Shown here piece after piece: positions 1-36,291 of a stretch of DNA of 36,291 bases. Source of the stretch: a virus; the IMG/VR virus record IMGVR_UViG_3300045988_097833; one strand, given 5' to 3'. Each line of letters begins with the position of its first letter. The stretch's first letter is position 1. The position numbers and the translations under genes are program-made. A model generated the notes under the pieces. That model was not told the DNA's origin and did not search any database. It worked only from the letters and a program-made list of their open reading frames with translations.

Positions 1-55
1 CTCTTTTCGATGGTGACGGCGCGGCTCTCGCGCCCGCCCCAGTCGGCGTCGCGCA
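1..55. repeat. Terminal direct repeat, copy 1 (55 bp, identical to 36237..36291); circular-closure overlap
   Basis: Read directly: ctcttttcgatggtgacggcgcggctctcgcgcccgccccagtcggcgtcgcgca occurs at both ends of the window. An ORF runs through the join in frame. Confidence 0.95.
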
Positions 56-119
56 TGCGGCCGGCGGCCGGCCGCGTCTCGATCTCCTGCCCTCCGATGG
101 TGATGTACCAGGTGTCCAT
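1..119 (-). CDS. 5' part of a wrap-around late gene (ATG at 119..117; continues at 36236 down to 35507; 282 aa in total), unknown function
   Basis: ATG lies 5 nt after AGGAGG (130..125). 119 nt plus 730 nt (35507..36236) gives 849 nt, or 283 codons, with no stop. Hand translation MDTWYITIGGQEIETRPAAGRMRDADWGGRESRAVTIEKSAVADPLALFCDGAVWGMIHRYTT joins the track ORF 35507..36187. Confidence 0.75.
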   Translation of the reverse strand, partial: MDTWYITIGGQEIETRPAAGRMRDADWGGRESRAVTIEK

Positions 120-132
120 AAGTTCCTCCTGT

Positions 133-325
133 CTATTGCTGCACGGCATTGGCCTGCAGCCATGCTAATAGTGCTCCTGCTGGTGGCTCGTCAACGGTCA
201 CTGTCCGGAACGCTTCTTGCGTCCAGTTTCCGTTGAAACCCGCATACCACGTTCCTTCCGTTTTGCTGTTGTAAGTGTTTGATGGCGTAGGATGTGCCGT
301 CTTTCAAAATGTGGTGTGTGCCCAT
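133..325 (-). CDS. Small tail-fibre-region protein that can only be read by changing frame (+1) once; either frameshifted/decayed or recoded
   Basis: ATG 325..323 lies 6 nt after AGGAGG and gives MGTHHILKDGTSYAIK..., an N-terminus like the neighbouring 338..1093 protein, but stops at 193..191. The +1 frame has no start codon yet reads ...NTYNSKTEGTWYAGFNGNWTQEAFRTVTVDEPPAGALLAWLQANAVQQ up to TAG 135..133, just before the SD of the next gene. The span is 193 nt, which is 3n+1. Confidence 0.4.
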
Positions 326-337
326 GTGGGTCCTCCT

Positions 338-1093
338 TTATGCTGCAAGGGTGTAGGTGCCGTCGGGGTTGGCAATGACGGCGGTGGTGGCGGGAAGGGT
401 GAAGGCGGGGCGGACGCCGTTCCCGTTTCCACAGTACTGTTCGGTGACATTCCCGGCGGTATCCAACACGTACACGTCTGTACTTGAATATTCTTTTGGG
501 GTTCTGGTCCATTGATGAATATTAGATCCATTTAGTTTTGCGACAGCAAGCAGGCTACGCACCGTCTGGTCCAATGGAGTCCCATCTCCGCCTCCGCTCT
601 TCAGCTCACCTATGGACAGTATAAACGCATTTTTCGTTAATTCTCTCCTCGTTTGATATTCATCGATGTAGCAGTAAATTTTTGTTTGCCCTGCCGCGCC
701 TTGAATGGCAGAGTCCAACAGCCCGAACCATGTATCCGCGAGGAAATCGGATACAGTGGATGTTGGGAATAGGTTGGAGGTGCTCCACTGGGAGAACACA
801 ATTCGTTCGTAGCATTCCTTGCGCACAATCAGCGTGCGCCCTGCGCCGTTAAGTCCGCTCTCGTAGTCGTGCTTCGCAATATAAAACGGCACGGGGCTGC
901 CGGATTCATTCAGGTACAGGATCGCGCCGGGGGTGATGGTGTTCAGGGGAATGCCCTTCGAAAACGGTACGGTGAACGCCGTCCCGCCGATGAGGTTCTT
1001 CCCGGCTTTGCATCCGTAGCCTGTGCCGCCGATCAGATCCCGGCCACCCGTCACGGAATAGGCCGTGCCGGAGATCAATGTCTTGTGCGCCAT
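338..1093 (-). CDS. Tail-fibre cluster protein; C-terminus resembles DUF6273-type domains (recalled, not searched)
   Basis: 251-aa ORF with GAGGAGG before the ATG. N-terminal GGxxLIGGTxY repeats; C-terminal IHQWTRTP...GNGNGVRPAFTL motif. Confidence 0.7.
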   Translation of the reverse strand: MAHKTLISGTAYSVTGGRDLIGGTGYGCKAGKNLIGGTAFTVPFSKGIPLNTITPGAILYLNESGSPVPFYIAKHDYESGLNGAGRTLIVRKECYERIVFSQWSTSNLFPTSTVSDFLADTWFGLLDSAIQGAAGQTKIYCYIDEYQTRRELTKNAFILSIGELKSGGGDGTPLDQTVRSLLAVAKLNGSNIHQWTRTPKEYSSTDVYVLDTAGNVTEQYCGNGNGVRPAFTLPATTAVIANPDGTYTLAA

Positions 1094-1102
1094 GGGGCCT
1101 CC

Positions 1103-1393
1103 TCACTCATACTGCCAGTTGATGGCGTAGTTCTCGGTCGGCGTGGTCTCCGAGGCTACGAGCGTCTGCTTGGTGATGTTGCCGGTCTTCATATAGTCCG
1201 TGCCCGCCACGGCCACCGCCCAGGCCGTCGGCTTCCCTCTGGCGTCCACCGCCTTGACCTTGATCAGGTCCCCGACGGAAGCGCCGGAGGCGAGGATCAC
1301 ATCTTGCTTTCCGTTCCACGCGTCTTTGTTGCTGCGCACGTCGGCGATAGCCTCGTCGATCTGCGCGCCGGTAAACTGGCTGTTGTAAGCCAT
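1103..1393 (-). CDS. Hypothetical tail-fibre cluster protein
   Basis: 96-aa ORF, co-directional and tightly packed, with non-biased composition. Confidence 0.6.
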   Translation of the reverse strand: MAYNSQFTGAQIDEAIADVRSNKDAWNGKQDVILASGASVGDLIKVKAVDARGKPTAWAVAVAGTDYMKTGNITKQTLVASETTPTENYAINWQYE

Positions 1394-1397
1394 ACGA

Positions 1398-1775
1398 TCA
1401 CTCCTTCATACACAGAAAATCCTCGCCGTCCGCGGTCTTCAGCGCCTGCGACTCTCCAAGCGGGATAAAGCCGTAGTTGTCGTTCCAGCTGCCGTCCGCG
1501 CCCTGCGCGAACAACGAAATGCGGTATTCCCCATCACCGGAAAGCAGAAAATCGTCGTAAACCTCAAAGGTGCGCTGCGTGCCCGCCGGGGTCTGGGAGA
1601 AGGACGCGATCAAAGCGCCCTTCCCGCGGCCCCAATCCTCGCCGGACTTCGTCGCGCGGCACTCGAAGGCCGTGTAGGCGATGTCCGACGAGAAGGAAAC
1701 GGTGATCGAGTCGAACCCCGAGACCGCCGAGATCTTGTTGCCCGTGATGGAGAATGTCAGCTGCGGCGCGGCCAT
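1398..1775 (-). CDS. Hypothetical tail-fibre cluster protein
   Basis: 125-aa ORF. Its ATG shares a base with the upstream TGA (TGATG overlap at 1775). Confidence 0.65.
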   Translation of the reverse strand: MAAPQLTFSITGNKISAVSGFDSITVSFSSDIAYTAFECRATKSGEDWGRGKGALIASFSQTPAGTQRTFEVYDDFLLSGDGEYRISLFAQGADGSWNDNYGFIPLGESQALKTADGEDFLCMKE

Positions 1776-2437
1776 CAGGCGGCACTCCAGGTCCCGGCGG
1801 CGTTCTTGACGAAGACCTTGACGATCTTCGTGCCGTCGCCGGAAGACGCTGCCTCGAGGTCCGCGCCCTTGACAGTGACGTTGATGGCGGTGTTCTTCTT
1901 GTAGCCTCCCTCCGTGCCGCTGACGTTGGTGGAGCCGCCCGTCGTCGGGATCTGCGTGCCCGCCGTGTGCAGGCTGCTCGTCGCCGGGACGACGCGAATG
2001 GTGTATTCCTCAAAGTCCACGTCGCAGACGAAGGAGAACGCCGCTGCATCGTAGCCCGTGACCTTCGAGATCCTGCTCTTGTCGGGGCCGGTGATGGTCA
2101 CGGCAGGAATCGACGTGTTGAGCGTGATCGTGTCGCTGACTGCGGCCGTTTCGTTGCCGACGTCGTCGCGCATCTTGACATAGATCGTCTTGAGGCCGTC
2201 GCCGTCGGGCAGCGTGATGGATTTTGTCGTGGCGAATGTCTCCCACGACGCTTCCGCCTCGGTCTCCGCCGTCTTCGTGCCCCAGATCTTCATCTGGTAG
2301 CCCGTCGTTGTCTCGTCGGAGACAGAGATCTTCGCCGTGACGGTCGCGCTGGTCGCGTACTGTGCACCGTCGTTCAGGATCAGCGATAGGCCGGCAGGTG
2401 CCAGCGTATCAAGTGTCAGATTAAAAAAACTTGCCAT
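1775..2437 (-). CDS. Hypothetical structural protein, beta-rich and Ig-like in appearance
   Basis: 220-aa ORF with SD GAAAGGGGA. Alternating beta-strand-like sequence with T/S-rich segments. Confidence 0.65.
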   Translation of the reverse strand: MASFFNLTLDTLAPAGLSLILNDGAQYATSATVTAKISVSDETTTGYQMKIWGTKTAETEAEASWETFATTKSITLPDGDGLKTIYVKMRDDVGNETAAVSDTITLNTSIPAVTITGPDKSRISKVTGYDAAAFSFVCDVDFEEYTIRVVPATSSLHTAGTQIPTTGGSTNVSGTEGGYKKNTAINVTVKGADLEAASSGDGTKIVKVFVKNAAGTWSAA

Positions 2438-2443
2438 CTGGAT

Positions 2444-2587
2444 TTATCCCCTTTCTTCGCTTGTGAGTTCAATGTACAAAAATCCGCCCGGTCTTTCGTA
2501 GATGGTTTTCGTGCCCAGGTGGGCGGATTTGATGCCCATGGAGCCGATGAACAGCTCCAGAATGCGTTTGAGTCCAACTGCCAGCAT
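2444..2587 (-). CDS. Small hypothetical protein (47 aa)
   Basis: ATG 2587 follows GGAGGGG, which overlaps the upstream stop. The longer track ORF 2444..2641 would overlap the upstream gene. Confidence 0.35.
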   Translation of the reverse strand: MLAVGLKRILELFIGSMGIKSAHLGTKTIYERPGGFLYIELTSEERG

Positions 2588-2588
2588 G

Positions 2589-3176
2589 TTACCCCTCCAA
2601 CAGATACAGTGTCCGCGCGTCCTTTTTGTCCAGCGCGTCATATTCTGATTTTGTCATCACGAGGATCGCGTCGATCTGTGCCGACTGGATGCCCCCGCCA
2701 CCAGAGCCGCCGCCGGAGTTGCGGGCCTCGTTGATGGCGTCGACGAGGTTGCCCTTGTTGTAGGTCTTGAGGTCGTCCAGATCGCCGATCTGCTTCTGCA
2801 GCTGCGCCCAGACAGGCAGGGCCGGGTCGGCCGAGGCGTCGCCGGACGGATCCGCGCCGGGCTGGACCTTGCCGAGGCTCACCCAGACGGTCGGCAGGAC
2901 GACGCCGCTTTCGTCCGCGCCATAGACGCCCACGCGGGCGTGGCGGCCCGGGACGGCGAGAACTTCGTGCGGGACGGGAACGGTATCCCCGTCCCAGTTC
3001 GCCGCCAGAACGTCGACGGTGGTCTTGCCGTTTGAGAAGACGGCGGTCTTCGTCAGCCCGTCCCACTCGGGCGAGAAGACGAACTGCACCGTCACGGCTT
3101 TGCTCATTCCCGCCGTCAAAAGCTCCGGCGGCGACGCCAGATGCGCGCACGCGCGGGAGCAGTGGATGGTGATCAT
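2589..3176 (-). CDS. Hypothetical tail-fibre/baseplate protein
   Basis: 195-aa ORF with an ATGA overlap to the upstream gene. Gly-rich linker SGGGSGGGG near the C-terminus. Confidence 0.65.
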   Translation of the reverse strand: MITIHCSRACAHLASPPELLTAGMSKAVTVQFVFSPEWDGLTKTAVFSNGKTTVDVLAANWDGDTVPVPHEVLAVPGRHARVGVYGADESGVVLPTVWVSLGKVQPGADPSGDASADPALPVWAQLQKQIGDLDDLKTYNKGNLVDAINEARNSGGGSGGGGIQSAQIDAILVMTKSEYDALDKKDARTLYLLEG

Positions 3177-3475
3177 GCGTTATCAGCTCCTTCGAAGGTC
3201 ACAAACGGCTCAAGGCACTTGATATCCCCGGCGGAAAGCCGGATATCGAGGTCGAGCGGAAGCGTGATGTGCGGCAGCTCGGGGAGCGCGTCGGCGTCCA
3301 GCTCGTTCAGCTCCGCCTGCGGCCGCCCGCTCATGAGCTGGTTTCCGTAGAATTCGAGTGTTGGGTTGAGCCTGGTCGCCAGCATGGCGAGCTGATAGGC
3401 CTGCCGGAGCGGCAGGTCCTGTTCGATGAGCTTTTGCAGTGGCTTTGCCGCGAGCGCGATGTCGTATAATTTCAT
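3173..3475 (-). CDS. Hypothetical protein
   Basis: 100-aa ORF with SD AAGGAGGG before the ATG. Confidence 0.6.
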   Translation of the reverse strand: MKLYDIALAAKPLQKLIEQDLPLRQAYQLAMLATRLNPTLEFYGNQLMSGRPQAELNELDADALPELPHITLPLDLDIRLSAGDIKCLEPFVTFEGADNA

Positions 3476-3485
3476 GATGCCCTCC

Positions 3486-4484
3486 TTAGTTGATGGCTGT
3501 GCCGTTGACGGTCAGCTTCCCGGATGAGTTGCACGCAAGGGTGCAGTAGCGGTATGAACTGTAATACAGCACGATTTCGTCTCCCCTGACTGTCACGGGA
3601 TAGCTCGATGTCCCTATCTCAAAGCCGTTCGAGGACGGCGTCAGGGTTTTTGTTTTCAGCTCCAGCGAATTGTATCCGCTCTTGAGTCCTGCGGCGGATA
3701 CCGTGCCCCACTTCGCGGCGTAGGCCGTCGATCCGTTTTTCAGGAGCACCTGGCCGTCGGTGCCGCCGCTCGGAAGCGTGCCGTCGACGTTGCCCCACGT
3801 GCAAGCGTAGTTGGTGGCGCTGGATTTTTTCAGCACCTGACCGGATGTTCCGCCGGTCGGGAGCGCGCCGGTGATGCTGCCCCACTTGGCGGCGTAGTTG
3901 CTCGCGCCGTTTTTGAGCAGGACCTGACCATCGGTGCCGCCGGTCGGCAGGAGGCCGTCGGGGCTGCCCCAGGTGACGGCGTAGTCGGTGGCGCTGGATT
4001 TTTTGAGCACCTGTCCCGTCGTTCCGCCGGGCGGCAGAGCACCGTTGATGTCGCCCCATTCGACGGCGTAGTCGGCATTTCCTGACTTTTTGAGGATCTG
4101 TCCGCTCGTTCCTCCGGTCGGCAGGAGGCCGGTAATGCTGCCCCATGTGAGCGCGTAGTCGTTGTCGGACGATTTTTTGAGCACCTGCCCGGCCGTACCG
4201 CCGGTTGGGATCTTCGCCGGCGCGTCCGCGCCGGGGTTGCCGATCGGGAACATGACGACCTTGCTGCCGGACAGCTCTAGGACGGCCACGCGCTGTCCGG
4301 CGGCGAAGTTGATGCCGGTGTTGCATTTAAAATGCTTCTCGGTCGGCTCCTCCGCGCCGTCAGGCGTGAGGGTCAGGCCGTCTTCCTCGACCGTCGCAAT
4401 GACGGCCAGCTGGAATGGCTGCTGCTGTTCTTCGGTCTGCTTCTCTTCGGGTTCTTCGGTGTACAGGCTGTCTACGCCTTCCAT
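3486..4484 (-). CDS. Tail fibre / receptor-binding candidate with six 29-aa repeats
   Basis: 332-aa ORF. The motif LPTGGTxGQVLKKSSxxxYAxxWGxxxG is repeated six times, followed by a C-terminal beta-rich domain. Confidence 0.75.
   Translation of the reverse strand: MEGVDSLYTEEPEEKQTEEQQQPFQLAVIATVEEDGLTLTPDGAEEPTEKHFKCNTGINFAAGQRVAVLELSGSKVVMFPIGNPGADAPAKIPTGGTAGQVLKKSSDNDYALTWGSITGLLPTGGTSGQILKKSGNADYAVEWGDINGALPPGGTTGQVLKKSSATDYAVTWGSPDGLLPTGGTDGQVLLKNGASNYAAKWGSITGALPTGGTSGQVLKKSSATNYACTWGNVDGTLPSGGTDGQVLLKNGSTAYAAKWGTVSAAGLKSGYNSLELKTKTLTPSSNGFEIGTSSYPVTVRGDEIVLYYSSYRYCTLACNSSGKLTVNGTAIN
3690..4211 (-). repeat. Six in-frame tandem repeats of about 87 nt inside the tail-fibre gene
   Basis: Seen in the translation (aa 92-265 of ORF 3486..4484). 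Coordinates are computed from codon positions and are approximate to within a few nt. Confidence 0.8.
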
Positions 4485-5531
4485 TTACGCAATCACCGTC
4501 CTTTTTGCAGAGTGTGTCATCAGGCTTCCGGCTGACAGCTGCATCTGCCAGCCGGTCTCTAGGTAAATGCCGCCGATGTCGTCGTGCGTGAGCGCGAGGA
4601 CGTCACCGATGCCGTGGCCGGGGTCATTGAGGGTATAAAACGTGATGGCCCGGGCGGACAGGAGCGACTCGTTGCGCATGCGGTCGGCGTAGGCCTGCAG
4701 CTCCTCCTGCGAGGCGATGTTGTCGACTTTGATGAGCGAGGCGATGCGCATGTTCCGCCGGAAGGTGGACTTGCGCGACTGCGGATTGTCGTTAACGGCC
4801 GTTGCGGCCATGGGCTTCTCCAGATCCGGGTTGGAGCAGACGCAGATAAAGACGTTCGGCGCGTCGAATATGTCTTCCTCATCTGAGAAGTTCGGCCCCG
4901 GATGCCGGTCCGGAAGGAAGAGGTCCGTCGTGCCGTAGGACCAGTCGATGTTCTGCGCGCTCGGCTCCTGATAGGGCTCGAGACGGGCGACGCCAGAGGC
5001 GTCGAACCAGAGGCTGTTGTAGTTGATCTCGGCCAGCAGGTCGTTGACGATGGTCAGGTAGCTCGTGCCGACATCCCAGTCCTCGCGGTCGGTCTGCAGC
5101 GTCGCGTCCGACGGCGTCGCAATGACGAGCGCGACGCCGCAGGCGGTGAGCAGCTTGCGGATCTCGGTGAGATAGGACGCACCGGCGGACAGGTGCAGGA
5201 TGGTCTCGGTGCGGTTGCTGTAGACGCGCCAGCAGCGGTCGTAGGCCTCGACCTCGACGCGCTTCTGACCGGCCGCGCCCTTGATGCTCGGGGTCGCGGC
5301 CTGATAGATACCGAGGGGCGTCTCCTGCCCGTCGATGGTCATGACAGGCTGGAGCTCGTCGGAGAGGTAGTCGACCGCGTCGTTGACGAGGAAGGTGCCC
5401 TTGATGCTGGTGTGGATCGTCGCGTCGCGGCTGGCGATGATCTGCGGGGCGCTGCCGGTGTCCCATTGGAGGTGGGTGATGGGCGCGCCGTTTCTGAGCA
5501 CGTCTACGCGGAAGCGGACGTCACGGGTCAA
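4485..5531 (-). CDS. Tail-associated / baseplate hub protein (Tal-like position)
   Basis: The first ~85 aa of track ORF 4485..5780 are Arg/Ser/Pro-rich and overlap the upstream gene. TTG 5531 lies 9 nt after GGAGG (5545..5541). The gene follows the Dit-like gene. Confidence 0.6.
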   Translation of the reverse strand: MTRDVRFRVDVLRNGAPITHLQWDTGSAPQIIASRDATIHTSIKGTFLVNDAVDYLSDELQPVMTIDGQETPLGIYQAATPSIKGAAGQKRVEVEAYDRCWRVYSNRTETILHLSAGASYLTEIRKLLTACGVALVIATPSDATLQTDREDWDVGTSYLTIVNDLLAEINYNSLWFDASGVARLEPYQEPSAQNIDWSYGTTDLFLPDRHPGPNFSDEEDIFDAPNVFICVCSNPDLEKPMAATAVNDNPQSRKSTFRRNMRIASLIKVDNIASQEELQAYADRMRNESLLSARAITFYTLNDPGHGIGDVLALTHDDIGGIYLETGWQMQLSAGSLMTHSAKRTVIA

Positions 5532-7605
5532 GGGTGATCGCCTCCTCCCGGTTCGTGTGCGAGATGGTGAAGGAATAGCGGCGCATGAACTCGTCGCAGT
5601 TGCTCTCGAGCGACGGGAGCGAGCCGATGACCATGTTTCCGTATCGGTCTTTGAGGCAGACGAGGCGGCCGACAAGGGCTTCCAGCGCGATAGCGGCGGC
5701 CCGCTGCGCGTGCGGCCAGGCGCAGGCGACGGACAGGGCGCGGTCGCGCTGCTCGCTGCGCTCCTCGATGGGATAGGCAAGGCCCGCCAGATGGACGGTC
5801 GAGACCCCGGCCGAGAAGCTGGTGCGGTTGGTGCGCAGCTGCGTTTCGGACAGGCGCATCTCGAGCCATACGCCGGTCTCGAGGTCGCAGATCATGTTGG
5901 TCTCGGGCAGGATCTCGGCGGTGTCGGAATTGGACACGCCGTAGTTGTCGCTTTCGTCGTAGCAGCCGCGGACGCGGTAGGTCACGCTGCCGATGCTGGT
6001 GTGGTCGATGTACTGCTTTTGGACGGTGCGGGCGATGGCCACGCCGTCCCGCTCGATCAGATAAAAATCATAGCTGCCTGCGGTCTGCCAGGTCAGCGCG
6101 GCCTCGTGGGCCGCATCGACCGACAGTGTGATCGCCTCGCCCTCGGTGTGCGAAACGGGGAGCGCGGCTGCGCTCCACTCGGACCACATGCCGTACTTGT
6201 TCTGCACGCGGACGCGGACGGTGTAGCTGCCGTCAGCGAGATAGACCGGCGAGCGCCATGTCTTTTCCGTGCCGTAGACCGTGCCGGAGGCGTAGCCGCT
6301 CGAGAGCGTCAACTGATAGGCCTCCTGCTCAGAGGTCTGCCAGGTGATGCGCGGGCGCGGGCCGGTGGACTGGATGACGATGGACGGGGCCGATGGGGCG
6401 TTGATGGCGATAAACTCGGCCTTTTCGCTCCACGCCGAGGCCGTGCCGTCGGTGTTGTAGGTTCGCACGCGCCAGTATTTCGTCCCGCTCGTAAAGGTGT
6501 TCGCGGGCACGTCGTAGTACTGATTTTCGCCGGTGACGGTCGCGAGCGTGTTCCAGGTCGTGCCGTCGGCGGACCACTGCAGGTCGGCCTTGCTCTGCGG
6601 CGTGCCGGTGGAAATGATGTGCTGCCACGAAAAGCGGTTGACGATTGTCGCGTCGATGACGATGCCGGATGGGGAAACAGGCTTGGCCGTCGGGGTGACG
6701 TCCGTGGTCGTGATCTCCTGCCATGCAGACGTTGTTGTCGTTCCGCTGTTCGCCGTCACCTTTACGCGCCACTCGATCGTCCCGGACGGGAATGTGTTTG
6801 CCGGGACCGTGCAAGAGGTCGTCGCGCCGGAGACGCTGATTGTCTTTGAGGTGCTCGCATTTTTTACGCGCCACTCGAAAACTGCGGAGGTTTGCTTTAT
6901 CTCTGCGAAGCAGACCTGTGAGTCGGCTGTGTCATCGTCACAGCGCCATGTAAACATATTTTTTTCAAATCTGTTCACAAAAGCGCCGGCTGTCGGAGCA
7001 AACCCATCCGCTGTTATCCCTACAGTGTCGTCCGAATACTCGCACACCAGCGATGGCTTCCGTGTTGACTTTGCGCCGAATATGATCGCCTCGCTTGTCC
7101 CTGATTCTCCTCCTCGAAGCGCGACCACAAAGCCATTTCTTATTCCTTGCTGCAGTTCTTCTTTTTTTGATTTGTAATTTTTCAGGTCAAAAACTGCATT
7201 TAGCTGTATGATTTCATTCAGAGCCGTCCAGTTTCCGTTTGCTTGCTCCGAGATCCCTGTGAAGGTCTGGTATATCTCAGGCCTTGTCGCATATGTCATT
7301 GCATCCGCATCAAATTGACTCGCCAACGCATTTACATATGTCCAAATCCCCTTGTATGTAGCGTCGCTTTCTGCTGTTGGCTGTGCATAAAATGCAAGCG
7401 TTACTTTTGTTACCCGTTTGAACTTGTATGCGTCGCCCGGCACAGGGAAGTTGATATATACGTTATCCCCTCGCTTAATGTTTCCCGCGTCTCCTGTAAA
7501 CGGCTCTACGAAGAATTTGTACTGTGTAAGATCCGAATAGTTTGTGTTCGGGTGGTTCTTCGCGACTGCTGTCGAGCCGCTTGCCTGCACTGTAAACGTC
7601 GGCAT
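5521..7605 (-). CDS. Distal tail (Dit)-like protein with a large N-terminal extension (carbohydrate-binding-like domain plus FN3-like modules)
   Basis: 694-aa ORF directly after the tape measure. The N-terminus resembles a DNRLRE-type domain (recalled). There are 4-5 modules with the W...WRVR/WRVK...W pattern, and the C-terminal ~130 aa look Dit-like. Confidence 0.65.
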   Translation of the reverse strand: MPTFTVQASGSTAVAKNHPNTNYSDLTQYKFFVEPFTGDAGNIKRGDNVYINFPVPGDAYKFKRVTKVTLAFYAQPTAESDATYKGIWTYVNALASQFDADAMTYATRPEIYQTFTGISEQANGNWTALNEIIQLNAVFDLKNYKSKKEELQQGIRNGFVVALRGGESGTSEAIIFGAKSTRKPSLVCEYSDDTVGITADGFAPTAGAFVNRFEKNMFTWRCDDDTADSQVCFAEIKQTSAVFEWRVKNASTSKTISVSGATTSCTVPANTFPSGTIEWRVKVTANSGTTTTSAWQEITTTDVTPTAKPVSPSGIVIDATIVNRFSWQHIISTGTPQSKADLQWSADGTTWNTLATVTGENQYYDVPANTFTSGTKYWRVRTYNTDGTASAWSEKAEFIAINAPSAPSIVIQSTGPRPRITWQTSEQEAYQLTLSSGYASGTVYGTEKTWRSPVYLADGSYTVRVRVQNKYGMWSEWSAAALPVSHTEGEAITLSVDAAHEAALTWQTAGSYDFYLIERDGVAIARTVQKQYIDHTSIGSVTYRVRGCYDESDNYGVSNSDTAEILPETNMICDLETGVWLEMRLSETQLRTNRTSFSAGVSTVHLAGLAYPIEERSEQRDRALSVACAWPHAQRAAAIALEALVGRLVCLKDRYGNMVIGSLPSLESNCDEFMRRYSFTISHTNREEAITLDP

Positions 7606-9894
7606 TTACTTCGCCCCCATTCTGGTTGTGATGCGTGCGTTTTTGGCGATGCGGAGGATGGTGTCGAGGTCTTCGACGTGGTCGACGTAGACGGTGGTGT
7701 TGTAGGTATCGCCGGAGGTGTAGCGCGTTTCGCTGGCCGTCTGGATGCGCGAGCCGGAGGGGAGATAGATCCGCTCGAGGCCGTTCTCGTTGACCCGCGT
7801 CCAGCCGCCAGACCAGTTGTCCGTGCCGGCGGCGTTGCCGCGAAGCTTTTTGATATATTCCTGCACCCAGAGATCCTGCGACTTTCCGAGCACGGAGCTG
7901 TCACCCGAGCGAACGAGCGATTCATACTGCGCGTTGGCGTAGGCCTCCATGTTGCCGTAGGCTTTGCCGGTGTCGGTGTCGAAGTAGCTGCCGTAGCCGT
8001 TGGCGGCGGTGGTCCGGTTGGTGTCCTGCTGCATCCACTTGGTGTTCAGGCGCTGGAAGTTCGACATCTGGCCCTTGCTGTAGTTCAGGCCAAGCGCTGT
8101 GCCCATCTTGTTGAAATCGAGCGTCAGCAGCCCGGACAGGAAGTCCCCGGCGTCGGCAATGGCTGCCATGACCTCCGACAGCGGGCGCAGCGCCTTCGTC
8201 AGAGCCGGGACCTTGTCATTGGACAGGGTATCCATCGGATTGATGATCTCGCCCGCCGTCTCGAGCAGCATGCCGAAGGAGTCGACCAGCCCTGACTGCT
8301 GCAGTACATCGCCGATATACTTGATGCCGTTGGTGACATCTCCGTAGAATTCTTCCAGGTACGGGGCGAACTCAGCGGAAAGCTGATTCTTGACGCCTTC
8401 CTGCGTGTTCTGTAGGCGGGCGTAGGCGTCGTCGACGCCCTGCAGGGATTTGAGCGCGTCGTTGTCAAGGACATAGCCCATATCATGCGCTTCCTGCGCG
8501 TAAGCCCGCATTTTCTCAACGCCGAGGTCGATGAGCGGATTGAGCTCCTGCGCGGACTCGGACATGAGGTCCATGGCCAGCGCGTCCCGCTCGGTCTGGT
8601 TCTTCATGTCGCCGAGCGCGTCGATGGTGTCAAGAAAAACGGCCTGCGCGCTGCGGAGGCTGCCGTCGGCGTTGGTGATCTCGACGCGCAGCTGCTTGTA
8701 CGCCTCATAGGCGTCGCCGGTGCCGGTCGCGGCCTCCTGCATTTTGTTGGTGGTCTCTTTGAGGCTGTCCTTGATGCGGTCAAAGGAGACGTCCGTGAGG
8801 TCGGCCATGTAGTTGAGCTCCTGCACGGAGTCGGTTGTCGTGCCGGTCACGGAGGCCAGCGTCAGCAGATCGTCGGCGTTTGAGGCGGCTTCCTTCGTCA
8901 TAGAGATCAGTGCCTTTTCAGCCTTGACAATCGCCGCGGCAACAGCGGCAAAGCCGCCCGCCAGCGCCAGCGACGAGGCGTCGAGGCTGCCCATGGCGTT
9001 CATGGACTGCTTCATGCTGTCCGGCAGCTGGATGCCGAGCTTGGACGTCAGGCCGTTCACCACGTCTCCGAGGTTGCCCATGCTCTGCTCGGCCTCCTCA
9101 GTTGCATCGGTGGTGTCCTCCACCTGCTCGGTGTTGCTTTTCAGCTGGCCGTTCAGTTTGTAAAGCTCTGTTTCCGCATTATAAAGGGCTTTCTGCCATT
9201 TACTTGTTTCTACAGAACCGAATCCGTATTTCTCCGCAGCTTCGTCAAGGCCTGCACTCAAAAGATCGATCTTGTCATACTGCAAACTGATCTTTTGTGT
9301 CAGAAGCTCCGTCTTTGCTGCAGCCAATGCCGCTGATTCAGCATCATCCGCGTATTTTGCCGCGACTTTCTGCATTTCCGCATCCAGTACCTCAATGCTG
9401 GCGCTGACCCTGTCGACCGATTCTTTATATTTCTGTTCCTTGTCTCCGTTCAGGCTTTGTTCCAATTCTCCGGTTCGCTCGGCTAGATCCTTCAGTCCAT
9501 CCGAAAAATTGTCGGCAGCACCGCCGGCCGCCTCCAGCTTAGATGTATTATCAGCCAATGCACGCTCCATTTTCACAAGAGCGGCCTCGGCGTTATTCAG
9601 CTGCTGCTGGTATTTTTGGGTCGTTGTGTCGGATATACCATAGGCCTTAGCAGACTTCTGCAGCATCTCCTGTAGCTGCTCGACCTTCTCGCGCTGCGTC
9701 AGGATCTTTTGGTTCAGAACCTCGTTGATCTCCGTCAGGCCCTTGATGCTGTTTTCGTTTTCGGAATAGGTTGTGTTAAGCAGTTTGATCTTGCTGTCCA
9801 GCGTTCCAAGCGCGGCATTGATCTCGGAGACCCGCTGTTTGTACTCGGCTTCGCCGTCCAGTTTGATTTTTGTGCTAATGGTGGCGTCAGCCAT
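7606..9894 (-). CDS. Tail tape measure protein
   Basis: 762 aa with long coiled-coil stretches and a hydrophobic central segment (LALAGGFAAVAAAIV). It sits after the chaperone frameshift pair. Confidence 0.9.
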   Translation of the reverse strand: MADATISTKIKLDGEAEYKQRVSEINAALGTLDSKIKLLNTTYSENENSIKGLTEINEVLNQKILTQREKVEQLQEMLQKSAKAYGISDTTTQKYQQQLNNAEAALVKMERALADNTSKLEAAGGAADNFSDGLKDLAERTGELEQSLNGDKEQKYKESVDRVSASIEVLDAEMQKVAAKYADDAESAALAAAKTELLTQKISLQYDKIDLLSAGLDEAAEKYGFGSVETSKWQKALYNAETELYKLNGQLKSNTEQVEDTTDATEEAEQSMGNLGDVVNGLTSKLGIQLPDSMKQSMNAMGSLDASSLALAGGFAAVAAAIVKAEKALISMTKEAASNADDLLTLASVTGTTTDSVQELNYMADLTDVSFDRIKDSLKETTNKMQEAATGTGDAYEAYKQLRVEITNADGSLRSAQAVFLDTIDALGDMKNQTERDALAMDLMSESAQELNPLIDLGVEKMRAYAQEAHDMGYVLDNDALKSLQGVDDAYARLQNTQEGVKNQLSAEFAPYLEEFYGDVTNGIKYIGDVLQQSGLVDSFGMLLETAGEIINPMDTLSNDKVPALTKALRPLSEVMAAIADAGDFLSGLLTLDFNKMGTALGLNYSKGQMSNFQRLNTKWMQQDTNRTTAANGYGSYFDTDTGKAYGNMEAYANAQYESLVRSGDSSVLGKSQDLWVQEYIKKLRGNAAGTDNWSGGWTRVNENGLERIYLPSGSRIQTASETRYTSGDTYNTTVYVDHVEDLDTILRIAKNARITTRMGAK

Positions 9895-10162
9895 TTAAAG
9901 CCCCCCTGATACAAGATAGTCGTGCAACGACAAGCCGGACGGCTGATCCAGATCGACATATCTGCCGCCTGGCATTGCCTGAGATGCAGACCGGCGCGGC
10001 GTGGCAAGGGAAAAGTATTCCCGATAGATTGCCATGCACCGCGCCGGCGTCATCGTCCTCCAAAATACAGCCTCATCGTTGTGCAGGACGTTGATCCAAA
10101 TGTTTAGGTACCACGCGAATCGGATGCTGTAGGGTTCGGCTGCGTGGTCTGTTCTTTTTTTT
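9895..10162 (-). CDS. -1 frame extension of the tail assembly chaperone (gpT-like part of a G/GT pair)
   Basis: Hand translation of the -1 frame from the A-run is open to TAA 9897..9895: ...RTDHAAEPYSIRFAWYLNIWINVLHNDEAVFWRTMTPARCMAIYREYFSLATPRRSASQAMPGGRYVDLDQPSGLSLHDYLVSGGL. There is no start codon of its own, and the stop abuts the TMP ATG. Confidence 0.75.
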
Positions 10163-10529
10163 CGTCGGATTCCTCCGACTGGTTCCCGGCCGGCTGAGCT
10201 TCGCCCGGACGCTCCGTGTCCGGTTCATAGATCGCCTGAAAGGTCATTTCAATGATTCTGTCTGCGATCTCACCGAAGCGCTTGGCCGTCATCATCTTGC
10301 CGACATCGCGGCTCGTGAAACGCTCCGGCCAGCCCTGGTCGTAGGCGTACTCATTCATGGCGGCGGCCACTGTCTCAAAGATGTTTTTCATGGTCCGCTT
10401 CCGGGACAGCAGCGGGTCGAGCGTACCGCCGTGCAGTTCCTGCAGGTCTGCCAGGACGTTCATGTTGACGTAAAGCTGATAGATTTTCCCGTCGTACTCA
10501 AACGGCAGGGGTTTCGGCTGTAGGTACAT
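10104..10529 (-). CDS. Tail assembly chaperone (gpG-like)
   Basis: 141 aa with an acidic C-terminus, located between the major tail protein and the TMP. SD AAGGAGG. Confidence 0.8.
   Translation of the reverse strand: MYLQPKPLPFEYDGKIYQLYVNMNVLADLQELHGGTLDPLLSRKRTMKNIFETVAAAMNEYAYDQGWPERFTSRDVGKMMTAKRFGEIADRIIEMTFQAIYEPDTERPGEAQPAGNQSEESDEKKEQTTQPNPTASDSRGT
10155..10161 (-). promoter_or_regulatory. Slippery heptamer A_AAA_AAA for the -1 programmed frameshift
   Basis: The zero frame reads GAA AAA AAA GAA (E K K E). The run of 8 A (T on the plus strand, 10155..10162) sits at the right distance from the chaperone stop. Confidence 0.7.
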
Positions 10530-10540
10530 GACCGGCCTCC

Positions 10541-11122
10541 TTATGCAGTCTTGCCGAGGACAGCATCGCAGTATGCTTTGGCATCCTCTTCGGAGTCGCA
10601 GGTGGCAATCTCGACAAGATTGTCAAGTGCATCGACAAGGAATTCACCCGACGTCACCGGCGTGTTGAACGTGATGTTTTCGCCGAGGGTCTGGTAGGTG
10701 TGGCTGGGCGGGCCGAAGAGCGCGCGGCCGATAAAGATGCAGGTAAACTTCTCCACGCCGTCGATCATGTCGGGCGCGTAGAACGAGACACCGACGTACT
10801 GGCTGGTGGATGTCTTGCCGTACCGGATCACGCTGATAGATTTTGTCTTGACGGATCTGGTCGTCTTGACGGCCTTGTACAGCAGCACCTGTGCGGCCTC
10901 GGTGATATATTTGACGCCGAGCGAGATCGTGCCGCCGGTCGCCTTGCGCATATACTCAGCAAGGGAACTTTCGGCATACAGGCGACCTTCGGCGTTGCGC
11001 AGCTCGAAGTTTGCCGTCATGGCGTCGCCGACCTTTGTGACATCACTGTAGGTCACAGTGTTGTCAGAATCGGACTTGGTATATTTTGCGGCCTGAATGT
11101 ACCGCAGATCATATGCAGGCAT
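10541..11122 (-). CDS. Major tail protein
   Basis: 193 aa, positioned upstream of the chaperone and TMP. Resembles phi13-type major tail proteins (recalled). SD AAGGAGGGG. Confidence 0.8.
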   Translation of the reverse strand: MPAYDLRYIQAAKYTKSDSDNTVTYSDVTKVGDAMTANFELRNAEGRLYAESSLAEYMRKATGGTISLGVKYITEAAQVLLYKAVKTTRSVKTKSISVIRYGKTSTSQYVGVSFYAPDMIDGVEKFTCIFIGRALFGPPSHTYQTLGENITFNTPVTSGEFLVDALDNLVEIATCDSEEDAKAYCDAVLGKTA

Positions 11123-11132
11123 AAGCCCCTCC

Positions 11133-11579
11133 TTATTTGTTCAAAATCTTCAAAGCTTCTTTGCGCATAGCCTCGTTCGAGGCGTCGCGCGCAGCCTTGA
11201 CCGCTTGCGTCCAGTAATAGTCCGCCTTGATCGCGCCGCCCCTGCGCTTCCACGCCCGATGCGCCTTGCGGCCGTAATTGAGAACAAAGCCCTTGACGTT
11301 ATACGGCTGCTGCCGTTTATCCTTCCCGCGCAGCGTGACGACCATATACGGGATATCCTGCTTGTCGCGCTTGACCGTATTGGGCCGGACGATGTGCCGA
11401 AAAGTTTCTCCGGTCCGGCGATTGTGGCCGGCAGCAACATAAGCAGATTTTACACTGGCCAGCACCGTATCCGCACCGGCAGACAGGATCGTTTTCAGAT
11501 TCTCATCAGTGAAAAGTCTGTCTGCCTTGAGTTCCCTGATGATGTCCTGCGCCTTTACTTCGGCTTCAAACTCCGCCAT
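11133..11579 (-). CDS. Tail completion / neck protein (HK97 gp10-like)
   Basis: 148 aa in a conserved position. Basic C-terminal half with YNVKGFVLNYG...RRGGAIKADYYW. Confidence 0.65.
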   Translation of the reverse strand: MAEFEAEVKAQDIIRELKADRLFTDENLKTILSAGADTVLASVKSAYVAAGHNRRTGETFRHIVRPNTVKRDKQDIPYMVVTLRGKDKRQQPYNVKGFVLNYGRKAHRAWKRRGGAIKADYYWTQAVKAARDASNEAMRKEALKILNK

Positions 11580-11580
11580 T

Positions 11581-11904
11581 TCAGATCACCTCAAATGGGA
11601 TATCCGTGTAGTACGTCATAGTCGACTCATCAAAACTCTGCTCATCCTGCCCGACCGCAACACGGCTGGCAATGAGCGCCGCAATGATCTGCGCCGGAAG
11701 CGGATCGTTTTCCGTCTGCGTGGCCACTGTGACGACGCCAAGCTTGACTGTGCAGATCGGCGCGCCCTCTGCCCGCTCCGACCGCGTGCCGGTCGGAGTC
11801 CAGACGACATAGCGCTCCTCACTCGGACTTGCCTGGACCTTATAGACATTAACGCCATCCGGGACGGCAGTGTCCAAAATGGACTCAATCCTCGAATAGC
11901 TCAT
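11581..11904 (-). CDS. Head-tail joining region protein, hypothetical
   Basis: 107 aa, SD GGAGGG, overlaps the upstream gene by 20 nt. Confidence 0.6.
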   Translation of the reverse strand: MSYSRIESILDTAVPDGVNVYKVQASPSEERYVVWTPTGTRSERAEGAPICTVKLGVVTVATQTENDPLPAQIIAALIASRVAVGQDEQSFDESTMTYYTDIPFEVI

Positions 11905-12235
11905 TTTTTCCCTCCGGCTCGGTCAGGCTCAGCGTTGTACACGGCAGACCGTTGTCATCATATCCATACTGCGCCTGATCGATCTTGTAGATGTGGCGGC
12001 CCTCGTAGCCCGTCAGGCTGACATACTGGTCGGAAGTGATCGGCGGCTCATCCATGCTGCGCGGGACGCAGACAAGCTTGACGATCTTGCTGTTGGCCTG
12101 CTTTCCGGCGTAGTAGCGCGAGGCATAAACCTCCTGCTCGGCATAATAGTACGGCGTGCCGGGGCCGAGCTTTGCCAGCAGAGGAGACGAGCCGGGGCGC
12201 AGGTCGTGGACGTCGAGGATCTGATCATAGATCAT
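11885..12235 (-). CDS. Head closure / head-tail adaptor protein
   Basis: 116 aa, SD GGGAGGTGA, position and size typical of this family. Confidence 0.65.
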   Translation of the reverse strand: MIYDQILDVHDLRPGSSPLLAKLGPGTPYYYAEQEVYASRYYAGKQANSKIVKLVCVPRSMDEPPITSDQYVSLTGYEGRHIYKIDQAQYGYDDNGLPCTTLSLTEPEGKNELFED

Positions 12236-12540
12236 GGCGTCACCTCCCGCATCTTCTGCTGCAGCAGCTTATCGTGCAGATACGATTTGAGGCCGGACGG
12301 CAGCGGAGTGTCCGCGGTCGTGGCGCGGCTGCGGTACATCCATGCGGCGACGCGGGCGATGAGGCCGTTATCCTCATCGCTCGCGGGATCAAGCGTAATA
12401 CCTTTGGTTTCGATGTATCGGGCAGCCTGCGCAAGCAGGTTGCCCAGATATGCGGCCTGATCGTCACTGATCCGCATCAGGCCGAGATCCACGCAAAGCA
12501 GGTCAAGCTGCTGCGACGTGTTCGCACAAGGCTCAGACAA
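12232..12540 (-). CDS. Head-tail connector (gp6-like)
   Basis: 102 aa. TTG start 8 nt after GGAGG. Motif LMRISDDQAAYLGNLLAQAARYIE is typical of gp6-like connectors. Confidence 0.7.
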   Translation of the reverse strand: MSEPCANTSQQLDLLCVDLGLMRISDDQAAYLGNLLAQAARYIETKGITLDPASDEDNGLIARVAAWMYRSRATTADTPLPSGLKSYLHDKLLQQKMREVTP

Positions 12541-12557
12541 TCAGGCCGCCTCCTTCC

Positions 12558-14228
12558 TTACGCGCCGGCCGTGCAGGTCGCAGAGCCGAGCTTGACAGCC
12601 TTGCCGCTGGCGTCGATCTCGACGACCGTGATGACGTTCCCGGTCGCGGCCGCGACCGAAGCGCCGGAGGTCATTGCCGTCCAGCTGGCATCCAGCTTCT
12701 CACCGGCCTCGACCGACAGCGGAGCGCCTGCGAGCTTATAGCGGAGCTTGTTCGCGCTGGCATTGCCTGCGACCGTAACGGTCGTCTTGCCGGACGCCCC
12801 GGCCGCCGTCGTGACGATCAGGGTGCCAAGCCCTTCGTTGGCGTAGTCGACGCCGAACGTGGCAGTCGTCTTCGGCGCGGTATTTTTGTAGTTGAACAGC
12901 ACGAACGCTTCGCCGATCGCCGGCTTGCCGTCGTAGCGGGCAAGGCCCTTGAAGCAGGTCATGTTCTGGAGCCACTTGACACTCGCGTTGGAATCAATGA
13001 CCATGCCCTCACGCTGGGCCAGACTGTACAGCGAGCCGAAGCCGCCGCAGACGTCATAGTCCTGCATGAAATCAAGCTCAACAAACGTGCCGCCGATGAC
13101 GGGCATCGTGTCGCTGACACCGGCGACCAGAGCGGCGGCCGAGTTAAAGTTCAGGCTGCGCGCCACGATGTCGAGGTGCGTCTTGCGGTTGCAGAACCAC
13201 ACAGCCCGGCCGTCCGAGTAGTTCGGGGACGGGACGCCGGTCGCCTCGCAGAGCTTCTGGAAAAATTCTTCGCCGTACTTTGCGCCGAGATCCAGCTTGA
13301 GGATGTGGCTCTCGTGCAGATCGGTAAACGCACCCTGATTTGCGCCCCACCACTCCGGCTTAGAAGATGCGGCCAGACGGGTAATGATACCGACGGGCAT
13401 CTTGGTGCCGGTGCCGTAGATGCAGGACTTATCCAGTGCCTTTGCGTTGGACGCGGCCAAATACTGCATGATGGTGGTCAGCAGGGCAAGGTCCGTGTCG
13501 TCGGACAGCACATAGTTCGGCAGGGCGATGTAGCCGCCGACCATAAAGCCGTCCATGGTCAGCTGGTAGAAGTTGATATCCAGCTCATTCATGGCGGCGT
13601 CCATTTCCGTCCAGATGGCTTCCGGAGCGACACCTGCGATGTTCTGACGGCTGGTGCCGCCAACTGTCATCACGGAAATGTACGGCAGGACGCGGGACGA
13701 CTGATAGGTCAGGTCGCGCAGGATGGGCAGCAGGTTGTCGGGAATACCGAGTTCTGCGCCGCTGACGCTGCGCTGCGACGCGCGAAGCGCGCGGATGTTG
13801 GACAGGAAATCGCGGGTCTCGGGAGCCTGCAGAAGAGCGTCACGCTCCTGGTAGGTCAGGCCGAGCCAACGGCGCTCGGGGTTGGTCATGGGCATGGTGT
13901 TATTACTCCTTTCTTCCGCCGGTGCTGCCGGCTGGCCTGCCGCCGGAGGCGGCGTCTGGGCAGCCTCAAGGCTGCGGATTTCTTCGGTTGTTGCGTCAAT
14001 GCGGGCCTGCAGTTCTGCGATGGCCACGACGTTTGCGTTTCGCTGATTCTCAAATTCGTCGATTGCGGCGTCGACAGCGGCGCGGTCCTCTTCGGTCTGC
14101 GCGGCGGCGATATCCGCCTCAAGCTCATGCTCACGGGCCGCGAAGCTGTCGCGCTCACTGACCAGCGTTTCCATCTGCGCCTGCATGCTGCGCAGATCCT
14201 GCTGGCGTCTCAGGATTTTAAGTGCCAT
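12558..14228 (-). CDS. Major capsid protein, HK97 fold, with a C-terminal Ig-like extension
   Basis: ATG 14228 follows GGAGG; the longer track start at 14321 overlaps the protease gene. N-terminal coiled-coil delta-like region, then a capsid core. The last ~85 aa (TLIVTTAAGASGKTTVTVAG...) look like a Big_2-type domain. Confidence 0.9.
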   Translation of the reverse strand: MALKILRRQQDLRSMQAQMETLVSERDSFAAREHELEADIAAAQTEEDRAAVDAAIDEFENQRNANVVAIAELQARIDATTEEIRSLEAAQTPPPAAGQPAAPAEERSNNTMPMTNPERRWLGLTYQERDALLQAPETRDFLSNIRALRASQRSVSGAELGIPDNLLPILRDLTYQSSRVLPYISVMTVGGTSRQNIAGVAPEAIWTEMDAAMNELDINFYQLTMDGFMVGGYIALPNYVLSDDTDLALLTTIMQYLAASNAKALDKSCIYGTGTKMPVGIITRLAASSKPEWWGANQGAFTDLHESHILKLDLGAKYGEEFFQKLCEATGVPSPNYSDGRAVWFCNRKTHLDIVARSLNFNSAAALVAGVSDTMPVIGGTFVELDFMQDYDVCGGFGSLYSLAQREGMVIDSNASVKWLQNMTCFKGLARYDGKPAIGEAFVLFNYKNTAPKTTATFGVDYANEGLGTLIVTTAAGASGKTTVTVAGNASANKLRYKLAGAPLSVEAGEKLDASWTAMTSGASVAAATGNVITVVEIDASGKAVKLGSATCTAGA

Positions 14229-14808
14229 TGTTACCTCCAAGTTTCTTTCTTGCCGACGCGCGCCATGCTTCGCAGCGACGCCGGTTGATTTCCTCCAGAT
14301 CATGCTTGCGGGCCGACACACTCGTTTCGGTGTACGCCGGGAATGTGCAGACGCTTACCTCGTACAGCGGGTCTACCTCCTCAATCTCCCAACGATACTT
14401 GCCGCCGCCAAGATCAACAAAGGTCTCGCGCTTAATTTCAAAGCCAAAGCTGCACTGATCGACGTCGCCGCGCTGGACCCGCGCGTACAGATCCATCGCC
14501 GCGCTGTCCTGCCGGTTGACCTTGACAGATCCCCACAGGCCGCGGGTATCCTGCCGCAGCGTCAGTGTGCCGGACTTCGTGCGGCCGAGCACAAGCGTGG
14601 TGTTGTGGTTGATAAGGGCGCGGACATCGCCGGAAATGCTGGCGTCAAAAGCGCCGGGCTTGACGATCTCGCTTGCGCCCTCCCAGAGTGGATACTCCGA
14701 GTTAAAGACGGCAAAGTAGCCCTCAATATAGAGATCGTCAGCCGATTCGCGGGTTGTAAACTGCTGCGAGCAGCTGCGGATCTGGCGTGCAGTGCGCTCA
14801 TTCGCCAT
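14218..14808 (-). CDS. Prohead protease (HK97 / S78 family)
   Basis: 196 aa between the portal and capsid genes. YIEGYFAVFN...HN region typical of HK97 proteases. Confidence 0.85.
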   Translation of the reverse strand: MANERTARQIRSCSQQFTTRESADDLYIEGYFAVFNSEYPLWEGASEIVKPGAFDASISGDVRALINHNTTLVLGRTKSGTLTLRQDTRGLWGSVKVNRQDSAAMDLYARVQRGDVDQCSFGFEIKRETFVDLGGGKYRWEIEEVDPLYEVSVCTFPAYTETSVSARKHDLEEINRRRCEAWRASARKKLGGNNGT

Positions 14809-15982
14809 TGCCTTCGCCTCCTTGCTTCAATTTTTTCTGCTGGCCAATCATGTTAGCCGGGATATAGTTCTCAAGAATAACAAGCTCATCCAAACCATCA
14901 ACGGGAGACAGGTCCAACCAGTCGCGGCATTCGTTGCCGCGCATGAGCCCGCGAACATATAGAGAGCTGGAGACGTCGGCCAGATCCTTGAGCGTGTAGC
15001 TGTACAGTCGGCGGACAGACATTTTAAAATACCAGTCCGGGGACAGCAGAAGCTTGCGTGTCAGCTCCGAGCAGATAATGTTCGCGATGGATGTTGCCGT
15101 CGTCCGGATCATGTGGTTGTGATCGGCGTCGGAGTAGCTGCCGACACCCAGCATATACGGCGTCACGCCGACAATTGCCGCGACCTCACGTTTGTCCAGC
15201 TCAACGCCATCCTTGAGGGCGAGATCTGCAAGACTCAGCGGCTTGACCTGCTGAATGTCCATCAGATCCGCCGGGATGATCCACGGCGCACCGGCCTCGG
15301 AGTTCTGCAGATACTCGGTCATCAGCCGCTTACGGCCGGCCTCACTTGAAAACTCCTCGGACAGGCCGTCGACCTTGACAATGACAGACGGCTTCCACTT
15401 GTCGGACATAAAGCCCTTTTTTGTGGCGGACGCCTGCCGGAGATTGCCGGTCACGTCCCGCAGGCTCGCCCGAAGGCCAAGGCCAAGCCACGGCTGATCC
15501 GGATCCGGCCTGTATTTAAAGTGCAGCACCGTTGCAGGGTCATACATCTTGCCGCGCCATGTCACGTAGTAGGTCGCACCGCCGTCCGTGCTGGACGCCG
15601 TCGCGCCCGGCATCGGCGTCAGATCGGCAAGCAGGCCATCCCGCGTCTGCGGCAAGACAAAGGCGCTGCCGCATGGCGAAAGCAGCATTGTCTGCACGAT
15701 CCACTCGACCCAGTCTTTCCGACCGCCATACCGCCATGGATGGATATCGACAAACCGGCTGAGTTCGTTCCGGACGCGAACGTCACCGTTTTCCGCATTT
15801 CGGAACAGCTGGATTGTCGCGTTGCTGACGATGTCCGCCAGCCCTCCGACCGCCGCCAGGACATCCGGGCTGTCGATCAGCCGATGATATCCCGTCACAG
15901 CCAGCGTGTCAGAATTGGACACCAGCCACTGCAGACAGGACTGGTCGCTTGCAGCGCTGCGGCGCTGCGGTTTCACTTTCAA
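14798..15982 (-). CDS. Portal protein (HK97 family)
   Basis: 394 aa directly after the terminase. TTG start about 9 nt after GGAGG, overlapping the terminase stop. Confidence 0.85.
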   Translation of the reverse strand: MKVKPQRRSAASDQSCLQWLVSNSDTLAVTGYHRLIDSPDVLAAVGGLADIVSNATIQLFRNAENGDVRVRNELSRFVDIHPWRYGGRKDWVEWIVQTMLLSPCGSAFVLPQTRDGLLADLTPMPGATASSTDGGATYYVTWRGKMYDPATVLHFKYRPDPDQPWLGLGLRASLRDVTGNLRQASATKKGFMSDKWKPSVIVKVDGLSEEFSSEAGRKRLMTEYLQNSEAGAPWIIPADLMDIQQVKPLSLADLALKDGVELDKREVAAIVGVTPYMLGVGSYSDADHNHMIRTTATSIANIICSELTRKLLLSPDWYFKMSVRRLYSYTLKDLADVSSSLYVRGLMRGNECRDWLDLSPVDGLDELVILENYIPANMIGQQKKLKQGGEGNGE

Positions 15983-18114
15983 TCGGCATCAGCCTCCGTT
16001 TCATCCCTGGCGCTGTCATACCATCCAGCACCCTTGTTGCTCTCGCTCAAATCATTCAGGTAAGCGCAGGCTGCGAAGACCGCGCAATCAAACACGTCAA
16101 TGCGCAGATTCGGCTCAATCTTCTGGTACTGCACCATGTCGTCGGCCTTCTCGACGCCGGCTACGTTCTGCACGCAGTATTCCATCGGTTCCGCGTGCAT
16201 GTAATAGAGCGTTCCCTGCTTCGCAGATTTCTCAAGATATCGGAACCCCTCGGATTTCAGGATAAAGGTCTGCATCTGCGCCTTGACCGGGAAATGCTCC
16301 TTTTTCATCTCGACAAAGTACTCACGGCAGAACTTCGGGTCGTGCCCGATCCGGCGCATCTTGAAGCCCTCGCCGCGGCGTTTTTTGAACCATCGGACGA
16401 TGTCGCTGTAGTTCGTGACCTTGTCGTTGGTCATGTCAAGCCATCCGTCATCTTTCCAGCCGAACAGCGGGATCTGATCCTTGTTTGCCTTGATCTCCGC
16501 CGCCGGCCGCGGGAACCAGCAGTGCGGGATGATAATATCGACACCCTTGTAATGGCCAAACAGGCAGCAGGCCGTCAAGTCGTGCATCTTGGAGAGATCC
16601 GCGCCGCCGTACCATTTGATCGGCAGGCGTGCGAGCTGCGCCAGCGTCCAGTTGTACTTCGCGTCGGACTTGCGCCACTCGGTAATATCGAACCAGGCAC
16701 GCAGCGCAGCCGTAAAGATGTTAAGCGAGGTGTTTAAAAATTCAGGGCGCAGCTGCGGGTCGGCCTCGGCCTGTGCAGCGTCGTTGATCATATCCTGCGG
16801 CCGGATGCTGTAGCCCCAACCGGGACTTGCGGCCTCCAGTGCCTTCGGATCCAGAAGGTCGACGTCGCCGTTCTCATTGGTCGGGGCCTGCGCGATAAAG
16901 ATGAAGATCTCGTCGGCATACGGATCCTTGATAGTGCCGTTGAGGATCTTCTTGCAGAACTCCACGCGCTGCGCCAGAAAGCCTAGCGCGTTCGCGCCGC
17001 CGGAAGATATGATGATGACAAGCTTGTTGGTGTATGCCTTTGTCGCATCACGCAGCTTCTGGAACTGCTTCGGCGACTTATACACATGCGCCTCATCGCA
17101 GATGACGATGTTGGCATTGAAGGAGTCCTGCTTCTCGGGATTTGCCGCCAGGGCATTGACGGAGATGAATCCGTCACCGATATCGCCGACAATGGAGTGC
17201 TCCATGTTGTTGTCCGTGATACGCAGGCCGCGCTCTGCATCTTCCTTGACCGTCACACCGAGGCGATAGACGTTATATTTCAGGAAGTCGAATCCTTCGA
17301 GCGCCTGCTTGAGCGCACCGCCGACCTCATAGACCTTGGATCCGGACCGGCGTTCATACAAGGCCAACGCCCAAGCCAGCGAGGCGGCGAACGTGGTCTT
17401 GACGTTTTTTCGCGGGATAAAATCAAGCGCTTCTTTGAACCGCCGTTTGTTTGTCCCCTTGAGGTAAAACCCCATGATGTTGAAGCAGATGAACTTGTGG
17501 TAGGGCAGCAGGTAGAACGGCGTGCCGCGCAAAGGGCTCGCGTCCAGGAACTCACCCTGCTGGTGGCAGAGCGTCGTCTCGATGATGGCGATGATCTCGC
17601 AGGCCGGCTCCGGCCGGAAATCCCATCGGCAGGATGCCAGATCGTTGAGATAACGCCGGCATGCCAGGACGATCCATTCGCACGCGACGATCTCCCCGCT
17701 GAGCACTTTGTCGACGTAGGCGTCGACGTCGCGCTGGTTTTCTGCTGCGTGCTCGACAGCGTAGTTGTGCGCATCGTCAAGCAGCTGCTCGATCTTCGAC
17801 CGGTCCGTGCTCACGGTCTGCTTGCTGCGGGCCTTATTCAGGCCGGTCGGCGTCAGTCCCAGCTGGTTGCGCAGGCCCGTGACCGTCGCACGAAGATTCT
17901 CAACGACCGTCCAGTTCGGGTCCTTCGCTGTGTACTCGCCGCCAGTCTTGTTGGTCAGAGTTGCGACCATCAGGCCGCCCGCCTTTTTCCAAGCCTTCTC
18001 CGCGCGACTGAGCTCGCGCTCTGTCTTGGCCAGCTGCTTGATCGTCGGCTCAAAAATCTGGTTGTAAGTGCCGACGGCCTGCATGTCGGCGCGAATCATG
18101 TCCTCTCTGGCCAC
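15979..18114 (-). CDS. Terminase: P27-type small-subunit-like N-terminal domain fused in one ORF to a Terminase_1-type large subunit
   Basis: Uninterrupted 711-aa ORF. GTG start 6 nt after GAGGTGA. Residues 1-~105 end in NQLGLTPTGLNKARSK (small-terminase hallmark, recalled). The rest carries VLSGEIVACEWIVLACRRYLNDL...IPRKNVKTT...ICDEAHVY (ATPase) and a nuclease half. Confidence 0.85.
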   Translation of the reverse strand: MAREDMIRADMQAVGTYNQIFEPTIKQLAKTERELSRAEKAWKKAGGLMVATLTNKTGGEYTAKDPNWTVVENLRATVTGLRNQLGLTPTGLNKARSKQTVSTDRSKIEQLLDDAHNYAVEHAAENQRDVDAYVDKVLSGEIVACEWIVLACRRYLNDLASCRWDFRPEPACEIIAIIETTLCHQQGEFLDASPLRGTPFYLLPYHKFICFNIMGFYLKGTNKRRFKEALDFIPRKNVKTTFAASLAWALALYERRSGSKVYEVGGALKQALEGFDFLKYNVYRLGVTVKEDAERGLRITDNNMEHSIVGDIGDGFISVNALAANPEKQDSFNANIVICDEAHVYKSPKQFQKLRDATKAYTNKLVIIISSGGANALGFLAQRVEFCKKILNGTIKDPYADEIFIFIAQAPTNENGDVDLLDPKALEAASPGWGYSIRPQDMINDAAQAEADPQLRPEFLNTSLNIFTAALRAWFDITEWRKSDAKYNWTLAQLARLPIKWYGGADLSKMHDLTACCLFGHYKGVDIIIPHCWFPRPAAEIKANKDQIPLFGWKDDGWLDMTNDKVTNYSDIVRWFKKRRGEGFKMRRIGHDPKFCREYFVEMKKEHFPVKAQMQTFILKSEGFRYLEKSAKQGTLYYMHAEPMEYCVQNVAGVEKADDMVQYQKIEPNLRIDVFDCAVFAACAYLNDLSESNKGAGWYDSARDETEADAD

Positions 18115-18134
18115 TGTTGATCACCTCGGATTCC

Positions 18135-18250
18135 GTCATCCGGTTTCCCCAAGCGCGGCCGAAAAGCCGCGCCCAGGCTGGTAGAGGATTCACCATGCGT
18201 TCCAGGCGGAGGTGGAGAGAATAACCCCGCGCCTGGGGAAACCGGATGAC
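18135..18250. repeat. Long-range inverted repeat (24 nt arms, 23/24 complementary) enclosing an alternative 7-bp hairpin; candidate cos / packaging-site structure
   Basis: gtcatccggtttccccaagcgcgg (18135..18158) pairs with ccgcgcctggggaaaccggatgac (18227..18250). GCGCGGC (18153..18159) can instead pair with GCCGCGC (18166..18172). A further GC palindrome lies at 18259..18283. Confidence 0.8.
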
Positions 18251-18310
18251 CCGGGACACGCGCGCCCGCGTCGTTTGCGCGCGCATCCTGCTCGCGTATT
18301 TTCTTGTCGC

Positions 18311-18667
18311 TTACCCCCTCCCGTTATTTTCCGTCCGTCGGAAAGAGTCCCCCAGCCCGGTGACCGAGGCCCCTTCCGTTTTCGTTTTTCGAGGGGGGGC
18401 TATTCGTCTTTGCCAGGCCAGCCCGGCCGGCGTCAGCTTTCCGGTCGACCGATCGTGAAAGCTGTTGTGCGCCTGCTGGCTGACCGAGATCAGATTCCAC
18501 TCGGCCCATTGCAGCTCCGGATAATCCTCGACCGGGTAGACATGGTGCACCGTCGTTGCCTCGACGCGCCGGCCGTACCGCATCGCCTCACGGCACAGGC
18601 CTTTGTCCCGGCGAAGGACGCGCGCCCGAAGCGCCAGCCATCGCTTGCTCTTGTAATCCATCGGCAA
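18311..18667 (-). CDS. HNH endonuclease (terminase-associated type)
   Basis: 118 aa with YKSKRWLALRARVLRRDKGLC...VHHV...N...H. It lies immediately upstream of the terminase, as in HK97-like cos phages. Start is TTG 18667 or ATG 18661, with no SD. Confidence 0.85.
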   Translation of the reverse strand: MPMDYKSKRWLALRARVLRRDKGLCREAMRYGRRVEATTVHHVYPVEDYPELQWAEWNLISVSQQAHNSFHDRSTGKLTPAGLAWQRRIAPPRKTKTEGASVTGLGDSFRRTENNGRG

Positions 18668-18705
18668 AAAAGAAAAGCGCCGTGACCCTGAACGGATCGC
18701 GGCGC
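18664..18705 (-). terminator. Intrinsic terminator (11-bp interrupted stem, GTTCA loop, TTTTCTTTTTTGC tail) abutting the HNH start
   Basis: Minus strand reads GCGCCGCGATCCGTTCAGGGTCACGGCGC followed by TTTTCTTTTTTGCCGATG. Confidence 0.7.
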
Positions 18706-18732
18706 ATCTGCCAGCCGGCTATCACCTCGACT

Positions 18733-18785
18733 GCATAACAAAAGCGCCAAACGATCCGACCATCATGGTCAAATCATTTGGCGCT
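18733..18785 (-). terminator. Intrinsic terminator-like compound hairpin overlapping the KTR gene stop
   Basis: AGCGCCAAA...TTTGGCGCT outer stem of 9 bp with an inner palindrome GACCAT-G-ATGGTC, followed by TTTGTTATGC. Confidence 0.5.
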
Positions 18786-18986
18786 GGCACTAGCACGTTG
18801 GCTTTGGCTCTGGCTCGTATTCACGTTTACGACTGTCGCTTTCCTGCAATGCTTGCAGTAAAGCGGGAAGTCGATCAGCCTGGATGTCGGCAGCACTCGC
18901 TGCTGCGTTGGCCTGCCGCACAGTGGGCAGATCAGTTTATCATCCGCTGACACCAACAGTATATCACGCGCAATTCTGTTTTGCAA
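18774..18986 (-). CDS. Cysteine-rich KTR-type small protein
   Basis: 70 aa with LICPLCGRPT...FPLYCKHCRKATVVNV, matching the CxxC...FPLYCxxC pattern of the Cys_rich_KTR family (recalled). Confidence 0.65.
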   Translation of the reverse strand: MQNRIARDILLVSADDKLICPLCGRPTQQRVLPTSRLIDFPLYCKHCRKATVVNVNTSQSQSQRASASAK

Positions 18987-18991
18987 GACTT

Positions 18992-19915
18992 TTATCCACC
19001 CTTCCCGTTATTTATTGATTGTTTCGAGCCGAAAATGTTTATCCCGGTTTGATTTTTGACCCAGCCGAACGTATATCCAAAGTCCCCATATCGGTTATCC
19101 TTACGCTCAGCTGACAACTGCACAACATTGTCCGGCGGCTCATAATGCTCTCCTGGTTCCAGTGTTCGTTCTAATATGACGGGCTGCTGCAGCCCCTTCG
19201 ATGGTGTGTACATGCGAGCCTGCCATCTGGCCCTGCCAGTCTTGCGCGGCTCCTTTGTCATGTACATTGCAACCTTATGATAGCAGTCGATCTCATAATG
19301 TCCCGGCCCTTTGTCTGGACCGAACATCTCAATATACTCGGACAGCAGCAGAGCCGGGCTGCCGCGGATTGGCCGCAAGCCGAACTGGCGGATCGTCTCG
19401 ATATCCATACTACCGTATCGCCACAGCTCGCGGATCAGTTCCGCATTGCCGCCGTCAGCAGGCAGGATCATGTGATGATGGATACGTTTGTCGCCGTGCT
19501 CGCCCTCTATGACATACACATAATCATAGGGCAAACCGCGCGTTTTACGTGCTGGCCGGTATCGCGCGAAGAACGCGCGCAGTCGGCGAGCGGCGATATC
19601 ATAGTTCGGCGGCAGGAAGTCGTCCGCGTATGTCGTGGTGACGAACAGATCGTCCAGCGTAAAGTTTGCCTCGATCAGATGCTCCAGCTTCTGCACGGAT
19701 GACTTATCATTTAGATACTGCTGATACGGTGCAGTCTCATCCGAGCGCCCAGACCTTCGTCCGGCCTGTGGACGGATTGCAGCGCTGTCGATAGCGCGAT
19801 AGCACGGGCCAGCATAGATTTCTTTGATTGTGCGTGAGAATGGGATAGGATCACCTCCTGGTTCTTTTGGCGGGCTCCTGGTTCTTTTGGCGGGCTCGCC
19901 GTGTGAGGGATGCAC
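18992..19915 (-). CDS. HUH-superfamily rolling-circle replication initiator (Rep); 5' end uncertain
   Basis: Three motifs in the canonical order: FVTTTY (motif 1), RIHHHMIL (HUH) and VAMYMTKE (catalytic Tyr). The strong SD AGGAGGTGA (19859..19851) is followed in frame only by ATC (19846). The only canonical in-frame start upstream is GTG 19915, which lies inside a hairpin stem. Confidence 0.75.
   Translation of the reverse strand: MHPSHGEPAKRTRSPPKEPGGDPIPFSRTIKEIYAGPCYRAIDSAAIRPQAGRRSGRSDETAPYQQYLNDKSSVQKLEHLIEANFTLDDLFVTTTYADDFLPPNYDIAARRLRAFFARYRPARKTRGLPYDYVYVIEGEHGDKRIHHHMILPADGGNAELIRELWRYGSMDIETIRQFGLRPIRGSPALLLSEYIEMFGPDKGPGHYEIDCYHKVAMYMTKEPRKTGRARWQARMYTPSKGLQQPVILERTLEPGEHYEPPDNVVQLSAERKDNRYGDFGYTFGWVKNQTGINIFGSKQSINNGKGG
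19855..19894. repeat. Two perfect tandem 20-nt direct repeats (ctcctggttcttttggcggg) upstream of Rep
   Basis: Read directly: 19855..19874 equals 19875..19894. A 20-nt unit is not a codon multiple, so the constraint is at the nucleic-acid level. Confidence 0.9.
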
Positions 19916-19922
19916 GGCGAGC
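19894..19922. other. Perfect 10-bp-stem hairpin (GCTCGCCGTG / CACGGCGAGC, 9-nt loop); candidate Rep nick-site or origin hairpin
   Basis: Read directly. Flanked by the palindrome TGACCGGTCA (19931..19940) and an 8-bp-stem hairpin (19948..19977). Confidence 0.6.
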
Positions 19923-20019
19923 CCATATCATGACCGGTCAGATCCCCGCGGCAGCAGCCATGGCATGCAGCTGCCGCCATAGTCCATGTAAACTAATTGA
20001 CCGGATGATACTGGATCCA

Positions 20020-20367
20020 TCAGTGCCTGCGCTTACGCGGCCGCGCCGGCTTGTCGTAGTGCGTCGGCAGAATGAACTCGTTTCGAAGGTCGAACGGGAC
20101 AAAGGCGTCGCCGCAGGCGATCCGGAGTACAGAGTCGATCCGCTCCTTGTGGAAGTCCGCCTCGTCGCTGCCGTTCCATGCGGCCCGATGCGCATTATCA
20201 AGTTCTGCGACCTTGGCCGCAAGCCGCCGCATTCGCTCGGGGCCGAAGCCGAACTCGAGCGCCAGCGCACACAGAATCAGATCCGCACCCTTCTGTACAC
20301 CGGCGTCAAACGCATTTGCCATGCCGTTGCGCCTGACCTCATCCATGCGCGTCATGAAATCAGCCAC
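20020..20367 (-). CDS. Hypothetical protein
   Basis: GTG 20367 lies 8 nt after GGAGG. The ORF reads MADFMTRMDEVRRNGMANAFDAGVQKGADL... with unbiased composition. Confidence 0.6.
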   Translation of the reverse strand: MADFMTRMDEVRRNGMANAFDAGVQKGADLILCALALEFGFGPERMRRLAAKVAELDNAHRAAWNGSDEADFHKERIDSVLRIACGDAFVPFDLRNEFILPTHYDKPARPRKRRH

Positions 20368-20515
20368 CGTCCACACCTCCGGGTTGCATCTCTCCCAACA
20401 TCGTGTCCCCTACGACGCAGATCTTTTTGCACGCGCCGCAAATGCTTTTGACAACAAGCACACCAATGACGATCCACTCGATCAGTGCAGCCAGTGTCAG
20501 AATCTCAATAATCAT
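20360..20515 (-). CDS. Small membrane protein (51 aa) not in the ORF track
   Basis: Hand translation gives MIIEILTLAALIEWIVIGVLVVKSICGACKKICVVGDTMLGEMQPGGVDGG. ATG follows AGGAGGAG, and the ORF overlaps the next gene by 8 nt. Confidence 0.5.
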   Translation of the reverse strand: MIIEILTLAALIEWIVIGVLVVKSICGACKKICVVGDTMLGEMQPGGVDGG

Positions 20516-20527
20516 GCTGCTCCTCCT

Positions 20528-20650
20528 TTATCGTCCCGGCAGCGCCAGCCTCGGCGGCCAGAGCTGCCGGCCATATCGCATCCACAGTTCTGCGGCCTCA
20601 TTGCGCTGGATGCCGAGCGCCATGAGCCGCTTGATGTACCGACGCCTCAT
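20528..20650 (-). CDS. Small basic protein (40 aa)
   Basis: ATG 20650 follows CAGGAGGAAAGG and forms an ATGA overlap with the upstream stop. Sequence MRRRYIKRLMALGIQRNEAAELWMRYGRQLW... Confidence 0.45.
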   Translation of the reverse strand: MRRRYIKRLMALGIQRNEAAELWMRYGRQLWPPRLALPGR

Positions 20651-20955
20651 TTCTTTCCTTTCCTCCTGTAATAGCTTCGGAGTGCGGACTCCCGGGATCT
20701 CTCCCGGTGCATTCTTGCCCAGCGGCCGGAAGTCGACATCTGCGGCCAGGCTTCCTCTGGCGTGATTTCCACGCATTCGTCCGGCCGGATGATCACGCGC
20801 TTACCGGCACGCCAGAGGACATAAAAGTATCTGTTGCTGTACGAGTCATTCAGCCTGTCCGCCACAACGGTCTCACCGACAGCGGGAGCCAGATGCGGGT
20901 AGATGGGAATGTGCCGCTTGATGCGGATCACGACGCGCTTGTCAGTGTCACTCAT
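20647..20955 (-). CDS. Hypothetical protein
   Basis: ORF MSDTDKRVVIRIKRHIPIYPHL... The ATG overlaps the upstream stop region. Confidence 0.55.
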   Translation of the reverse strand: MSDTDKRVVIRIKRHIPIYPHLAPAVGETVVADRLNDSYSNRYFYVLWRAGKRVIIRPDECVEITPEEAWPQMSTSGRWARMHRERSRESALRSYYRRKGKK

Positions 20956-21193
20956 CGTACTCAATCACTCCGTCGCGGACACTTTTGACGTGCCGGTAGC
21001 GAATTTCCGTGCCGGAATCCACATGCGCCACCAAGCATGACATTCGAGCAAAGGCCTGCGCACACTCTTGCATCGATATGGCCATTCGCAGCATATGATA
21101 CGTAAGCCCTCTGGATTCTGCGGCTGCCGCCGCCTGATTGCGTGACAAATGTAGCCGTCCCATACATAGCTTGATAAACCGTTTACGTGTCAT
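20948..21193 (-). CDS. Hypothetical protein
   Basis: 81-aa ORF with SD AAAGGAG and an ATGA overlap with the upstream reading frame. Confidence 0.55.
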   Translation of the reverse strand: MTRKRFIKLCMGRLHLSRNQAAAAAESRGLTYHMLRMAISMQECAQAFARMSCLVAHVDSGTEIRYRHVKSVRDGVIEYDE

Positions 21194-21489
21194 CCATCTA
21201 CTCCTTTCTTTTCGCCCCGGCTACAGTAGTCGGTCGGACTCACGTTGAGGATATCATGCAGGCTGCACCAGATCCCGACCTACTCTCCGGTATGGGCGTT
21301 AATACTTGGCCTCACGTATTCGCAGGTTGCGCAGCGCACCACCGGCATAACATCGGCAGCAGGCAAACGCCCAATCGCCTCCACCGCTTCTTCGTATGCT
21401 GGACGGATGCTTGCGTCTAGCGGGTGCCTGCAAATGCATGCAAAGATTGCTGTCAGCGCCGCGCTACGGCTGATAAGCTCCTCACTCAT
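21190..21489 (-). pseudogene. Small Cys-rich phage protein interrupted by an in-frame TAG (21282..21280); nonsense allele or read-through
   Basis: Upstream part: MSEELISRSAAL...PVVRCATCEYVRPSINAHTGE, then TAG. The same frame stays open for 29 more codons (VGIWCSLHDILNVSPTDYCSRGEKKGVDG) and ends in an ATGA overlap with the next gene. Confidence 0.5.
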
Positions 21490-21734
21490 GGATCATCCCT
21501 CTTTTCCGGTTCTTCCGGCAGCGTACCCGGAACCGACATCGCATAGAGAAACCGGATCCGTCGCTTGAGCTGTCCTTTTTCGGCGATCAACTCTCTGATT
21601 GTTAGTCCCGCTGCGCGAATGATCGCGCAGCCATGAGCGCCGCAGTTATGCTCGCGGCCACAGCCCAGACAGGCAAGGCTGCCGGTCTCGACTGCGAGTG
21701 CGTCCAGCGCACGCAAAACCTCATTCGTCGTCAT
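21486..21734 (-). CDS. Small Cys-rich protein (LACLGCGREHNCGAHGC)
   Basis: ATG 21734 lies 7 nt after GGAGGT and forms an ATGA overlap with the upstream stop. The longer track start looks spurious. Confidence 0.55.
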   Translation of the reverse strand: MTTNEVLRALDALAVETGSLACLGCGREHNCGAHGCAIIRAAGLTIRELIAEKGQLKRRIRFLYAMSVPGTLPEEPEKRDDP

Positions 21735-22048
21735 GTAGTAACCTCCAGTTCCAACAGTTTTCGCTGCACGAACGGCATAAGCAGGATAATGCTTGCGCTC
21801 ATGTGGAACATCGTCGGCGCACTCTCGCACCGATCCAGCATATGTGCAAACAATTCCGGGTAATGCCACCTCTGCAGCTCATCGCCAAGGGATCCTCTCG
21901 CCGCGAAGATATCTGTGCCCTCCGCATAGTCGGCGATCTCGTTGATAATTTCCCGCCCGCGGGCAATCGGGATATAATCTGGTTCGGAGATTTCTGTTTC
22001 CAGCAGCTCGACCATAAGATCGACCATGTCATTTCGGTCCTTTATCAT
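21731..22048 (-). CDS. Hypothetical acidic protein
   Basis: ATG 22048 forms an ATGA overlap with the ParB stop. Sequence MIKDRNDMVDLMVELLETEISEPDY... Confidence 0.55.
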   Translation of the reverse strand: MIKDRNDMVDLMVELLETEISEPDYIPIARGREIINEIADYAEGTDIFAARGSLGDELQRWHYPELFAHMLDRCESAPTMFHMSASIILLMPFVQRKLLELEVTT

Positions 22049-23544
22049 GCGTCGTCCTCCCCCGGCAGCCGCACCCATGCTGTGCAGACTGCATCAATTT
22101 TCGTGGTGCCACGCGGGAAGCACCATGTATCAGAAGCAGCGTTATAGGTAGCATCATTGCGGAGTGTCACGCCAGCGCAGTCGAATTTGCAGAAGTAATA
22201 GCCGGATGCAGGCGGTGTCCCGGTGCTCCACTTCGGCGGCTGATTAGATTCCAACGTTTCCGACAGCGGGACGATTGGCCACGGCTGATCGATAGTGCCG
22301 CAGATATAATCCGCGGAGCACTGCAGCTGCTTGGATACCTTGGACACGTCGACAAAGCGGGGTTCCAGATCGTTGCGGTAAAAACCGCGATGGTCAAGAT
22401 CTCTCCCTGCCGCCCAGCTGCGCAGTTCCTTGACCGACACCGAAGAATAGGATGAGATATCGATTTTCGTTTTGTCCGACAGCCCGGCGGCATCGGCGGC
22501 AGCAAGCCAGCGCTTCGCCTCCGCAATAAACGCCTGTTTGACCTTATCCGCGGCCTTTTTGGCTGCTGCTTCTTCCTTGTCTTTTCTCTGCTGGTTAGCG
22601 GCAGTGCGGGCCGCTTTCGCACGGCTGCACATACTGTCGCAGGCGTTGTATCCGCCAGCCGTTCGACCATTGCGGCAGGTCCAGCAGCATTTTGAGCCTT
22701 GGCACATATCGTAGTAATTGCCCAAATCATGCCGCAAGAATGCGTCTCCGCGAGCGGTCGGACAGGTAAGACCATCACCAGCCGGGCACATACCGGAACA
22801 AGCCTGCCACTTTGCGCCCATTTTGGCGCACTCTCCAAGCTTTGGTATGACTACGGATGCCGGAAGGTCGTCCTTGCTCATGCGCGGGAACAGGCCCGCA
22901 AGCCGATTCTGCAGCCCGGCGTCAAGCCGGCTCAGCTCCAGAGCCTGCGCATCGTTGAGCGTCCCCTTGCGCCACATGCCGAGCAGTGGCTCGCGGAGGT
23001 TGGTCTCGATAGCGTGCAGGTTTGCCAGTTTTGTCCGGCTGATCTTGCAGGCCTGCGCGACGTGATCGCGCATCCGGCCGGGAAAGTCAACGCCCTGCTC
23101 CTTGAGCTGATATAAAAGCTCCTCCACGCGGGCGGCCTGCTGGGCCAGCTCCGGCGAGGACAGGACGCGCGACGTGGCGTTCGCCCAGATCAGCTCCAGC
23201 TCCTCCATTTCCGCGCTCTGCGGACTGCGGATGAAACAGGGCACCATGCGCAGCTCCGTGTGCCCCTCCTTGACCAGCTGCCGCACGGCTTCGCAGCGGC
23301 GGTGTCCGGAAATAATGCGGTATTTATCGCCGTCTGCCTTGCAGACGCTCGGCGGGTCGAGAATACCGGATATCTCAATGCTGCTCTTGAGGTCGTCCAG
23401 GTCCTTTTTGCTGACCTTGTAAAAGTTCTTCTCGTTGGCCTGCAGCTTGTCGATGTCAATCATCGTGACCGTGCGGTCGGTGTCCGATTTGGACACGGCT
23501 GCGGCGTCCCCGAACAGCGAGGTGATATCAAATCCCTTAGCCAT
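22045..23544 (-). CDS. parB: ParB/Srx-domain protein with HTH, a Cys-rich middle region and a DUF551-like C-terminus
   Basis: 499 aa. N-terminal MIDIDKLQANEKNFY...YRIISGHRRCEAV (ParB box with GHRR). C-terminal W..G.P..G.Y...W...W..LP pattern (recalled as DUF551-like). Confidence 0.75.
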   Translation of the reverse strand: MAKGFDITSLFGDAAAVSKSDTDRTVTMIDIDKLQANEKNFYKVSKKDLDDLKSSIEISGILDPPSVCKADGDKYRIISGHRRCEAVRQLVKEGHTELRMVPCFIRSPQSAEMEELELIWANATSRVLSSPELAQQAARVEELLYQLKEQGVDFPGRMRDHVAQACKISRTKLANLHAIETNLREPLLGMWRKGTLNDAQALELSRLDAGLQNRLAGLFPRMSKDDLPASVVIPKLGECAKMGAKWQACSGMCPAGDGLTCPTARGDAFLRHDLGNYYDMCQGSKCCWTCRNGRTAGGYNACDSMCSRAKAARTAANQQRKDKEEAAAKKAADKVKQAFIAEAKRWLAAADAAGLSDKTKIDISSYSSVSVKELRSWAAGRDLDHRGFYRNDLEPRFVDVSKVSKQLQCSADYICGTIDQPWPIVPLSETLESNQPPKWSTGTPPASGYYFCKFDCAGVTLRNDATYNAASDTWCFPRGTTKIDAVCTAWVRLPGEDDA

Positions 23545-24328
23545 CGATCAAGCCCTCCTGCGTCAGATACTCGCGGACGAAGCGGCGGTAATCAATGCCG
23601 GTCGCGGACTTGGGCGAGAAGACTGTGATCGGCGACCGGTCGAAGGTTGAGCCGTCGACCTTGCCGCTGCGTCGGATCACACGCTGGAACACCGGCAGGC
23701 CCTGCACACTGCGCAGCTGCTGCTCAGCTGCGTCAACGCCGTCTGCCCGTGTCCGCATGGTGATGAGCGCACCGGCCAGCCGAAGCTTGGGGTTGATGCG
23801 CTGCATGTTTTTGATCTGCGCGAGCAGGTTGTCCATGCCGAGCAGCGCGAAGGCGTCCAGCTTGATTGGGATGATGACCTCATCCGCTGCGCGGAGCGCG
23901 CAGGCCGCGGCCGCGTTGAATGCCGGCGGGCAGTCGAAGATCACAAAATCATACGCCTGATCCTCGCGCAACACGTCAACCAGATCGGGCAGCGACCGCG
24001 CGTGGATCCGCTCCTCGCCGGATGCGGCCAGCAGCTGCGACGCATCGAGCGCCATCAAAGACGCATCTGCCGGGATGACGTCGACGTCCGCGGACATGCC
24101 CGTCCAGGATATGTAGTCGTACACATAGCCTGTCGGATTGGTCAGCAGTTCCGTCAGCGTGCCGCAGCCCTCCTCCGCGCCAACGAACCACGTCAGATTG
24201 CACTGGCTGTCGCAGTCGACCAACAGCACCTTTTTGCCGTGGTCTCGCGCGAGGATCGCGGCCATATTTGCGGCGGTGATCGTCTTTCCGACACCGCCCT
24301 TCAAATTCATGATACAAATTGCTTTCAT
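23537..24328 (-). CDS. parA: ParA/Soj-type partition ATPase
   Basis: 263 aa. Deviant Walker A NLKGGVGKT at the N-terminus, then LLVDCDSQCN. Overlaps parB by 8 nt. Confidence 0.9.
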   Translation of the reverse strand: MKAICIMNLKGGVGKTITAANMAAILARDHGKKVLLVDCDSQCNLTWFVGAEEGCGTLTELLTNPTGYVYDYISWTGMSADVDVIPADASLMALDASQLLAASGEERIHARSLPDLVDVLREDQAYDFVIFDCPPAFNAAAACALRAADEVIIPIKLDAFALLGMDNLLAQIKNMQRINPKLRLAGALITMRTRADGVDAAEQQLRSVQGLPVFQRVIRRSGKVDGSTFDRSPITVFSPKSATGIDYRRFVREYLTQEGLIDG

Positions 24329-24344
24329 GTTGTCCTCCGTTTTT

Positions 24345-25730
24345 TCAAAATGGGATCTCAGAGTCTGGGATATCGATAGGCCCGAACTCGCCCGGCTTCA
24401 TCGACGCCTGCTGGTATCGCGGTCTCTGCGGCTGCGGCAGGGATCCATGCTGCGGCTGACTGGAGCTGCGGCGGAAAGTCTGCGTTTGGCCGTCAAAGTC
24501 CAGCTTGACCCCGATATTGCTCTCGCCTTCCTTGTTTTTTGCCACGCGCAGCAGGCGGCGGCTGTTTGGCGAGTCCTGGTCTTCGCGGTACAGGAGCATG
24601 ACCACATCCGCGTCCTGCTCGATCTGGCCGGATGAGCGCAGCGACGAGAGCGTCGGCGGCGGGATCTTGCCGCTCTTGTTGCGTTCCGGCCGCGACAGCT
24701 GCGAAAGCGCGATGATGGGGATGCCCGTCTGCCTACCGAGTTGCTGCAGGTCGCTGGAGATCTGCGAGACGTTTTCGTAGTCGCTGGCGTAGCGCGTCGA
24801 CCGGACCGGCTTGATCTTCTGCAGGTAGTCGACCACGATCAGGTCAAAATGCCGCGACAGCGCCCAACTGCGAATGTCCTGCACGGTCATGCCGCTGGCC
24901 TCGATCAGTTGGAGCTTCGGCTCGGCGAGCTGCTTTCCAATGGCCGCCATCGTGTCCCAGTCGTTTGCGTTGAGCGCGTTCAGCTTGAGCTTTGCCAGCC
25001 CGATCTGCGCGACGGACGCAACTATGCGGTCATAAAGCTTGTCTTTGTCGGTCTCGTAGCTGAAAAAGCCGACTTTCTTTTTCCCGGCCATGCGAAAGGC
25101 CGTACTGAGGGCAAAGGTGGTCTTGCCGTCCGAGGGATAGCCGCCAATGACGACCATATCGCCCGGCCCTGCATAGATCGCGTCGTCCAGCTCCTGGATG
25201 CCCCAGCGCAGATACTCCTTTTTGACGTCCGGATCGTGCCGGGCGAAGAATTCCTGATACGCTTCGGCCATCGTCGCCGTCCGGACGCCGGGGCGGCTGA
25301 CCATGATCGCGTTGGCCCGGTCAAGCAGCTGCGCGATATCATCCTCAGATTCCGCGCCGAGGATCTCGGACGCGAGATCCTTCAGGCTCATGAGCCGTGC
25401 CCGCTGCTTCAGGATCCGCACATACTCGCCCACATTGGCTGCCGTCGGCGTGACCTGCATCAGCCTGGCCACGAGATCATACATGGTCGGGTTCTGCCCG
25501 CCGCCCGTGACCTCGGCCAGCACCGTGACTGCGTCGATCTTCCGGCTTTCGCTGTACAGGTGCGCGATCGCGTCGAAGATCATGCGGTATGTCGGCTGCG
25601 TGATGTAGTCCGGCCGGACTTCGGCCAGCACAGCGCCGACGCAGCGGCTGTCGATCAGCATGGAGCCGAGGACGGACGCCTGCGCGTCCAGCAGGTTTTG
25701 CTGATCCAGCGCAGATCTGTCTACAGCCAT
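24345..25730 (-). CDS. dnaB: Replicative DNA helicase (DnaB family)
   Basis: 461 aa. N-terminal LLDAQASVLGSMLID, Walker A GGYPSDGKTTFAL, and IVVDYLQ...SQLSR motifs. Confidence 0.9.
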   Translation of the reverse strand: MAVDRSALDQQNLLDAQASVLGSMLIDSRCVGAVLAEVRPDYITQPTYRMIFDAIAHLYSESRKIDAVTVLAEVTGGGQNPTMYDLVARLMQVTPTAANVGEYVRILKQRARLMSLKDLASEILGAESEDDIAQLLDRANAIMVSRPGVRTATMAEAYQEFFARHDPDVKKEYLRWGIQELDDAIYAGPGDMVVIGGYPSDGKTTFALSTAFRMAGKKKVGFFSYETDKDKLYDRIVASVAQIGLAKLKLNALNANDWDTMAAIGKQLAEPKLQLIEASGMTVQDIRSWALSRHFDLIVVDYLQKIKPVRSTRYASDYENVSQISSDLQQLGRQTGIPIIALSQLSRPERNKSGKIPPPTLSSLRSSGQIEQDADVVMLLYREDQDSPNSRRLLRVAKNKEGESNIGVKLDFDGQTQTFRRSSSQPQHGSLPQPQRPRYQQASMKPGEFGPIDIPDSEIPF

Positions 25731-26482
25731 CGCGTACCCTCCGTGCTGACCACGTGCGAGGGTGCAGGCGGGACCGGCTGCCGTTCCTCATCCGTCCAGC
25801 GCTGCTGGTTGAGATACGTCGAGGCATGCGGGATACCAATGCCCTGCCGCCACTCCTCAGACATCATCTGCCGCTTGAGACAGACGGCAATGTGGTCGAT
25901 CAGCTTGTCGTCCGGCTGGAGCTTATCCCAGGCCCGGATTGCGGCCTGTCTCCCCTCTCCGCGGGGATAGAACTTCCAGAAGCCCTCAAAACGTTCCGGC
26001 TTCCAGTCGGCGGTCGCCTTCGGCTCTGTTTTGCGCTTTTTAGGGCGCTGCCCCCCTTGGGGGGCTTTAGGGGGTTTATCTTGTATATTATCTAAATCAT
26101 TATATATACCTCCACTTTTTTGCGGAGGGGGGGTGGACTTTTCGGTGGAGGGGGGTCTCCGCAATTCTGCGGAGGGGGGTGCCGGCAAAGTCTGATAGAT
26201 CCGCCGCATCGTGGCCCCCGTTTTGGGGTCGTTCGACAGCTGGATCACGATGTATCCGGCGTCCGCCAGCGCAGCTACCAGCCGGCTGACAGACTTCGCG
26301 TTCCACTTATGCCCCTCGGCCAGCTCCTGGTTGCTGGCATCGCAGTAGCCCTCCTTGCCGACGAAGTGCATGAGCGTCGTAATCTCGCCATAGAGCAGCT
26401 TCGCGTTCGCGCTCAGCGCGTCGTCATAGAGGACCGGGGCCGGGATATTCGCCCAGTACGCCCGCACCTGTTTTTCTGCCAA
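25721..26482 (-). CDS. Replication initiator / replisome organiser (N-terminal winged-helix, Pro-rich linker, C-terminal FWKFYP...YLNQQRW domain)
   Basis: TTG 26482 lies 8 nt after GGAGG; ATG 26488 and 26521 are alternative starts. Ends at TAG 25721, overlapping the dnaB start. Confidence 0.7.
   Translation of the reverse strand: MAEKQVRAYWANIPAPVLYDDALSANAKLLYGEITTLMHFVGKEGYCDASNQELAEGHKWNAKSVSRLVAALADAGYIVIQLSNDPKTGATMRRIYQTLPAPPSAELRRPPSTEKSTPPPQKSGGIYNDLDNIQDKPPKAPQGGQRPKKRKTEPKATADWKPERFEGFWKFYPRGEGRQAAIRAWDKLQPDDKLIDHIAVCLKRQMMSEEWRQGIGIPHASTYLNQQRWTDEERQPVPPAPSHVVSTEGTRWL
26050..26180. other. Candidate replication origin inside the initiator gene: 16-nt palindrome, AT-rich island and three G-rich iterons
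   Basis: gccccccttggggggc (26050..26065); ttatcttgtatattatctaaatcattatatata (about 26076..26108) in an otherwise GC-rich gene; GGAGGGGGG repeats starting at 26124, 26147 and 26171. Confidence 0.55.
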
Positions 26483-26595
26483 AATCATCACCTCCGCCCC
26501 TTGCATTTTCGGGGAAGTCATGGTAAGATATAGATGCTTTCATGTTGTTCGTTTCGGACGACAGTGACCGTGCAGCTGTTCCAGCAGCTGTGCGG

Positions 26596-26841
26596 TCATT
26601 TTTTTGCTTTCTGGAGCTTATTCTGATAGGCACGTGTCTCCCCGTCCTTCCGGATCGTATAGTTGTTGCAGGCTCGCTTGATGGAGCCAAAATAGCAGCC
26701 CTTTGTAAACTGCTCCGTCTGCTCGTCGTAGATGAACGTCGCGTGGTCGATCTTGCTGCGCGTACCCAGGACGATATACCGGCCCGGTGACACCTTGGAC
26801 TGCAGCAGGATGTCATAACCGTCGAATTTATTGGGAACCAT
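26596..26841 (-). CDS. Hypothetical protein
   Basis: 81-aa ORF of normal composition, co-directional with its neighbours. Confidence 0.55.
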   Translation of the reverse strand: MVPNKFDGYDILLQSKVSPGRYIVLGTRSKIDHATFIYDEQTEQFTKGCYFGSIKRACNNYTIRKDGETRAYQNKLQKAKK

Positions 26842-26850
26842 AAAAATACC

Positions 26851-26943
26851 TCAGATCATACTGTAGTTGGCCAAAACCGGGAGCACGACCGCGATGAACG
26901 CAAGCCCGCCCAGGATCAGCGCATTGTTGAATGCTCGGAACAT
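26851..26943 (-). CDS. Very small membrane peptide (30 aa), not in the ORF track
   Basis: Hand translation gives MFRAFNNALILGGLAFIAVVLPVLANYSMI. ATG lies 6 nt after GGAGGT. Confidence 0.35.
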   Translation of the reverse strand: MFRAFNNALILGGLAFIAVVLPVLANYSMI

Positions 26944-26979
26944 GTCCATACCTCCTTCCTGCGAGATAGGACGGAACGC

Positions 26980-27414
26980 CTATCGCTGGCGGTATGTTAC
27001 AGCCATTGCGTACTTGATGATGTCCTGCAGATCCTCCACGATCCGGTCATACTCCGGCCGCTCCTGCTCGTCGATCACGCCGTCTCTGGCAATGGCGATC
27101 AGACGCCGGTCCGTCTTGTTGTCCGCGAACGCATAGACCGCGTCCAGCAGCTGCAAGACTGCTTCCGGCAAAGCCAGATCTCCGGCGTCCGGGATCAGAC
27201 GCTGCGCAATCTCACTGGTCTGCCGCAGGTGCTGGTAACACAGATACTGCGCGTCGTAGATCTCCGACATACGAACGACAGTGTCAGAATTGGGCACACG
27301 CTCGCCGGATTCATACTCGCGCAAACTGCGCACATTGATCGGGATCTTTGCTGCGGCGGCTTCCTGCGTCAATCCGCGGGATATCCGCGCCGCCCGGTAA
27401 ATATTCTGCTGCAT
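26980..27414 (-). CDS. XRE-family HTH protein with a C-terminal helical domain
   Basis: ATG 27414 lies 5 nt after GGAGG. Sequence MQQNIYRAARISRGLTQEAAAAKI...REYESGERVP. Confidence 0.75.
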   Translation of the reverse strand: MQQNIYRAARISRGLTQEAAAAKIPINVRSLREYESGERVPNSDTVVRMSEIYDAQYLCYQHLRQTSEIAQRLIPDAGDLALPEAVLQLLDAVYAFADNKTDRRLIAIARDGVIDEQERPEYDRIVEDLQDIIKYAMAVTYRQR

Positions 27415-27504
27415 CCATACCTCCATCGGCAGCATTTCCGCCGCCATACACCCGGCACCGGGGCCGCCTCGGCCTTGCCCATGCCGGTCAAACTTGATAC
27501 CATG

Positions 27505-27744
27505 TCACCATGGATATGCGATTGCCTCACGCACATCCTCGATTGGCACCGTCAAACACCGCAAAAGCCGCAGCGTCCTATCCATGTACCGTGTCGGCGA
27601 ATCCATCAGCCGGTACAGCGTCGCCTGGCTGACCATCGCGTAGGTACAGGCCTGCTCGATCGATACATGCTGCGCGGCCATCTCGCCGCGGATCCGCATC
27701 CGGAGCAGATAGTCAGTGTTCCGGTCGACTTTAGCCTTCGCCAT
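27505..27744 (-). CDS. Small HTH-like protein
   Basis: ATG 27744 lies 7 nt after GGAGGG. Sequence ...HVSIEQACTYAMVSQATLYRLM. Confidence 0.55.
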   Translation of the reverse strand: MAKAKVDRNTDYLLRMRIRGEMAAQHVSIEQACTYAMVSQATLYRLMDSPTRYMDRTLRLLRCLTVPIEDVREAIAYPW

Positions 27745-27979
27745 GCGCTTGCCCTCCTGAGCGCCAAACCACGCTGTCGCCATCATTCAAGTACTTGCAA
27801 ATGTCGCGCTTGAATTTCTCGCCGTGGCCGCCCTCGCAAACCGCGCGGTAAATGACATTGATGATATAAGTCGCTGCGATTAGCAAGTCCAAGTAGCTGC
27901 CCTGCACATGAGCAATGCTGTTGGAAATGCCATCAATGCCGATCTCAACATGCAGCTTGCTCTTGTTGTCCTTGCCCAT
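27731..27979 (-). CDS. Hypothetical protein
   Basis: 82-aa ORF with SD GAGAGGAGGA. Confidence 0.55.
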   Translation of the reverse strand: MGKDNKSKLHVEIGIDGISNSIAHVQGSYLDLLIAATYIINVIYRAVCEGGHGEKFKRDICKYLNDGDSVVWRSGGQAHGEG

Positions 27980-28190
27980 CTGGTGTGTCCTCCTCTCTGT
28001 ACAAATCGTCGATCGTGCAGCTCAAAGCATTGGCCAGCAGCGGAAGCAATGCGGCCGCCGGATATCCGTCTCCACGCTCCCACTTGCCCACGGCCTGATA
28101 ACTTACACCCACGCGTGCAGCAAGTTCGTTTTGCGACAGGCCCGCACTCACACGTCTACGCCTTAAACCTCTCGTTGTGCTCACCTCCAT
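27945..28190 (-). CDS. Cro-like XRE HTH, first gene of the early operon
   Basis: MEVSTTRGLRRRRVSAGLSQNELAARVGVSYQAVGKWERG. Lies directly downstream of a consensus promoter and an operator. Confidence 0.8.
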   Translation of the reverse strand: MEVSTTRGLRRRRVSAGLSQNELAARVGVSYQAVGKWERGDGYPAAALLPLLANALSCTIDDLYREEDTPDGQGQQEQAAC

Positions 28191-28193
28191 TCG

Positions 28194-28206
28194 CAACCTT
28201 AGGTTG
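28194..28206. promoter_or_regulatory. Operator O1, 13-bp palindrome CAACCTTAGGTTG
   Basis: Perfect 5+3+5 inverted repeat just downstream of the predicted early transcription start. Confidence 0.7.
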
Positions 28207-28213
28207 TATTTGC

Positions 28214-28242
28214 ATTATAGCGCTACTTTTAGTTGCTGTCAA
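28214..28242 (-). promoter_or_regulatory. Early (lytic) promoter: TTGACA, 17-nt spacer, TATAAT
   Basis: Minus strand reads TTGACAgcaactaaaagtagcgcTATAAT, with the -35 at 28242..28237 and the -10 at 28219..28214. Both hexamers are perfect consensus. Confidence 0.8.
28223..28235. promoter_or_regulatory. Operator O2, imperfect 13-mer CTACTTTTAGTTG inside the early promoter spacer
   Basis: Same length and right half-site (TAGTTG) as O3. The left half has one change. Confidence 0.5.
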
Positions 28243-28253
28243 GAGGTTTTTTA

Positions 28254-28282
28254 TTGCACGCTACAACTATTAGTTGTAATAT
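28254..28282 (+). promoter_or_regulatory. Repressor-side promoter: TTGCAC, 17-nt spacer, TAATAT
   Basis: Plus strand has the -35 at 28254..28259 and the -10 at 28277..28282. The predicted start lies within a few nt of the repressor ORF, so the mRNA may be leaderless or have a very short leader. Confidence 0.65.
28264..28276. promoter_or_regulatory. Operator O3, 13-bp palindrome CAACTATTAGTTG (extends to the 15-mer ACAACTATTAGTTGT)
   Basis: Perfect inverted repeat filling the spacer of the plus-strand promoter. Confidence 0.7.
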
Positions 28283-28299
28283 TTTTATAGGTGATGCTT

Positions 28300-28626
28300 A
28301 TGTTTTGTGATAACCTTCGCGCAGCGCGAAAAAAAGCCGGTTTCAGCCAGCGAGAAATCGCTGAAAAACTATTCGTCTCGGCACAAGCTGTAGGAAAGTG
28401 GGAGCGTGGAGACGCTACCCCTGGCCCGGATGCAATCATGCAGTTGGCGTCGATCCTGAATGTGTCGGCAGACGAGTTGCTGGATGTGCAAATAAAAAGG
28501 GGCCCTGCCGAGCTTCACGCTGACAAGGCCCAAAAGGCGTATGATATTATTCGTTCGCTTCCGGAAGACAGGCAGACTGAGGCTCTGCGGTATCTGGAGT
28601 ATTTAGAGCAGCAAGGTAAGCAATGA
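28300..28626 (+). CDS. CI-like XRE-family repressor
   Basis: MFCDNLRAARKKAGFSQREIAEKLFVSAQAVGKWERG, divergent from the Cro-like gene. ATG 28300 lies 5 nt after AGGTGA; GTG 28291 and ATG 28294 are alternative (leaderless) starts. Confidence 0.8.
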   Translation: MFCDNLRAARKKAGFSQREIAEKLFVSAQAVGKWERGDATPGPDAIMQLASILNVSADELLDVQIKRGPAELHADKAQKAYDIIRSLPEDRQTEALRYLEYLEQQGKQ

Positions 28627-28791
28627 GCCGGTCAAGATTTTCGTCGGATAGTTTATGTAAGCGCTCAAGCAGGTCTTCCATGGCTGTCCGTCCTTTCTTC
28701 CGGTGAGGATGCTTTTATTTTAGAACACTCGTTCGAATTACGCAAGAGAAGAAATTAACAAAAAATTGCTCGATAAAATGGAGGGGTTGAC

Positions 28792-29301
28792 ATGAACCGC
28801 GTCTGGCGCAGGGCGCTGATGGTCGTCGTATGCTGCGCGCTTGCCGTTGCCGGCTGGATCGGCCTGCTGAATCTGGCGGACACGATCTCCTCTGTCCGCT
28901 CCTACAAAGCCTCGCCCGCAGAGCTGCAGGCAGCCGCCGACGCGGCCGTTCTCCCTGCTCCGGATCCCGCGTTTTCCGGCAGCGGAGAATACACCGAGGC
29001 CGAGCAGTCCGAGGCCGCAGCTGCATATTATGGCAGCATCGGCGGCGATCCGCTCGATACCGAGCCGCTGGAACCGATCATCGGCAACTTCGTCTCCTTT
29101 ATCCCCGGCACGCTCCCCGCGGATGTCCCGGAGATCTCCGGCGCATCTGATACGTTTATCGTCAATACGTCAACCGGCGTCTTCCATCGCGCAGGCTGCT
29201 ACCACATCGATCAGATGAGCAGCGCCAACCGCACCACATTCACCGGCCCCCGCGCTGAAGCCGCCGCCCGCTATACGCCGTGTAAGGATTGCAATCCGTA
29301 G
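28792..29301 (+). CDS. Secreted or membrane-anchored protein with a C-terminal Ada-like Cys motif
   Basis: N-terminal hydrophobic segment ALMVVVCCALAVAGWIGLL. C-terminal VFHRAGCYHI...AAARYTPCKDCNP. SD GGAGGGG. Confidence 0.7.
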   Translation: MNRVWRRALMVVVCCALAVAGWIGLLNLADTISSVRSYKASPAELQAAADAAVLPAPDPAFSGSGEYTEAEQSEAAAAYYGSIGGDPLDTEPLEPIIGNFVSFIPGTLPADVPEISGASDTFIVNTSTGVFHRAGCYHIDQMSSANRTTFTGPRAEAAARYTPCKDCNP

Positions 29302-29310
29302 GAGGCTGTT

Positions 29311-29646
29311 ATGGCTAAACGGAAATCCATCATCCCTGGTTTCAGTTGGAACCGAGCACTGGGCATCACATCTGCAAAGCAAAAGATTGCACGTGCAACC
29401 GGCATCCCAACCACGAAGCAGGGCCGAAAGCGCAAGCTGCAAAGCTCTCTGTGGACCGCAATCGCCTTCGGCGCTCTTGCCGCCACGGCATCCAAATCGC
29501 AAGCACCTACGCCGGAGGAAGCAGAGCGGTGCCAGGAAATTCGGAAGAGCGGACGCCGGACTCGCCGCAATATTTTAATTGGTGTCGCTGTTCTCTGCAT
29601 TATCTTTTATATCGTTGTGAATTTGTTCCCCGGCTTGGTTAGCTGA
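29311..29646 (+). CDS. Membrane protein (two hydrophobic segments), lysogeny operon
   Basis: 111 aa with SD GTAGGAGG. Hydrophobic segments LWTAIAFGALAATA and ILIGVAVLCIIFYIVVNLF. Confidence 0.65.
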   Translation: MAKRKSIIPGFSWNRALGITSAKQKIARATGIPTTKQGRKRKLQSSLWTAIAFGALAATASKSQAPTPEEAERCQEIRKSGRRTRRNILIGVAVLCIIFYIVVNLFPGLVS

Positions 29647-29662
29647 CCTTTTGTTTGGGGTT

Positions 29663-29700
29663 GCCCGTGCCGGTTGCCGAACACCGGCGCGGGCTTTTTA
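29663..29700 (+). terminator. Intrinsic terminator ending the repressor operon
   Basis: GCCCGTGCCGGT...ACCGGCGCGGGC 12-bp stem (one G-U pair) with an 8-nt loop, then TTTTTA. Confidence 0.8.
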
Positions 29701-29834
29701 TCTGCGCAGGCGACTGGGAGCCGTCTGTACTTAAATCATGTCAAATATAGGATGGTTTTGTAAAGCACTCAGGATGGGTTTTACTCAGAAATCCGCTACC
29801 ATAAGCGTAGCTTTTACATACGGAGGGATGGTTT

Positions 29835-30278
29835 TTGTCGGAAAATTTGTGGGAAACGTGCCGGGAGGCCAAGGCAACAATGCAGCCGCGAAAGACGAAT
29901 CAGGATATCGCGGACGAATCCGGGCTGTCCATCAATACTGTCGGGCAGTTTTTGCGCGGTGAAACAAAAAGCCCGTCCGTCGATACGGTCGGGCCGATCT
30001 GCGCGGCGCTCGGCGTATCGATGGATGAGCATTTTGGTGTGGAGTCCCCAGCTGAGGACGATACAGCCGAGGTCGAAAACCTGCGGCTCCAGCTGGCGAA
30101 CGCAGAGAATCTGAATAAGATCTATGAAAAAGAACTCAAGCGCAAAAATGTGCAGAATTGGGTGTTGGCAGCCATCGTGCTGATCGCGCTGCTGGCCCTG
30201 CTGGTTGACCTCTGCAACCCGAACGTCGGCTGGATCCGAGCAGCCTTTACGTCGCATATGGAGGTGTGGCCCATTTGA
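29835..30278 (+). CDS. Membrane-anchored XRE-type HTH protein (HTH, coiled coil, C-terminal TM)
   Basis: TTG start 8 nt after GGAGGG. Sequence ...NQDIADESGLSINTVGQFLRGETKSP..., coiled coil ENLRLQLANAENLNKIYEKELKRK, TM WVLAAIVLIALLALLVDL. Overlaps the integrase start. Confidence 0.65.
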   Translation: MSENLWETCREAKATMQPRKTNQDIADESGLSINTVGQFLRGETKSPSVDTVGPICAALGVSMDEHFGVESPAEDDTAEVENLRLQLANAENLNKIYEKELKRKNVQNWVLAAIVLIALLALLVDLCNPNVGWIRAAFTSHMEVWPI

Positions 30279-31312
30279 AAACGCCAAAGCCTCGCCGGCT
30301 GAAATCCGGCAGCTACTTTATTCAGATGCGCCTCGGCGGTGAAAGCATCTCCATCACAAGGCCTTCGGCGCGCGAGTGTACGCAGGCCGCCATGGAGATC
30401 AAGGCCGCCCATCTGGCCGGCCGGAAGCTTGTATCGAAGTCTGAAATGACCGTCGGCCAGCTCGTGGACGCATACATCAAGAGCCGCCCGGTAAAGACCT
30501 CCCCTGCCACTTTGCGCGGATACAAGACCTACCGCAAAAATCGCTTCTCCTCGATCATGGACAAGCGGCCGCAGCAGATCAAGGACTGGCAGGCCGTCGT
30601 CGACGAGGAAGCGCAGCTCGTCAGCGCCAAGACGCTCAAAAATGCCTGGGGCCTGGTGACTGCTTCGCTGCGGCGTGCAAAGCTCGCCGTGCCGGAGGAC
30701 GTCGTGATCCCGCAGATTATCAAGAAGCCGATCCCCTTCCTGCGCTACAACGAGATCCTGCCGCTGCTCAAAGTGGTCAAAGGCCGCCCTGAAGAGCTTG
30801 CTGTCCTGCTTGGGCTGCACTCGCTCCGACTGTCTGAAATGTTCGCCATACGGCCGCAGGATATCGACCTGCGAACCAGAATGATCCACGTTTCCGGCGC
30901 AGTCGTTCGCGGGCCAGATGGCTGGGTCCACAAGGCCGAAAACAAAAACGAGGGGAGCCAGCGCAATGTCCCGATCATGGTTGACCGACTTGTCGAGCTG
31001 TCCGAAGGCCTGGCCGGCGAAACTGCAGTCAAAGTAAAGTCCTCCTACTTTTTAGAGCACCTGCATATGGACTGCGTGGAGGCCGGTGTGACAGATGTCA
31101 CGATCCATGGCCTGCGGCATTCCTTCGCGTCTCTCTGCCACCATGCAGGCATCAGCGAGCTGCAGTGCATGAAATGGGGTGGATGGTCTGACCAGCAGAC
31201 GATGCACAAGATCTACATGCACATTGCAGAGGCAGATGAGACTGATGACTTAAAGAAAATGCGCAGCCTGTTCCGCGAGGAAGAGACTGCACAGGAGGAT
31301 TTAGCCCGTTAG
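30266..31312 (+). CDS. int: Tyrosine recombinase (phage integrase)
   Basis: 348 aa with LLGLHSLRLSE (Arg I), HGLRHSFAS (H-x-x-R) and QTMHKIYMH (catalytic Tyr). Start is GTG 30266 or TTG 30275. Confidence 0.9.
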   Translation: MAHLKTPKPRRLKSGSYFIQMRLGGESISITRPSARECTQAAMEIKAAHLAGRKLVSKSEMTVGQLVDAYIKSRPVKTSPATLRGYKTYRKNRFSSIMDKRPQQIKDWQAVVDEEAQLVSAKTLKNAWGLVTASLRRAKLAVPEDVVIPQIIKKPIPFLRYNEILPLLKVVKGRPEELAVLLGLHSLRLSEMFAIRPQDIDLRTRMIHVSGAVVRGPDGWVHKAENKNEGSQRNVPIMVDRLVELSEGLAGETAVKVKSSYFLEHLHMDCVEAGVTDVTIHGLRHSFASLCHHAGISELQCMKWGGWSDQQTMHKIYMHIAEADETDDLKKMRSLFREEETAQEDLAR

Positions 31313-31435
31313 CAACTGTATTAGCGAAAAGATTTATAGTTTTTAATAAGGTCTTATTTTTCGCGATAAAATGTTCTCAAACCAATCTTGACATTATCTG
31401 ATAAAATCTACGGAAAGTACTAAGAAGCAAAGAAA

Positions 31436-31473
31436 AACCCGTAGTTTATACAACTACGGGTTCTTCTTTGTTT
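31436..31473. terminator. Bidirectional intrinsic terminator (11-bp stem AACCCGTAGTT/AACTACGGGTT)
   Basis: T-rich tails on both strands: cttctttgttt on plus and TTTTTCTTTGCTTC on minus. Confidence 0.8.

Positions 31474-36291: not shown

Follow-up and report, generated by a model that had tools for sequence, protein, structure and literature searches.

A predicted HUH Rep-class endonuclease with a likely AUC start codon is resident at the end of the early operon in temperate Oscillospirales siphoviruses

The window, a 36,291-nt stretch of viral DNA (IMG/VR record IMGVR_UViG_3300045988_097833), carries a gene at 18992..19846(-) that, judged from its sequence, encodes a functional HUH endonuclease of the Rep class, belonging to PF23343/phrog_3584 and with predicted nickase activity. 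This Rep is an additional member of an already known family. Within the early operon of a large clade of temperate Oscillospirales siphoviruses (HK97-like, HNH/cos), no replication-type gene follows it. Our preferred reading, to which we give somewhat better than an even chance, is that Rep is a low-dose, AUC-started nickase that initiates rolling-circle replication after theta amplification, thus supplying concatemers. Rep would be synthesised at low levels from an AUC located 7 nt after a strong SD and would make a site-specific nick in one strand of the phage DNA circle. After amplification of the template by theta replication from the iterons, this nick would prime rolling-circle (sigma) replication, yielding the concatemers required by the cos/HNH terminase.

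The mechanical ORF (18992..19915(-)) has its upstream limit at GTG 19915, while the protein counted from the proposed AUC start has 284 aa. An HUH Rep had been proposed here in an earlier note on this DNA on the basis of three motifs, and all three are present: motif I, FVTTTY (19628..19645(-)); the HUH motif RIHHHMIL (19463..19486(-)), containing H123 and H125 in numbering from the ATC start; and the catalytic Tyr motif VAMYMTKE (19250..19273(-)), with the Y195 codon at 19262..19264. Profile searches bore out the class assignment, with matches to Pfam PF23343 (REP_ORF2-G2P, 39.2 bits against a curated cut-off of 27.8) and to PHROG phrog_3584 (E 9.8e-40, residues 30-250), as did alignment of the His and Tyr residues. 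Among 105 representatives of the Rep family (23-50% identity), H125 is invariant, H123 is at least 90% conserved and Y195, the only conserved Tyr, is present in 105/105; in the 10 closest homologues, conservation of K198 (Y+3) is at least 90%. Motif I aligns with the consensus FVTLTY, with T and Y invariant in 14 homologues. The motif order I-HUH-Y, with YxxK C-terminal to HUH, is the Rep order and not the relaxase order. An AF2 model (pLDDT 79.6) matched ORF2/G2P proteins in BFVD at E 1e-15, microvirus initiators at E 1e-5 to 1e-6 and also a 'replication gene A protein'. The top PDB matches of the model were HUH proteins (SIRV1 ORF119, AAV Rep, geminivirus and circovirus Rep, IS608 TnpA) but were weak, with E values of at least 0.03. 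A PDB sequence search with the Rep profile returned noise only, and neither this nor the Pfam search gave a link to Phage_GPA at the sequence level. PADLOC gave no defence-system match for Rep, KTR (the Cys-rich gene that follows Rep) or their neighbours.

The earlier note had also pointed to an oddity at the start of Rep, namely a strong SD followed in frame only by ATC, with GTG 19915 buried in a hairpin stem. The feature spans 19844..19859(-) and consists of the SD AGGAGG (19854..19859), a 7-nt spacer and the in-frame ATC (19846..19844); no ATG, GTG or TTG is found in frame at or after the SD over at least 30 codons, and GTG 19915..19913 is within the 5' arm of a hairpin (hairpin B, described below). 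Because a 1-nt spacer indel between the window and the L004 lineage disrupts the upstream frame, the SD is conserved at optimal spacing and the same codon is ATG or ATC in close relatives, Rep most likely initiates at AUC (19846..19844), as this comparison suggests. The N-termini of Rep homologues align at the ATC position. In three lineages, a GTG 3 codons downstream, overlapping the stop codon of an upstream ORF, could replace ATC as the start. The stretch of at least 30 codons lacking ATG, GTG and TTG, together with the inconsistent N-termini given by gene callers (for example 346 aa for P0001), might instead indicate a gene silenced or decaying for want of a canonical start codon. We consider this very improbable given that, relative to a 95%-identical lineage, Rep has a dN/dS of 0.033 (dS 0.71, 92 synonymous changes), that the reading frame is unbroken in a 362-member sequence cluster and that the SD is conserved at its optimal distance.

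Rep is found in the same place throughout the clade. In ~80 related IMG/VR contigs, with Rep identities of 30-100%, the gene order is initiator-DnaB-ParA-...-Rep-KTR-HNH-TerSL-portal, and the same order was seen in 8 near-identical contigs, in phage Cormatin and in Oscillospirales genomes. The latter were detected with a Rep profile; a genome scan with the single Rep protein as query gave no matches. Since the ~80 relatives and Cormatin share this order, Rep is a resident, vertically conserved gene rather than cargo. A hitch-hiking rolling-circle element or satellite-like cargo comprising the Rep-KTR block had been suggested previously, and both composition and history could be taken in its favour: GC is 0.539 for Rep and 0.535 for KTR compared to 0.591 for the window, GC3 is 0.61-0.62 compared to 0.71-0.82 in neighbouring genes, and Rep has a dS of 0.71 relative to 0.13-0.18 for its 3' neighbours, with a breakpoint near 19070. 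The AT-richness noted earlier is real but mild (0.54 vs 0.59 GC), and the proposed check for a compositional break revealed values inside the normal range of the window (7th percentile for GC, 89th for tetranucleotide distance). The contrast in dS reflects the mosaicism common in phages where early and late genes meet. No presence/absence polymorphism was found, alignments are without insertion boundaries, and the position is identical in the ~80 relatives even where Rep identity drops to 30%. The hitch-hiking element thus fails the test that the earlier note itself had set for it and has next to no likelihood in our view.

As had been proposed, the phage encodes a second set of replication functions: a lambda-O/DnaD-like initiator (25721..26521(-), phrog_270), DnaB (24345..25730(-)) and, inside the initiator gene, three 23-nt iterons (26110..26179). 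A separate, predicted theta-type origin with its iterons within the initiator gene is thus present alongside Rep, and all phages of the clade likewise encode ParA and DnaB together with a lambda-like initiator that has iterons within its gene. In every case with sufficient sequence upstream, Rep and DnaB are found together. This co-occurrence could mean that Rep is not an independent second initiator but acts in one pathway with the DnaD-like protein and DnaB, nicking first and allowing helicase loading second, as P2 gpA does with gpB and DnaB. A variant is that Rep carries out non-replicative DNA processing, for instance resolving ends or nicking in connection with packaging, and here the location is suggestive, as Rep adjoins the packaging block ~1.6 kb from cos. 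The first gene of this block encodes an HNH endonuclease (18311..18667(-); phrog_144 and phrog_119, E 1e-18), and in two relatives (L049 and L088) the contig ends with an Illumina adapter 9 nt past the HNH stop codon, corresponding to a physical DNA end, cos. However, an initiator gene with its own iterons is typical of a self-sufficient lambda-O-type origin, and in phiSM101 and Latilactobacillus phages Rep is in the middle of the early genes, distant from the packaging genes. We regard the single pathway and its variant as distinctly unlikely.

If Rep is a nickase that starts rolling-circle replication, the best candidate for the nick region would be the two-hairpin element upstream of the gene, specifically the TGCCAT loop and the GATAT at the foot of hairpin B, though an RNA role for this element is equally possible. 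The conserved non-coding element (19892..19998(-)) comprises TGGACT (19981..19986), hairpin A, GCGGGGA (19943..19949), CCGG, GATAT and hairpin B. Folding of the 173-nt intergenic strand gave -43.1 kcal/mol compared to -28.1 +/- 3.1 for shuffled sequences (z = -4.8), with 0/200 shuffles as good. Hairpin A (19950..19978(-), arms 19950..19958 and 19970..19978) had been described as having an 8-bp stem; the hairpin is present, but with 9 bp including one G.T, and its loop TGCCAT (19960..19965) is invariant. RNAalifold predicted 8 pairs, 6 of which show compensatory double changes, and folds of single sequences concur. The palindrome TGACCGGTCA reported earlier is indeed at 19931..19940. GATAT (19925..19929(-)), at the 5' foot of hairpin B, occupies columns that are invariant in 32 distinct elements and is a candidate nick core; we take it to resemble the G/ATA nick core of phiX174 gpA and pC194-type Reps. 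The same block was considered as a -10 promoter element and rejected, as the conserved final T is absent and there is no -35 at the proper distance. An 89-aa ORF that overlaps the element (19711..19980) is disrupted by indels in relatives and was likewise discarded.

Hairpin B (19892..19924(-), arms 19892..19903 and 19913..19924, 9-nt loop) begins directly 3' of GATAT and is perfect, as claimed, although its stem is 12 bp and not 10 bp. All versions of the element have a hairpin here, with more than eight stem sequences, nearly all perfectly paired. The loop is not conserved and the stem varies freely even between loci whose Reps are ~98% identical, which does not support the function of nick hairpin once assigned to it. 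Two perfect tandem copies of the 20-nt unit GAGCCCGCCAAAAGAACCAG (19858..19877 and 19878..19897, together 19858..19897(-)) overlap the 3' arm of hairpin B. These repeats had been interpreted as Rep-binding sites, but the unit is duplicated only in the window and the identical contigs L016-L019, is present in single copy in L020-L022, with Reps 98-99% identical, and in the L004 group, and is absent from other lineages. As the duplication is limited to the sublineage of the window, the 20-nt repeats are not conserved iterons; by this distribution, the tandem repeat is a recent, non-conserved duplication with no conserved role.

The element is also found in three phage lineages with Reps only 31-44% identical to that of the window, and all genuine copies recovered by a pattern scan of IMG/VR were followed by Rep where the downstream sequence was long enough. 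A looser DNA pattern gave 45 matches without Rep, which were dismissed as chance occurrences in coding DNA of unrelated ~78 kb phages, without hairpins. No element was found beside Rep in L012-L015, L043/47/48 and L051-L058, including one Rep that is 70% identical, so the element is not a universal origin for the Rep family. With respect to an origin reading, we also observed that the single-stranded motifs are invariant while Rep identity drops to 31%, and that the stems are constrained in structure only.

This pattern of conservation suits an RNA recognised by the host machinery no less well than it suits a DNA origin. The two-hairpin element could therefore be a cis-acting RNA leader of the early transcript, with the Rep nick site elsewhere, possibly in the Rep gene itself; we take this alternative seriously but judge its chances to be somewhat short of even. 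Candidate roles for such a leader are processive antitermination through the downstream terminators T1 and T2, like that of put in HK022, RNA processing or stabilisation, or control of weak AUC initiation. Consistent with an RNA, free covariation of the stems is seen across lineages with divergent Reps in which loop and spacer motifs do not change, and G.U-type pairs are found on the coding strand. In some lineages, a small ORF lies between the element and Rep, with the element staying after the upstream gene and its SD. Two strong terminators are present downstream, and the 70%-identical Rep that does without a nearby element also fits a leader. On the other side, Rfam gave no family match to the element, only chance matches below gathering scores. 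Neither a U-tract after hairpin B nor an upstream promoter was seen, and T1 and T2 are also present in lineages that lack the element. A·C-type intermediates occur too, as in L024, and the strand bias is therefore weak. In addition, HUH families typically keep their nick motifs even where the Reps have diverged strongly. Regarding a nick site within Rep, P2 and phiX174 have theirs inside their own initiator genes. A stretch of low synonymous divergence in the Rep gene (19461..19546) was evaluated as a possible origin; third codon positions vary freely there across lineages, so the stretch lends no support to an origin inside Rep.

Downstream of Rep, the KTR gene (18774..18986(-)) encodes a 70-aa Cys-rich zinc ribbon and has a TTG start with an SD 8 nt upstream. 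The protein matches PF14205, Cys_rich_KTR (E 4.5e-12, 46.0 bits against a threshold of 25.5), through CPxC ... CxxC. All four Cys are kept in all lineages, and nearly all clade members have a KTR-type ORF after Rep. In profile searches, KTR had no match to the Q, Com or Ogr/Delta families at E < 0.1, and for Com and Ogr/Delta this covered both Pfam and NCBIfam (E <= 0.1); its only link to known regulators is phrog_6417, 'translational regulator', at E 1.1e-3. A consensus scan detected a putative sigma-A-type promoter in the 5' end of the gene (18958..18986(-)), with a -35 of TTGCAA (18981..18986), TG (18965..18966) and a -10 of TATACT (18958..18963), for which the predicted transcription start is near 18951. 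TTG is present in 49/49 KTR genes and CAA in 47/49, and the pattern TTGCAA/T-17-TGnTAnAnT was found in 34/34 distinct KTR sequences despite differing peptides; direct scoring covered 26 of these, and inspection the other 8, which are of the L063 type and use a second TTGCAT 12 nt downstream. A leaderless KTR mRNA transcribed from this promoter was considered and rejected, as the sequences do not share an in-frame start at its predicted 5' end.

The two terminator hairpins that had been noted downstream of Rep-KTR are both there. T1 (18743..18785(-), predicted) is a 20-21-bp hairpin over the KTR stop codon followed by TTTTGTT. T2 with its U-tract (18665..18705(-)) has a hairpin at 18677..18705, with a 12-bp stem containing one mismatch, and ends 3 nt before the HNH ATG. 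Both predicted terminators turned up in every lineage that we examined, with stem changes that preserve pairing, as in L064 and L013. Between them is a near-invariant block, (C)CGAGGTGATAGCCGG (18715..18730(-)), conserved in all lineages; in L013 this block is the HNH SD, and four lineages have a mini-ORF of 2 codons after it, directly adjoining T2. KTR had been grouped with Rep, but it evolves with the late genes: dS is 0.13 for KTR and 0.71 for Rep, and in the L035 group KTR is 70% identical where Rep is 43% identical. KTR, the embedded promoter and T1/T2 thus probably belong to late-gene control rather than to Rep, marking the early/late boundary, and KTR is, by its position only, a candidate antiterminator for the embedded promoter or leader.

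A more ambitious picture would join these parts. The 1.3-kb stretch could be a conserved late-stage cassette, common to a large clade of phages of gut Clostridia, in which the nickase, held at a very low dose by an AUC start that selection maintains and that alternates with AUG among near relatives, cuts at GATAT/the hairpin to switch theta to rolling-circle replication, while KTR is a new Q-like or Com-like late switch acting on the promoter in its own gene and on T1/T2, such that concatemers and late genes would come on together. We think that this picture is unlikely to hold as a whole.

With 4478 cluster representatives at E <= 1e-3, this family of HUH Reps is widespread, and it is fixed in many temperate phages of the Oscillospirales, which are abundant and poorly studied gut bacteria, yet the tailed-phage clade is without a characterised member. 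Literature searches found no nicking, origin or replication work on any member of this clade, and nothing on this system under PF23343, phrog_3584, KTR, Cormatin or AUC start codons. Should Rep indeed bring about the change from theta to rolling-circle mode, these phages would have a switch that is dedicated to this purpose and can be separated genetically, something that lambda-type models do not contain. The ATG/ATC polymorphism provides a rare natural case for studies of AUC initiation in bacteria, and it implies that the N-termini of these genes are wrong in public annotations. The promoter in KTR and the double terminator give a testable model of late-gene control and suggest a functional lead for the uncharacterised Cys_rich_KTR family.

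The closest named relative for comparison is the Flavonifractor phage Cormatin (ON453905), whose host, Flavonifractor plautii, is of the same order and offers a cultured test system. Cormatin has the same plan (DnaD-like initiator, DnaB, ParA-like protein, ..., HUH Rep, KTR-type zinc ribbon, HNH, TerS, TerL), and the promoter motif is likewise present at the 5' end of its KTR gene. The counterparts, WAK79867.1 ('replication initiation protein') and WAK79866.1 ('translational regulator'), are ~27% and ~33% identical to Rep and KTR of the window, respectively. In contrast to the window, the Cormatin Rep, which has a canonical H-I-H, starts with ATG and is without the upstream two-hairpin element, and the annotation of its KTR gives a truncated ORF of 38 aa. 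No experimental study of the Cormatin Rep or KTR was found in the literature.

Among characterised groups, the PF23343/PHROG 3584 proteins of plectroviruses, inoviruses and many uncultured siphoviruses share with Rep the profile, motifs I, HUH and YxxK and the predicted fold. Unlike the Reps of the ssDNA phages in this family, which alone initiate replication of a small ssDNA genome, Rep here is encoded by a 36-38-kb tailed dsDNA phage with its own theta-type replicon. The gpA proteins of P2 and phiX174 are of the same enzyme class and have the same motif order, with P2 being the tailed-phage precedent. However, both have two Tyr where Rep has a single conserved one, so the termination chemistry would differ from the gpA models, and the phage described here also encodes its own initiator and DnaB.

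For the KTR region, the nearest parallel is the Q/PR'/6S leader/tR' arrangement of lambda, which similarly has a last early gene, a near-consensus promoter, a leader (~215 nt here), strong terminators and late genes across cos. The layouts differ in that the promoter here sits inside the ORF of the candidate regulator itself. KTR resembles P2 Ogr and Mu Com only in its small size, Cys4 pattern and position. With regard to replication, P1 has dual replicons, RepA/oriR and RepL/oriL, and lambda switches from theta to sigma replication; to our knowledge, lambda has no dedicated initiator of the sigma mode. The window shares with these phages the combination of two replication modes or initiators in one temperate phage and the need for concatemers in packaging, but the protein families differ and the likeness is one of functional analogy only.

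The earlier note had assigned ORF 18992..19915, on the minus strand like every gene of this region, to the HUH endonucleases (Rep), and its three motifs are present in the order described: motif I, FVTTTY (19628..19645), the HUH motif, RIHHHMIL (19463..19486), and the tyrosine motif, VAMYMTKE (19250..19273). Judged from sequence, this is the order of Rep proteins and not of relaxases. Profile searches placed the ORF in PF23343 (REP_ORF2-G2P; 39.2 bits against a Pfam threshold of 27.8), matched it to phrog_3584 'replication initiation protein' (E 1e-39) and found 4478 relatives among 1.84 billion representatives. With numbering from the ATC, none of 105 aligned relatives (23-50% identity) departs from H125 or Y195, and H123 is nearly invariant; conservation of K198 (Y+3) is at least 90% in the 10 closest homologues. 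An AlphaFold model (pLDDT 79.6) matched predicted phage ORF2/G2P structures at E 1e-15 and microvirus initiators at E 1e-5 to 1e-6; matches to solved structures were weak, the best of them being HUH proteins. Compared with the lineage whose Rep is 95% identical, dN/dS is 0.033 at a dS of 0.71, and Rep is under strong purifying selection. The comparisons show Rep to be a functional, conserved HUH gene of the Rep class. Around the HUH motif (19461..19546, minus strand), synonymous divergence is very low, ~1 per 15 codons versus 5-8 elsewhere, and AT-rich codons are used (GAT TAT GTG TAT GTC ATA). A hidden cis element in this stretch is unsupported, as third positions vary across other lineages.

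The window is a temperate phage, encoding an integrase (30266..31312), a cI-like repressor and an amidase, together with ParA, a ParB-like protein, DnaB (24345..25730) and a lambda-O/DnaD-like initiator (25721..26521). Three tandem 23-nt iteron-like repeats (26110..26179; consensus CTCCnCnnTTnnGCGGAGGGGGG on the plus strand) are likely to constitute a self-contained theta-type origin, since they sit inside the initiator gene. The proposal that Rep is an extra initiator-type protein was thus borne out, and the gene content shows it coexisting with an iteron/DnaB replicon. The order initiator-DnaB-ParA-(ParB)-...-Rep-KTR-HNH-TerS/L-portal, in which KTR is a Cys-rich zinc-ribbon gene (18774..18986, minus strand), is kept in eight near-identical contigs and ~80 IMG/VR loci spanning Rep identities from 100% down to 30%; across these loci, the extra initiator is not peculiar to the window. 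Flavonifractor phage Cormatin (ON453905) is laid out alike, and two of its genes already carry the annotation 'replication initiation protein'; those Rep relatives found in genomes are from Oscillospirales. The AT-richness noted for Rep and KTR is real but only mild (GC 0.54 versus 0.59, 7th percentile; tetranucleotide distance, 89th percentile). Because synteny is universal among relatives with no compositional break, the suggestion that the module is a hitch-hiking element is all but refuted.

The absence of a canonical start after the Rep Shine-Dalgarno sequence, where the earlier note had seen only ATC, is also real, and comparative evidence favours AUC at 19846..19844, which is quite probably the start in the window. 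The Shine-Dalgarno sequence AGGAGG is kept 7-8 nt upstream of the ATC, and no ATG, GTG or TTG occurs in the 30 codons after it. Alignment with the 95% lineage revealed a 1-nt indel between the two elements, so the frame upstream of the ATC is not conserved. Homologues with ordinary starts begin at most two residues from this position, and close relatives in the lineage with 43% Rep identity have ATG or ATC at exactly the same codon. In three more lineages, an in-frame ATC recurs at compatible spacing; there, a GTG three codons further on, overlapping the stop of the upstream ORF, is a possible alternative start. An AUC start would imply weak, tightly limited translation and erroneous database N-termini. 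Public gene calls are off for both the 346-aa 95% homologue P0001 (L004-L011, 10001..11041), to which a spurious N-terminal extension of 62 residues was given because the true start site has no canonical codon, and the Cormatin KTR (WAK79866.1; L001 6855..6971), annotated as a 38-aa fragment without the first CxxC. In L047, L055 and L058, an ORF adjoins Rep upstream and its stop overlaps a GTG at the Rep start (GTGA or GTGATTGA), which suggests translational coupling. The overlapping ORF in L047 (9760..10017) and L058 (9819..10004) belongs to a small family starting MTRKRxxKLxMG; in L055 the ORF overlapping Rep is another one, of 83 aa (9757..10008), and the family member (9470..9760) is the next ORF upstream of it, and in the window the member (20948..21193, minus strand) is 1 kb upstream of Rep.

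Upstream of Rep, all of the minus-strand repeats and hairpins described earlier are present, the two hairpins with slightly longer stems than stated: two perfect 20-nt direct repeats (19858..19897), the perfect 12-bp hairpin B (arms 19892..19903 and 19913..19924), the palindrome TGACCGGTCA (19931..19940) and the 9-bp hairpin A (arms 19950..19958 and 19970..19978). The 173-nt intergenic strand is far more stably folded than its shuffled versions (z = -4.8). The repeats are not conserved iterons: alignment with close relatives shows them to be a recent duplication, single copy in L020-L022 (Rep 98-99% identical) and the 95% lineage. By covariation, hairpins A and B are conserved as structures: A has compensatory double changes in 6 of 8 pairs around an invariant TGCCAT loop motif, and B, always beginning 1-2 nt past an invariant GATAT, has over eight distinct stem sequences, almost all with perfect pairing, that differ even between loci with ~98% identical Reps. 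Further blocks between the hairpins (TGGACT, GGGGA, CCGG) are invariant. The element is present in three lineages with Reps only 31-44% identical to that of the window, and an IMG/VR pattern scan found Rep always downstream of genuine copies with enough sequence on that side, sometimes after a small ORF. Other lineages lack the element beside Rep; in one of them Rep is 70% identical and translationally coupled to the gene preceding it. The element may be a DNA origin, as the GATAT resembles the G|ATA nick core of phiX174 gpA and the pC194 group. Alternatively, it may be a cis-acting RNA, a reading with which three features are consistent: constraint of the stems in structure only, motifs that stay invariant while Rep diverges, and the terminators downstream; no Rfam family matches. 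Contig L025 (1..130) ends ~127 nt upstream of Rep with hairpin B replaced and the upstream gene inverted, which might reflect either faulty assembly at the hairpin or a genuine break or rearrangement there.

The virion DNA of relatives ends ~9 nt past the HNH stop. Many independent viral contigs (L029, L032, L039, L064-L066, L074, L076 and L079) end at ...TTCTGAnnnAGCAC, and L049 and L088 run from that end directly into Illumina adapter (AGATCGGAAGAGC). These ends mark a physical DNA end, the cos site, in relatives of the window's lineage and show cos-type packaging in the clade. The window carries a 711-aa terminase that joins small- and large-subunit domains in a single protein (15979..18114, minus strand; Terminase_4 at residues 9-94, TerL ATPase at 204-388, nuclease at 400-680), unlike Cormatin and L012/L013, where TerS and TerL are separate. 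We slightly favour a model in which Rep, made at low dose from the AUC, would nick the circular genome and begin rolling-circle synthesis, yielding concatemers for the terminase. Rep belongs to a known family and its architecture is already visible in a published genome; what adds interest is the probable AUC start, the structured element conserved upstream of Rep and an embedded late promoter.

This promoter lies in KTR, a bona fide PF14205 zinc ribbon by profile match, which comes after Rep in nearly all clade members. KTR is 70% identical to that of the L035 group, whose Rep is 43% identical, and its dS is 0.13 versus 0.71 for Rep; it evolves together with the late genes. The last 65 nt of Rep (19005..19069, minus strand) are identical to the 95% lineage, the rest of Rep has a dS of ~0.7, and KTR and HNH have dS values of 0.13-0.18, pointing to a recombination breakpoint near 19070, within the Rep 3' end at the early/late junction. 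KTR codons 1-2 are TTG CAA (TTG in 49/49 genes, CAA in 47/49), and TGnTAnAnT follows exactly 17 nt past TTGCAA/T in 34/34 distinct sequences, though the peptides differ. Consensus scanning and conservation thereby predict a conserved sigma-A-type promoter with an extended -10 in the first 10 KTR codons (TTGCAA-17-TGaTATACT; 18958..18986, minus strand), initiating near 18951. It would read into a series that includes the two terminator-like hairpins noted earlier, in the order T1, which overlaps the KTR stop codon, a near-invariant block, GAGGTGATAGCCGG, T2 and HNH. This spacer plan is fixed in the window (18665..18785, minus strand) and in L013, L014, L035, L047, L055, L058 and L064. Four lineages have a mini-ORF of two codons (ATG or GTG, GCA, TGA or TAA) abutting the T2 5' arm; the window has CTG at this position with no stop nearby. 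The HNH ATG follows T2 without a Shine-Dalgarno sequence of its own; in L013, where T2 is missing, the GAGGTGATAGCCGG block simply serves as one. The arrangement suggests ribosome- or protein-dependent attenuation. By analogy, we propose that these signals and KTR make up an early/late switch, as the layout is that of lambda Q/PR'/tR', in which the last early gene is followed by a promoter, a leader and terminators, and then by late genes that extend across cos.
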